Source of the DNA: Leucoraja erinacea
Taxonomy: Eukaryota
Assembly: GCF_028641065.1 (NCBI RefSeq)
Contig: NW_026576151.1
Location: forward strand, 62,001 to 126,000
DNA: 64,000 bases
Direction: 5' to 3'
The position numbers and the translations under genes were made by a program. Within the stretch, counting starts at the first letter, position 1. Each line of letters begins with the position of its first letter. Below are positions 1 to 64,000 of this stretch, piece by piece. The notes below the pieces were generated by a model. That model was not told where the DNA came from. It searched no databases and was given only the letters and a program-made list of their open reading frames with translations.

Positions 1-507
1 AATAGAGAGAGTACAGAGGAGATTTACTAGAATGTTGCCTGGGTTTCAACAACTAAGTTACAGAGATAGGTTGAATAAGTTAGGTCTTTATTCTCTGGAG
101 CGCAGAAGGTTAAGGGGGGACTTGATAGAGGTCTTTAAAATGATGAGAGGGATAGACAGAGTTGATGTGGACAAGCTTTTCCCTTTGAGAATAGGGAAGA
201 TTCAAACAAGAGGACATGACTTCAGAATTAAGGGACAGAAGTTTAGGGGTAATATGAGGGGGAACTTCTTTACTCAGAGAGTGGTAGCGGTGTGGAATGA
301 GCTTCCAGTGGAAGTGGTGGAGGCAGGTTCATTGGTATCATTTAAAAATAAATTGGATAGGCATATGGATGAGAAGGGAATGGAGGGTTATGGTATGAGT
401 GCAGGCAGGTGGGACTAAGGGGAAAAAAAATTTGTTCGGCACGGACTTGTAGGGCTGAGATGGCCTGTTTCCGTGCTGTAATTGTTATATGGTTATATGG
501 TTATATG
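1..507 (+). mobile_element. CR1-clade LINE (HER1-like) 3' fragment
   Basis: ORF2 C-terminus LGLYSLERRRLRGDLIEVFK...RTRGH...FFTQRVV..WNELP, followed by a 3' UTR and a (TTATATGG)n tail. Confidence 0.9.
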
Positions 508-744
508 TGCTCGAGTTTGACAGCACACAACAGAGAAATGTTAGTTTTATAGAAATCTCCATTTTTGCTTAGTGTGGATGGGAGAATCAAGAGCGATCCC
601 TTTGAAACAAAAACATATAAGATTATTAAGGGATTGGGGTTGGAATAGAGTAAAGCATCAACGACATCTCATGTCTACGGGTCTTTATTAGATTAATTGT
701 TTAACTTGCTAGATAGCTGAATAGGGACATTCAGTGAGTCCATC

Positions 745-1126
745 ATAGAAACATATAAGATTGTTAAGGGATTGGACACGCTAGAGGCATGAAACATGTT
801 CCCGATGTTGGGGGAGTCCAGAACTAGGGGCCACAGTTTAAGAATAAGGGGTAGGCCATTTAGAACGGAGATGAGGAAACACTTTTTCACCCAGACAGTT
901 GTGAATCTGTGGAATTCTCTGCCTCAAAAGGCAGTGGAGGCCAATTCTCTGGATGCTTTCAATAGGGAGTTAGATAGACCTCTTAAAGGTAGCGGAATCA
1001 AGGGATATTGGGTGAAGGCAGGAACAGGGTACTGATTGTGGACGATCACCCATGATCACAGTGAACGGCAGTGCTGGCTCAAAGGGCCAAATGGCCTACT
1101 CCTGCACCTATTGTCTATTGTCTATA
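745..1126 (+). mobile_element. CR1-clade LINE 3' fragment
   Basis: ESRTRGHSLRIRG...VVNLWNSLP; (TATTGTC)n tail. Confidence 0.85.
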
Positions 1127-1635
1127 GTCTTGATTTAATACAATACTGGATACATTTTTCTATTGAAACCATTTTGTAGCCCAGTTCCCAATAAATTCTA
1201 TTAAAATATGAATGATGAGTCCACAAATATCCCTTGGTTCAAATACCAATGAGCCTAAAATGAACTAATTTGTATGCATTTTACCTGAAGTAAAATCAGT
1301 AAGTGAAATATGGCTCATGTTGCATCCATTGGGGAAAAATCAGTTGGAAAAATGCAAAATGTACGATGATCACATTATTATTTTGTCATCCCCAGGCACA
1401 AATATTAACTTGATTAAATATTATTGCGTTTAGCAACACTAAATCCTGAAAATAAGCTGCAAATTTGAAAACATCAAGGAGGGATATGGCTGGGCAATTT
1501 TAAATGTATGTAACAAAATGGATCTAGTTTCTGCTGAGTGAGACAAAACGCGATGTTAATCGGTGAAGTGTAAAAGTATTCATGAGCAGCTTGTCAGAAA
1601 TGAAAGAATCTCGCACATTTATCTGTATTTCTGAA

Positions 1636-2030
1636 GATAGACACAAAATGCTGGAGTAACAGCGGGACAAGCAGCATCTCTGGAGAGAAGGAATGGGTGA
1701 CATTTCTGGTATCGACCATATTTCTGGTCGATACCCTTCTTCAGACTGAGAGTCAGGGGAGCCAGAGACAGAGATAAGGAAGTGTGAGGTGTGAAAATGA
1801 AATATCAAAGGGGATGAAGTACAAGGGAGGTGTAGAATAGGTCATTGCTAGCTAGGAGAAGGTTTCAATGAAGCATACAGAGATCAGAAAAAATCAGGGA
1901 CAGTCAGACTGGTTGGAGAACTAGGGTGCGGAGGGATTGAGAGAGAGGGACAGCAAGTGTTACCTGAATTAGAGAAATCAATATTCATACTGGAGTGTAC
2001 ACCACTTTGCAACTGGATCCTTGACTTCCT
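1636..2030 (-). mobile_element. Penelope-like element 3' end/pseudo-LTR fragment with degenerate hammerhead motif
   Basis: Matches the 3' ends of the RT/GIY-YIG elements at 29740-30100 and 51900-52270. Contains CTGAAGAAGGGTATCGACCAGAAA on the minus strand (1721-1744). Confidence 0.7.
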
Positions 2031-2812
2031 CCTCTGAGTGTCAGCGGAGAGGGAGTTACACAGATAAAGAAGTGTGTGAGATCAAAAGTGATGTGGATCA
2101 GGGAAAATGTAGAATAGACGACCAGAAACGTCCCCCATTCCTTCTCTCCAGAGATGCTGCCTGTCACGCTGAGCTATTCCAGTATTTTGTGTCTATCTTA
2201 GTTCAGAGATACAGAGCGGAAACAGGCCCTTCGGCCCACCGGGTTTGTGCCCAACCAGCGATCCCCGCACATTAACACCATCCTACACCCACTAGTGACA
2301 TTTTTTTACATTTACCGAGCCAATTAGCCTACAAACCTGTACATTTTTGGAAACTTTTATCTGCAGTATAAATCAGCATCTGCCCTTCCTTCCTACACAT
2401 ATCTGTATTTGGTCTGTTTGTATATTATCAGAAGCTGTCTCCATGGGACTTTGTCAATGCCTCTGTCACCGGCTCAGGCAAGATTTGAGGATTTTACTTG
2501 GACAGTTGTGTCAGCAATTTCTTTATTTGGTGCTTTGAAAATAGTTGGCCTGATCTCATTGATCGTAATCGGCTCAGAGAAATGTAGACATTCTTATTTA
2601 ACTGCCCAATGTTAAATGATTCAAACTGAGAGTGATTGGAAAATAAATCAGTCATCACAATTATACAACATACCAAAATAAGACATCATGTAGGAAAAAC
2701 ATTCATTCTACTGCATATCCAGCGTGAATTAGTCGAACCAACCATTCAATTGAACCTCCTATAAGTTAGCATTTAAATGCCAAGTTTTGCCAAGTTATTT
2801 TAGAGAAAGTTA

Positions 2813-3120
2813 TGGGCCTGTCCCACTTTCACAACCTAATTCATGACCTTTTTTACTCGTGGGCATTTTTCATCTGCCTAGAAAAACGCCCCGACCTACT
2901 TGATGCCACAAGTACTAGCATCACAACTTGCTACGACCTACCTACGACCTCCTACAACCTCGTGACGACCATGCTGCGAGTATGAGTATTCACGCTGAAT
3001 ATACAGTAGAAGGAATGTTTTTCCTACATGACATCTTATTTTGTTATGTTATATAATTGTGATGACTGATTTATTCTCGGCAAAGGTCGTCAATCAGGAT
3101 GTGAAAGTATGACAGGCCCT
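2813..3120. mobile_element. PIF/Harbinger-like MITE
   Basis: TIRs GGGCCTGTCCCACTTTCAC ... GTGAAAGTATGACAGGCCC, TTA left flank; same TIR as the copies at 19127 and 27961. Confidence 0.7.
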
Positions 3121-3279
3121 TGAAGCTTAACATGATTTAAATCAGTAATATTTCCAATTAAGGATTACAGATGTTCGTTACTTATATCCAAAGTACAGGA
3201 GAACATTAATATGCCTCAACTCAACACGTGTTCATCACTATTTGTTGACCCTAACCTTGATATACAGTGGCACAACCAT

Positions 3280-3570
3280 ACAGTTGTTGCCTTACAGCGC
3301 TTACAGCATCAGTATTCGATCCTGACGATGGGTGCTGTCTGTGTGGAGTTTGTACGTTCTCCCCGTGACCTGCATGGGTTTATTCCGAGAACCGGGTTTC
3401 TCCCACACTTCAAAGACGTGCCGATTTGCAGGTTAATTTGCTTGGTATAAAAATGTAAAAAAAATTCCCTAGTGTAGGATAGTGTTAATGTGCGGGGATC
3501 GCTGGTTGGTGCGGACTCGGTGGGCCGAAGGGCCTGTTTCCGCGCTGTATCACTAAATTAAACTAAACAA
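3280..3570 (+). mobile_element. tRNA-derived SINE (HE1/V-SINE-like)
   Basis: Degenerate B box (TTCGATCC), central GTGGAGTTTGTACGTTCTCCCCGTGAC domain, LINE-like 3' end GGCCTGTTTCCGCGCTGTATC and (TAAAC)n tail. Confidence 0.75.
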
Positions 3571-3583
3571 TAATAGAAATGCC

Positions 3584-3673
3584 ACACAAAATTGCTGGAG
3601 AAACTCAGCGGGTGCAGCATCATCTATGGAGCTAAGGAAATAGGCGACGTTTCGGGCCGAAACCCTTCTTCAG
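3584..3673 (-). ncRNA. Short Penelope-derived repeat with intact minimal hammerhead-ribozyme motif (3646-3673)
   Basis: Minus strand reads CUGAAGA-A-GGGU-UUCG-GCCC-GAAAC-GUC: hammerhead core, stem II and a palindromic ACGU stem III. Activity is untested. Confidence 0.55.
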
Positions 3674-4210
3674 AATAATAGAAATGCATTGACTCCCCAG
3701 CCAAAATTTGGTTTCCTGGAACCTATATTTCTAGGTAATGAATTTCTAGCTAATATCAATGTTTTGAAATTGTATGGAATTATATGGCGTCTACACACAT
3801 ACTGTACGTAAGTAAGCTATTTTCCCATTTGCTGGTGTTTATTCCCTGCTAAAGTATCTTCTGGATCACTTGGCCAACCTTCCCAGTACGACTTCCCTTT
3901 CCTTTCTATATCCAGCTGCACCTTAAATGCAATTCATCTCAAGTATTCCATGCAGTTTTAACAGTGTGACTCCTCTTGAGGTTGGCATTACAACAAGTGC
4001 AGCACCACTCTTCATATGGGGCCAGATGGAAATGCCTCAACGATTGATAATGGGTGTTGGCAGAGCCACGGTGCCTCTAAAGAAGTGGGGATAGAACTCC
4101 AACGATGCCACCTGCAAATGTGACATTGAACCACAAGCAATGGAACACCTACTGAAATGGCCTCAACTGGAAAACCAACGCACACCTGCCGATCTCGCCG
4201 CCTACAATGA

Positions 4211-5320
4211 AGAAGTGTGTTCAGCTCTGGCAGAACTATATCTAATCTTGTGATGTGGACTCGATAAGAGGAATGCACTGTTAATTTCCACACTTCAATA
4301 CTCTCCAGTTAGGCAAGTGTTTTTCTGCTTGCAGAAGGGAGGAGAAAACGGAAAAAGAGTTGTGGGCTGGGTCAAAGATCGATGATGGTGTCCGACCCAA
4401 AATGTCACCTGTCTTTTGCCTCCACTGACGCCGCCTGACCCACTGAGTTTCATCCAACAATTTATCTTTTGCCCTGGTTTGCTTTACATGAGGTATGCTG
4501 ATTTGATAAATGGCTTGCTCAACCATAATTCTATCGCACATAATACAATGCATGTTCTACAAAACATCATTATGTGGATCAATATCAAAGGTTAAGGCAA
4601 CACTTTTTGTGTCGGTTTGCAATTAAGCCCGGCTCTTACTTTCAATAGACTATTTAAAATATCAGTAACATAGAAACATATAAACACTAGAAAATAGGTG
4701 CATGACCTGGCCGGTCTCTCAGCCACACTACCATTCAATATGATCGCTGAAGTGTGTTCAGCTCTGGCTATTTCCCCATACCTATATCTAAGCCCGAAGA
4801 GTGATGACTCGATAAGAGTGAATTGGCCTCCACTGTTAATTTCAGACACAGTTCAATACTCTCCGTTAGGCAAGTGTTTTTCCCTGTTTGCAAAGGGAGG
4901 AGAAAACGGAAAAGAGTTGTGGGGTGGGTCAAAGATCGATGATGGTGTCCGACCCAAAATGTCACCTGTCCTTTGCCTCCACTGACGCCGCCTGACCCAC
5001 TGAGGTCATCCAACAATTTATCTTTTGCCCTGGTTTGCTTTACATGAGGTATGCTGATTTGATAAATGGCTTGCTCAACCATAATTCTATCGCACATAAT
5101 ACAATGCATGTTCTACAAAACATCATTATGTGGATCAATATCAAAGGTTAAGGCAACACTTTTTGTGTCGGTTTGCAATTAAGCCCGGCTCTTACTTTCA
5201 ATAGACTATTTAAAATATCAGTAACATAGAAACATAGAAACATAGAAAGTAGGTGCAGGAGTTGGCCATTCGGCCCTTCAAGCTAGCACCGCCATTCAAT
5301 ATGATCGTGGCTAATCTTCG
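4211..5320. repeat. Tandem duplication, period about 0.55 kb, in intron 2 of crystallin A
   Basis: GAAGTGTGTTCAGCTCTGGC occurs at about 4211 and 4749. The block 4370-4680 is almost identical to 4928-5238. Confidence 0.85.
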
Positions 5321-5672
5321 AATATCAGTACTCTGTTTCTGCTTTTTCCCCATATCCATTGATTCCATTAGCCCGAAGAGTTAAAACAAACTCTCTTTTG
5401 AAAACATCCAGTGAATTGGCCTCCACTGCCTTCTGTGGCAGAGAATTCCACAGATTCACAACTCTCTGCGTGAAAAAGTTTTTCCTCACCTCAGTCCTAA
5501 ATGGCCTACCCCTTATTCTTAAACTGCGAACCCTGTTTCCGGACACCCCTAACATCGGGAACATTTCTCCTGAATGTAGCTCGTCCAATCCAGTAAGAAT
5601 TTTATATGTTTCTATAAGATCCCCTCTCATTCTTCTAAATTCCAGTGAATACAAGCCCAGCCGATCCATTCT
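5225..5672 (-). mobile_element. CR1-clade LINE 3' fragment
   Basis: ORF 5325-5669 [20 protein letters not shown]...; (TTTCTATG)n tail. Confidence 0.9.
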
Positions 5673-5725
5673 GTAATAAGCACCCGATCAATACGCAATA
5701 GTTGTGTTGTGAAGTTAGTACTTAC

Positions 5726-6068
5726 CTGGCGAATGAAGCGACATGATTTAATGTTGTCACTGTATCCATTCCAGTGTTGATAGTCTGGGTATTCCCCCCT
5801 GGTCAGAATGTATTGGTACCCAACATAATTTGTTTTCTCGTAGAGCGCCCAGTTTCCACCCTCCACACGGATGGAGTTGCATCTGCTGAAGAAGGCGTGC
5901 AGATCTGGGCAGTCAGTGTTACACTCATAACACTGGCCCTGGAAGTTTTTGTCCTCAAAAAAGATTATCTGCGGTGAGGAGAAGAAGGTTAATTTGATAC
6001 AATCTCAAATCAATAAAAAACAATAACTCTTATTTGTTGCATTGAAGGTCTGCATCTACCTTTCCCAT
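5726..6068 (-). CDS. Gamma-crystallin gene A (divergent paralog), exons 1-2 only: join(6060..6068, 5726..5968); exon 3 not found in window
   Basis: Exon 1 ATG GGA AAG|GTAGAT; 91-nt intron; acceptor CAG|ATAATC. The 243-nt exon reads [81 protein letters not shown] (Greek-key motifs 1-2), then donor CAG|GTAAGT. TATA box upstream. Confidence 0.9.
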
Positions 6069-6127
6069 TTTGGAGTTTTACCCAAAGGGCAGCTTTGATG
6101 GACGAACCTTAGATATGAAATGTGAGC

Positions 6128-6206
6128 TTTATATATCCAACCTGATCATGCGATGTAACCGAAAGCTTTGTTAGTTTAATCACCTATATTTGCATATCAG
6201 CAAAAC
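6128..6206 (-). promoter_or_regulatory. Proximal promoter of crystallin A: TATA box, Sox-like site, octamer, Maf half-site
   Basis: Minus-strand TATATAAA 6128-6135; AACAAAG 6166-6172; ATGCAAAT 6188-6195; TTTTGCTGA 6197-6205. Confidence 0.6.
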
Positions 6207-7344
6207 CTAGCCCTGGCAGCCTTTGGTGCCAAAATGATAGCTCAGTATTAAAGAACTGCTGCCCTCTGTCAAATTAATTGCAGAGGAAATGCTTGAACAG
6301 CTTAATGTGTGATTAGATGTTTCACGCACAGAAACTTTCCGCTCATGAAAAAATTTAATGTATTTTGTATTTTGTTACGTTAGAAAATTGTCGCGACAGA
6401 ACAGGCTGATCCTTTTCCAGGTTTTTCACACAGAGGGTGGCGGGTATATGGAATGAGCTTTCAGACGAGGTGGAAGCAGATGCAAGTGCCATGGTAAAAA
6501 ACCACTTGACAGGTACAGATAGGTAAGCAGTAAAGCAATATGAGCCCAGAGTAGGCAAATGGGATTGGCATAGACGGGCACCATGGTCAGCATGTACGAT
6601 CTGCTCATTTCAGAATTCAATAATAATATCAAATTAAGGTTAAATCAATCAAAAATTGCCTTTACATTTTTTATTAATATGCAAAAATGATGTGAACAAA
6701 TTTATATGGATCTAACTTCAAAGAATTGACGTAAATGTTTAGATTTTTTGTTGATTATATTAGAAATGTCTTTTTAAAACTATAGTTTATTTGGTCTGTG
6801 GACTGGAATGTGTAATGAATCCTTTATTAAGTTAGACTGATGTGCAAAGCACATTGTTAGTGCATGAAGTGTTTGGCAAATGTTCCAGCTGGTACCAGCA
6901 ATATTTAATTCAGCTTTTGTACATTCACTATTGTGAACCTGGACTGCTGCAAAGCAAAAACTCTACTTGAACTTTCGTTTGTTTCTGTACTGTTTTATTT
7001 TTGATTTAGCTAAATTCCATACAATTTCATTCAAAACATAAAATGAGCGTTTGACGGCACTGGGCATGTTTTAGCTGAGGTTTAGAAGAATGAGGGTAAC
7101 TTCATTGAAACGTACAGAATAGTGAAAGGATTGGATAGAGTGGATGTGGAGCAGTGGGAGAGGCTAGAACTAGAGGTCATAGCCTCAGAATTAAAGGATG
7201 TTCTTCTATGAAGGAGATGAGGAGGAATTTCTTTAGTCAGAAGGTGGTGAACCTGTGGAATTTTTTGCCACAGAAGGCTGTGGAGGCAAAGTCAGTGGAC
7301 ATATTTGGGGCAGAGGTAGATAGCTTCATGATTAGTATGGGTGG

Positions 7345-8031
7345 CAGAGGGCGTCCAGATGTACAGACAGGTAAAAGTCCAGGTAAGTCCTGAATCGGCT
7401 CTTCCCCACCGGAGGCCGCGGCTTTAGGTTGGTGTAGGCCGCAGGCCGGCGGTCGAAGATTTAAAGTCCCTGCCGTGCCGCAGCCAGAATCACCGCAGAC
7501 CACAGGGCCGGTGGTAGAAGCTCCCCTCCAGGGGTGATGGTAAGTCCACGCCGGGCCCGCAGTAGAAGTTGGCCACGGGCCAGCCAATGGAGCTTCTTCT
7601 TCTCCCGGGTCCCCCATGAGAGATCCCAGGCTGCGGTCGCCACACCAGCTGGAGCTCTACAGACCGCGACTTCAGGCTGCCGCGGGCCAACAAAACGGAG
7701 TGCTCCCCTCCGGCGAGCCCCAGCGAGCGCTCGCCCGCTCCACGCCGAGAGTCCACGCTGCGCCCCCCGCTGAAGCCCCGGGCGCGTCTCCGGGAAAGGC
7801 CGCACTGATCCTCGATGTTAGGCCACGGGGGAGGCGACCTGGAAAAAGTCGCCTCTCCGTGGAGGAGGCGACCAAAACGGTTTCCCCCTTACCCCCCCCA
7901 CATACACCCCCCCACACAAGACACACAAAGTAACATTAAAAACACACTTCAAAACATACTAAAAAAATAAAGACATTTGAAAAAAACTAACACGCTGCTG
8001 ACAGGGCGCCGGCTTGCAGCGCCCCCACCGA
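7345..8031 (-). mobile_element. GC-rich non-autonomous retroposon (5' part) lying between CR1 fragments (7045-7340, 8340-8840)
   Basis: Its 5' head is similar to the copies at 11181, 17885, 38368 and 54945. Confidence 0.55.
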
Positions 8032-9224
8032 CCAGTTTGACAGGTCTTGTTTTTGATCCTACTGGGGGTCCACAGCCCCCTCCTCACCTGGCAAACCAGG
8101 TGGGGGAGATGGTTTAGTCGCCGACTTTCCGACCATGGAGCAGGTAGCACGAGATTACATGGTACCTGTGGCGGGTGGAACTCCCCCCGACCTGACCTGA
8201 TTAGCACTAATGCAAAAATGTTTTGCATTCTTTTGGTGATTTTCACTGTCTTGCAGAAGCTCTGTGCGTGTGAGTCAATGCACCCGTGTTGCTGCTGCAA
8301 GCAAGGTTTGCATTGTACTTGTACTTCATCATAAGTGTGCTCTGGAAAGGGTCCAAAGGAGGTTTCCAAGAATGATCCCATGAATGAGTGGGTTAACATA
8401 TCATGAGTGTTTGTCGGCACTGGGCCTGTACCCACTGGAGTTTAGAAGGATGAGGGGGGATTTCATTGAAACTTCCCAAATAGTGAAGGCCTTGGATAGA
8501 ACGAATGTGGAGAGGATGTTTTCACTAGTGGGAGCGTCTAGATGTCATAGCCTCAGAATTACAGGATGTTCCTTTAATTCCTAGGAGATGAGGAGGAATT
8601 TCTTCAGTCAGAGGGTGGTGAATCTGTGGAATTCATTGCCGCAGAAGGCTGTGGAGGCCAATGGATATTTTTAAGGCAGAGGTAGATAGATTCTTGATTA
8701 GTACAGGTGTCAGAGGTTATGGGGAGAAGGCAGGGGAATGGGATTAGGAAGGAGAGATAGATCAGCCATTATTGATTGGCGGAATAGACTTGATGGGCCG
8801 AATGTCCTAATTCTGCTCCTAACCCCTATGACCTTACATGACAATAACCTCGATTTGACTTATTTTGAAATAACCAGATTGTTGTGAAAACTACTGTGGT
8901 TTATTTAATCTATTTTAGGGCATGAAATTTGGCATTTGTATTCTGTACAACCCATTTATGACTCCAGAGCCATTAGTACATTTGAGTCTTAACTACTTCT
9001 ATTCAGAGGCAAATAAGGTTCAGTTCAGAGGTAAATAAGGTTGTGTAATGACTGAGAGGTTTGCCAGCCTTGTCCCTGCCTCACGATCAAATGGGTTAAA
9101 TATATTTGTGAACACAAGCTCGTACAGAAGCAAAAGAGCAATTGCTATCTCCAGGATTTACATTGTTTCAATACTGTTTATAATAACACATGTAGGATGA
9201 ATATAACATGGGATAATTTGAATC

Positions 9225-9590
9225 ATATAAGATTGTTAAGGGTTTGGACACGCTAGAGGCAGGAAACGTGTTCCCGATGTTGGGGGAGTCCAGAACCAGG
9301 GGCCACAGTTTAAGAATAAGGAGTAAGCCATTAAGAATGGAGATGAGAAAACACTTTTTCTCACAGAGAGTGGGGAGTCTGTGGAATTCTCTGCCTCAGA
9401 GGGCTGTGGAGGCAGGTTCTCTGGATACTTTAAAGAGAGAGCTAGATAGGGCTCTTAAAAATAGCGGAGCCAGGGGATATGGGGAGAAGGCAGGAACGGG
9501 GTACTGATTGGGGATGATCAGCCATGATCACATTGAATAGCTGGCTTGAAGGGCCAAATGGCCTACTCCTGCACATATTGTCTATTGAAT
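9225..9590 (+). mobile_element. CR1-clade LINE 3' fragment
   Basis: ORF 9244-9507 matches the same CR1 C-terminus. Confidence 0.85.
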
Positions 9591-9824
9591 AGTCGATGTG
9601 TGTTAAACAGATCTATCGCCAAAAATTACTTCAGAATGCCTCAGAGCAAGCAGCAAAGCACTAAATGTAGGAAGAGCTTGCGAGCTAAAGATCTTTATAC
9701 TTTAGACTTTAGAGATACAACGCATAAACATGACCTTCAGCCCCCAAGTCCACGCAAACCAGTGATCACCCCATACACCAGAACTATCCTACACACTATG
9801 GACAATTTGACTGGTCAATCTTCA

Positions 9825-9958
9825 GACAGTCTGAAGAAGGGTTTCGACCCGAAACGTCGCCTATTTCCTTCGCTCCATAAATGTTGCCTCACCCGCTGAG
9901 TTTCTCCAGCATTTTTGTCTACCTTCGATTTTCCAGCATCTGCAGTTCCTTCTTAAAC
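9825..9958 (+). ncRNA. Short Penelope-derived repeat with intact hammerhead motif (9831-9858), nested in a minus-strand SINE (about 9700-10130)
   Basis: CTGAAGAAGGGTTTCGACCCGAAACGTC followed by the family body (...CCGCTGAGTTTCTCCAGCATTTTTGTCTACCTTCGATTTTCCAGCATCTGCAGTTCC). Confidence 0.55.
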
Positions 9959-10619
9959 AACCTACAAACCTGCACGTCTTTAGAGTGTGGGAGGAAACTG
10001 GAGCTCCTGGAGAAAACCCACGAGTTCACAGAGAAAACGTACAAACTTTGTCCAGAGAGGACCCGTAATCAGGATCGGACCCAGGTCTCTGGTGCTGTAG
10101 TAAATCTACCGTTATACCATTGTATCGCCTCCTAATTTAGAACAACAAGAGGGTTCTGAAAGAGAGGTCACAGAAGACACATACACACTGCCCAGCAGTC
10201 CTTTGGCCTATTCGGTTATGCTAAAGCATTCTGCTTTGCTTATCTTGCCTTTTACACATCTTGCATGACAAGTGAAATAACAAGTTCGAATCTTCCTCTC
10301 GTCAAGTTGGTTTGCGCCAGCCAACCAACTTAATAACGAGGATCATAAAAATAACATATTGGATTGTTGCAAAAACCCATCCGGTTTGTTAAAATCCTTC
10401 AGGAGAACAAGTCTACTGCCTTTACTGAGTCTGGTCCATATGTGACTGACCCTTCAGTCTTCTCACTTGGCCGAGTGAACCATTCAGTTCAAGTCAATTT
10501 GGGAATGGGAAATAAATGCTGGACATTGCATCAATGGCTACACCAATGAGAATAAGAACCAAGCCCTATTCAGATGGAATTTATTAGGTGGAATTTAAGA
10601 GTCGTCATTAAATACACTT

Positions 10620-12610
10620 GAGGTACTGGAAGACTGGAGGCTGGAAAATGTTGTGCTTCTATTCAAGAAATGGCTGCAGGGAAAAGCCTGGGAACTACAA
10701 GACAGTGAGCTTAACATCTGTGGTCGGAAAGTTACTGGAGAATATTCTGGAGAGTAGGATATACATGTATTTAGAAGGGCAAGCAAGGGCTGATTAGAGA
10801 TAGTCAACGTGGTTTAGTATGGGGGAGGTCGTCTCCCACAATCTGATTGATTGTTTTTGAGGATGTGACAAAAATGTTTGTTGAGGGCAGAGCTGTAGAT
10901 GTTGTATATATGGAATTAAGCAAGGCTTTTGACAAAATTCTGCATGGGAGGCTGCTCTGGGAGGTTGGAGTGCATGAGATCCAAGGATAGATAGCTGAAT
11001 GGATAGAAAATTGACCATGGAAGGATGTCTTTGGGACTGTGGTTTGTGACTAGTGTTATGCCTCAAGGTTTGGAGCTGGGCCCATTGCTGTTTGTCATGA
11101 TTTGGATGAGAATGTGCAAGGCATGATTAGCAAATTTGTAGATGGCACTAAAATGGGTGGTATTGTAGATTGTGAAGATGATTCGGTGGGCGGCGCGACT
11201 CTCGTCAGCAGCGGCCTCTGCAGTCCGTCTGTTTTTTTTAAATTATTTTCTGTTTCGTTTAAATGTAGTTTTTAATTATTTTTTGTCGGGGTATGTGTGT
11301 GGGGGGCAGGTGGTGGGTGGGAGAAACTCTAAATTCTTTCCCCTGCACGGGAGACCCGACCTTTACTTTGTCGGGTCTCCGTTGTCGTTGGGGCTGCTAC
11401 GTGGAGCGGCCTCCAGCAGGAACGACCTGGGGCTCCAGCCGCGGAGCTATGAACGACTCACCTTCACGGAGCTGGCTGAGTCCGGAGTGGGTGGAGCTGT
11501 GGTGGAGCACCTACCGCAGGTCTGTGGACGGAAATACCGGGAGCCCGCGGGTCCCTGGTTGGAGACCGCTTTTCGGGGGTTCCGCAACGGCGACTTCTCC
11601 CGCCCGAGTTGCGGGGTTGAAGATTACCTGGAACGGGGCCTTACATCCCTGCCCCGCGCGGCTTGGAATTGCCATGGGACTTTGTGAGCGCCCGCCGGGG
11701 GCTCCAACACCAAGTGTCCGCCGGGGCTCCAACACCAAGAGCCCGCTGGGGCTCCAACACCAAGACCCGGTGCGTGGCCTTGCATCACCCGGCGTGGCTT
11801 TAATGGCTGTCGGACATTTAACATCGCCCGCTGGGGGCTTTGACTCTGTCTTTGACTCTGACATGGGAGCGAGAGGGGAGTGCGGGGGAGAGATATGTTT
11901 TTTTTGCCTTCCTTCACAGCGAGGAGAAGATGCGCTGTGAAGGATGTTCATGTAAATTGTGTTGTGTCTTGAGTCTTTTTCGTTTTGTATGTATGACTGC
12001 AGAAACAACATTTTGTTTGGACCTCAACGGGGTCCAAACGACAAATAAATTGTATTGTATTGTATTGTATTGTATTGTATTATTGTATTGGTTGCCAAAA
12101 ATGCAACAGTACCTTGATCGGTCAGGCAAGTGGAATTTAATACAGAAAATGTGAGGTGTTTCATTTCGGGAAGTCTAACATGGGCAGGACCTACACAGTG
12201 AATGGTTGGAGTCTGGGGAGTGTTGTAGAGCAGAGGGAGTGCAGGGACATAGTTCGTTGAAAATTGCGAGACAGGTAGACAGGGTGGTCAAAAAGGCTTT
12301 CAGCATTTAGAGTATTGTGTTCAGTTCTGGGCACCATGTTATAGGAATGATGTTGTCAAGCTGGAAAGGGTTCAGAAAAGATATACGAGGATGTTGCCGG
12401 AGCTCGAGGGCCTGTGCTATAGGGAGAGGTTGAGCAGGCGAGAACTCTATTCCTTGGATTGCAGGAGGATGAGGGGTGATATTATAGAGGTGTATAAAAT
12501 CATGAGAGGAATAGATCGTGTAAACGCACAGAGTCTCTTGCCCAGAGTTGGGTAATTGAGAACCAGAGGACATAGGTTCAAGGTGAGGGGGGAAAGATTT
12601 AATGGGCTTC
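10620..12610 (+). mobile_element. Degenerate CR1 LINE RT region, split by the 11181-12090 insertion
   Basis: Frameshifted RT remnants (KGCREKPGNY, KAFDK, GGIVDCED|GCQK, RRMRGDIIEVYK). The reading frame rejoins across the insertion (GAAGATG|GTTGCC). Confidence 0.75.
11181..12090 (+). mobile_element. GC-rich non-autonomous retroposon, full length, (TTGTA)n tail
   Basis: Starts ATTCGGTGGGCGGCGCGAC and ends in a stem-loop, AATAAA and (TTGTA)n. Near-identical family member on the opposite strand at 37514-38368. Confidence 0.8.
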
Positions 12611-13732
12611 TGAGGAGTAAGGGGGAGAAAGCTGGAAACGTGGTGAGGGTGGAACAAAGTCTGGTAAATGATAGGTGGATACAGGTGAGGAGGGTATGAT
12701 GTGTGGAACACGGCCAGAGATGAAAAGGAGACAGAAGGGTGTCAGATAAGGAGAGAAGATGAGTGAAATGTTGCACCAGAGGGTGGTATATAGGGGCAGT
12801 GGGGGTGGATTGAGGGAAAAGGGGCATGACCGTGGGAGAAATGGTTGTGCACCAAGATAGAGGGCACAGGAAAGAGTTAGCAGGAAGGGATGGGAATACT
12901 ATTTAAAATTGGAGACTTCAATATTTATACCATTGGGTTTTAACCTGCCCAGGTGGAATATGAGATGCAATGTGGCTAGAATGAGGCTGCATAGGCCTAC
13001 ACTCTGGCAATGGAGGAGGCCCAGGTCAGAAAGGTCATTATGGGATGGCAAGGGGAGTAAAAATGATCAGCAATCATGAGATCTGACAGGCATTGTGGAT
13101 CAAGCACAGTGAAATGGACAAAGTGTTTAAGAAGGAACTGCAGATGCTGGAAAATCGAAGGTAGACATAAAAAGCTGGAGAAACTCAGCGGTGCAGCAGT
13201 ATCTATGGAGCGAAGGAAATAGGCAACCTTTTGAGAGCAATGTCAACATGTCAATGTCAATGTCAATGTCAACGTTCAGACCGAAAGGTCTGAATGACAA
13301 AAATAAAATTCAATTTAATTCAATTGAACAAGACAGCATCTTCATGAACTTACACAATGCTGGCTTCCAAATAGTCACATGTACAGGGAAAGGTTTTGAA
13401 GCCTAATGCAGACTTAAATGCTAATGGTGTTTCTACATGCACGTTAGATAATTTGGTAGAGTGTTCCACTTGCATTTCCAAATCGTTTCTAAATAGGTAA
13501 TACCATATGGAGTAGGAAGGAACTGCAGATGCTGTTTTAAACCAAAGATAGAGACAAAAAGCTGGAGTAACTCAGTGGGCCAGACAGCATCTCTGGAGAG
13601 AAGTAAAAGGTGACGTTTTGGGTTGAGACCCTTTTCCAGCTTTGAGTTACACCAGTAAGGATTTGTAATAAGAATGTGATTTATGACAGCCCAAATAATG
13701 GTAACAAATCAAGGTATTCAGCAAAAAAGATT

Positions 13733-13738
13733 TTTATT
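13733..13738 (-). terminator. Polyadenylation signal of crystallin B
   Basis: AATAAA on the minus strand about 50 nt after the TAA stop. Confidence 0.75.
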
Positions 13739-13787
13739 TATGCTCATGAATTTATCTACTCCTTAATTCATATTTTTCAGCAACAGT

Positions 13788-16455
13788 TTAGAAGTCCCTC
13801 ATGCGCCTGAAAGACCCGATGGTGGAGTTGTAGCCGCCCCAGTCATTGTATTTCCTGTACTCCCCGGGTCTCATGAAGTACTGTCGGCCTCTGTAGTTGG
13901 CTTGTTCATAGAAGATCCAGTAACCATCCATCACTTGGCAGGAGTGAATGTCACGGTAACGGAAACGATCGTAGACGGAGGGACAGTCCTCCATGAATTC
14001 CATCGTCTGTCCTCCAAAGTCAGGCCTCTCGTAAATCTTCATCCTGTAGTTGCCACCTCGGTACTGGAATGGGAAAAGTTTCAGATTTACGATTCAGCTA
14101 CATAATTGGCACATAACTAGATGAAAGCATTGGATTTTTTTAAGGGATCCAGGAGATGCCTTTTATGATATGAAGGTAATTTCTGCAGAAAATAAATGAT
14201 AGAAAGTGCTGGAGTAACTCAGCGGGACAGGCAGCATCACTGGCGAGCATGGATAGGTAACATTTCAGGTCAGGACTTCTTCAGACTGATTATGTTGAGA
14301 TTGGGAGGCCAAAAAGCTGGGAGAGAAGGGGCAGGACAAAGCATGGCTTGACCTGCACTGTCAATGGAATATTTGGAAACAACTGTGGGGGAATCCGTGA
14401 TGTTTGGTGGACTGTGTGGGGTGGGAGGACCCTTTGCTCCTCCCGTGCAACAGGTGGCACTGCACAGGACAAAGGGAGATGTTTTGTATATAGTTTATCC
14501 TGTGGGCATACAGTATGCGGGCAGTCATTGTGACTAGTCTTGCTGCCAGCATTGAGTGAAACATTAAACACTTCTGTTGTAAACTAAAGACTCTCAAAGT
14601 TTGTGCAGACCTAGAAGATGAACAGGAAAGATTCTTGATAAGCAAATGGCTGGACAAAGGGCAGAGATGAAAAGGAAGAGGATTGAAGAATTGCAAAATG
14701 TGAAGATAGAGGATGCAATGTAATTAGAAGGGGAGGGGGAAGAGAGAAATTGGTCTGAGTCCAGGGAAGAGAGGGGGAGAAAGGAATGGGGGGGGGGGTG
14801 CGTTGGAAGAAGGCGTAATGGGGAGGGGGTTGTAAACCAGCATTAATGTCTTTTTGCAAACCAGCATCCGAAGTTTCTTATTTCTAACTTTCGTAGCAGT
14901 GTGTGAGTCTGTGGACTCCATGCAACAAATGGACTAATTATGTCCAGTAATCAGAGAAGCAGTTAGGACAGACTTGATATCTTTCTTGCTGATTTAGTGT
15001 AAAATAGGAACAGAATGAATTCTCTATTTCTGCAGCTCTAATCAATTTTCTATTTTTCGTAGCAGATATGCTTGAACCCAATTTGGTTTCATTAAGTCTA
15101 TGGTGACGATCATTAAAATAGTATATGACGGGAAACTTTGCTGAATAATATGTTTAAGAAAGGACTGCAGATGCTGGTTTAAATCGAAGGAAGACACAAG
15201 TTGCTGGAGCTGGCAGCATCTCTGCAGAGAAAGAATGGGCGACATTTCCGGTGACATCGCCCATTCCTTCTCTCCAGAGATGCTGCCTCACCCGCTGAGT
15301 TGCTCCAGCAATTTGTGTTTACCTTGCTAAATAATATTCTAGTTCAGCATTGTGGTCCTCTCACAATTCATAGCTACAATCCAATTATTTGATGTGAGCA
15401 TGTATATGTTCCAATTAAAATGCTCAAACTTTAGATGCTTGGTAAAAATATTCAATCAGATAATTGTCTTTTAAACAAATGCATTTAAATTAAATCAAAT
15501 TAAAATATAAAGTCAATCAATCAATGCACAGTTAAAAAAAAAATGTAATTTCATGCCAACTTGCACAGAGACCACAATTGAAAAGGAAATGGTTACTCCC
15601 AATATAAGTTTCATAAAAGCAAATGCTGACAAATTCTTACTGCCAACCCTGCCAACCACCTTTTTACTCTGCTACCCTCCGGGAGGCAATTCAGGTCTCT
15701 GCAGGCTCGCACTGGTAGACTAAAAAATAGTTTCTACTATTGTGCGATAAAAGAGCTTAACTCCAATAGTGAACACTGGGAAGCAAGAAGTAACTTCGAG
15801 GAATACCGCTAAATTATTTTAATCTCTTTTAAAAATGTATTTATATTCTACTATTAACTGTACATATGTGCATTGGTGTCGTGTTGTATTTCTTTTAACG
15901 GAGGAGAAGCAAATGGAATTTTGTTGCTCAGTTTTGTGCAATGATAATAAACATATTCTATTCTATTCTATTCTATTCTACTTGCTGCCACAAGTAAGAA
16001 TTTCATTGTTCTATCTGGGACATATGACAATGAAGCACTCTTGACTGTTGACATCAATGTGACAAAAGTCAGCAGCAGACCTAAACCATCAAATTATCAC
16101 TCGCCTGAGGGTAGCTGCGGCATGACTTGACACAGTCATTGAATCCCATCCAGCGCTGGTAGTCAGGATACTCCCCCCTGTTCAGGACATACTGGTACCC
16201 CATGTAGTTGGGTCTCTCGTACGCCACCCACCAGTCACTCTCCACACGGATGGAGTTACAGCGGCTGAAGTAAGGGGACAGGTCGGCACAGTCGGTGCTG
16301 CACTCATAGTGCCGACCCTGGAAGTTCCTGTCCTCGTAGAAGATGATCTGTGGAGAGAAATAGGTTTATAAATAAATGCTATTTCAAGCATTGAGTTAAA
16401 TGATGAAGAATTCCATTACGCAGCTTAAATACAGAGTTGAACTTGCCTTTCCCAT
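13788..16455 (-). CDS. Gamma-crystallin gene B (shark gamma-S1-like), 175 aa: join(16447..16455, 16105..16347, 13788..14063)
   Basis: MGK / [81 protein letters not shown] / [91 protein letters not shown]. Phase-0 introns, both with GC donors. TATA box and AATAAA present. Confidence 0.95.
15150..15326. repeat. Foldback (head-to-head) copy of the Penelope-derived short repeat, in intron 2 of crystallin B
   Basis: GCAGCATCTCTGCAGAGAAAGAATGGGCGA ... TCGCCCATTCCTTCTCTCCAGAGATGCTGC. Confidence 0.7.
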
Positions 16456-16512
16456 TTTGATTCCAGTTAGTGTGATAACCGACTGAATGCAGCACTGCCT
16501 CACAGCTTGATA

Positions 16513-16590
16513 TTTATATGCTGGGAAAAAAGGCCACGCTGGCTTGTACATTATTATTCTAATGATTCGGGTTTAAAAATCAGCAAAAAA
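16513..16590 (-). promoter_or_regulatory. Proximal promoter of crystallin B: TATA box and Maf half-site
   Basis: TATAAA 16513-16518; TTTTTTGCTGA with TGCTGA at 16580-16585. Confidence 0.6.
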
Positions 16591-17043
16591 AATCAAACTA
16601 CATTCCCTGGTCTTTGTGTACAAAACATCTGTGTGCATGTCATTGATTCTTTTCAGTTTGCTTCCACCTCGTTTTAATTGTTGTACAAGCAAAATACACG
16701 AATTGCAGGCTTTTAGTTCCATAGTACAAAGAAAATAGTGTAATTGAAGCATTAAAGCACGGTACTTTCCAGAAAAATATATGATTGCAAAAACATTGGT
16801 GGCTCTTTGCATCTACACTGTTCGATGGCTGTACTGCAGGGGGCGCGGAGCGTTTTTGAAAGTGGGGGGGGCTGAGCGATCACTGATCACCGGCCTCGAG
16901 GGGGGAAGAACTATTTTAAATTTGAGGGATCAAAATCATGTTTTAGTGCATTGCAGAAGTGTGATTTCAATGTTTTTTGTTTGAAGCATTTTTAAGATAA
17001 TGTCGGGCCTTCATGAGAGATTGGAGCAGGTGATTATTATTTT

Positions 17044-17886
17044 CAAAGTCAAAGTCAAAGTAGCCTTTATTGTCATTCAGACCTTGTGGTCTGACCAAAA
17101 TTTTGTTGCCTTGCAGTCCTACATATAGTACCAAAATGACAAAAACACACAATAAACACAAATCAACATCCACCACAGTGAGCTCACCAGGCACCTCCTC
17201 ACTGTGATGGAAGGCAAAAGTCTTAAGTCTTTGTCTCATCACTTCTTGTTCTCCATCTGTGCGGAGGCGATCCAGGCTTCAGATGTTGTGACCCCGCCAG
17301 GTGATGGTAAGTAATGTCAGTCTCGCGGCAGAATCCGAGCTCTGCGAACGGGCCGGTTCAGCTCCGCGGCCCAGGGTGGTCGTAGCTGCTGAAGCCGCCG
17401 CCCTCCAGTCCAGCGGACGCAGCTGTTGTTGCGGGAGCTCTGGAGAACAGGTCCGCAACCTGTGACCTGCGAGCTCCCAACACTGGGCCCGCGGTCAGGT
17501 CGGGTGGCCACTGTTGCAGGAACATTGCCCCATCTCCGAGGCCAGGTCGCCACTGCCGCTGCCCCAGCTCCGAGGCCGGGTGGCCGCTGCTGTTGGAACA
17601 CCGCAGCTCCAGATTTCGGACCGCAGCCGCTGGAACGCTGCACCAGCTCCGCGGCCGCCAGCTCCGCTATTAGGCCTCGGCGGAGACGGAGACGCGGGAT
17701 ACAACAAGAAACGTCGCATCCCCCCCAAAGGAAGAGACCAAAAACATGTTTCTCCCCTCCACCCACACACATACACAACCTATTAACCAAAGATTAACTA
17801 AAACAGGACAAAAGAACAACAAAAAAAGAGAAAAAAACAGACGGACTGCAGGCGAGCCGCAGCTGCTAAGGCAGCGCCACCATCTT
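17044..17886 (-). mobile_element. GC-rich non-autonomous retroposon, (TTTGAC)n tail
   Basis: Shares the 5' head (GCAGCTGCGGCTCGCCTGCAGTCCGTCTGTTTTTT) and the subterminal hairpin block with the 11181 family. Confidence 0.75.
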
Positions 17887-18332
17887 GTTGCTCAACCTCC
17901 AAAATCTGGGGGATAATAATACTGGCTATCCCCCACCTCAAAAATTTGGGGGGGGGGGGGATATGTGCCCTACCTACGTGGGACACCGGTCACCAGGTAC
18001 CAGGGGAACCGGTTACCGGGGGATACGGGTGACATGTAACTGAGGTACTGGTTACCGGGCACCCGCGCCCACTCTGTTTATCGCTGTGTTTCCGGGCGTG
18101 TAGATGGATGGGGTGACAGCAGGACTGCCCCGGGAGCGGGGCTCAGGGTCAGTGAGATGGGGTGGCACATGTAGTACCCCATGACCCTAACCATATAACC
18201 ATATAACCATATAACAATTACACTAAGAGGGCAGAGCCCCACCGGTTCCGCGGCCCATGTACGGTATGTTATAGAGATGGGATAGATGTTGCCCAATCCC
18301 CATTTTCTGGCAACTGATGGTTCGGCACCTCC

Positions 18333-18650
18333 TTTAGTTTAGTTTAGTTTAGAGATACCACGCGGGAAACAGGCCCTTTGACCCACCGTGTCCGCGCCGA
18401 CCAGCGATCCCCACACACTAATATTAACTAACACACTCTAGGGACAATTTGACAATTATACCGAGCCAATTAACCTACAAACCTGTACGTCTTTGGAGTG
18501 TGGGAGGATACTGAAGATCTCGGAGAAAACCCACGCAGGTCACGGGGAGAACGTACAAAGTATGTACAGACTGCACCCGTAGTCAGGATCGAACCCGGGT
18601 CTCTGGTACTACAAGCGCTGGAAGGCAGCAAGTCTATGCAGTGCCACCAT
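18333..18650 (-). mobile_element. tRNA-derived SINE (HE1/V-SINE-like)
   Basis: (GTTTA)n tail and a B box GGGTTCGATCC on the minus strand. Confidence 0.8.
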
Positions 18651-19126
18651 GGCCGCCTCTTTAATCTGGACAGAGTTGAACTGTTATCTACTATCTGGTC
18701 AGTTGGGTTCTACAAGTAATAATTAAAATGATCATTTATGCCGAGCGTGGTCTGCCTGAGCCCCAGTGCACTGTGCATTGGACAAATGCTGACTTCCCTT
18801 CCAACAGGGCATCTCAGTGTAATCGTAGATGGGTGGTTCAGCTGATGGATGTCGGTTGAGGGAAGAACGTTTTCCAGATCTCTGGTAGACGTGCCATATT
18901 TCTACACCCTCAAAGACGTTACCTGTCCCCACCGGGGGATCAAGGACCACACAAGCAAACAATCACCATTCCACTGAATCACCGATGATTCACATTTGTA
19001 ATCTCTCTTTACAAAAAAATAACACCAAGTGCTGGAGTAACTCAGCGTATCAGACAACATCTCAGTCTGAAGAAGGGTCTTGACCCAAAACATCACCCAT
19101 TCCTCCTCTCCGGAGATACTGTCTAA

Positions 19127-19782
19127 AGGGCCTGTCTCACTTGGCCGTCATTTGCGCGCCATTTAGCAACCTGGTAGCGTGTGGGTAGCTTGTGGGTAGC
19201 GCCGGACAGGCGCACGGAGTGGCGTGGAAGTGTGTGGAGTTGCATGCGGTATCGCTCAGCGCTCTAGAATTTCGTTCTGCACTAAATCTCGTGCGCCACC
19301 GTCCTGTCGTGTAAATGACGGCCAAGTGGGACACCCTGGCGCGATGCAACGTCTCACCTCCAACAGCAACAGAAGCAGGCAAGCGATCGCCGAACTCAGC
19401 CTGGGGCTCATGGCCGATGCGGATCCAGATCCGTCCCCACTCCAACTACCAGAGCAGGACCAAGACGATTGGAGTCTAGACACAAAATGCAGGAGTACCT
19501 CAGCGGGACCGGCAGCATCTCTGCAGAGAGGCAATCGGTGATGTTTTGGGTCGAGACACTTCTTCAGACTGAAGAAGAGTCTCGACCCGAAACATCATCC
19601 ATTTCTTCTCCCCAGATGCTGCTGGGCCTGCTGAGTTACTCCTGCATTTTGTGTCTATCTTCAAATCACGCGCTCCAGAAGGCTGTGCGGACGCATGATG
19701 ACACACGCGACCATCGCACAACTGTCGCGCATCAGTCACTATTGTCCTGTCATGCAAATGACGGCCAGGTGGGACAGGCCCT
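19127..19782. mobile_element. PIF/Harbinger-like MITE with TAA target-site duplication
   Basis: AGGGCCTGTCTCACTTGGCCGTCATTTGC ... GCAAATGACGGCCAGGTGGGACAGGCCCT. TAA at 19124-19126 and 19783-19785. Removing it restores the host repeat. Confidence 0.85.
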
Positions 19783-19984
19783 TAACCCGCTGAGTTACCC
19801 CAGCTTTTTGTGTCTATCTTCAGTTTAAAGCAACATCTGCAGTTTCTTCCTACATATCTCAGGTGGTTATGGATAGGAGACGTTTCTGGTCGGGACTACT
19901 CTTCAGCCTGACCTGATCCTCCGAGTTACTCCAGCATTTTGTGCGTGCTTTTTTTTAAGTAAACCAGCATCTGCAATTGCTTGT

Positions 19985-22900
19985 ATCTCACTAAAGTCTC
20001 TTTTCTCTTGCGAATGCAGAGTGAGTCTGGTGTAGGTGTTGTGGTGTTGCGAGATGACCACAGTAACGACACTGACACTCGCAGTGGGGTGAACGCACGA
20101 TATATTCTATTTACTGTGGTAAGAAAGTCCAGGGCTTTCTCTTCCTCCCCCCCCCCTACCCCCTCCCCTCCCCACTCCCCCCCTCTCCCCCCAACCCCAT
20201 CCCCCCTCCCCCTCCCCCCTCTCTCTCCCCATCCCCCCTCCTTCACACTCTCTCCCCATCCCCCTCTCTCACGCCCCTACTCCTCTCTCCTTTCCCTCCC
20301 AAATCTGTCCCGTTTTCCTCCTCCTCCTCTCCCCTCCCTCACCTCTTCTCATCCCCCTCCCCCCACCTGTGTGTTTGAGGGGTGGTTAATGTGAGTGTGA
20401 TGTTGCAGCCCCCCCCCCCCCAAACGCCGTTGGGGATACAGAGCCAACGGGTCTGCACTTGGCCTAGTTAATATATAAAACTGTGTGCCTGACGTCCGGC
20501 TGCCTTTCTGCCTTTTGATTCGTTCCATCGTGTTAAGTCACAATGCCCAACACTCGCAGTTGTCCAATCGGAATGGATCTATTTACATGGACGGCTGCCG
20601 GCCTCCTTTCTTCCTTTGATTCACTGCAACTCCGAAACCAGACCGCAGAATCGCCGACATCTTTTCCATTTCGGTAGAGATTTCACTTTTCTTTCTAAGT
20701 ATCCGCTCCTCATTACATTTCGTCGTGTTTAAGTACACGTTTTTAATCAAATCCTTCTCCCCCCACCCCCCAATATTTCAAAAATAAACTGGAATCTCAC
20801 CCATAGAATCAGCACCAGCCGCAGCCCCTGGTGAACATTCCATCGTGTGATGTCACAATGCCAATGCCCAATGCTCAAATACATTCTTGCCATAGAGGGA
20901 GTACAGAGAAGGTTCACCAGACTGATTCCTGGGATGTCAGGACTTTCATATGAAGAAAGACTGGATAGACTCAGCTTGTACATGCTAGAATTTAGAAGAT
21001 TGAGGGTGGATCTTATAGAAACTTACAAAATTCTTAAGGGGTTGGACAGGCTAAATGCAGGAAGATTGTTCCAGATGTTGGGGAAGTCCAGAACAAGGGG
21101 TCACAGTTTAAAGATAAGGGGGAAATCCTTTAGGACAGAGATGAGAAAGACATTTTACACACAGAGAGTGGTGAATCTCTGGAATTCTCTGCCACAGAAG
21201 GTAGTTGAAGCCAGTTCATTGGCTATATTTAAGAGGGAGTTAGATGTGGCCCTTGTGGCTAAAGGGATCAGGGGTATGGAGAGAAGGCAGGTACAGGATA
21301 CTGAGTTGGATGATCAGCCATAATCATATTGAATTGTGGTTCCGGCTCGAAGGGCCGAATGGCCTACTCCTGCACTTAATTTCTATGTTTCTATGTTTCC
21401 CTCTCCTCACCCCATCTCCCTCTCCTCACCCCTTTCCCTCTCTCCCTCACCCCCCTTCCCTCTCTACGCCACCCCCTTCCCTCTCTCCACCCGCCCCCTT
21501 CCTCCTACCCCTCTGTCCCTCTTCCATCACACTCCCCCTACCCCTCTCCTCCTCCCTCCCCACTCTTCCACCTCTCCCCCCTTCCCCCTCCACTCTCCCT
21601 CCCCACACTTTCCCCTCTCTCTCCCCCCCACCCCTCCCTCCCCCTCCCTCCCTCCTCCCCTACCTCCCCATACTCCCCCCCCGCTCCCCCACATCTCTCT
21701 CCCCATCCCCTACCCCACCCTCTACCCCCCCAAATCCTATCCCGTTTCCTCCTCCTCCTCCTCTTTCCTCCTTCCTCCTCTCCCCCCCCCCCTCTCTTCC
21801 CACCTGTGTGTTTGGGAGGTGGTTAATGTGTGTTTGATGCGGCAGCCCACCCCCCCCCCCCCCCCCAAACGCCGTTGGGGAAAGGGGACCCAACGGGTCT
21901 GCACTTGGTCTAGTAATTTATTAAATATCCATATCCATATCTTTATCATTATAACTGTAAAACTCTGATCTTGGATGCGTGTGTATGTATTTATTCATTT
22001 ATTTGTGTGTGATCACATCTACTTGAAAAAACAACATGCAAACGGGAAAATGTTTATATATTCTGGTAGAGATTTACCTGCTGGAGTCCAAAGTCAGCAC
22101 CTGAAAATTTCCTGCTGTACTATTTCTTCAGTAATTAATAAAAATGTTCACAATTCCTATCCAACTTTCTATTCAAAACTTTGTTTTTTCTGTTGTTTCT
22201 GCTGATGACGTGACAATGGATCTGCCGTCTGCACGTGCTGCGACTGATGTCACCTCCCACCCCTCCCTCCTCCCCCTGTTCAAAAGTAGCCCTGTCAAAC
22301 TCCTGAGAGCTTCAGTCGACGAACACTCGCGCCTCGGCTCGGGTTTCCCGATATCTCCCGATCGCTTCTCTCTGCCCCTCTGCCACCCCTCTTGTCCCCC
22401 TCCTCTTCTTCCCCCCTCTCCCCCCTTCTCCCAAATTCCCCCCCTCTTTCCACCCCCACCCCCCCCCCTCCCCCTCCCCCCTCTTCCCCTCGTCTCCTGC
22501 CACCCCTTTCCCCCCCTCCCCCCCCCCTTCCCCCTCTTTCCCCCCTCTTCCCCCCCCTCTATGCCCCCCCCACGTTCCCCCCCTCTTAACTCATAATGCA
22601 GTGGAGTGGGGATGCTATGTAGTTACAGGCAGTCGAGGGCAGCTGTAGGCGATATCCTTCACTTTTGATAGGTTCTTTGGAGTTTTCAGGATCAGGGAAA
22701 AACTACTGGTAGGTAAAATGCCTGCTAAACTTTATTATCTATCTATATTACTAAAACTCTGTTCTTGACCGGTTTTGGCGATCTGTGCTGCGATTTCCGA
22801 GAGAACGCCGCCACCTACGGCCGTCATTTTTGGCCACCTCGCTCAGAGCCCCCCTCCGCCATATGTGTGCCGAGGATTTTTCCCGTTGATGAAATATGAC

Positions 22901-24848
22901 AGAGATATTAATGATTTTACAAAATTCCCCATTCTCTCTGCTGCCCCTGCTGGCAACAGGGGGAGGGACTATAAAACCAGGAAGTGGTGTGCCTCAATTA
23001 GTCTGCAAGCTGGAGGAAGGCAGAGGGTCACGTTTCTCTGAGCTGTGAATAACACTGAACACGTGTCTACACAACTATGAGTAAGTACCCTTAATGTGGT
23101 TTGAAAATGAAAATATGGTTAAAGTAAAAAAGCACTGCCTGCAAATGGTTGTTTGGGTTGAAATAAAAAGGCACTCTCTCTCTCCCTCCTCCTCCCTCCT
23201 CTCCCCCCTCCTCTCCCCTCTCCTCCCCCTTCCTCTCCTCCCCACCCCCCCTCCCCTCCCCCACCTCCACCCCTCTCAGCACACCCCCTCTTCCCTCTCC
23301 CTTCTATCCTCTTCCCCCCTCTCCTCTTGTCCCCCCTCCCTTCCTCTCTCTCCCCCTCCTCCTCTCCCCCCCTCTCTCTCCCCTCCCCTCTCCCCTCCTC
23401 TCCTCTCTCCCTCTCCTCTCTCCCCCCTCTCACCTCTCCATATCCCCTCCTCTCCCTCCCACCACTCCCCTCCCCACCTCTCCCCCCCTCTCTCTCCCCT
23501 CTTTTCTCCCCCCCTCCCCCCTCTCTATCCCCTTCCCCACCCCCCGTCCCACCCCTAAAAACCCCCTCCGCTCCACACACCCCCCTTCTCCCCCTCTCCC
23601 CCCCCTTCTCCCCCCCCCTCCCTGCCTCCTCCCCTCTCCCCCCCTCCCACCTCAGCACCCCCCTCTCCTCTCTCCCCTCTCCTCTCCCCCCCTCTCTCCC
23701 CCCTCTCCCCTCCTCCCCCCCCCTCTCCCTCTCCCCTCCCCTCTCTCCTCCCCTCTCCCCTCCTCTCCCCTCCCCTCCTCTCCCCCCCCTCTCTCCCCTC
23801 CCCCCTCAGGCCTTCTTCCTCTCTCCCCTTCCTCCCCCGGTCTTCTCTCCCTCCTCCCTCTCCCCCTCTCTCTTTCCCTCTCTCCCCCTCCCCCCCCCCC
23901 CCTCCCCCCCCCCCCCCCTCCCCCCCCCCTCCCACACCCTCCCCCCTCCACCCTCCCTCCCCCACCCTCTCCCCCTCCCCCAGCTCTCTCCCTCTCCCGC
24001 CCTCTCCCCCTCCCCCTCTCTCTCCTNNNNNNNNNNNNNNNNNNNNNNNNNNNNNNNNNNNNNNNNNNNNNNNNNNNNNNNNNNNNNNNNNNNNNNNNNN
24101 NNNNNNNNNNNNNNNNNNNNNNNNNNNNNNNNNNNNNNNNNNNNNNNNNNNNNNNNNNNNNNNNNNNNNNNNNNNNNNNNNNNNNNNNNNNNNNNNNNNN
24201 NNNNNNNNNNNNNNNNNNNNNNNNNNNNNNNNNNNNNNNNNNNNNNNNNNNNNNNNNNNNNNNNNNNCTCCTCTCTCCCCTCTCCCTCTCCCTCCCCCTT
24301 CTCCTCCCCCTCTCCCCTGCCTCACCCTCCCCCCCCTAAACCCCCTCCCTCCCGCCACACTCCCCTCCCCTCCTCCCCCTCCTCCCCCCCCTCCTCGCAC
24401 CTCCCTGCTCCCCCCCCAACCTCTCCCCCTCACCCCCCTCTCAGCCCCCCCCTCTCTCCCCCCATCACTCTCTCCCCTCTCTCTCCTCCTCCCCTCCTCA
24501 CTCACCCACCCTTCCTCTTCTCCTTCTCCCCACCGTCCTCTCCCAATTGCCCCTCTCTCTGTGTTTCTGTCTCTCTCTCTCTTTCTCTTCCCCTTCCCTC
24601 TCTGCCCTCACTCTCATGCCTCCACCCCCCCCCCCTCCCCAGACTGTGACTTCAAGTTGGGGGCTATGCGTCAGTAGATATGGGTGGTTATGGGGTAAAA
24701 AGGAGCAAATTAATAATATTAACATATGAAGGGGGGTACTTAGCGTGAGTGCGGGGGGGCGGGGAGATAATTAGTGTGTGTGATTTTGCCTCCCCCCCCA
24801 CAACCGCACGTTGGCTGACCAGACCCAACGGTTCTGCACTTGGTCTAG
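19985..24848 (+). mobile_element. Cluster of tandem/nested non-autonomous Helitron-like elements with long C/T-rich tracts; includes a CR1 insertion (20870-21400) and an N gap
   Basis: Three 3' ends CCAACGG(G/T)TCTGCACTTGG(T/C)CTAG|T at 20467, 21913 and 24848, each with a subterminal hairpin. 5' ends of the type A|TCTAT..TACTAAAACTCT (22737, 21940). Confidence 0.6.
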
Positions 24849-25921
24849 TACTTCTTAAAAGTGTCTCCACTCCTTCTCCCCCCTTCTCTCCCCTTCTGTC
24901 CCTCTCTCCCCCCTTCTCTCTCTTTCTCTTCCCCCCTGCCCTCTGCGCTCTCTAATGGACTTACCGTACACTGTGGCAGCCGTTTACTTTCCTCATCATC
25001 GCGGGTGTGAATTTCAGACAGCGATCCCCCGCTTCCCTGNNNNNNNNNNNNNNNNNNNNNNNNNNNNNNNNNNNNNNNNNNNNNNNNNNNNNNNNNNNNN
25101 NNNNNNNNNNNNNNNNNNNNNNNNNNNNNNNNNNNNNNNNNNNNNNNNNNNNNNNNNNNNNNNNNNNNNNNNNNNNNNNNNNNNNNNNNNNNNNNNNNNN
25201 NNNNNNNNNNNNNNNNNNNGCGGTTTCAATGCAGACGGTCAATCCAGCTCGAGGTTTTCCAGGTGAGTGCCCTCGAGCTTGAAAGTCGAAGACAGTCTTC
25301 TTAACTGGCAGATTAGGTCGCCGCAGTGGGGCAGACCCTTAAGCGATTATTTGGGATATCTTTTAGGACTTATGGAATATGGGGAAACTGCCAGTGAACT
25401 CAAATGAGAACCAGTCTTCAAAATAAATGTTCACATTTTAACTTCCGCTGGTACCTTAAGGCAATCATTGGAGGTGGGACATTCTGATTCTGTCCCTTCG
25501 TACCACGGGGAGGAAGACAGTGAATTAATTTTCATGCTAATCGGCCTTTATTGAAACTGTTATAATGACATCAGGGAAGATATTAAGTGGCAAAGATAGA
25601 CACAAAAACTGGAGTAATTCAACAGGTCAGACAGCATCTCTGGAGAAAAGGAATAGGTGGCGTTTCAGGTTGAGACCCTGAACAAGATGTTGAAGAAGAT
25701 GCTGTCTCTCCCGCTGAGTTACTCCAACATTTTGCGTCTATCTTCAGTTTAAACCAGCATCCGCAGTTCCTTCCTATGATAATAAGTGGCCAACTCCTGC
25801 ATTAACACATTGTTAAAGATATATCCTGCCACTTATACATAGTTCATGACATGCCTGTTTGTCACTTAATAGTCTTACTGTTTGTACATCTAGGGAACCA
25901 ACCTTCAACTCTGTCACTAAA

Positions 25922-26268
25922 TGGTGGCACAGTGGCACAGCGGTAGAGTTGCAGCCTTACAACGCTTGCAGTGCCAGAGACCCGGGTTCGATCCCGACTC
26001 CAGGTGCTGTCTGTACGGAGTTTGTATGTTCTCCCCGTGACCGCGTGGGTTTTCTCCGAGATCTTCGATTTCCTCCTACACTCCAAAGGCGTACAGGTTT
26101 GTAGGTTAATTGGCTTGGTATAAGTGTAAATTGTCCCTAGTGTGTATAGGGTAATGTTAATGTGCGGGGATCACTGGTCGCTGTGAACTCGGTGGGTCGA
26201 CGGGCCTGTTTCCGCGCTGTATCTCTAAACTAAACTAAACTAAACTAAACTAAACTAAGCTAAACTAA
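25922..26268 (+). mobile_element. tRNA-derived SINE (HE1/V-SINE-like), full length
   Basis: A box GTGGCACAGCGGTAGAG, B box GGGTTCGATCCC, central domain, LINE-shared 3' end and (TAAAC)n tail. Confidence 0.85.
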
Positions 26269-27019
26269 GGTAGACAAAAGTGCTGGAGAAACTCAGCGGG
26301 TGCAGCAGCATCTATGGAGCGAAAGAGCCAATTTCGAGGAGCGAAGGAATCTATGAAGCCTATTCCCTTCGCTCCATTGATGCTGCTGCACCCACTGAGT
26401 TTCTTCAGCACTTTTGTCTACCTTTGATTTTCCAGCATCTGCAGCTCCTTCTTGAACTAAACTAAGCTAAACTGAAGATGTATTTTTATGGGTCTGGTGT
26501 TTTGAACTCAGAACCTTTCTGATCAGCCACAGATACGTGAATATTCAAAAGAGTTCTGATGTCGAGCAATTGATAGTTCTGAAAATGTTCCTGTTTGCAC
26601 TCAAGATGTTACAATTATGTAGATAAACTTCCTCATTTAAACTATAGTTAATTGTCATTGTTGTCCTGAGTTTAGTTTAGAGTTACAATACAATACAACT
26701 TTATTTATTCCGGTGGGAAACTGGTCTGCCACCAGTCAAAAGATACAGTTACAATGCATTGAAAGTCATGTGCATTACAATAATAATGAAATTTAAGTGA
26801 CCAGATATTGCACAGCACATATGTAATATTGCAGAAAATTAAAATAACATTATCGAGAGGAAAAGTCCAGGCTGAGGGATGTGCAAAGATCGGGGGGGAG
26901 TCAGTCAGTCTACCCCACGACAGAAGGGGGAGGAGTTATACGGTTTGGTAGCCACAGAGAAAAAGGATCACCTGTGGCGTTCTGTGCTGCACTGTGTTAA
27001 TGTTAATGTGCTCTGTTGC

Positions 27020-27705
27020 TGTTGGTGCAGCATGGAAGCACGTCCTTCGATCCATCGAGTCTGCGCTGACCATCGATCACCCATTCACACTAGCTCTGCC
27101 TTGTTCCACTTTTGAATCCACTCCCTACACACTAGGGGGCGCAATTTACAGTGGCCATTTAACCTGCAAATCTGCCAGTCTTTGGGATGTGGGAGGAAGC
27201 CAGCGCATCTGGAGAAAATTCACACGGCCACAGGGAGAACATGCTGACTTTATACACTCAGCTTATACAAGGTCGGGATCGAACCTAGGCTTCTGGCGCT
27301 GTGAGGCAGTAGCTCTACTCCCTGTGCAACAAAGTATAAAAGTTCACTGTATTTATAAGTCAGGAGAGGAGAAAGAGATTCTCCAGAACTTTCCAGAAGA
27401 TCTGCTCAAGTTTAGTTTTGGTTTAGTTTAGAGATACAGTGCGGAAACAGGCCCTATGGCCCACCGAGTCCGCACTGACTAGCGATCCCCGCACATATTA
27501 ACTCCACCCTACACACACTAGGGACAATTTTACATTTATACCAAGCCAAGAAACCTACAAACATGTGTGGGAGGAAACCGAAGATCTCAGAGAAAACCCA
27601 TGCAGGTCACGGGGAGAAGGGACAAACTCCGTACAGACAGCACCCATAGTCAGGATCAAACCCTGGGTCTCTGGAACTGGAAGGTAGCAACTCTACCGCT
27701 GCCCG
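27020..27705 (-). mobile_element. Two adjacent minus-strand tRNA-derived SINE copies (about 27020-27325 and 27410-27705)
   Basis: Reverse-complement similarity to 25922-26268. Confidence 0.7.
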
Positions 27706-27960
27706 AAATGTATTTTGGAGAATCTATTTCTCCTCTCCAGATTTAATAATAGAATAATATTTCATACATTTGGATCTATCTATTGGCATCTATTAGCTTC
27801 AGTCTCATCTGGTTGTGCCACAGCTACGCCAGGTTCGTTGCCCAGTAAAATGGAGACACAAGTGTTCGCAGATGCTGGAATCTTGAGGAAAGCACAAAGT
27901 GCTGGAGGAACTCAGCGGACCAGGCAACACCAGTGGAAGGAACAGACAGCCTAAAAATAA

Positions 27961-28772
27961 TGGGCCTGTCCCACTTAGGCGACTTTTTCGGCGACTGCAG
28001 GATACTCTGCAGATGCCACATGGTTACCACATGTTCGCGGGTGGTTGTCGGGGAGGTGCCTTCATGGTCGTGAGGAGTTCCCGCATTCTTGGAACTAGTC
28101 GAGGCCTCATTATGGTCGCCGTGAATTTTTCAACATGTTGAAAAATTAGCAGTGCTAGAATGAAGCCGCCATGGAGAGTAGCGAGGATTCTCGAGCCGTA
28201 GGTGGGTCACCAGAATGGTCCAAATGTTCTCGGAGGTTCTCGTAGGTTGTAGCCGGTGCTGGCCGGTAAATTTTATTGGTTCATTGGGGGATAAAAAGGT
28301 AAGCGGTAGTTTTCAGAACCACTTCTCCCCCCTTCTCCCCCCCTCTTATAAAGGACTTACCGTACACTGTGCTTTAGCCGTCTTAATTACAGCGCCAACC
28401 TTCCTGTTCATCGCGGTGTGTGTCTGTATCACATTGGCTTTGCACCGTGTGAATTTTTTAGACAGGGCAAGCGGGGGGAGCGCTGCTAAAAAATTCACAC
28501 GNNNNNNNNNNNNNNNNNNNNNNNNNNNNNNNNNNNNNNNNNNNNNNNNNNNNNNNNNNNNNNNNNNNNNNNNNNNNNNNNNNNNNNNNNNNNNNNNNNN
28601 NNNNNNNNNNNNNNNNNNNNNNNNNNNNNNNNNNNNNNNNNNNNNNNNNNNNNNNNNNNNNNNNNNNNNNNNNNNNNNNNNGGCATTTCAGTTGCCCCTT
28701 TTTCAGGCGAGTGCCGGCAACTTCACAGTCGCCGGCAGTCGACTGAAAAATAGCCTAACTGGGACAGGCCCA
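27961..28772. mobile_element. PIF/Harbinger-like MITE (contains a 180-N gap)
   Basis: TGGGCCTGTCCCACTTAGGC ... GCCTAACTGGGACAGGCCCA with TAA/TTA flanks. Confidence 0.75.
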
Positions 28773-28829
28773 TTAAGAAGGGTCCTGACCCTGGATGTCA
28801 TCTGACCATTTCCCTCCGCTTTTCTCCCC

Positions 28830-29636
28830 AACAGAGACAGATGGCTGAGGCAGCCACCACTATCATCCAGCAGGAGCCAGTGGAGATAGTGGAGGTATAC
28901 AAATACCTGGGAACAGCCTTCGACAACCTCCTAAGGTTTTCCTCTAACATGGAGGAAATCCTTAAAAAGTACCATCAGAGACAGTACCTGCTCAGGAAGC
29001 TGAAGTCATTTGGGATTAACAAAGACATTCTCACCACATTCTACTACGCAATGTAATAACCTTCTCTTTCACTAGCTGGTTCCACTCCATCACCCTGCAA
29101 AACAGAAACCGCCTGTTGAATGTGGTCAAGGTCTGCTCAGAAATCATTGAGCAGCCCGTCCGAACTCTCACTGCCCTATGCGACCAACAGTCTGTAAAGT
29201 TAACACGCAGGATTCTTCAGGACCCCTCTCACATCCTGTTTCCTGAGTTTGAATGGCTCCCCTCAGGACACAGACTCTGCTGTCCGGGTTGCCGGACACA
29301 GAGGAGGAAGGCAACCTTCATCCCCAGGGCTGTCCAGCTTTTTAATGCTGATCACTGACTCATGAACATATGAAATGAAATAACCTTCTATATGCACTTT
29401 TTAATTGAAGCACTTAGGAAGCATTTTAAAAACTATTGCTTTGTGTTGAATGTTGATGTGCGGTGTGTGTTGTGTGATTGTGCAGTGTGTCTGTGAAATG
29501 CGTGTGCTGGTTGATTGTGCAGTATGCGTGCTGCTTATGTTTGTTGATTGTGGCCATTTTTAAAAAGCTACTGTAAGCGCCCTTTTAAATTGCCCCTCGG
29601 GGACGAATAAAGTGCTTTGAATTGAATTGAATTGAT
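28830..29636 (+). mobile_element. Rex1/Babar- or L2-type LINE 3' fragment
   Basis: VEVYKYLGTAFDNLLRF...QRQYLLRKLKSF...DPSHILFPEFEWLPSGHR...TFIPRAV; 3' hairpin, AATAAA and (TTGAA)n tail. Confidence 0.75.
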
Positions 29637-29737
29637 CTCGCTTGACCCACCTCTTTGTGTTTTGCCCACGATTCCAGCATCTACAGTTTTGTGTGTCTGC
29701 AAGTGACAGGTTGTTACTCATAAGGGGGGTAGGGGGG

Positions 29738-32700
29738 GAGGAACTGCAGATGCTGGTTTTCACCGAAGATTGAGACAAAATACTGGAGTAACTCAGCGGG
29801 GCAGCATCTCTGGAGCGAAGGAATGGATGACATTTCAGGTCGAGACCCTTCTTCAGACTGAGAGTCAGAGGAGAGGGAAACCCTATGGAAGGGTAAGATG
29901 TGAAAACGGGAGAAAAAAGGGGACAAAGATCAAGGGAAATGTAGAATAGATCATTGTTAGCCAGGAGAAGGTGACAACGAAGCAAACAGAGATAAAAATT
30001 AATCAGGTGGACAATCAGACTGGTCGGAGAACTAGGAAGGGTGAGGAATGGAGAGAGAGGGAAAGCAAGGCTTACTTGAAGTTGAAGAAATCAATATTCA
30101 TACCGCTGGGGTGTAAGCTGCCCAAGCGAAATATGAGGTGCTGTCCCTCCAATTTGAGCTGGGCCTCACTCTGACAACGGAGGAGGCCCTGGACAGAAAG
30201 GTCAGATGGGGAATGGAAGGGGGAGTTAAAGTGTTTAGCAACCGGGAGATCGGGTAGTGAAATGCTCTTGGACTCACCGATATACAGGAGTCCACACGTG
30301 GAACAGCGGATACAGTAGATGAGGTTGGAGGCGGTGCAAGTGAACCTCTGCTTCACCTGAAATGACTGTCGGAGTCCTTGAATGGAGTCGACGGGGGAGG
30401 TAAAGGTACAGGTGTTGCTTCTCCTGCTGTTGTAGGGGAAAGTACCTGGGGAGGGAGCGGCTTGGTTGGGAAGGGACGAGTTGACCAGGGAGTTGCAGAG
30501 GAAACGGTCTCTGTGGAAAGATGTGGAGATGAGAAGATGTGGCTAGTGGTGGGATGCCGTTGGAGGTGTCAAAACTGTTGGAGAATGATGTGCTGTATGC
30601 GATAGGGTGGAAGGTGAGGGCTTTGTCCCTGTGGTGGCTGGGGGGAGGGCGAGCAAGAACGGAGCTGTGGGATATCAAGGAAACCCTAGTGAGGGGAACA
30701 TCTATGATGGAAGAGGGAAACCCCCGTTCCTTAATAAATGAGGACATCTCATCATACCCAGATGACCTGGTATGGAACACCTCATCCTTGGAGCAGATGC
30801 GGCATAGACGGAGGAATTCGGAGTAGGGGATTGAGTCTTTACAGGAAGCAGGGTGCGGAGAAGTGTAGTCTAAATAGCTATGGGGTTTAGTAGATTTATA
30901 ATCAATGCCAGTCAATAGACTGTCTCCTGTCATGGAGAGATCCAGAAACGGTAGGGAGATGTCAGAGATGGTCCAAGTGAATTTGAGCGCAGGATGGAAA
31001 TTAGTCGTGAAGTTAATGAAGTCTGCGACTCCTTCATGGGTGCTGGAGGTAGCACCGATGCAGCCATCAATGTAACGGGCGAGACACATAACAATAAACT
31101 CACTTGAACTTGAACTTGAACTTGAACTTGAGTTTGGGGATAGGACCAGTGTACGCCTGGAACAGGGATTGTTCGACGTACCCGACAAAGTGGCAGGCAT
31201 AGCTGGGGCCCATGCAGTGCACATAGTTATGCCTTGGAGGATGTGGAAGGAGTCAAAGGAGAAGTTGGTGAGAGCGAGAACCAGCTCCACTAGGCGGAGT
31301 AGAGTGTTAGTAAAGGGAAACATAGAAACATAGAAATTAGGTGCAGGAGTAGGCCATTCGCCCTTCGAGACTAGCCAGGATCATGGCTGATCATCCAACT
31401 CAGTATCCTGTACCTGCTTCTCTCCATACCCCCTGATCCCTTTAGCCACAAGGGCCACATCTAACTCCCTCTTAAATATAGCCAATGAACTGTGGCCTCA
31501 ACTACCCTCTGTGGCACAGAGTTCCACAGATTCACCACTCTCTGTGTGAAAAAAGTTCTTCTCATCTCAGTTTTAAAGGATTTCCTCCTTATCCTTAAGC
31601 TGTGGCCCCTTGTCCTGGACTTCCCCAACATCGGGAACAATCTTCTTGCATCTAGCCTGTCCAACCCCTTAAGAATTTTGTAAGTTTCTATAAGATCCCC
31701 TCTCAATCTCCTAAATTCTAGAGAGTATAAACCAAGTCTATCCAGTCTTTCTTCATAAGACAGTCCTGACATCCCAGGAATCAGTCTGGTGAACCTTCTC
31801 TGCACTCCCTCTATGGCAACAATGTCCTTCCTCAGATTTGGAGACCCTCAGAAATTGGATGGTTCTGCGGTAGAGGAAGAAACGAAGAGCTTTAAGGTCT
31901 TCCTGGTGGCGGATGGAGGCGTAGAATGACTGAACATCCATAGTAAAGATGTGGGAGTTGGGGCTCGGAAAGCGGAATTCATTAAAGAGACAAAGGGCAT
32001 GTGAGGTATCATGGACATAGATCGGGAGAGATTGGACCAGGGAGGGATAGGATGGAGTCGAGGTACATGGAAATCATTGCAGTGGGACAGGAGCGGGCAG
32101 AAACTATGGGTCTGCCAGGACAGTTGTGTTTGTGGATTTTGGGGAGAAGGTAAAGCCGGGCTGTGCGGGGCTGGGAAACGATAAGGTTGGAGGCTGTGGA
32201 AGGCAGACAGCCAGAAGTGATGAAATCAACAATGGTGTTTGAGATTAAGGCCTGGTGCTGTTCTGTGGGATCATGGTCAAGGATTAGGAGGAGGTGTCTG
32301 AGAGTTGTCGCCTGGTCTCAGCCCAATAGAGGTCAGCGCGCCAGACTACCATGGCACCTCCCTTATCAGCGGGTTTGTTTATAATGTCAGGGTTGCTGCA
32401 GAGTGAGCGGAGGGCTGTATGTTCAGAGGGGGTGAAATTAGAGTAGGTAAGGGAAGTGGAAAAGTTGAGATGGTTGATGTCACACCGGCAGATAGAAATA
32501 AAGAGGTCTAGAGAGGCCATTCTGGGGAGTCCAAGAGGATGAGGCCAGGTGGAGACGGGAGGAGGGGTCATCACTGGGTGGTGAGGAAGAGAAGCCTTAC
32601 GTCGTGGTGCACACGGAACTCGTTGAGGTGGGAGCGGAGGGGAACAAAGGTGAGGTCTCTGTTGAGGACAGACCATTCCATCTGGGAAAGGGGGAGGTCA

Positions 32701-33300
32701 GAGGGGATGGTGAAGTCACGACAAGGGTGAGGGTTGTGGTCAAAGGTGGGCTGGGGAGTGGACGGAGGTTGAGGCGAGATCTGGTGTGGGGGACGGTGGG
32801 TGTTCGGAGAGATGGGGGGGCGTGATGACTATTGTATAGGTGGGGTGCGGTGGGGGTAACCTGGTTAAAAGAGGGGGAAGGGGAGATTGATTGGCTGATG
32901 CAAGAGGGTCGCAAAGGCCAAAGGTGAAGAGGAGAGGAAGTGAGTGAACGGAGGGATGGAAGGGGACCAGGACGTGGAGAAAGACAGGGGAACATAGCGA
33001 CATTTGGGACGTAGATAATATGAAGAAGGGGATATGAACAGAATGACATGGAGGGTTGGATGATGATGGGTTTATTGGGTACACACCAGACTGGGGTGAC
33101 CGGTACAGGAAATAAAGAAGAGGTGGGGGGGTTAGTAATTGAAGTTGAAGAATGCAATGTTCATACTGTTGAGATAAACTTCTTAAGTGAAATATGAGGC
33201 AGTATTCCTCCAATATGTGTGTGACCTCACTCTGGTGATGGAGGTGATTGACGGAAGGGGAGTTAAAATGTTTCAAACCTGGGAGATCCAGGGAGGCTTG
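29738..33300 (-). mobile_element. Penelope-like retroelement (degenerate RT + GIY-YIG endonuclease + pseudo-LTR)
   Basis: Motifs IINKPADKGGAMVVW, FTMDVQSFYASI, RYID, FTTNFHPALKFTWTIS, SIPYSEFLRL, and GIY-YIG RFTCTASNLIYCIRCSTCGLLYIGES. Hammerhead-like motif at 29829-29856. A partial tandem C-terminus near 33130-33290. Confidence 0.85.
31318..31847 (-). mobile_element. CR1 LINE 3' fragment nested in the Penelope-like element
   Basis: ORF 31461-31805; same subfamily as 20870-21400. Confidence 0.85.
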
Positions 33301-33439
33301 GTAGCCAGATCCTAAATGTTCAGTGAGATTGTTGCCTAGTCAATGCTAGGTTTTGCCAATATATAGGAGGCCACATCAGGAGCACATAACTCAGTAGACA
33401 AGATTTGAAGAGGTCTTTCTCTGCAGGGTCGAATCGGCA

Positions 33440-34075
33440 TTAAGGAAGGCAAGCACAATGCTAGTCTTTATTTCAAGAAAACCAGAATATAAAAACAGGG
33501 ACGTAATGCTGAGGCTCTATAAGATGTACTGTGTAATGTGAGGAATTTTGCGCACCATATCTAAGGAAGGATGAGCTGGCCCTGGAGATGGTCCAGAGGA
33601 GGTTTACAAGAATGATCACAGGAATGAGTGGGTCCACATATGATGAGCGTTTGACAGTGCTGGGCTTCTACTCGCTGGAGTTTAGAAGGATGAGGAGGGA
33701 CCTTATTGAAACCTACTGAATAGTGAAAGGCTTGGATAGAGTGGATGGGGAGAGGATGTTTTCACTAGTGGGAGAGTCTAAGACCAGAAGTCATAGCCTC
33801 AGAATTAAAGGATGTTCCTTTTGGAAGGAGATGAGGAGGAATTTCTTTAGTCATAAGGTAGTGAATCTGTGGGATTATTTGCCGCTGAAGGCGGTGGAGG
33901 CCAAGTCAATGGATATTTTTAATGCAGTGATAGATAGATTAGTACTGGTATCAGGGGTTACGAGAAGAAGGCAGGAAAATTGGGTTAGGAGAGATAGATC
34001 AACCATGATTGAATGGCAGAGTGGACTTATTGAGTCTAATGGCCTAATTCTGCTCCTATCACTTATGAACTTGTG
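33440..34075 (+). mobile_element. CR1 LINE 3' fragment
   Basis: VQRRFTRMI...LEFRRMRRDLIETY...; ORF 33723-34076. Confidence 0.8.
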
Positions 34076-34210
34076 ACCTTCCTCCCCTCCTCTCGTTATC
34101 TGACATCTACTTTTGTCTCCTTTTCAATTCTAACCTTTGTCACTTACTCCACCCATCTGTCAATGTAACCCTCCCCATTGGTTTCCAGCTATCTTTTGTC
34201 TGTCCCCCCC

Positions 34211-34245
<35 letters not shown>

Positions 34246-34522
34246 CCCCCCCCCCCCCCCCCCCCCTCGCTCCCCCCTACTCTCTTTCCAAGCTTCCTTA
34301 CCCCTACTCCTATCAGCATGAATAAAGTCCCGACATGCAGATTCTCTCCCCTTGTTTGTGGCCCAAGTAGTTTCTGAATCTCTGATCATGCCCATGACCA
34401 AAGGCTAACGAATAACATGCTCACGTTAAAGTATCTGCATGAGACTAACTGATTCTACCATTTGGGGGGCTTTCAATCCAAAATAAAAGAATCCAACATA
34501 ATAATGGTGTAATAAAGATGAT

Positions 34523-34528
34523 TTTATT
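34523..34528 (-). terminator. Polyadenylation signal of crystallin C
   Basis: AATAAA on the minus strand about 40 nt after the TAG stop. Confidence 0.75.
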
Positions 34529-34566
34529 ATGTTGACCACAGTTTCAACATGCTTTCCAGAAACATT

Positions 34567-35929
34567 CTAGAAGTCCCTCATGCGCCTGAAAGACCCGATG
34601 GTGGAGTTGTAGCCGCCCCAGTCATTGTATTTCCTGTACTCCCCGGGTCTCATGAAGTACTGTCGGCCTCTGTAGTTGGGTTGTTCATAGAAGATCCAGG
34701 AACCGTCCGTCACTTGGCAGGAGTGAATGTCACGGTAACGGAAGCGATCGTAGACGGAGGGACAGTCGTCCATGAATTCCATCGTCTGTCCTCCAAAGTC
34801 AGGCCTCTCGTAAATCTTCATCCTGTAGTTGCCTCCCTGGTACTGGAATGGAGAAAAAAAATGGCAACCCTGATGAAACTGCAGATATCAATGAATGTAC
34901 ATCGAGAAACGGGTGCCCAGTTGTGAAGGGGGAGGTTGACCAAGCATGTTGACTATGCTTGAACCTTGTTAACAGCAAGCAGCTTGACGATACCTTTCTT
35001 TTATAAAATAATGGGTGGTCTATGAAACAGATGGTGAACTGATGTTGCAGAGTCTACCTATAAGGCTCATCAACATCAGTAAAATATGATGTATTATTCT
35101 TATTGTGAGATTTTTCCTTTGCATAATAGGAGGTCAGGATGCTGATGGCTTTTAATGTACCAAAGTTTCACTGTAAAAGTAATAGGATGAGTTCAAATGA
35201 AGCCAATTGTATATTCTCATGAGCAGTAATACTACTTTCAACACAGACTAGAGAACAAATTGGCTTTTGGCGCTGCATGACCGAGCAGTAACAAACAAGT
35301 GACTGGTTATACTTCTGATCTTTCAGGAGCTTTGATGCAGACTGTATGTCATAACATGACTTCATGTTTGTCGATGAGAAGTTGACTCTACTTAACTGTA
35401 CGTTCAAAACTACAAGAGCTGCATTTAACTTTGGCAGGCAGCACTGGGTTGGTGAAGTGGATATTTGATAGAAAGCTAATTGACTTCCTCCAATTTGTGG
35501 AAAGTTAAAATCTATCTTCTAAACAGCTGTTGGAAGCGGAAACACCAGCTGGGTAGAACTTAGATGCCACTAAGAGCAACTTACGTGTGGGTAGGTGCGA
35601 CAGGACCTGATGTTGTCGTTGAATCCCATCCAGCGCTGGTAGTCAGGATACTCCCCCCTGTTCAGGACATACTGGTACCCCATGTAGTTGGGTCTCTCGT
35701 ACGCCACCCACCAGTCACTGTCCACACGGATGGAGTTACAGCGGCTGAAGTAAGAGGACAGGTCGGCACAGTCGGTGCTGCACTCATAGTGCCGACCCTG
35801 GAAGTTCCTGTCCTCGTAGAAGATGATCTGTGGACAACAAACAGGATTATCAATAATTTCTCAGTGAGAGGCATAGACAACAAAATCTGATGCACCATAT
35901 AAACTCTGAGTTCTCCTCACCTTTCCCAT
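34567..35929 (-). CDS. Gamma-crystallin gene C (gamma-S1-like), 175 aa: join(35921..35929, 35585..35827, 34567..34842)
   Basis: ATGGGAAAG|GTGAGG; exon 2 [40 protein letters not shown]...[11 protein letters not shown]|GTAAGT; exon 3 CAG|[18 protein letters not shown]...SFRRMRDF*. Canonical GT-AG introns of 93 and 742 nt. Confidence 0.95.
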
Positions 35930-35991
35930 GTTGTGCTCTCCAGTGAACTCGCTAGCTAACTGAATGTATCATGCTCACACACTGCTCAGTA

Positions 35992-36072
35992 TTTATACGG
36001 TTGGCAGAAAGGCCTATCCAGGCAGCGCTTTTGTTATTCTAATGACTTACAATATTGTAAAGTCAGCATTAA
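35992..36072 (-). promoter_or_regulatory. Proximal promoter of crystallin C: TATA box, Sox-like site, Maf half-site
   Basis: TATAAA 35992-35997; AACAAAAG about 36028-36035; TAATGCTGAC 36062-36071. Confidence 0.6.
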
Positions 36073-36567
36073 TGCAACAAAACGCATGACACAAAATCTC
36101 ATTGCAAAGGAAAGTACTTAAACGTACCTATGTATCTTTCGTCTCATTTTGCCTCCATGTCATTTTAATTGTGTTAACACAGAGACCATGCATTAGAGTC
36201 CATTGTGTTCCTTAAACCCTGCTTTCACTGCAGTTCTCGAAGAAGCCCTTAGCACAAAGGACCCATTTCTGACAGGTTGATACAATGGAGCAAATATATT
36301 TCAAAATAGGTCAGGGTAAATAGCCAGATAAAGTGGCTTTGAATACAACATTGTACATTTAGCTGGGGGTGTTTAGATTTCATCATACATATACCATTAT
36401 TATTTGCTGACGTTGCTACCACAGTGTCAGTGATGTTCATTAACGCTGAATATACAAAATGTCAATGCTTTGTTCTGTCTGTCTTTTGTTGTTCTAATTC
36501 ACAGATCAGCTGAATGTATATCACAATGGGACAAACACAGCCAAATGATGCCAGACAGTAGGGAAGA

Positions 36568-37065
36568 CTTTGTTAAGCTGGAAAGGGTACAGAGATAGTT
36601 TACGAGGATGTTGCCTGGACTAGAGGGTCTGGACTAGAGTGTCTGAGCTATAGGGAGAGGTTGAGTAGGCTGGGACTCTATTCCTTGGAGTGCAGGAGGA
36701 TGATGGGTGATCTTATAAAGGTGTATAAAATCCTGAGAGGAATAGGCCGGGTAGATGCACAGAGTCTCTTGCCCAGAGTAGGTGAATCGAGGACCATAGA
36801 TTTAAGGTGAAGGGGAAAAGATTAAATAGGAATCAGAGGTGTAACTTTTTCACGCAAAGGATGGTGGGTGTATGGAACAAGCCGCCAGAGGAAGTAGTTG
36901 AGGCTGGGACCGTCCCAACATTTAAGAAACTGTTAAACAGGTACATGGATAGGGCAGGTTTGGAGCGATATGGACCAAATGCGGGCAGGTGGGACTAGTG
37001 TAGCTGGGACATGTTGGCAAGTTGGGACGGCAGGCCTTTTTCCACGCTGTGTGACTCCATGACTC
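36568..37065 (+). mobile_element. CR1 LINE 3' fragment
   Basis: KLERVQR..FTRML...FFTQRMVGVWNK...AGRWD. A related copy lies on the minus strand at 38395-38955. Confidence 0.8.
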
Positions 37066-37513
37066 TGCGAGTCTAGCGTCTGGTATCAAGAAGCAGCTAA
37101 CTGCACTGGACACAGAAAAGCTTATGGTACCAGACATCTCCCTGGTTATAGTACTGACGATTAACATTTCCTATTGTGATGCATCCTGGTTGGATGCTCC
37201 TGACAGTACATCTGCAGCAGTTGGTAAGACTCATCGGAGACAGGCCAAATTTCCTTATTCTTTGAAGGAAAAAGAGGTGATGGTGTGCTTTCTATAGCCT
37301 GGCATCAATATAGTTGCACCAGGACAAACTGTGATGATATGTATACTGAGGAACTCAATGCTATTAACCATTTCCACTGCAGCACCAGTGATGTAATATG
37401 GAGTGTGTACACCATTCCACTTTATGCAGTCGATGACAAACAGCATCGTCTTGCTGACATTGAGGGGAAGGTTATTACGTTGACACCATGTCACTCATCT
37501 CTCTGTCTCCATC

Positions 37514-38368
37514 ATTCAATTCAATTCAATTTAATTGTCATTTGGACCCCTTGAGATCCAAACGAAATGCCGTTTCTGCAGCCATACATTACAAACAAAT
37601 AGACCCAAAACACAACATGATTTACATTTTACATACACATCCATCACATCGCTGTGATGGAAGGCCAAAAAAACTTATATCTCCACTGCACTCTCCCCCC
37701 CCCCTGATGTCAGAGTCAAAGTCAAAGCCCCCGGCTGGCGATGGCGATTGTCCCGCGGCCATTAAAGCCACGCCGGGTGGTGCGAGGTCGCACACCGGGT
37801 CTTGATGTTAGAGCCCCCGGCGTGCGCTCGCAGAGTCCCGCGGCCATTCTAAGCCGCGCGGGGGCGGTGATGTCAGGCCCCGCTCCAGAAGCTCTTCAAC
37901 CCCGCAACTCGGGCGGGAGAAGTCGCCATTGCAGGAGCCCTGAAAAGCGGTCTCCCTCCAGGGACCCGCGGGCTCCCGGTGCCGCCGTCTGCCAAACCCG
38001 CAGTTGCAGCCTCCGATTCCCCGGAGGTCGGGCCGCAGCAGCAGCAGCGCTCCACCACCGCTCCACCCGCTCCGGACTCGGCCAGCTCCGCGACGGTGAG
38101 GTGAGTCGGCACCAGAGTCCCCGGTCTTCTCCTGTTGGAGGCCGCTCCACATTGCAGCCCCAACGACAACGGAGACCCGACAAAGAAAAGGTTGGGTCTC
38201 CCATGCAGGGAGAGATTTAAAAGTTACCCCCTAACTCCCACCCCACCCCCACACACACACACCCCAACAAAAAATAACAAAAACTACATAAAAACATAGA
38301 CAAAAATAATAAAAACGCGGACGGGCTGCAGAGGCCGCTGCTGACGTGAGTCGCGCCGCCTACCGAAT
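37514..38368 (-). mobile_element. GC-rich non-autonomous retroposon, full length, (TTGAA)n tail
   Basis: Minus strand starts ATTCGGTAGGCGGCGCGAC and is colinear with 11181-12090. Confidence 0.8.
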
Positions 38369-39745
38369 GTTCTCTGTCTTATTCTTGTGTCTCAGAGTCA
38401 AAGAGTCATAGCGTGGAAACAGGCCCTTCGGCCCAACTTGCCCACACCAGCCAACATGTCCCAGCTACACTAGTCCCACCTGCCCGTGTTTGGTCCACAT
38501 CCCTCCAAACCTGTCCTATCCATGTACCTGATTAACTGTTTCATAAAGGTTGGGATAGTCCCAGTCTCAACTACCTCATCTGGCAGCATTTTCCATTCAC
38601 CCACCACCCTTTGTGTGAAAATGTTATCCCTCAGATTCCTATTAAATCTTTTCCCCTTCACCGTAAACCTATGTCCTCTGGTCCTCGATTCATCTACTCT
38701 GGGCCAGACAAACTGTGCATCTACCCGATTTATTCCTCTCATTCCTACACTACAAGGAATAGAGACCCAGCCAAATCAACCTCTCCCTATAGCTCAGATC
38801 CTCTCGTCCTGGCAATATCTGAGTAAATCTTCTCTGTACCCTTTCCAGCTTGACAACATCTTTTCTATAACATAATGCCTAGAACTGAACCCAATACTCT
38901 AAATGTGGTCTACCAACGTCTTATACAACTGCACATGACCTCCCAACTTCTATACACCCTGAGGCTATTTATGTATAGTAAGGGGCTTAGAATGCTTCCC
39001 TGTGTAGCATTGGTGTTGAGAATTAACGTAGTCAATGTTTGTTCACTGGGTCAGGAAGTCGAGGATCCCACTGCAGAGAGGGTTGCTGAGATATAGGTCC
39101 AGGTATAGTTTAATTTAGTTTAGAAAAACAGCGTCGAAACAGGACATTCGGCCGACTGAGTTGGCCCGACCAGCGATCACTCATTCACACTAGCTCTATC
39201 ACACACTAGGGACAATTTACAGAAGCCAATTAATAGGAATGTTACAAAATTTTGAGATTTTAAAAATCAAGCCTGTAATTTATCCCATCAGATAAAACAT
39301 GAAAAGAATTTTAATTTGATACCTAATTCACTTTCATATCTTCAGTATTTAAAATAGTTATGGTCATTTTCACACTCGGAAATTAGCATCTTGTTCCCTA
39401 TTGCTTTTCCCTTAACTTAACACAAAAGCTGTGATCGAGGACAGTCAAAAGTCCATGACTTTCTTAAAAATTAAGAGAACTGAATAAAATTTTTAATTAT
39501 TATAGATTGAAGCATTCTGAAACAAATATAAAACAATCTTACTTGGATGACCTGAAATTAAAGCATATAATTAGTTAATTACCTAATAGCAGCTAATTAC
39601 AAAATTTACCATTGTGACAGAAATAGTTATAAACACCCAGACTGCCTTGAAAATTCAAAAATGTGATATTCTCAAGATCAGAACTTTAATATCATTGTAT
39701 TATATGCTGTAAGTCCGTAACAGATAGGAAAATAAATTACAATTT

Positions 39746-40071
39746 CTAGCAAAAGACTAGGTCTTTATGAAGATCAGTTGCTAGCTGGTACATTGGCATA
39801 TCATAATCAGTATCATCATCATACTCCTCAGATTGTAACCAATAAGCAACTCTTTACACCTTGTTTTTCCTTTTTTCAATTTTGGCATTGTAAACTAAAA
39901 GTTTTTGCTCTTCAAACCACGCATGACCTGCTTTTCTGCCCACTACTTTCCCGTTAAGAATGTCCTGTAGATCATCACATTTGGAGTAGTCCAAATTCAG
40001 ATAATCTCTGCGAATGCTGTCTTTTGCTTGGCATTTGGATTGACAATTTTGCATTTCTTCTTTGGAGACAT
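39746..40071 (-). pseudogene. Decayed terminal coding exon inside the DNA transposon; Spindlin/Tudor-like C-terminus
   Basis: Acceptor TTTTCTTTACATTTTAAACAG| then VSKEEMQNC...GKVVGRKAGHAWFEEQKLLVYNAKIEKRKNKV*RVAYWLQSEEYDDDTDYDMPMYQLATDLHKDLVFC*, with one in-frame stop. Confidence 0.45.
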
Positions 40072-40199
40072 CTGTTTAAAATGTAAAGAAAAAAAACACT
40101 GAACAGCATTAACAGAAACAAGTTATTTGCAGTTTTAGAAAAAAAAAGTGATAATGATAAAGTTAAGCCTTAAAACAAATAGTAAATAACCAACAAAAC

Positions 40200-41937
40200 A
40201 TTCCGGTTTGAGAAACAGATGGAGTAGACGCACTAAACGAGAGCTCCGGTAATCTTATCATTTTAATAACATTCCGCCCTCTAACTTTTACACCAGAACG
40301 AAGTCAGCTTTTCTTTACTTGTCTGACATTTCTTTAGAGTAAATGTTGCCGTCTCTCTAATGGGCTTCGAAGGGTACATGGTCGAGCAAAAAGGAGGATG
40401 TTGACATTAGCTTGGAGGCCATTACCACGCTGCTCGAGCAACATCAAGAGGCACTAGCCATCGAGTTTAGAACTTTGTTTGGTCGGCTCGACTCAAAGCT
40501 AGGCCAAATAAAACTTACAGTGGAGGATCAACGTGTCTCGTCCCTGGAACTTTCTGCAGAGGATCTTAACCAGCGAGTCGTTGACCTTGAGAACATTTGT
40601 TCTACTCTGAGTGGTGACAATACTAAGCTAAAGGCTAAAGTGGCCGACTTGGAGGGCCGAAGTCGGCGACAAAACATACGCACCCTCGGTCTACCGGAAT
40701 CCACTGAAAGCGGACGGCCCACTGAGTTTTTCTCAAGTTTGCTGCGAGAGGTTTTCGGGAGTGAGACGTTGACATCCCCTCCAGAAGTCGACAGAGCCCA
40801 TCACTCCCTAAACGCTAAACCGGCCCCCGACCAGAGACCGTGGCCAGTCATTCTCCACATGCATCGGTACCAGACGAAGGATCTCCTCATCAGGGAGGCA
40901 CGGTGGAGAGGGAAACCCGAATTTTGCGGCAAACAAATTCGGATTGTGGAAGATTACAGCCCAGAAGTTCAGAGCCAGCGGGCAGAGTACAGAGACGTCA
41001 TGGCAGAACTTTTACACACTGGGACTAAAGGCTGCTCTGCTATAACCAGCTCGACTCCATCTCACGTTGTCCGGTGGAGCCAGAAAGTGGATAAACTCAG
41101 CCGAGGGTGTGCAGAAATACATCAACAGCCACCCTAGGCCACCTAAACTCCCACAATGACTCTGTTTAGCGACTTTGAACCCACTGGATGAGAGGTAACA
41201 CTGTATAGCTCTACCGATTGGCACAACGTGCAGCATGTCAGCTAACGTCTGTGGTTTGTTTACATGTCTGAACGTGCTTATTCATCTGGGTATGCTGCTT
41301 ATTTACTAAGATACTTATACAAAATGTCTACAGCCAAATATCACTATATGTGCACTGTCAATTAGAAACGATTTCCAGCTGTATTTTTGTGTGCTGTTAC
41401 TACATATGGCCTGGCCCTATATCTGCGTGTTGTTGCGTTCTAACTTCGGCTCTTTAAAAGCTTTTATGGGCCAGTAAGTAACTTTCAAGCTACAATCATA
41501 TTTTCAAGGACATGTTAACCCATATTCAGTCTTCATAGCCATATTTTTTTGGGGGGCTATTTAGAGACTGTTCCAATTCCACAGCCATTTCACTTTGAAT
41601 TGCCAGATCAACCTTCTCTAACCACAGTAATATATCCTGCTGGAATCCCTGAAGAAGAAGTGGAGCCACAGCGAAAAGAGATACATGAGGAACTTGGTCT
41701 TGATGATAAGCCCTTCCTTTGCCGTTCTATGTCCTATAATTTTCCAAATGATGAGTTACTGAATAAATATCTGAGAAACATACACCAGTACATTTCTCCT
41801 CCGGATACTGAAGACCTCAAGGTACCTTACAAAATTTAACATTAGACAGGAAGATTCGATTTGTAGTACAATGTTTGTTTGGACAGGAAGATCGCTTTGC
41901 TGCTTCTTTCTAAGAGCTTGCTGCTTCTTCTATAGCA

Positions 41938-42005
<68 letters not shown>

Positions 42006-45000
42006 GTCACTGCCAGTAACATTTTAGCAATTTATATAAACACATCATTACACACTAGTAATTTTCAACCTGCACTGATCCGTTTCTTCATATTCAGCCA
42101 GTCATTTGGTTAATTGTATTTACATAATAACTTAATGTTTTTCTTTATTATGCATGGATAGACACATAAAGCTAGTAAGCTGGAACGTCAAAGATTTAAA
42201 CCATCCTGTTAAAAGAAGAAAGGTATTTTCGCATCTTAAACAACTCAAAACAGAAATAGCCTTTGTGCAAGAAACACATATCCGTTGCTCAGACAATGGC
42301 CGTCTCTTGTCAGGTTGAGTGGGGCAGGGGTTTCACTCTTCCTTTCAGGCTAAAGCCAGAATATTTCTTTTGAGAGTCACATAATGTGATCTCTGACAAG
42401 TTTGGTCGGTATGTAATTGTGACTGGAAATTTATATAATACACTGGTAGTATTTGTCAATGTGTATGCCCCTAATGTAGACTATGTATGTTTTTTCGAGC
42501 GGTTATTTTTATTACTGCCAGACCTGAACACATACTCTCTTATATTTGGTGGTGATTTCAATTGTTGTTTAGATCCTCTTTTAGACCGATCCTCTACTAA
42601 CCCCAGTACAGTAAGTAAATCAGCTTGTTTCATCCAAGCCTTTCTCTCAGCTTGTTTCCCAGTATGGTGTCTGCGATGTGTGGCGCTCTTTACATCCACA
42701 AGATAATGAATACTCATTTTTCTCACATGTCCATCATACGTATTCTAGAATTGACTATTTCTTTCTTGATAACCAACTAGTACCCCTGGTTCATTCCTGT
42801 GACTATGAGAGTATTGTCATTTCTGACCATGCCCCAATTGCTCTGGCCTTGTCCCTTACAGATCTCCCTCAAAAGAGCAGGCAGTGACGATTCAATTCAA
42901 CCTTACTCTCGGATGATAAGTTTGTAGAGTTTATGGAAAGAGAGATAACTTTTTTTTACCACTAATACATCCCCTGAAATCTCTAGCCTGATCGTATGGG
43001 ATGCCCTTAAGGCTTACCTTAGGGGGCAGATCAAATAAAGCAGAAATCCAATAAAGAGCGTTTAGATCTTGCTCATCAAATTGGTGAAATTGACAAGCAA
43101 TATGCGCAAACTCAAAATCCAACTCTTTATAAAAGACGATTGGAACTCAAAACCAAATTTGACCTACTCACTACTCACTCAATTGAACACATACTTTAAA
43201 AAAATAAAGCCATGTTTTATACATATGGAGATAAAACGGACAAATTACTTGCAAATCAACTTAAAGGTGCTAAAGCGAGACAGAATATTTCTAAAATCCG
43301 CATGCCTAATGGCCAGTCCACTTCGGATCACTTGCAAATTAATGACGCTTTCAGAGACTTTTATTCCCAGCTTTATACTTCAGAATCTCAACCGGATCAT
43401 AAGGTAATGCATGACTTCCTGAGCAGTCTAAATATTCCCAAACTCTCATTAGATTTTAGGGAAAGATTGGATGAACCTATATCACAGGCAGAAATAGCTT
43501 CAGCCACTTCCTCAATGCAATCAGGAAAATGTCCGGGCCCTGACGGCTTCCCGGCAGAGTTTTTTTTAAGGTTCTCTCTACTCCTTTCCCCACAGTTGTG
43601 TTCCATTCTATCTGAATCCTACAGACAAGGTTCTCTTCCTCCATCTTTTGCCGAAGCCTGTATTACTCTTATCACCAAAAAGGGTAAAGATCCAACTGAA
43701 TGCGCCTCCTACAGGCCCGTCTCCCTTCTAAACACGGATGCTATCATTTTATCTAAGGTTCTAGCACGTACACTAGAGAATGCCCTCCCTACTGTTATAT
43801 CTGAGGACCAAACCGGCTTTATTAAGGGCAGACATTCCTTCCTTAACATACGTCGATTATTAGATATTGTCTACTCTGCTTCTGAGGATGTCCCTGAGTG
43901 TGCCGTATCTATTGATGCAGAAAAAGCATTTGATCGCTTTGAGTGGGTCTATCTATGGGCTGTTCTGGACAAATTTGGTTTTGGAACAAACTTTATTTAA
44001 TGGATCAGGTTACTATACTCTCATCTCACAGCTTCAGTTTGGACTAATTCGCAGTTGTCCAAGTTGTTCGACTTGTATCGTGGAACCCGCCAGGGGTGTC
44101 CTCTGAACCCCATTCTTTTTAACTTGGCCATCGAACCACTTGCCATGGCCGGTATTTGGAGGGGCAGTACACAGCATAAGGCCTCACTATATGCTGACGA
44201 CCTTTTGCTTTTTGTCTCAAACCCAGGCACCTCTCTGCATTCTGCTATGTCACTGTTCAATAATTTTGGTCAATCTTCAGGTTATAAGATAATTCTTGGA
44301 AAAAGCAAACTGTTTCCCATTAACTATGAAGTACAACCCTTGGATCTTACCAACTTGCCATTCAAAATTGAAAAAAACAAGCTCTCATACTTGGGCATTT
44401 CTGTCACGAGGAAATACGAGGATCTTTTCAAAGAGAATTTTATCATTCTGTTAAACCAGATTAAATAGACGCTAACACAGTGGTCACTCTTGTCAATGTC
44501 ACTTGTCGGCTGGATAAATTAAATCAAAATGACCATTTTACCAACATTTTTGTACCTTTTTCAGGCTCTACCGATTTCTATCCCCAGGTCTTTCTTTGAC
44601 CATCTTGACTCAGTTATTTCCTCCTATATATGGAGAGCTAAGCAGCCCCATCTTAATAAGACCCACCTTCAAAAAACCAAGGCTGCTGGTGGCCTGGCTC
44701 TACCAAATTTTCACTTTTATTATTGGGCTGCTAACCTGCGCTGCCTTGCATTTTGGTCTTTCTTTCACAGCCAGCCCGATTGCCCTGACTGGGTAGCCAT
44801 GGAATTACACACAGATGATAATATGTCCATACCTGCACTACTTGGTTCATCACTTCCACTCCCCTCAATTAAATCTGTACAAAATCCAGTGGTTACACAC
44901 TCTTTGAGGATATGGGTTCAATTTAGGAAATGTTTTGGGTTGCATAACTTTTCTCTACTGAGCCCTATTGCATCAAACCACCTTTTTAAACCATCAACTC

Positions 45001-46136
45001 AGGACCATGGAATGGCATAGGAAGGGTATTGTGTGCTTCAAGGACGTGCTTATGGGTAACACTGTAGCATCATTTGAACAATTAAGCAACAAATTCAATC
45101 TTCCAAAGTCAGATTTTTTCCGATACCTGCAAACAAGACATTATGTGTTCTCTAAACTGCCCATCTCTTCTATACCAACAGACACAACCCTTGTTGATAC
45201 AGTTCTTTCTTTAAACCCATCTCAGAATAGACTTGTCTCAGCTTTATATGGCAGGATGTTGGATCTAAGGCGCGCCCCCATGGACCAGCTCAAGGCAGCA
45301 TGGGAGGAAGACTTGGGTTCCTCTCTCTCAGAAGATACATGGAGTTCCATTCTTAAACTGGTTAATTCCACCTCTCTATGTGCTCGTCACTGTCTGATTC
45401 AATTCAAAGTGGTACATTGGGCTCATATCTCAAAAGCCAAATTGTCTACTTTTTACCCTGAGGTTAGTCCATTCTGTGTTAAATGTAAATTTTCTGAAAG
45501 CCTCTCTTATCCATATGTATTGGTCATGCCCCAGCCTTAACAAGTTCTGGCTCGAGGTCTTTCATACATTATCCCAGGTGTTAAACATCAAATTGGAACC
45601 AAAGCCTCTAATCGCTCTTTTTGGGGTCACTGGTGAGGAGGTTAGATTAACAGCAGATAAACGCCGCCCTATATCTTTTGCTTCTCTTCTGGCTCGACGA
45701 ACAATCCTGCTCAGGTGGACTGAACCTACCTGACAGATATTATGTCCTGCCTAAAGCTTGAGAAAATCAGGTACTCACTTCAACATTCAAATGGAAGGTT
45801 TTAGAAAGCGTGGGGACCTTTTTTAAATGCATTCCAGACTTTATAAATGCTTGATCATCAAGCACAGTTTAACAGCTTAACAGTCTACCCATTCATTTAT
45901 CGTGGATTATTGTTGTGACAGGCTGATATTTGCATATGCTCACTGGCAGTGACTGGGGAGGGGTTATTTTTGGTATCTAATTTTTCTTTTACTGTTGTTG
46001 TCTTGTTATATGTCGGCATAAGTTGTTTTTTATTTAATCTTTTCGTACACTCAGTCTGTAACAAATAGACAACTTTTCACTTTGTTATATCCTGAAAACT
46101 AAATAAAAAAGATTTTGATTAAAAATAAAAAAAAAT
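40200..46136 (+). mobile_element. Full-length degenerate L1 (LINE-1 clade), about 5.9 kb
   Basis: ORF1 40412-41137 (DLEGRSRRQNIR..GLPE, EVDRAH). ORF2 about 42155-45846: APE endonuclease (SWNVK, QETH, GGDFN, YSRIDY, SDHAP), RT (PGPDG, YRPVSLLN, DAEKAFD, GTRQGCPL, LYADDLL) and a C-terminal CxxC..H..W.C. AATAAA and an A-rich tail at 46100-46136. Many stops and frameshifts. Confidence 0.93.
41560..41821 (+). pseudogene. UFSP2: UFSP2 (Ufm1-specific protease 2)-like gene fragment within the L1 inter-ORF spacer
   Basis: VPIPQPFHFELPDQPSLTTVIYPAGIPEEEVEPQRKEIHEELGLDDKPFLCRSMSYNFPNDELLNKYLRNIHQYISPPDTEDLK aligns colinearly with recalled vertebrate UFSP2 ([77 protein letters not shown]). It stops before the catalytic Cys box. 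Confidence 0.75.
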
Positions 46137-46904
46137 CATATTCATCAGTTTCATCAAATCAATTAAATTCATCTAAATTCAATTACTAGATCTAAACATC
46201 TATCTATTTCTTAAGAAAAGGCTACATTTTTTAAATAGTCAGTATCCAAATAACAAAATAACAAACTGATCCCATTCACAATATAACATGATTTTTAAAT
46301 CTCACTTTGTCATGAATTTATACGCCAAATGGAAGCAAATTAATGTTTAATTTCCCATAAATTAATCCAGAAACATCCACTCTCAAGATAATCAAAATCA
46401 TTATTTTTTACACAATACATCTGACTAAAACTGTTGTGGATATTTAGTATGAAAATATTGATCATGGATAGACAATAACACAAAATATAGATGATTTTGC
46501 TGTTCTTATGAAATGATTGTGCAAAAAAATAATAAATGTGATTATCTTGAGAGTGGATGTTTCTGTAATGTGATCGATTGGAATGTGGCCGCTACCATGA
46601 ATTAAGCCCCTATCGGCCGATTCGTATCAGGGCCTAAATAACATTTTTCGCATCATAAGATTAATATGAAGCCACACCAAAAAACAAGAAAATATGTTTA
46701 AAATTGACATAACTTTTGCTTTGCCCTGCGATCCATGATGTTGAAGGCATTGAAGGCATTAGAAGTCATGTTTAACTTTAATCCAGCGATGCAATCGACC
46801 AGCAACCTTTTTTTAAAAGCATGGACGCAAGCGCAGAACAAATTTTCTTCATCAGCTAGAAGCCCGAGGAAATCCCTCTCCGACAGCCAATATAAACCTG
46901 TATT

Positions 46905-47226
46905 TTAATCCCAACCCTTCTCAAAAAGTACAGCCGGCTCTGTCCGTTCTTGTACAGGGCCTCAGTGTTCCTGGACCAGCCTAGTTTACTAGCCAGGTAC
47001 ACTCCAAGGCATTTGTACTCCCTGGTAAACTGCACATCCACAACATTGATGGAGACAGGGGACAGGGGTGTTCCTCTCCTTCTAGTCCTCCACTAACTCC
47101 TTAGTCTTGTCGGTGTTGAGCTGCAGGTGATTCAGCCCACACTACTCAACAAAATCATTGACTACACCTCTGTATTCAGCTTCCCTCCTCTCACTGATGC
47201 AGCCCACAATTGCAGAGTCATCTGAA
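46905..47226 (-). mobile_element. Rex1/Babar-type RT fragment
   Basis: SDDSAIVGCI...LQLNTDKTKELVED...EYKCLGVYL..KLGWSRNTEALYKNGQSRLYFLRR. Confidence 0.7.
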
Positions 47227-47718
47227 ACCAAAATAGATGGTATTCTAATCTAGACAGTGAAGATGAATCTCAGTGGAATGTCAGAATTACTGTAGGATCT
47301 CTATTAGCTGGGTATTGCAGGGCAATTGCAGTTCAAATCAGGTAAGTGTGAGGTGTTGTATTTTGGGAAGTTAAACTATGGTACAACTTTCACCGTGAAG
47401 GTGAGGTCTTGACATGTGTTGTACAGCAGAGGGATCTAGGAATACAAATAAGATGATGGAGTAACTCAGCGGGACAGGCAGCATCTCTGGAGAGAGAAGG
47501 AATGGGTGACGTTTCGGGTCGATATCCTTTTTAAGACTGGTTAGGGATAAGAGAGAGAAAGGCAATGATGTGGAGAGATAAAGAACAATGAGTGAAAGAT
47601 ATGGAAAAACGTATTGATGAAAAAGGAAACAGGCCATTGTAAGCTGTTTGTAGGGTGAAAATGAGAAACTGGTGCGACTTGGGTGAGGGAGAGATAGAGA
47701 GAGAGGGAATGCCAGGGC

Positions 47719-49106
47719 CAAAGATCCTATAGCAAAGCAAGATAGGCTACTCCTGCTAAATGCAATGGACTGACGTGTAGTACGCTATGGAGGGGATCAT
47801 GGGCATTTTTCCACGCCCATTTTAGCAACCTGAGCCTACCTAACCCGACCCGACTCGCACTGTAATCAATGTTGCGGGGCAACAGTTTGTGTAGGTTAGA
47901 TTCATAAATCTGTCAGTTCAAACTTCTTGTCAAGAATAAAATTTGATTCTGGTAATTGTCTTTTTTAATGTTTTTTAAATAATTTCTTTTTAAATGGCTC
48001 ACAAGCAGTGTTTGAGTTGATTTTGTAGTAACCGGAACCGACCCGACTCGCAGGGTGATTGACAGGGGGGTAAGTTTTTGTGCGTGCTTATAGGGTTAGA
48101 TTCATAATTCTGTTGATTCTTGTTAAAGAATAAAATGTTTATAAACACACATACATGAAAATTATATAAATGTATATAACACACACAATTATATTTCTTC
48201 TAATCCAATAATGAACTTTATTTCAGACTAGACAAGGGACATTAAATAAGAAACATTGTAAATAAGAAACATTGTAAACCTCCCTGCAACTTCACACACA
48301 CTAGGCCTTATCCCCCGGCACTCTCTCGCCTGCCCCCTTAGTACAATGTCTCCCCCCCCCCCCCCCCCCCCCCCACCTATGCCCCTCTCCTCGCTGCCCC
48401 CCGGCCCCCACACTCTCTCTCCTCGCTGCCCCGGACCCCGCACTCCTTCTCCCCGCTGCCCCCCGACCCCGCACTCTCTCTCCCCTCCCCGCTGCCCCGG
48501 ACCCCGCACTCCTTCTCCCCGCTGCCCCGGACCCCGCACTCCTTCTCCCCCGCTGCCCCGGCCCCCGCACTCTCTCTCCCCGCTGCCCCGGGCCCCGCAC
48601 TACTTCTCCCCGCTGCCCCGGACCCCACACTCTCCTCCCCCCCGCTGCCCCGGACCCCACACTCTCCCTCTCCCTGCTGCCCCGGACCCCGCACCCCCCG
48701 GACCCCACACTCTCCCTCCCCCGCTGCCCCACACTCCTTCTCCCTGCTGCCCCCAGGCCCTGCACTCTCTCTCCCCGCTGCCCCCACACTCTTTCTCCCC
48801 GCTGCCCCCGGACCCCGCACTCTCTCTCCCCGCTGCCCCGGACCCCGCACTCTCTCTCCCCGCTGCCCCGGACCCCGCACTCTCTCTCCCCGCTGCCCCG
48901 GGCCCCGCACACTCCTTCTTCTCGCTGCGGATCCAATCTTTGGCCGGAAGCAAGAAGGCGGGAGCAAGAAAGCGGAGCAAGATGGCGGAACAAGATGGCG
49001 GAGGCAGGTTGCTTAAATGAGGCATAAAATGACCCATGAATCCGCCCATGAACGTACTTCACTTTTGCGTGAGAGTAACCCATCTTGCTCTGCTATAGGA
49101 TCTTTG
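47719..49106. mobile_element. Non-autonomous DNA transposon, P-element-like (CAAAG termini, 8-bp TSD)
   Basis: TIRs CAAAGATCCTATAGCAAAGCAAGAT ... ATCTTGCTCTGCTATAGGATCTTTG. Perfect TSD GCCAGGGC at 47711-47718 and 49107-49114. Confidence 0.85.
48385..48912. repeat. GC-rich minisatellite, unit about 30 bp
   Basis: Tandem CCCCGCTGCCCCGGACCCCGCACTCTCTCT variants inside the P-like element. Confidence 0.9.
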
Positions 49107-50819
49107 GCCAGGGCTACCTGAAGTGAGATAAATCAATATTCATACCACTGGGGTGTAAGCTGCCCAAGTGAAATATGAGATGCTGTTCCTCCAATTTGCG
49201 TTTAGCCTCACTCTGACAATGGAGGGGACTGAGAACAGAAAGGTCTGTGTGGGAATGGGTAGGACAATTAAAGTGTCCAGCAAACGGGAGATAAGTTTGG
49301 TTCAGGAGGGCTGAGCGAAGGTGTTCCGCGAAACGATCGCCCAGTCTACGGTTGGTCTCGCCGATGTATAAGAGTCCACATGTTGAACAATGGATACAGT
49401 AGATGAGGTTTGAGGAGGTGCAAGTGAACCTCTGTCTAACCTGAAAGGACTGTCGGAGACCCTGGACAGAGTCGGGGGAGGAGGTATAGGGACCGGTGTT
49501 GCATTTCCTGCGGTTGCAGGGGATGGTACCTGGGGAAGGTGTGGTTTGGTTGGGAAGGGATGAGTTAACCAGGGAGTTGCAGAGGGAACGGTCTCTGTGG
49601 AAGGCTGAAAGGGGTGGAGATGGGAAAATGTGGCTAGTGGTGGGATCCCGTTGGAGGTGGCGAAAATTCGGAGGATTATATGTTATATGCGATGGCTGAT
49701 AGGGTGAAAGGTAAGGACTAGGGGGATTGTCTCTATTGCATTAGGGGGAGGGGGAGCAAGGGCGAAGCTATGGGGTACTGAGGTGACACCAGTGAGGGCC
49801 TCATCTATGTTGGGAGAGGGGAACCCCCATTCCCTATAGAATGAGGATATCTCATATGTCCTGGTATGGAAAACCTCATCTTGGGTGCAGATGCGGCATA
49901 GACAGAGGAATTGGGAGTAGGGATAGAGTATTTTGTAAAGGGTGGGAAGAAGTGTAGTCGAGATGGTTGTGGGAGTCAGTAGGTTTGTAATAGTCATCAG
50001 TCAATAATCTATTTCCTGCGGTGTTGACTGTGAGATCAAGCAAGGGGAGGGAGGTGGCGGAGAAGGTCCAAGTAAATTTGAGTGCAGGATGAAAATTAGT
50101 GGTGAAGTTAATGAAGTCCATGATTTCTGCATGGGTGCAGGAGGTAGCACCAATGCAGTCATCAATGGAGCGGAGGTAGAGTTCAGGGATAGGGCCAGTG
50201 TACACCTGGAACAGGGATTGTTCGATGTACCCTACAGAGAGGCATGCATTGGTGGAGCCCATGTGGGTGCCCATAGCTACTCCTTGGACTTGGAGGAAGT
50301 GGGAGGATTCCTTGCATAAATCCCCTCCTTTATCCGTGAATGATCCTACCTTCTCTTCAGTTGCCCTCCTAATTTCAATGTACAGGTACATGTAAAATGT
50401 CTCAGGATCCTTTGTTACTCCTACCTGCCAAGGACATGGCCTCTTTTGGCTGTCCTAAATCCCTGTGTGACCTCTTTCCTGCTTTCTTTATATTCCTCAA
50501 ATTGATTTCATTTTCCTAAACCCTATTAATGCTTCATTTCGATAGACACAAAATGCTGGAGTAACTCAGTGGGTCATGCAGCATCTCTGGAGAGAAGGGA
50601 TGGGTGACGTTTTGGGTCGAGACCCTTCATCAGACACCAAACCCTTAGTCCGACGAATAGTCTCGACCCGAAACCTCATTTTTGGTGTAAACCTGCATCT
50701 CCAGTTCCTTCCTACTAATTTGTAATGCTTCCTTTTCCTTTTTGGCCATATTTACACCTTGTCTCATCTCATTCTCTCTTCTTTTTACTGCAGCATTCCC
50801 AGAACTGAACTCTGAACTC

Positions 50820-51280
50820 TTTGAAACATATAAAATTGTTATGGACTTCGACCCGCTAGAGGCAGGAAACATGTTCCCGATGTTGGGGGAGTCCAGAACC
50901 AAGGGCCACAGTTTAAGAATCATGAGTAAGCCATTTAGAATGGAGATTCTAGTATGCATTTCGTTGTCTCTATACTGTACACTGACAATGACAATTAAAA
51001 TTGAATCTGAATCTGAATCTGAATCTGAGATGAGGAAACACTTTTTCTCACAGAAAGTGGTGAGTCTATGGAATTCTCTGCCTTAGATGGAGGCAGGTTC
51101 GCTGGATGTTTTCAAGAGAGAGCTTGATGGGGCTCTTAAAAATAGCAGTCAGGGGATATGGAGAGAAGGCAGGAACGGGGTACTGATTGGGGATGATCAG
51201 CCATGATCACATTGAATGGTGGTGCTGGTTCGAAGGGCCGAATGGCCTACTACTGCACCTATTGTCTATTGTCTATTGTG
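50820..51280 (+). mobile_element. CR1 LINE 3' fragment with a small (ATCTGA)n-tailed insertion
   Basis: AGNMFPMLGESRT...KPFRME[insert]MRKHFFSQKVVSLWNSLP; (TATTGTC)n tail. Confidence 0.8.
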
Positions 51281-51462
51281 TATTGTCTGATCAGCTGGAC
51301 TTTAAATTACTCCCTTTAGTCAGATGTGGACGTTCCCATCAACAACTGCTCCCAGTTAACTCTCCCTACCTCTTACCTAATAATGTTGTAATTTGCCCTC
51401 CTCCAATCTAGTACTTTGCCTCAAGTCCAGAGTTATCCTTATTCATAACTATATTAAAACAG

Positions 51463-52272
51463 AAGATGTGGCCGGTAGTGGGATCCTGTTGGAGGTGGCC
51501 AAAGTGTTGGAGGATTAAATGCTCAACACTTTCACCACCTCCAATGGGATCCCACAACTGGCCACATCTTCCCTTCTCCACCCCTTTGTGTTTTCCGCAG
51601 TGACCGCTTGCCGCAACTCCCTGGTCAACTCGTCCCTACCCACCCAAATCACCGCCTCCCCAGGTACATTCCCCTGCAACCGCAGGAGATGCAACATCTG
51701 TTCCTTTACCTACCCCCCTTGACTATCCAAGGACACTGGCAGTCTTTCCAGGTGAGGCAGAGGTTCACTTACACCTCCTCCAACCTCATCTACTGCATCC
51801 GCTGTTCCAGGTGTCAACTTCTCTACATCGGCGAGACCAAACGCAGGCTCGGTAATCGGCAATCGTTCCGCCTTAACCAACCTGATCTCCTGGTGGCTCA
51901 GCACTTCAAGTCCCTCTCCCATTCCCAATCTGACCTTTCTGTCCTGAGCCTCCTCCATTGTCAGAGTGAGGCCCAGCGCAAATTGGAGGAACACCACCTC
52001 ATATTTCGCTTGGGTAGTTTACACCCCAGCGGTATGAAGATTGACTTCTCTAATTTCAAATAGCCCTTGCTTTCCCTCTCTCTCCATCCCTTCCCCCTTC
52101 CCAGTTCTCCCACCAGTCTTACTGTCTCCACTACATTCAATCTCTGTCCCGCCCCCTCCCCTGGCATGTGTGAAAAAGCGTCTCGGCCTGAAATGTCACA
52201 CATTCCTTCTCTCCAGAGATGCTGCCTGTCCCGCTGAGTTACTCCAGCTTTTTGTGTCTGCTTGCAGTTCCC
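51463..52272 (+). mobile_element. Penelope-like element 3' fragment (GIY-YIG) with an inverted 5' segment
   Basis: FQVRQRFTYTSSNLIYCIRCSRCQLLYIGETKRRLG...EEHHLIFRLGSLHPSGMKIDFSNFK*, then a pseudo-LTR. Confidence 0.85.
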
Positions 52273-53069
52273 TGTTTCTTCATATTAGTTAGAGTTGCCT
52301 CTGGTGCTCTGTGAGAAGGGCAGCAGAATGCAAGCTTTATCCTGCATTTATCCATTGTTGGATTGGCATAATTGCTTGATGCTTGCAAAGGCCAAATCAA
52401 GATTGCTCCAATAACTGTAAGGCTGACACAAATCAATTTAATCTGCAAATTAATTTGTTTTAATTTGCAAATTGTTTATTATTGGCCTGTATTAAAATCT
52501 CGTAGCAATGAACAATCCGTCTGAAGAAATGTCATGACTCAAAACGTCACCTAGTCCTTTTCTCCCAAGATGCTGTCTAACCCACTGAGTTACTCCAGCT
52601 CTTTGTGTCTATTTTTGGTTTAAAGCAGCATCTGCAATTCCTCCCTACACAAACAATGTTTTGTCCATTTTTACTGAAATTATCCAATAAAGATAACATT
52701 ATATTGCAAGTACTTGATGAGAAGGCAGGAGGATAACTGCAGTATCTTCCTGTTATATTGTAAATGCCTTGTTGTACGATGGCACTTCACAGCCCTGTTA
52801 TACTTGTTTGTGTGTTCCAACATAAGTGCTTGATATTCAGAATAATACCAGGAATTTTGTTTAAAATTTATTCCAGCAATGTTCATTGAGAAATTTTTGT
52901 TATGATATTTTCTCCTACCTTTCACATTTTCAGACTAATATGCCTCAATACCAAAGAGACATTAATAAACCTTTAGGTAGTCAAAAATGCTGGAGAAACT
53001 CAGCGGATGAGGCAGCATCTATGGAGCGAAAGAATAGATGAAGTTTCGGGTCGAGACCCTTCTTCAGAC

Positions 53070-54506
53070 CAGGCACGTGCCGTCAGGGTGGGCAAGGTAG
53101 GCACTGCCTACCCTGACTAAAATTATGAAATGGTAATTACTAAATATAAATAGTAAAGGCATGGGAGAATCATGCGTATCTAAGAGATCGATCTCTTAAG
53201 TAGGCATAATTCTCCGTGCCTTTCATCGTCAGCACTTGCAACACGCAAAGTTCTGTGCAGCCCACGTGCCATCAGCGCTGCTTCAAGCCGTCAATGACAA
53301 GCGGGGCTGAAGGCAGCTGAAATTCTGCCTTTGCTGTACTGCGCAGGCATGGCATCCTACTGCGTATGTGCAGCGCTAGTTTCTTGGCGGGTTTTTCAAA
53401 TATGGATTGTTATTATCTGAAGAGTATCTTAGGAAACAAAGAGAGAAGAATGTTCATGTACCAATAATGTGGCAAGTACATTTCTTGGTGCTATTTGTTT
53501 TTCAATACCGTATTTTCCGGGGTGGGGGGGAGAGTTCCTTTCACAGCGTTTGGGGAGTCTGGCCTGGGGTAAAGTTGCGGGGAGGGTAGGAGCGTTGTGA
53601 AGGAGGGGATCTGGATCATGCCAATAACCCACTTGCGACGCTCGTTGCACGGAGGCGGGGGGAAGGGAGAAGTAGCTCGGGTGGTTGTGATCGGCCGCCG
53701 GGCTGCACAGTGGAACCAGACACCACCTCAGCGCCTTCTGCCGGCCCCCGCTCACTTCTGGCAGTTTTCCGTCTAAAAAACTCCCACCTGCCGCTCGCTT
53801 GCCTCACTCATGTCAGCCGCTTCCCGCAAATCCTTAAATTACGACAGCGCGATTGAGTTTACTCGGCTGTGGGAATTTAAGGATTTGCGGGAAGCGGCTG
53901 ACATGAGCGAAGTTGGCGAGCGGCAGGTGAGAGGTGTTCAGACGGATAGCACTGCCAGAGGTGAGCAGGCCGGCATAAGGTGCTGAAGTGGTGGCCCGTT
54001 CTGCTGTCGGGTCATGGCAGCCGCTTGCTGCTACCCGAGATGCTTTTATCCCCGGCCACAATGCGGTGGCTCCGCGCCTGGAGCGCCGTGGCAGCCGTGA
54101 GTGAGTGAGTTACTGGCATTATCCCCGACCCCCTCCTTCTCAACACTCCTGCCCTCCCCGCAACTTTACCCCTGGCACAGACTCTCCACATGCTGTGAAA
54201 GGAATTCTCCCCCCAATTGGTCCCTTGAACAAGTGTTGTCATTCAATAACATGACAACTGATTCAACTTTTCCCTGTACTCCCATTTTTTCCCACCATCT
54301 CTCCACCTGCCATCACCCTCCACCCCCCACCCATTCAGTAATTCAGAATAAAGGAGACTTGGAAGTTGTGGGCAAATTGAATTGTTACTCTCTTTATTTT
54401 TATATTTTATTTTTACGGAGAGACCAATCAACGCATGCGCGGTTTAAGGTTTTTTTAAATGCCGACTAACTGCCTACCTTGAGTAATTACTCACAGCATG
54501 TGCCTG
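53070..54506. mobile_element. Non-autonomous hAT-like transposon with 8-bp TSD and an internal long inverted repeat
   Basis: TIR CAGGCACGTGC / GCATGTGCCTG; TSD CTTCAGAC at 53062-53069 and 54507-54514. Confidence 0.85.
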
Positions 54507-54944
54507 CTTCAGACCCTTATTCCTTCACTCCGTAGATGCTGCCTCACCCGCTGAGTTTCTCCAGCATTTTTGTCCACCTTCGATTTTTCCAACATAAAGC
54601 CTTAAATAATTTGCTTATATTATTTTCTATACTTTTCTATATATTTTCTTATTTTCTTAGAGAATTAAAATATGGAAGGACGTGACCAGAGTTTATTTAT
54701 TTGTTACACAATGTGAGTTATTTTACCATGACTTAAATTATTTATTGCTCCTTCTTACAGCTGATACGTTAATTTGTAAATCTCATTCATTGAATTCATG
54801 ATTCCAAATTCCTTCAAGTTTTCAGTGATTCTGGTTCAAGGTTTGCAAAAAGAACCAGCCTTGAATATTTGAGCTTCTTCAGGAATTCCACTTTATCCAA
54901 ATGTACCAAGTCCTGTTCAACCATTGAGTTTGGTACCACCACCA

Positions 54945-55658
54945 GGGGTGCCGGGGAGATGGCCAGCCCTGCCGGCAGTCTGTTCATTTATTTCCATTAT
55001 TTTTAGTGTTTGTTAAAAGTTTGATTTAATGTACTTCAGTTTGTTTTATGTGGGAGGAAGGGGGGGGTGGTCGGGGGAAACTTTTTTTCAGGTTCTTACC
55101 TTCCCGGAGATGTGATCATTTTTCGGATCACATTGTCCGGGCTCTGCGGCCTACCATCGCTGGAGCTGGAAGCCGCCTCGGTCTGTCGCGAGCCCCACCG
55201 CGGGGCGCGAACTTACCATCGGAGCGGATATCTTCCCTGGGACCGCTCCCACCATGGCCTGCGGACTTACCATCAAGGGCTCGTCGTCTCGGTAGAGGCA
55301 AGTCGGGAGCTTCAACGCCGCAGAAGGCTTGACAGCCCCGACGCGAGGTTTGATCGCCCGGCGCGGGGGAGCTCACAACCCCCCGATGCGGGAGCTGAAT
55401 GCCTCAACGCGGAGGGCCTGAACACAAGGGAAGGTCTTGAACTTTATTTCGCCTTCCATCACAATGAGGAATGTGTAGGAGTCACTGTGGTGGATGTTCA
55501 TGTTAAAATGTGCTTTTGAGTCTGTTGCTTTTAATTGTATGACTGACCTGGCCAGTGAAATTCCTCGTATGTTGCAAAACATACTTGGCGAATAATCTGA
55601 TTCTGATTCTAATTCTGATTCTGATTCTGATTCTAATTCTGATTCTAATTCTGATTCT
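54945..55658 (+). mobile_element. GC-rich non-autonomous retroposon, (TCTGAT)n tail
   Basis: Shares the subterminal GCCTTCCATCAC...GTGGTGGATGTT...GTATGACTG block with the 11181 family. Confidence 0.7.
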
Positions 55659-56361
55659 ACTGACATAAAATAGCTTCTACACAGCTTGGCCCAACAATAA
55701 CAAACCTGTCCTTGCTTTACAATGTATTCCTTTGTCCTCCTGGGCCGTGTAACTGATTTTTGTCCACTATACCTCGAGGATATTTGACCTCCTCCAATAC
55801 TGTTTTCTTTAGCACCTAGATTTTTGCCATGCTGACATTGGCATCTGTCTACATCTTAGTTTTGAGATTTTGCTCCCTATACCTCGTGACCTCCATTTCT
55901 TTCTATTCTCTTAAACTGTTTTATAAGCGTTTGCCAAAGTTTTGGTCAACTGACCTAATATATTGTCATAAGGACACAAAGTGCTGGGGTAATTCAATGA
56001 TCCAGGCTCTGGAGAACATGGAGAGATGATGTTTTGGTCCTTTTGTGCAGTGACCAGCATCTGCAGTTGCTTGTTTCTGCAATATATTATCATGTGGTTT
56101 AGTACCAGATTCCATTTGATAACACTGCTGTGAGCTGTGTTGAAACTTTTTAATAATTTGAAAGTGCCACATAAATTCTGGTTGTTTTTGTTAAGGAATA
56201 AAGCAATCTGGAGTTAAAGTCCATGTAATCAGACCTATCCCGAGCGCATGCAGGTTTAGCCGAGTTACTTGTCAGTCCTGACCAAGAAGGTGGGCTCATG
56301 AGTGCAAGGGTCCCAACCTGAAATGTCGCCCATCCATGTTATCCAGAGATGCTGCCAAACC

Positions 56362-58892
56362 CAATAGACAATAGACAATAGACAATAGACAATAGACAAT
56401 AGACAATAGGTGCACGAGTAGGCCATTCGGCCCTTCGAGCCAGCCGAATCTCCAATCTCCATTCAATGTGATCATGGCTGATCATCCACAATCAGTACCC
56501 CATTCCTGCCTTCTCCCCATATCCCCTGACTCCGCTACCTTTAAGAGCCCTATCTAACTCTCTCTTGAAAGTATCTAGAGAACCGGCCTCCACCGCCCTC
56601 TGAGGCAGAGAATTCCACAGACTCACAACTCTCTGTGTGTAAAAGTGTTTTCTCATCTCAGTTCTAAATGGCTTACTCCTTATTCTTAAACTGTGGCTCC
56701 TGGTTCTGGTCTCCCCCAACATCGGGAACATGTTTCCTGCCTCTAGCGTGTCCAAGCCCTTAACAATCTTATATGTTTCATTAAGATCCCCTCTCATCCT
56801 TCTAAACTCCAGAGTATACAAGCCCAGCCACTCCATTCTCTCAGCATATAACAGTCCCGCCATCCCGGGAATTAACCTTGTAAACCTACGCTGCACTTCC
56901 TCAATAGCAAGAATGTCCTTCCTCAAATTAGGGGACCAAAACGACACACAATACTCGGGGTGTGGTCTCACGAGGGCCCTATACAACTGCAGAAGGAGCT
57001 CTTTGCTCGTATACATAACTCCTCTTGTTATGAAGGCCAACATGCCATTTGCTTTCTTCACTGCCTGCCTGCTGTACCTGCATGCTTACTTTCATTGACT
57101 GATGAACAAGGACCCCCCAGATCCCGTTGTACTACCACTTTTCCCAACTTGACACCATTTATATAATAATCTACCTTCCTGTTTTTGCTACCAAAGTGGA
57201 TAACCTTACATTTATCCACATTAAACTGCATCTGCCATGCATCTGCTCACTCACCCAACCTGTCCACCCTGCATTCTCATTGCATCCTCCTCACAATTCA
57301 CATTGTCACCCAGCTTTGTGTCATCTGAAAATTAGCTAATGTTACTTTGAATCCCTTCATCTAAATCATTGATGTATATTGTAAATAGCTGCGGTCCCAG
57401 CACCGAGCCTTCTGGTACCCCACGAGTCACTGCCCGCCTTTCTGAAAGTGACCCGTTAATCCCTGCTTTTTGCTTCCTGTCTGCCAACCAATGTTCTATC
57501 CATGTCAGCACTCTACCTCCAATACCATGTGCCCTAATCTCCTATGTGGGACCTTGTCAAATGCTTTCTGAAAGTCCAGGTACACTACATCCACTGGCTC
57601 TCCCTTGTCCATTTTCCTAGTTGAATCCTCAAAAAATTCCAGAAGATTAGTCAAGCATGATTTCCCCTTTGTAAATCCATGCTGACTTGGACCGATCCTG
57701 TGACTGCTGTCCAAATTTGTGGCTATCTCATCTTTTTTTGATTGACTCCAGCATCTTCCCCACCACCAATGTCAGGCTAACTGGTCTATAATTCCGTTTT
57801 CTCACTCCCGCCTTTCCTAAAAAGTGGGATAACATTAGCTAATCTCCAATCTACAGGAACTGATCCTGAATCTATTGAACATTGGAAAAGGAACACCAAT
57901 GCGTCCACAATTTCTAGAGCCACTTCCTTCAGTACTGGGATGCAGACCATCAGGCCCTGGGGATTTATCAGCCTTCAGTCCCATCAGACTACCCAACACC
58001 ATTTCCTGACTAATGTGGATTTCCTTCAGTTCCTCCGTCACCCCAGATCCTCTGGCCACTAGTTCATCAGAAAGATAGTTTGTGTGTCCTCCTTATTGAA
58101 GACAGATCCAAAGCACCTGTTCAACATCTGCCATTTCCTTGTCCCCATAATAAATCCACCTTTTTCAGTCTTCAAGGATCCAACTTTCATCTTAACTATT
58201 TTTTCCTCTTCACATACCTAAAGAAGCTTTCACTATCCTCCTTTATATTTTTGGCCAGCTTACCTTCGTACCTCATCTTTTCGCCCCGTATTGCCTTTTT
58301 AGTTATCTTCTGTTGCTCTTTAAACATTATCCAATCTTCTTGCTTCCCGCTCATCTTTGCTACGTTGTAACTCTTCTCTTTTATTTTTATACTGTCACAG
58401 ATGTCCCTTGTCAGCCATGGTTGCCCCTTACTCCCCTTGGAATCTTTCTTCCGCTTTGGAATGAACTGATCCTGCATCTTCTGTATTATTCCTAGAAATA
58501 CCTGCCATTGTTGTTCCACTGTCATCCCTGCTAGGGTATCTTTCCAGTCAACTTCGGCCAGCTCATCCCGCATGGCTCCATAATCCCCTTTATTCAACTG
58601 TAAAACTGACACCTCCGATCTGCCCTTCTCTCTCTCCAACTGTAGATTAAATCTGACCATGTTATGGTCACTACCTCCTAATGGCTCCTTAACCTCAAGT
58701 TCCTTTATCAAATCCAGTTCATTACATAACACTAAATCCAGAATTGCCTTCTTCCTGGTAGGCTCCAATACAAGCTGCTCTAAGAATCCATCACAGAGGC
58801 ACTCCACAAACTCCCTTTCTTGGGGTCCAGTACCAACCTGAATTTCCCAGTCTACCTGCATGTTGAAATCCCCCATAACAACCGTAGCATTA
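56362..58892 (-). mobile_element. Long CR1 LINE fragment (endonuclease C-terminus through RT to the 3' tail)
   Basis: VMGDFN, LDLVL, GGSDHN, KSPGPDGLHP, QHGFTKGKSCLTNLLEFFE, YLDFQKAFDKVPH, LVRPH.EYC; (ATAGACA)n tail at 56362-56408. Confidence 0.92.
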
Positions 58893-58957
58893 CTCACTGA
58901 GTTAACTATGTATTTTGTGACTACCTATATTATAGGTAACAATGAACACAATGAAGT

Positions 58958-59276
58958 GCGGCACGGGGGCGTAGCGGTAGATTTGCTGCTTTACAGTGCC
59001 AGAGTCCCGGGTTCGATCCCGACTACAGGTGCTGTCTGCATGGAGTTTGTACATTGTCCCCGTGACCTGCGTGGGTTTTCTCCGAGATCTTCGGTTTCCT
59101 CTCACACACCAAGGACGTAAAGATTTACAGGTTCATTGGTTTGGTACAAATGTAAATTGTCCCTAATGTGCGTAGGATAGTGTTAATGTGCAAGGATCAC
59201 TGGTCGGTGCTGACTCGGTGGGCTGACGGGCCTGTTTCTGCGCTGTATCTCTAAACTAAACTAAACTAAACTAAAC
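58958..59276 (+). mobile_element. tRNA-derived SINE (HE1/V-SINE-like)
   Basis: A and B boxes, central domain and (TAAAC)n tail. Confidence 0.85.
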
Positions 59277-59360
59277 AACACATGGTGACATTATGAGAGA
59301 CCATCTATCTTTAGACTTTCAATAAATTTGCGGATGTAAACAGTGTTGAAGTAGAGATGT

Positions 59361-59366
59361 TTTATT
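59361..59366 (-). terminator. Polyadenylation signal of crystallin D
   Basis: AATAAA on the minus strand about 50 nt after the TAA stop. Confidence 0.75.
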
Positions 59367-59415
59367 GTGGCGATAAATATTTTAACAAGATAAATTTGTG
59401 CCATGCAATAACAGA

Positions 59416-61356
59416 TTAGAAGTCCCTCATGCGCCTGAAAGACCCGATGGTGGAGTTGTATCCGCCCCAGTCATTGTATTTCCTGTACTCCCCAGGTCTC
59501 ATGAAGTACTGTCGGCCTCTGTAGTTGGGTTGTTCATAGAAGATCCAGTGACCATCCATCACGTTGCAGGAGTGAATGTCACGGTTACGGAAGCGATCGT
59601 AGACGGAGGGACAGTCGTCCATGAATTCCATCATCTGTCCTCCAAAGTCAGGCCTCTCGTAAATCTTCATCCTGTAGTTTCCACCTCGTTGCTGGAAAAT
59701 AAATATGATTGTAATTGGGGTGAAACACAAATGCACATTTGGTCCAAGATGAGAAAATAGCCAAATAAGGAGGGGAATATTCCAGAGACTAGTTGAAGTC
59801 TAAAAAACGAGATAAAGTGAGATGATCTGCTGGACAGGGTGACAATGTCAGGTTTGGCAATAATGAAATGCTGCTCTACAAAGTTATTTGTAGTTATATT
59901 TTGAATATTCATTTAGTATGTGGAGGTAAAGTGGGAAGTGTCATGTAGGAGTATAACCAAAAATGAGATTAAAGATGAAACTATTTATCAGTTAAACTCT
60001 TTAATTGAATTTTAGGCTTGTTTCCAGTGTTCACTGCCACGTAATCTTATTTTTCAAAGAGTGAAATATGTGAAACAATAAAAAGAGAAAAAACATCAAA
60101 AATTCACAAATATATTTGACGTAAAGGTCTGATTAAGAGGTGCCCTTGCAGGATTAGTTAATGCAGTATAGTATATCCTGTACATTTATAAAATAAGAAT
60201 TAACATTTTAATTTTTAATAAATTTATCAGCAATATCTAATTAATGTTTCCACCAATAATCATTGTGACTCATGCAATCATCTAATGTAGCCAGCAGAAG
60301 GCACACACTTTATTATCTCTCCAAACAAGCTATAGATCATATTGGGATTTAAAACTCTCTTTGTGTGAAGTATCAGTCAGTATCACGTTACAACCGTTAC
60401 ATAAACAAGCACAGTTTGAAGGACCAACAGTGAAAAATTCATGTTCATATGTTCATAAGTGCTAGGAGCAGAATTAGGCCATTTAGCCCATCAAGTCTAC
60501 TCCGCTATTCACCGATGCCTGATCTACAGTATCTCTCCCTCTCAACCCCATTTTCCTGCCTTCACCCCATATCCCGTGAAGCCCTTACTAATCAAGGATC
60601 TGACAGTCTCCGCTTTCAAAATATCCATTGACTTGGCTTCCACAGCCTACTGTGGCAATTAATGTCACAGATTCACCACCCACTGACGAAATAAATTCGT
60701 TCCCATCTTCTATCGAAAGGGGCTTCCTTTAGTTTTGAGGCTATGACCACTAGTCCGAGACTCTTCCATTAGTGGAAACATCCTCTCCACATCCACTCTA
60801 TCCAATGTAAATTTCAATGAGGGTTCGCCCTCATCCTTCTAAACACCAGCAAATACAAGTCTAGTGCCTTCAAATACTCAACATTTATTAATCCAAACAT
60901 GAAAGAAATGACAGCTGAAGGATTACTATTGAGGAACTCAATCTACAAACACAATGATCAGCACCTGGTACTGATGTGTATGGAATATATCACATCAAAT
61001 TATCACTCACATGTGGGTAGCTGCGACAGGACCTGATGTTGTCGTTGAATCCCATCCAGCGCTGGTAGTCAGGATACTCTCCCCTGTTCAGGACATACTG
61101 GTACCCCATGTAGTTTGGTTTCTCGTACGCCACCCACCAGTCACTCTCCACACGGATGGAGTTACAGCGGCTGAAGTAAGGGGACAGGTCGGCACAGTCG
61201 GTGCTGCACTCATAGTGCCGACCCTGGAAGTTCCTGTCCTCGTAGAAAATGACCTGTGTGGAGAGAAAAATAAATGCCTGTAAGTTAACAGTTCATCCCA
61301 GGAGATTTGCAATGCAATAGAATGCAAAAACACTGAGCTCTCCTTGCCTTTCCCAT
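59416..61356 (-). CDS. Gamma-crystallin gene D (gamma-S1-like), 175 aa: join(61348..61356, 61011..61253, 59416..59691)
   Basis: ATGGGAAAG|GCAAGG (GC donor); exon 2 [27 protein letters not shown]...[11 protein letters not shown]|GTGAGT; exon 3 CAG|[57 protein letters not shown]...SFRRMRDF*. Confidence 0.95.
60445..60870 (-). mobile_element. Old CR1 3' fragment in intron 2 of crystallin D
   Basis: Reverse complement resembles [23 protein letters not shown]...VVNL. Confidence 0.65.
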
Positions 61357-61415
61357 TTTGAGTCCAGTGAGGTTAGAAACTGACTGAATGTTTCACTGCC
61401 TCATGTCGCTTGGTA

Positions 61416-61495
61416 TTTATACAGTGTGCATAATAATGACAGCAATGGGCTATTCTTTTGTCATGACAATGAATCACTACTGAAAATCAGCGGAA
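61416..61495 (-). promoter_or_regulatory. Proximal promoter of crystallin D: TATA box, Sox-like site, degenerate Maf half-site
   Basis: TATAAA 61416-61421; GACAAAAG 61455-61462; CGCTGA 61487-61492, at the same spacing as in the paralogs. Confidence 0.55.
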
Positions 61496-61764
61496 AAATA
61501 ACCGCACACTGTGCACAGTGATGGAAGAGAAACATTCGAAAGGCACCTGATGTGTCATTGATTCTTCCAATTGTGTTTTCATGTTTCATTTGTAATCTGA
61601 ACAAAAGAGTTCTGGAGCATTCACTGCTCCGAATCCTGCAGGTCTGTTTCATACGATTTGATGAATCATATTGTGGTAGAATGCTCAATTCTACATTATG
61701 TCAAACATAACTGTAGCCGAGTATTTTATTCATTAATTTATACGCGACAAGTTGTGTGTAATAG

Positions 61765-62804
61765 TAGCAATGTTACAAAATTTTGAGATTTAAAAAATCA
61801 AGTCTGCAATTTATCCCATCAGATAAAGCATAACAATAAGTTTAATTTGACACCTAATTCACTTTCATATCTCAAGTAATAAAACAGTTATAGCCATTTT
61901 CATACCCGGAAATTAGCATCTTGTTCCCTATTGATTTTCTATGGACATAACAAAAAAGCTGTGATCGAGGACAGTCAAAAGCCCATAACCTTCTTAAAAA
62001 TTAAGAGAACTGAATGAAATTTTCAGTTATCATAGATTGAACCATTCTGAAACAAATATAAAATAATCTTACTTGGAGGACCTGAAATTAAAGCATATAA
62101 TTAGTTAGTTACCCAATTGTAGCTAATTTCAAACTTCAATTACTAGATCTAAACATCTATCCATTTCTTAATAAATGATTAACATTTTTAAATAGCCTAA
62201 GTGTCCAAATAACATTCACAAATAATTCACAATAAAACATGATTTTTAAATCTCATTTACATCAATTTATAGTCCAAATGGAAGGAATTTAGTGTTCTAA
62301 TTGCTGTAAATTAAAGTCAATTTAAATCAGCTTTCTAGTGGGTTCCTGTGAACGCGCTGGTTTAGAACGTTCACATTGTGCTGGATTTGTGCCCCCAAAT
62401 GCCCAGAAAAATACTGCGGGATATAAAGAGCCCAAAATGAACTACTCGCTATAGAAAACTTTATTTATAGAGTTATATACAAGCTCCATTTAATGTAAAA
62501 ATAAGGTACATACCTTTAATTGTTTGCTTTATAAAACCCTGGGGCTGCGAGAGGTTGCTGGTTGAGAGAGTGATTTTTAAACTACTATAACCATTATACA
62601 AGGCCATAAAAACTAATAATACCTTTTGCGACGGGGTCTTTCAGCGATTTTCCGTTAATGATTTACTAGGCTGAACATTTTCGATTGCAACAGCTTAGTG
62701 AAAATCGCGTTTTAAACCCGCCCTCTCAAAACAGCGCCAAAATCACACACACGGGGTAGGGCAGATGCTCAGCCACGATTCAGGTAGGTTTTGTAACATA
62801 CCTA
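61765..62804. mobile_element. Non-autonomous DNA transposon about 350 bp upstream of the crystallin D TATA box
   Basis: TIRs TAGCAATGTTACAAAA ... TTTTGTAACATACCTA, flanked by a GTAATAG(T) direct repeat (7-8 bp). Confidence 0.8.
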
Positions 62805-62819
62805 GTAATAGTAAGATTA

Positions 62820-63152
62820 GATTTGGTTTTGTGTAGTTTAGAGACACAGCGTGGAAACAGGCTCTTCGGCCCATTGAGTCCGCACCGTCCATCGATCCCT
62901 GCACACTAACACTATCCTGCACACCCACTAGGGACAGTTTACAATTTACACTTATACCAAGCAAATTAACCTGCAAATCTGTATGTCTTTGGAGTGTGGG
63001 GGGAAACTGAAGATCTCAATGAAAACCAATGCTGGTCACGGGGAGAACCTACAAACTCAGTACAGTCGACACTCATATTCGGCATTGAACCCGAGTCTCG
63101 GGCGATATAAGCGCTATAAGGCAGTAGCTCTACCGCTGCGCCACCGTGCCAC
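62820..63152 (-). mobile_element. tRNA-derived SINE (HE1/V-SINE-like)
   Basis: Reverse-complement match to 25922-26268. Confidence 0.8.
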
Positions 63153-63239
63153 ACCTGATTGTGGATTGTGTGCGTGTAAAATGATTTCTGACGCATGATC
63201 GCTTGAACTAAAGTGGGTGAATAGAGGTCTTCGACACCA

Positions 63240-63820
63240 GCAAGGCCTTGGATAAAGTTCCACATTGTAGGTTGCTCAGCAAGGTTAGATCGCATTGTAT
63301 CCGGGAGAGCTAGCAAACTGGGTAGAGGATAGTCTTGGTGGGGAGAACAGTGGGTGGTCACACAGGGGCAGCTATCGGACTGGAGGCCTGTGACGAGTGG
63401 TGTGCCTCAGGAATTGATGCTGGGGCCATTGCTGTTTGCGGTTTATATCAATGATTTGGAAGAGAATGTACAAGGCATGATTACTGAGTGTGCAGATGAA
63501 GCTAAAGGAGGTGGTATCATCGAGAGAGCAGATGGTTATCAGGAAATTACAGCACTATCCTGAGCTGCTGGGCAAATGGGCTGAGGAATGGCTGGTGGAG
63601 TTTAATGCAGATAAGTCAAAGGTGTTGCATTTTGGGAAGTCTAACATGGGCAGGTCCGACAGTGAATGGTAGAGCCCTGGGGAGTGTTGTAGAGCAGAGG
63701 GATCTTGGAGTACACCTACATAGTTCCTTGAAAGTGGCATCACAGGTAGATAGGGTGATAAAGACAGTTTTTGGTACTCATTAGTCGATACTGAATATGG
63801 AAGTTGAGATAATATGTTAC
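63240..63820 (+). mobile_element. Degenerate CR1 RT fragment
   Basis: SDWRPVTSGVPQELMLGPLLFAVYINDL...WAEEWLVEFNADKSKVLHFG. Confidence 0.75.
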
Positions 63821-64000
63821 AGTTCGTTTTTGTGTGTCTTTTGTTTTAAATCCCAAAGAGGATATGGGCCCTAGGGTTAATTTCATCTTTAATGCTTATC
63901 TCTATCATATCACAGGGCAGCACAGTGGTACAGTTACTGCCTTACAGATCAGAGACTCAGGTTCGATCCTGACCACGGATGCTGTCTAAACGGAGTTTGC

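What the first reader, a model, noticed from the sequence alone, without database searches (positions are those of the whole stretch)
41549..41839. UFSP2-like host-gene fragment carried in the inter-ORF spacer of a full-length L1
Seen: between L1 ORF1 (ends 41137) and ORF2 (starts about 42155) is a same-strand, stop-free reading frame of about 90 codons with no TE-like motifs, while the L1 ORFs around it carry stops and frameshifts. Knowledge: it aligns colinearly with the region of UFSP2 just N-terminal to the catalytic Cys box (PxPxHFxLP...YPxGIP...RKExH...PF..RS..Y.FP...Y.RN.H.Y..PP), recalled from memory. Inference: it appears to cross a UFSP2 exon junction (RK|EI) with no intron and to end at the next exon boundary (CTCAAG|GTACC), which suggests capture of spliced or partly spliced RNA by template switching. 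It looks clearly diverged from canonical UFSP2, so it may come from a paralog or another lineage. If other copies of this L1 carry it, this is an L1 family with heritable internal cargo, possibly moved horizontally.
Basis: partly seen in the sequence, partly recalled or inferred. Interest (0 to 1): 0.8.

Follow-up and report, generated by a model that had tools for sequence, protein, structure and literature searches.

The report
Spliced host mRNA scrap inside L1
One broken copy of a LINE-1 jumping gene in a cartilaginous fish (likely a skate) carries a 259-base, intron-free piece of the animal's own UFSP2 gene in place of part of its spacer; no other copy found carries it, and it is likely a one-off patch copied from RNA during repair of a DNA break.

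Summary
The fragment is real and is UFSP2 (PDB 3oqc, E 6e-20). Window 41563-41821 matches this genome's own UFSP2 gene on contig C3 at 254 of 259 bases. It is the tail of one exon joined exactly to the next, with the 1,416-nt GT-AG intron gone, so it came through RNA. Short-read contigs carry the spliced join in DNA. It is not family cargo and not foreign: it occurs once in the assembly, and 18 of 26 sibling L1 loci examined show the plain spacer, none the insert. It replaces about 65-68 nt of spacer, has no target-site duplication or poly-A of its own, and sits among short templated or palindromic junction bases. Best reading (0.55): an RNA-templated break-repair patch (class 2 templated insertion) in a resident L1. 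Main rival (0.35): the L1 reverse transcriptase jumped onto host RNA and back during this insertion. The age test does not decide. The open frame has no start and shows no selection. The scan noted other, splice-made LINE/host-exon chimeras elsewhere, not this one.

The parts
40201..46135 (+). Near full-length L1 copy (5' UTR, ORF1, spacer, ORF2, 3' UTR, A-rich tail); lacks the first 3 nt that most full-length siblings start with; both ORFs broken
40361..41159 (+). L1 ORF1 remnant; frameshift near 41010 and in-frame stop at 41043 (end point inferred)
41523..41524 (+). Site of an ~82-nt deletion of L1 spacer, private to this copy, with a 2-nt overlap; starts at a GT but does not end in AG, so not a canonical splice
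41563..41565 (+). 5' junction; up to 3 nt (AGA) shared by L1 spacer and UFSP2 if the L1 was of the variant seen in 4 siblings, which include the two nearest
   Evidence: junction contig X1 41536-41592, 0 differences
41563..41677 (+). Last 115 nt of a UFSP2 exon (host G000:C3:8168272-8168386), entered in mid-exon
41678..41821 (+). Whole next UFSP2 exon, 144 nt (host C3:8169803-8169946); the 1,416-nt GT-AG intron between the two is absent
   Evidence: DNA contigs bridge the join (X1 41633-41750, X2 41563-41750)
41822..41834 (+). 3' junction filler: GT (start of both the next intron and the next exon), an inverted copy making the 10-nt palindrome 41819-41828, then a run that matches the host intron start; L1 resumes at 41835, about 65-68 nt on from where it broke off
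41866..41869 (+). Extra 4 nt in the spacer making an 11-nt inverted repeat (41861-41871); could also be copied from the lost spacer piece
41884..41912 (+). 29-nt insertion built from imperfect copies of neighbouring spacer sequence
41938..42004 (+). 67-G run where siblings have a ~15-nt G-rich tract; real expansion or sequencing error not settled
   Evidence: no contig covered 41894-41935
42151..45850 (+). L1 ORF2 remnant (endonuclease, RT), many stops and frameshifts; limits approximate
39223..40203 (.). Left part of the ~1.8-kb high-copy repeat into which the L1 inserted
46129..46912 (.). Right part of that repeat; about 9 nt overlap with the left part = degenerate target-site duplication of the L1

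Best explanation
A 259-base spliced piece of the fish's own UFSP2 RNA replaces about 65-68 bases of one L1 copy's spacer, and it was likely written in as a patch when a germline DNA break in that already resident copy was repaired. Shown: own-gene origin, RNA stage (intron gone), single copy, loss of spacer bases, no TSD or poly-A, short overlap at one end and locally copied filler at the other. Inferred: a break in or next to the G-rich spacer; reverse transcription of a UFSP2 transcript (possibly nuclear and still holding the next intron), most likely by L1 ORF2p acting in trans; joining by microhomology-mediated end joining with fold-back synthesis, which would also explain the neighbouring small templated insertions. 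The product is a dead, neutral scar with no start codon.
For: 254/259 identity to the host gene with the exact GT-AG intron removed. RNA-type contigs of the same species use the same junction and run on into the next exon (X7, X9). One copy in the assembly. 18 of 26 sibling loci show both spacer flanks 107-140 nt apart against 315 here, none with UFSP2. No TSD or poly-A, microdeletion, microhomology and extra junction bases are the class 2 signs in PMC5110952 (parts 1-2 of 4 read) and match spliced-mRNA capture at breaks in PMC4516963 (passages). The new arm of the 41819-41828 palindrome copies the end of the patch itself, as end-joining polymerases do (PMC11292364, abstract only). Later insertions into these L1 copies are common: 11 gaps of 100 nt or more in 62.6 kb aligned over 20 loci (three rows also hold spacer bases that the window lacks). 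The insert has fewer private non-CpG changes (2 of 249) than the L1 body (76-176 of 5154). Two related organisms show only the intron-containing gene (X11, X13).
Against: The age difference is not significant once changes shared with sibling copies are removed (P 0.29 singletons only, 0.10 intermediate, 0.009 all differences). The insert is in the L1's own orientation, which the rival needs and this model gets only half the time. Five private lesions lie in collinear order within 480 nt just 5' of the G-tract, which one stumbling reverse-transcriptase pass explains as well or better. No empty allele or orthologous L1 without the insert was seen. Palindromes of that size occur at 1.9 per kb in this element, so they are weak evidence by themselves.
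Confidence: 0.55

Rival explanations
1. Double template switch during this L1's own retrotransposition: the reverse transcriptase stalled just past the G-rich tract, jumped onto a partly spliced UFSP2 RNA at an exon end, copied 259 nt, and returned to the L1 RNA about 65 nt further on, finishing a full-length element with internal cargo that never spread.
For: Same orientation as the L1; collinear return to L1; the whole unit sits in one degenerate ~9-nt TSD in an otherwise contiguous target; a cluster of collinear private lesions 5' of the G-tract; ages of insert and L1 not separable; the end at an exon boundary plus an 8-nt match to the intron start suggests nuclear RNA. Double switches by LINEs are described (PMC2104539, PMC4476161; passages).
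Against: In the passages read, the described LINE chimeras end on the foreign RNA at their 5' end and do not return to the first template. The fold-back arm copies the patch's own right end, which fits processing of a DNA end better than first-strand synthesis (inference). The insert looks somewhat younger (not significant).
Confidence: 0.35
2. Heritable internal cargo: a source L1 carried the UFSP2 piece and made daughter copies, with or without horizontal transfer.
For: The piece lies in the non-coding spacer, where cargo would not break either ORF. The assembly may be incomplete and the window lies on a 178-kb contig.
Against: One copy only: all 22 candidates of the DNA search and all 10 of the protein search were scored. 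No sibling carries it. 98% identity to the own gene excludes a foreign donor. No second copy appears in DNA contigs of two related organisms (contigs show presence, not absence).
Confidence: 0.04
3. An ordinary L1-made processed pseudogene inserted later and then lost its tail and ends by deletion.
For: Spliced; secondary insertions in these L1 copies are common.
Against: No poly-A, no TSD, more than 500 nt of coding sequence plus the 3' UTR would have to go at the 3' end, leaving a cut exactly at an exon boundary.
Confidence: 0.04
4. Assembly artefact or contamination by cDNA.
For: Small unplaced contig; a 67-G run nearby; no listed contig covers the 3' junction or 41894-41935; X1/X2 may be the assembly's own sample.
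Against: DNA contigs carry the 5' junction (57 nt, 0 differences; under the tool's 31-per-side bar) and bridge the spliced join with the insert's private letters (118 nt, 0 differences). Those letters differ from the host mRNA contigs (5 differences), so this is not present-day cDNA.
Confidence: 0.02

Closest known systems
Class 2 templated sequence insertions (Onozawa and Aplan 2016, PMC5110952; parts 1-2 of 4 read)
   Same: Distant intact donor, spliced cDNA piece, no TSD, no poly-A, microdeletion, microhomology and extra junction bases; size within the 73-414 bp given for experimental events
   Different: In a cartilaginous fish; lands inside an L1 spacer; polymorphism and an empty allele not shown
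RT-product-mediated break repair in mouse zygotes (Ono et al. 2015, PMC4516963; passages)
   Same: Both-end-truncated spliced mRNA pieces (Pcnt, Inadl) joined by 1-5 nt microhomologies
   Different: Those were induced CRISPR breaks; this is a natural germline fossil
LINE template-switch chimeras, double and triple (Gogvadze et al. 2007, PMC2104539; Doucet et al. 2015, PMC4476161; passages)
   Same: Same-orientation fusion of LINE and cellular RNA inside one TSD
   Different: There the foreign RNA forms the 5' end; here L1 sequence resumes on both sides and the element is full length
LTR-mediated retrocopies (Tan et al. 2016, PMC5131818; passages)
   Same: Internal mRNA piece replacing part of the element, short shared sequence or added bases at the junctions
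   Different: Carrier is a non-LTR L1 with no particle-based strand transfer; no secondary spread
Gene capture by Drosophila telomeric non-LTR elements (PMC13534243; passages)
   Same: Host coding fragment of similar size (140-235 bp there) inside a non-LTR element
   Different: Those are fixed in multi-copy families and mostly piRNA-pathway genes; this is single-copy, in a dead element, from a UFM1 protease gene

Membership tests
L1 clade element (carrier) | ORF1p-like and EN/RT ORF2p-like frames, A-rich tail, TSD | tested here: met
   TSD degenerate (~9 nt) here, 11-13 nt in 2 of 3 siblings with both ends
Class 2 templated insertion / RT-mediated break repair | Donor locus distant and intact | tested here: met
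   host gene on C3 with matched exons from start to stop and catalytic Cys motif
Class 2 templated insertion / RT-mediated break repair | RNA origin (intron missing) | tested here: met
Class 2 templated insertion / RT-mediated break repair | No TSD and no poly-A at the insert | tested here: met
Class 2 templated insertion / RT-mediated break repair | Microdeletion, microhomology, added junction bases | tested here: met
   65-68 nt lost; 0-3 nt overlap at 5'; 11-13 nt filler at 3'
Class 2 templated insertion / RT-mediated break repair | Inserted into a pre-existing chromosomal site (empty allele exists or existed) | tested here: inconclusive
   age test undecided; no second copy of the locus among the 40 of 2366 candidates scored in the own assembly; orthologous locus in relatives not obtained
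Class 2 templated insertion / RT-mediated break repair | Polymorphic in the species | not testable with these tools
   only one DNA sample of the species was laid (X1 = X2)
Processed pseudogene / class 1 insertion | Own TSD | tested here: not met
Processed pseudogene / class 1 insertion | Poly-A tail after the transcript's 3' end or a cryptic signal | tested here: not met
   ends at an internal exon boundary
LINE double template-switch chimera | All parts in one orientation inside one TSD | tested here: met
   (TSD degenerate)
LINE double template-switch chimera | Parts made in one event (same age) | tested here: inconclusive
LINE double template-switch chimera | Cellular RNA forms the 5' end | tested here: not met
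   L1 5' UTR and ORF1 lie upstream
Element family with heritable host-gene cargo | Cargo present in several independent copies | tested here: not met
Horizontally transferred cargo | Closer to a foreign gene than to the host's | tested here: not met
   98% DNA identity to the own gene; next named proteins 80% and 78%

The most novel reading that the evidence does not exclude
A vertebrate L1 reverse transcriptase left its own RNA in mid-synthesis, copied a still partly spliced nuclear host transcript, and came back to its own RNA, giving a full-length L1 with both ORFs spared and host exons in the spacer: a fossil of the first step of internal gene capture by L1, so far known mainly from LTR elements and fly telomeric elements.
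Probability: 0.35. Interest if true: 0.55.

Novelty: new member of a known kind. Interest (0 to 1): 0.3.

Why it matters
It is a clean natural example, outside mammals, of a spliced host RNA piece written into the germline without the usual L1 hallmarks, with donor gene, empty sibling copies and junction scars all readable. If the rival is right, it shows that L1 can take host exons into its spacer in one step without harming its ORFs. As it stands it is one dead copy with no sign of function or spread.

Tried and rejected
Selection on the open frame: 4.3% of single changes make a stop, so 4 changes leave it open with P 0.84; 2 replacement and 2 silent private changes; no start codon before the UFSP2 part. 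Rejected. The fifth difference (41663) is likely a host change: organism B's gene has the insert's letter, and the four ray/shark-type relatives have Glu there like the insert. Organism C's second exon differs at only 4 places, so one of the 'private' changes may be shared. Splicing as the joining mechanism: no GT donor in L1 at the 5' junction, and the 3' junction has filler. Rejected. Paralog as donor: the tandem paralog is only 52-57% identical. Rejected. Missing TSD as a sign of abnormal L1 integration: my first simple search found none; comparison with intact copies of the target repeat then showed a contiguous site and a degenerate ~9-nt overlap. Dating by divergence from the majority letter gave P 0.027 but fell to 0.10-0.29 after removing shared changes. 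Contig depths of insert versus host (11-14 versus 16-21) are not copy numbers and were not used. Expression: no RNA holder is on record; the two guessed-RNA contigs laid are host mRNA without an L1 junction, which is no evidence on expression of the chimera. No listed contig covers the 3' junction (8 of 23 pieces not shown); a hole proves nothing. A host gene around the L1: none found; a nearby frame gave only a weak tau-repeat hit and no homologs and lies in the repeat. Pfam found no family for ORF1. The protein atlas did not answer. PMC13526784 (passages) held nothing on host-RNA capture. A recalled report of host sequence in a rabbit L1 was not found and is not used.

Full report
Observation. 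Window 41549-41839 translates without a stop for 96 codons. It matches mouse UFSP2 residues 204-287 (3oqc_A, E 6.3e-20) and Pfam UfSP2_N (4e-23). It lies between an L1 ORF1 remnant (hits L1 ORF1p, E 3.6e-5) and an ORF2 remnant (hits L1 ORF2p, E 6e-48). Sibling copies put the element at 40201-46135. It inserted into a ~1.8-kb high-copy repeat whose two halves (39223-40203 and 46129-46912) overlap by about 9 nt, a degenerate target-site duplication.

Donor. A DNA search of the own genome with 41520-41860 scored all 22 candidates. Only three held UFSP2 sequence: the window itself and two pieces on contig C3; the other 19 were L1 spacers matching the first ~45 nt. The C3 pieces are two neighbouring exons of a complete UFSP2 gene at about 8.148-8.190 Mb, which keeps the GWGCAYR motif. 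Window 41563-41677 equals the last 115 nt of one exon and 41678-41821 the whole 144-nt next exon, 254 of 259 identical; the 1,416-nt intron (GT...AG) is absent to the base. Two guessed-RNA contigs of the same species use the same junction and continue into the flanking exons. The nearest named proteins are skate and sawfish UFSP2 (80% and 78%), so the organism is likely a skate. No closer canonical UFSP2 turned up in the genome (only best candidates are scored). A tandem paralog upstream is only 52-57% identical to the insert.

Copy number. A protein search found the window, the two host exons and the two paralog exons, 5 matches from 10 candidates scored. A search with the 3' junction found no second carrier among 25 scored. 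Of 26 sibling loci examined, 18 show both spacer flanks 107-140 nt apart (315 in the window; two of the 18 are near-duplicates). One further locus, and a second L1 copy inside one of the 18, have other long inserts there; 3 lacked the right flank and 4 the left. None holds UFSP2. In DNA contigs of two related organisms the listed pieces stop at the exon ends and run into the intron (X11, X13); contigs show presence, not absence.

Reality of the structure. In run X1 a 57-nt contig covers the 5' junction with no difference (27-30 nt per side, just under the tool's bar for bridging), and a 118-nt contig bridges the spliced join with the insert's private letters; X2 also bridges that join. X1 and X2 are one sample and may be the assembly's source, so this argues against an assembly error but is not an independent individual. 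The 3' junction is not covered by a listed contig.

Junctions. The insert replaces about 65-68 nt of spacer (read from the sibling sequences). At the 5' end it starts in mid-exon with up to 3 nt shared; 4 siblings have that variant, among them the two that share most derived letters with this copy. At the 3' end it stops at the exon boundary plus GT, which begins both the next intron and the next exon. Then come 11 more bases: five make a perfect 10-nt palindrome with the end of the patch, and the last four plus the first four of the resumed L1 match an 8-nt run at the start of the host intron one base off register (null 0.57% by shuffling; 10 of 5464 natural GT-starting stretches; chosen after the fact). 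That hints at a partly spliced template. There is no TSD or poly-A. Within 41523-42004 this copy also has an ~82-nt deletion, a 4-nt insertion, a 29-nt insertion copied from neighbouring bases, and a 67-G run. Other private indels exist elsewhere in the element (four of 8-22 nt in ORF2), so the clustering is notable but was not tested formally.

Age and function. Of the five differences from the assembly's host gene, one (41663) is likely a host change. The other four are two CpG transitions and two non-CpG changes, two silent and two replacing. The L1 body differs from the majority of its siblings at 176 of 5154 non-CpG sites, of which 76 are seen in no sibling; against 2 of 249 in the insert, P runs from 0.009 to 0.29. 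The insert may be younger than the L1, but this is not shown. An open frame after four changes is expected (P 0.84), and there is no start codon ahead of it.

Mechanism. Shown: a spliced own-gene RNA piece was reverse transcribed and fixed inside one L1 copy with loss of spacer and end-joining-like junctions. Inferred, 0.55: it patched a break in the resident copy, as class 2 templated insertions do (PMC5110952, parts 1-2 of 4 read; PMC4516963, passages). Fold-back synthesis by polymerase theta can make such inverted repeats (PMC11292364, abstract only). Later insertions into these L1 copies are frequent (11 in 62.6 kb). Rival, 0.35: a double template switch during retrotransposition (PMC2104539; PMC4476161; passages), favoured by the shared orientation and the collinear string of lesions behind the G-tract. 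Heritable cargo, an eroded ordinary retrocopy and artefact share the rest.

Comparison and novelty. It works like a class 2 templated insertion and meets five of that class's features; prior emptiness of the site and polymorphism are open. It fails as a processed pseudogene and as family cargo of the kind seen in fly telomeric elements (PMC13534243, passages). Its anatomy resembles LTR-mediated retrocopies (PMC5131818, passages) but in a non-LTR carrier. Seven literature searches (listings only, except the papers named) showed no report of a UFSP2 piece in an L1; these cover open-access full text only, and no supplements were read, where catalogues of such insertions may lie. The scan's notes had nothing for this genome or this sequence and listed two splice-made LINE/host-exon chimeras and one snRNA case in other genomes, which I did not check.

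Verdict. Observation confirmed; identity and RNA origin confirmed; foreign origin and heritable cargo not supported. New member of a known kind, interest 0.3. The boldest open reading, an L1 leaving and regaining its own RNA, has probability 0.35 and would merit 0.55.

Noticed in passing
G000:C3:8104515-8139046 (L039-L042): A tandem UFSP2 paralog just upstream of the donor gene lacks the catalytic Cys (AWGSPFH for GWGCAYR) and the His of the Asp-x-His box: a likely pseudo-protease. Two shark 'UFSP2-like' proteins (P0005, P0006) also lack the Cys.
   Followed up: partly
G000:C3:8148532-8189675: The Cys-bearing UFSP2 of this lineage is strongly diverged from canonical UFSP2, and no more canonical copy was found in the assembly.
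   Followed up: partly
G000:C1724:263998-264627 (L028): Intronless peptidase C78 frame of 242 aa with intact Cys and His motifs; likely UFSP1 (name recalled, not tested).
   Followed up: no
G000:C5:64557132-64571203: A third, intron-containing peptidase C78 gene; possibly ZUP1 (recalled, not tested).
   Followed up: no
window 39223-40203 and 46129-46912: A ~1.8-kb high-copy repeat with internal inverted repeats (2366 candidates) that hosts the L1; copies of what looks like the same repeat also sit inside other L1 copies (L074, L090).
   Followed up: partly
L073-L092: Sibling L1 copies carry frequent nested insertions, three of them in the same spacer region (L075, L089, L090).
   Followed up: partly
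L079 and L086; L082 and L060: Pairs of L1 loci with the same flanks: duplicated segments or haplotype copies in the assembly.
   Followed up: no
window 41663; host C3 exon: The host gene of this species reads Gln where the insert, organism B and other rays and sharks read Glu, so the insert preserves the older allele.
   Followed up: partly
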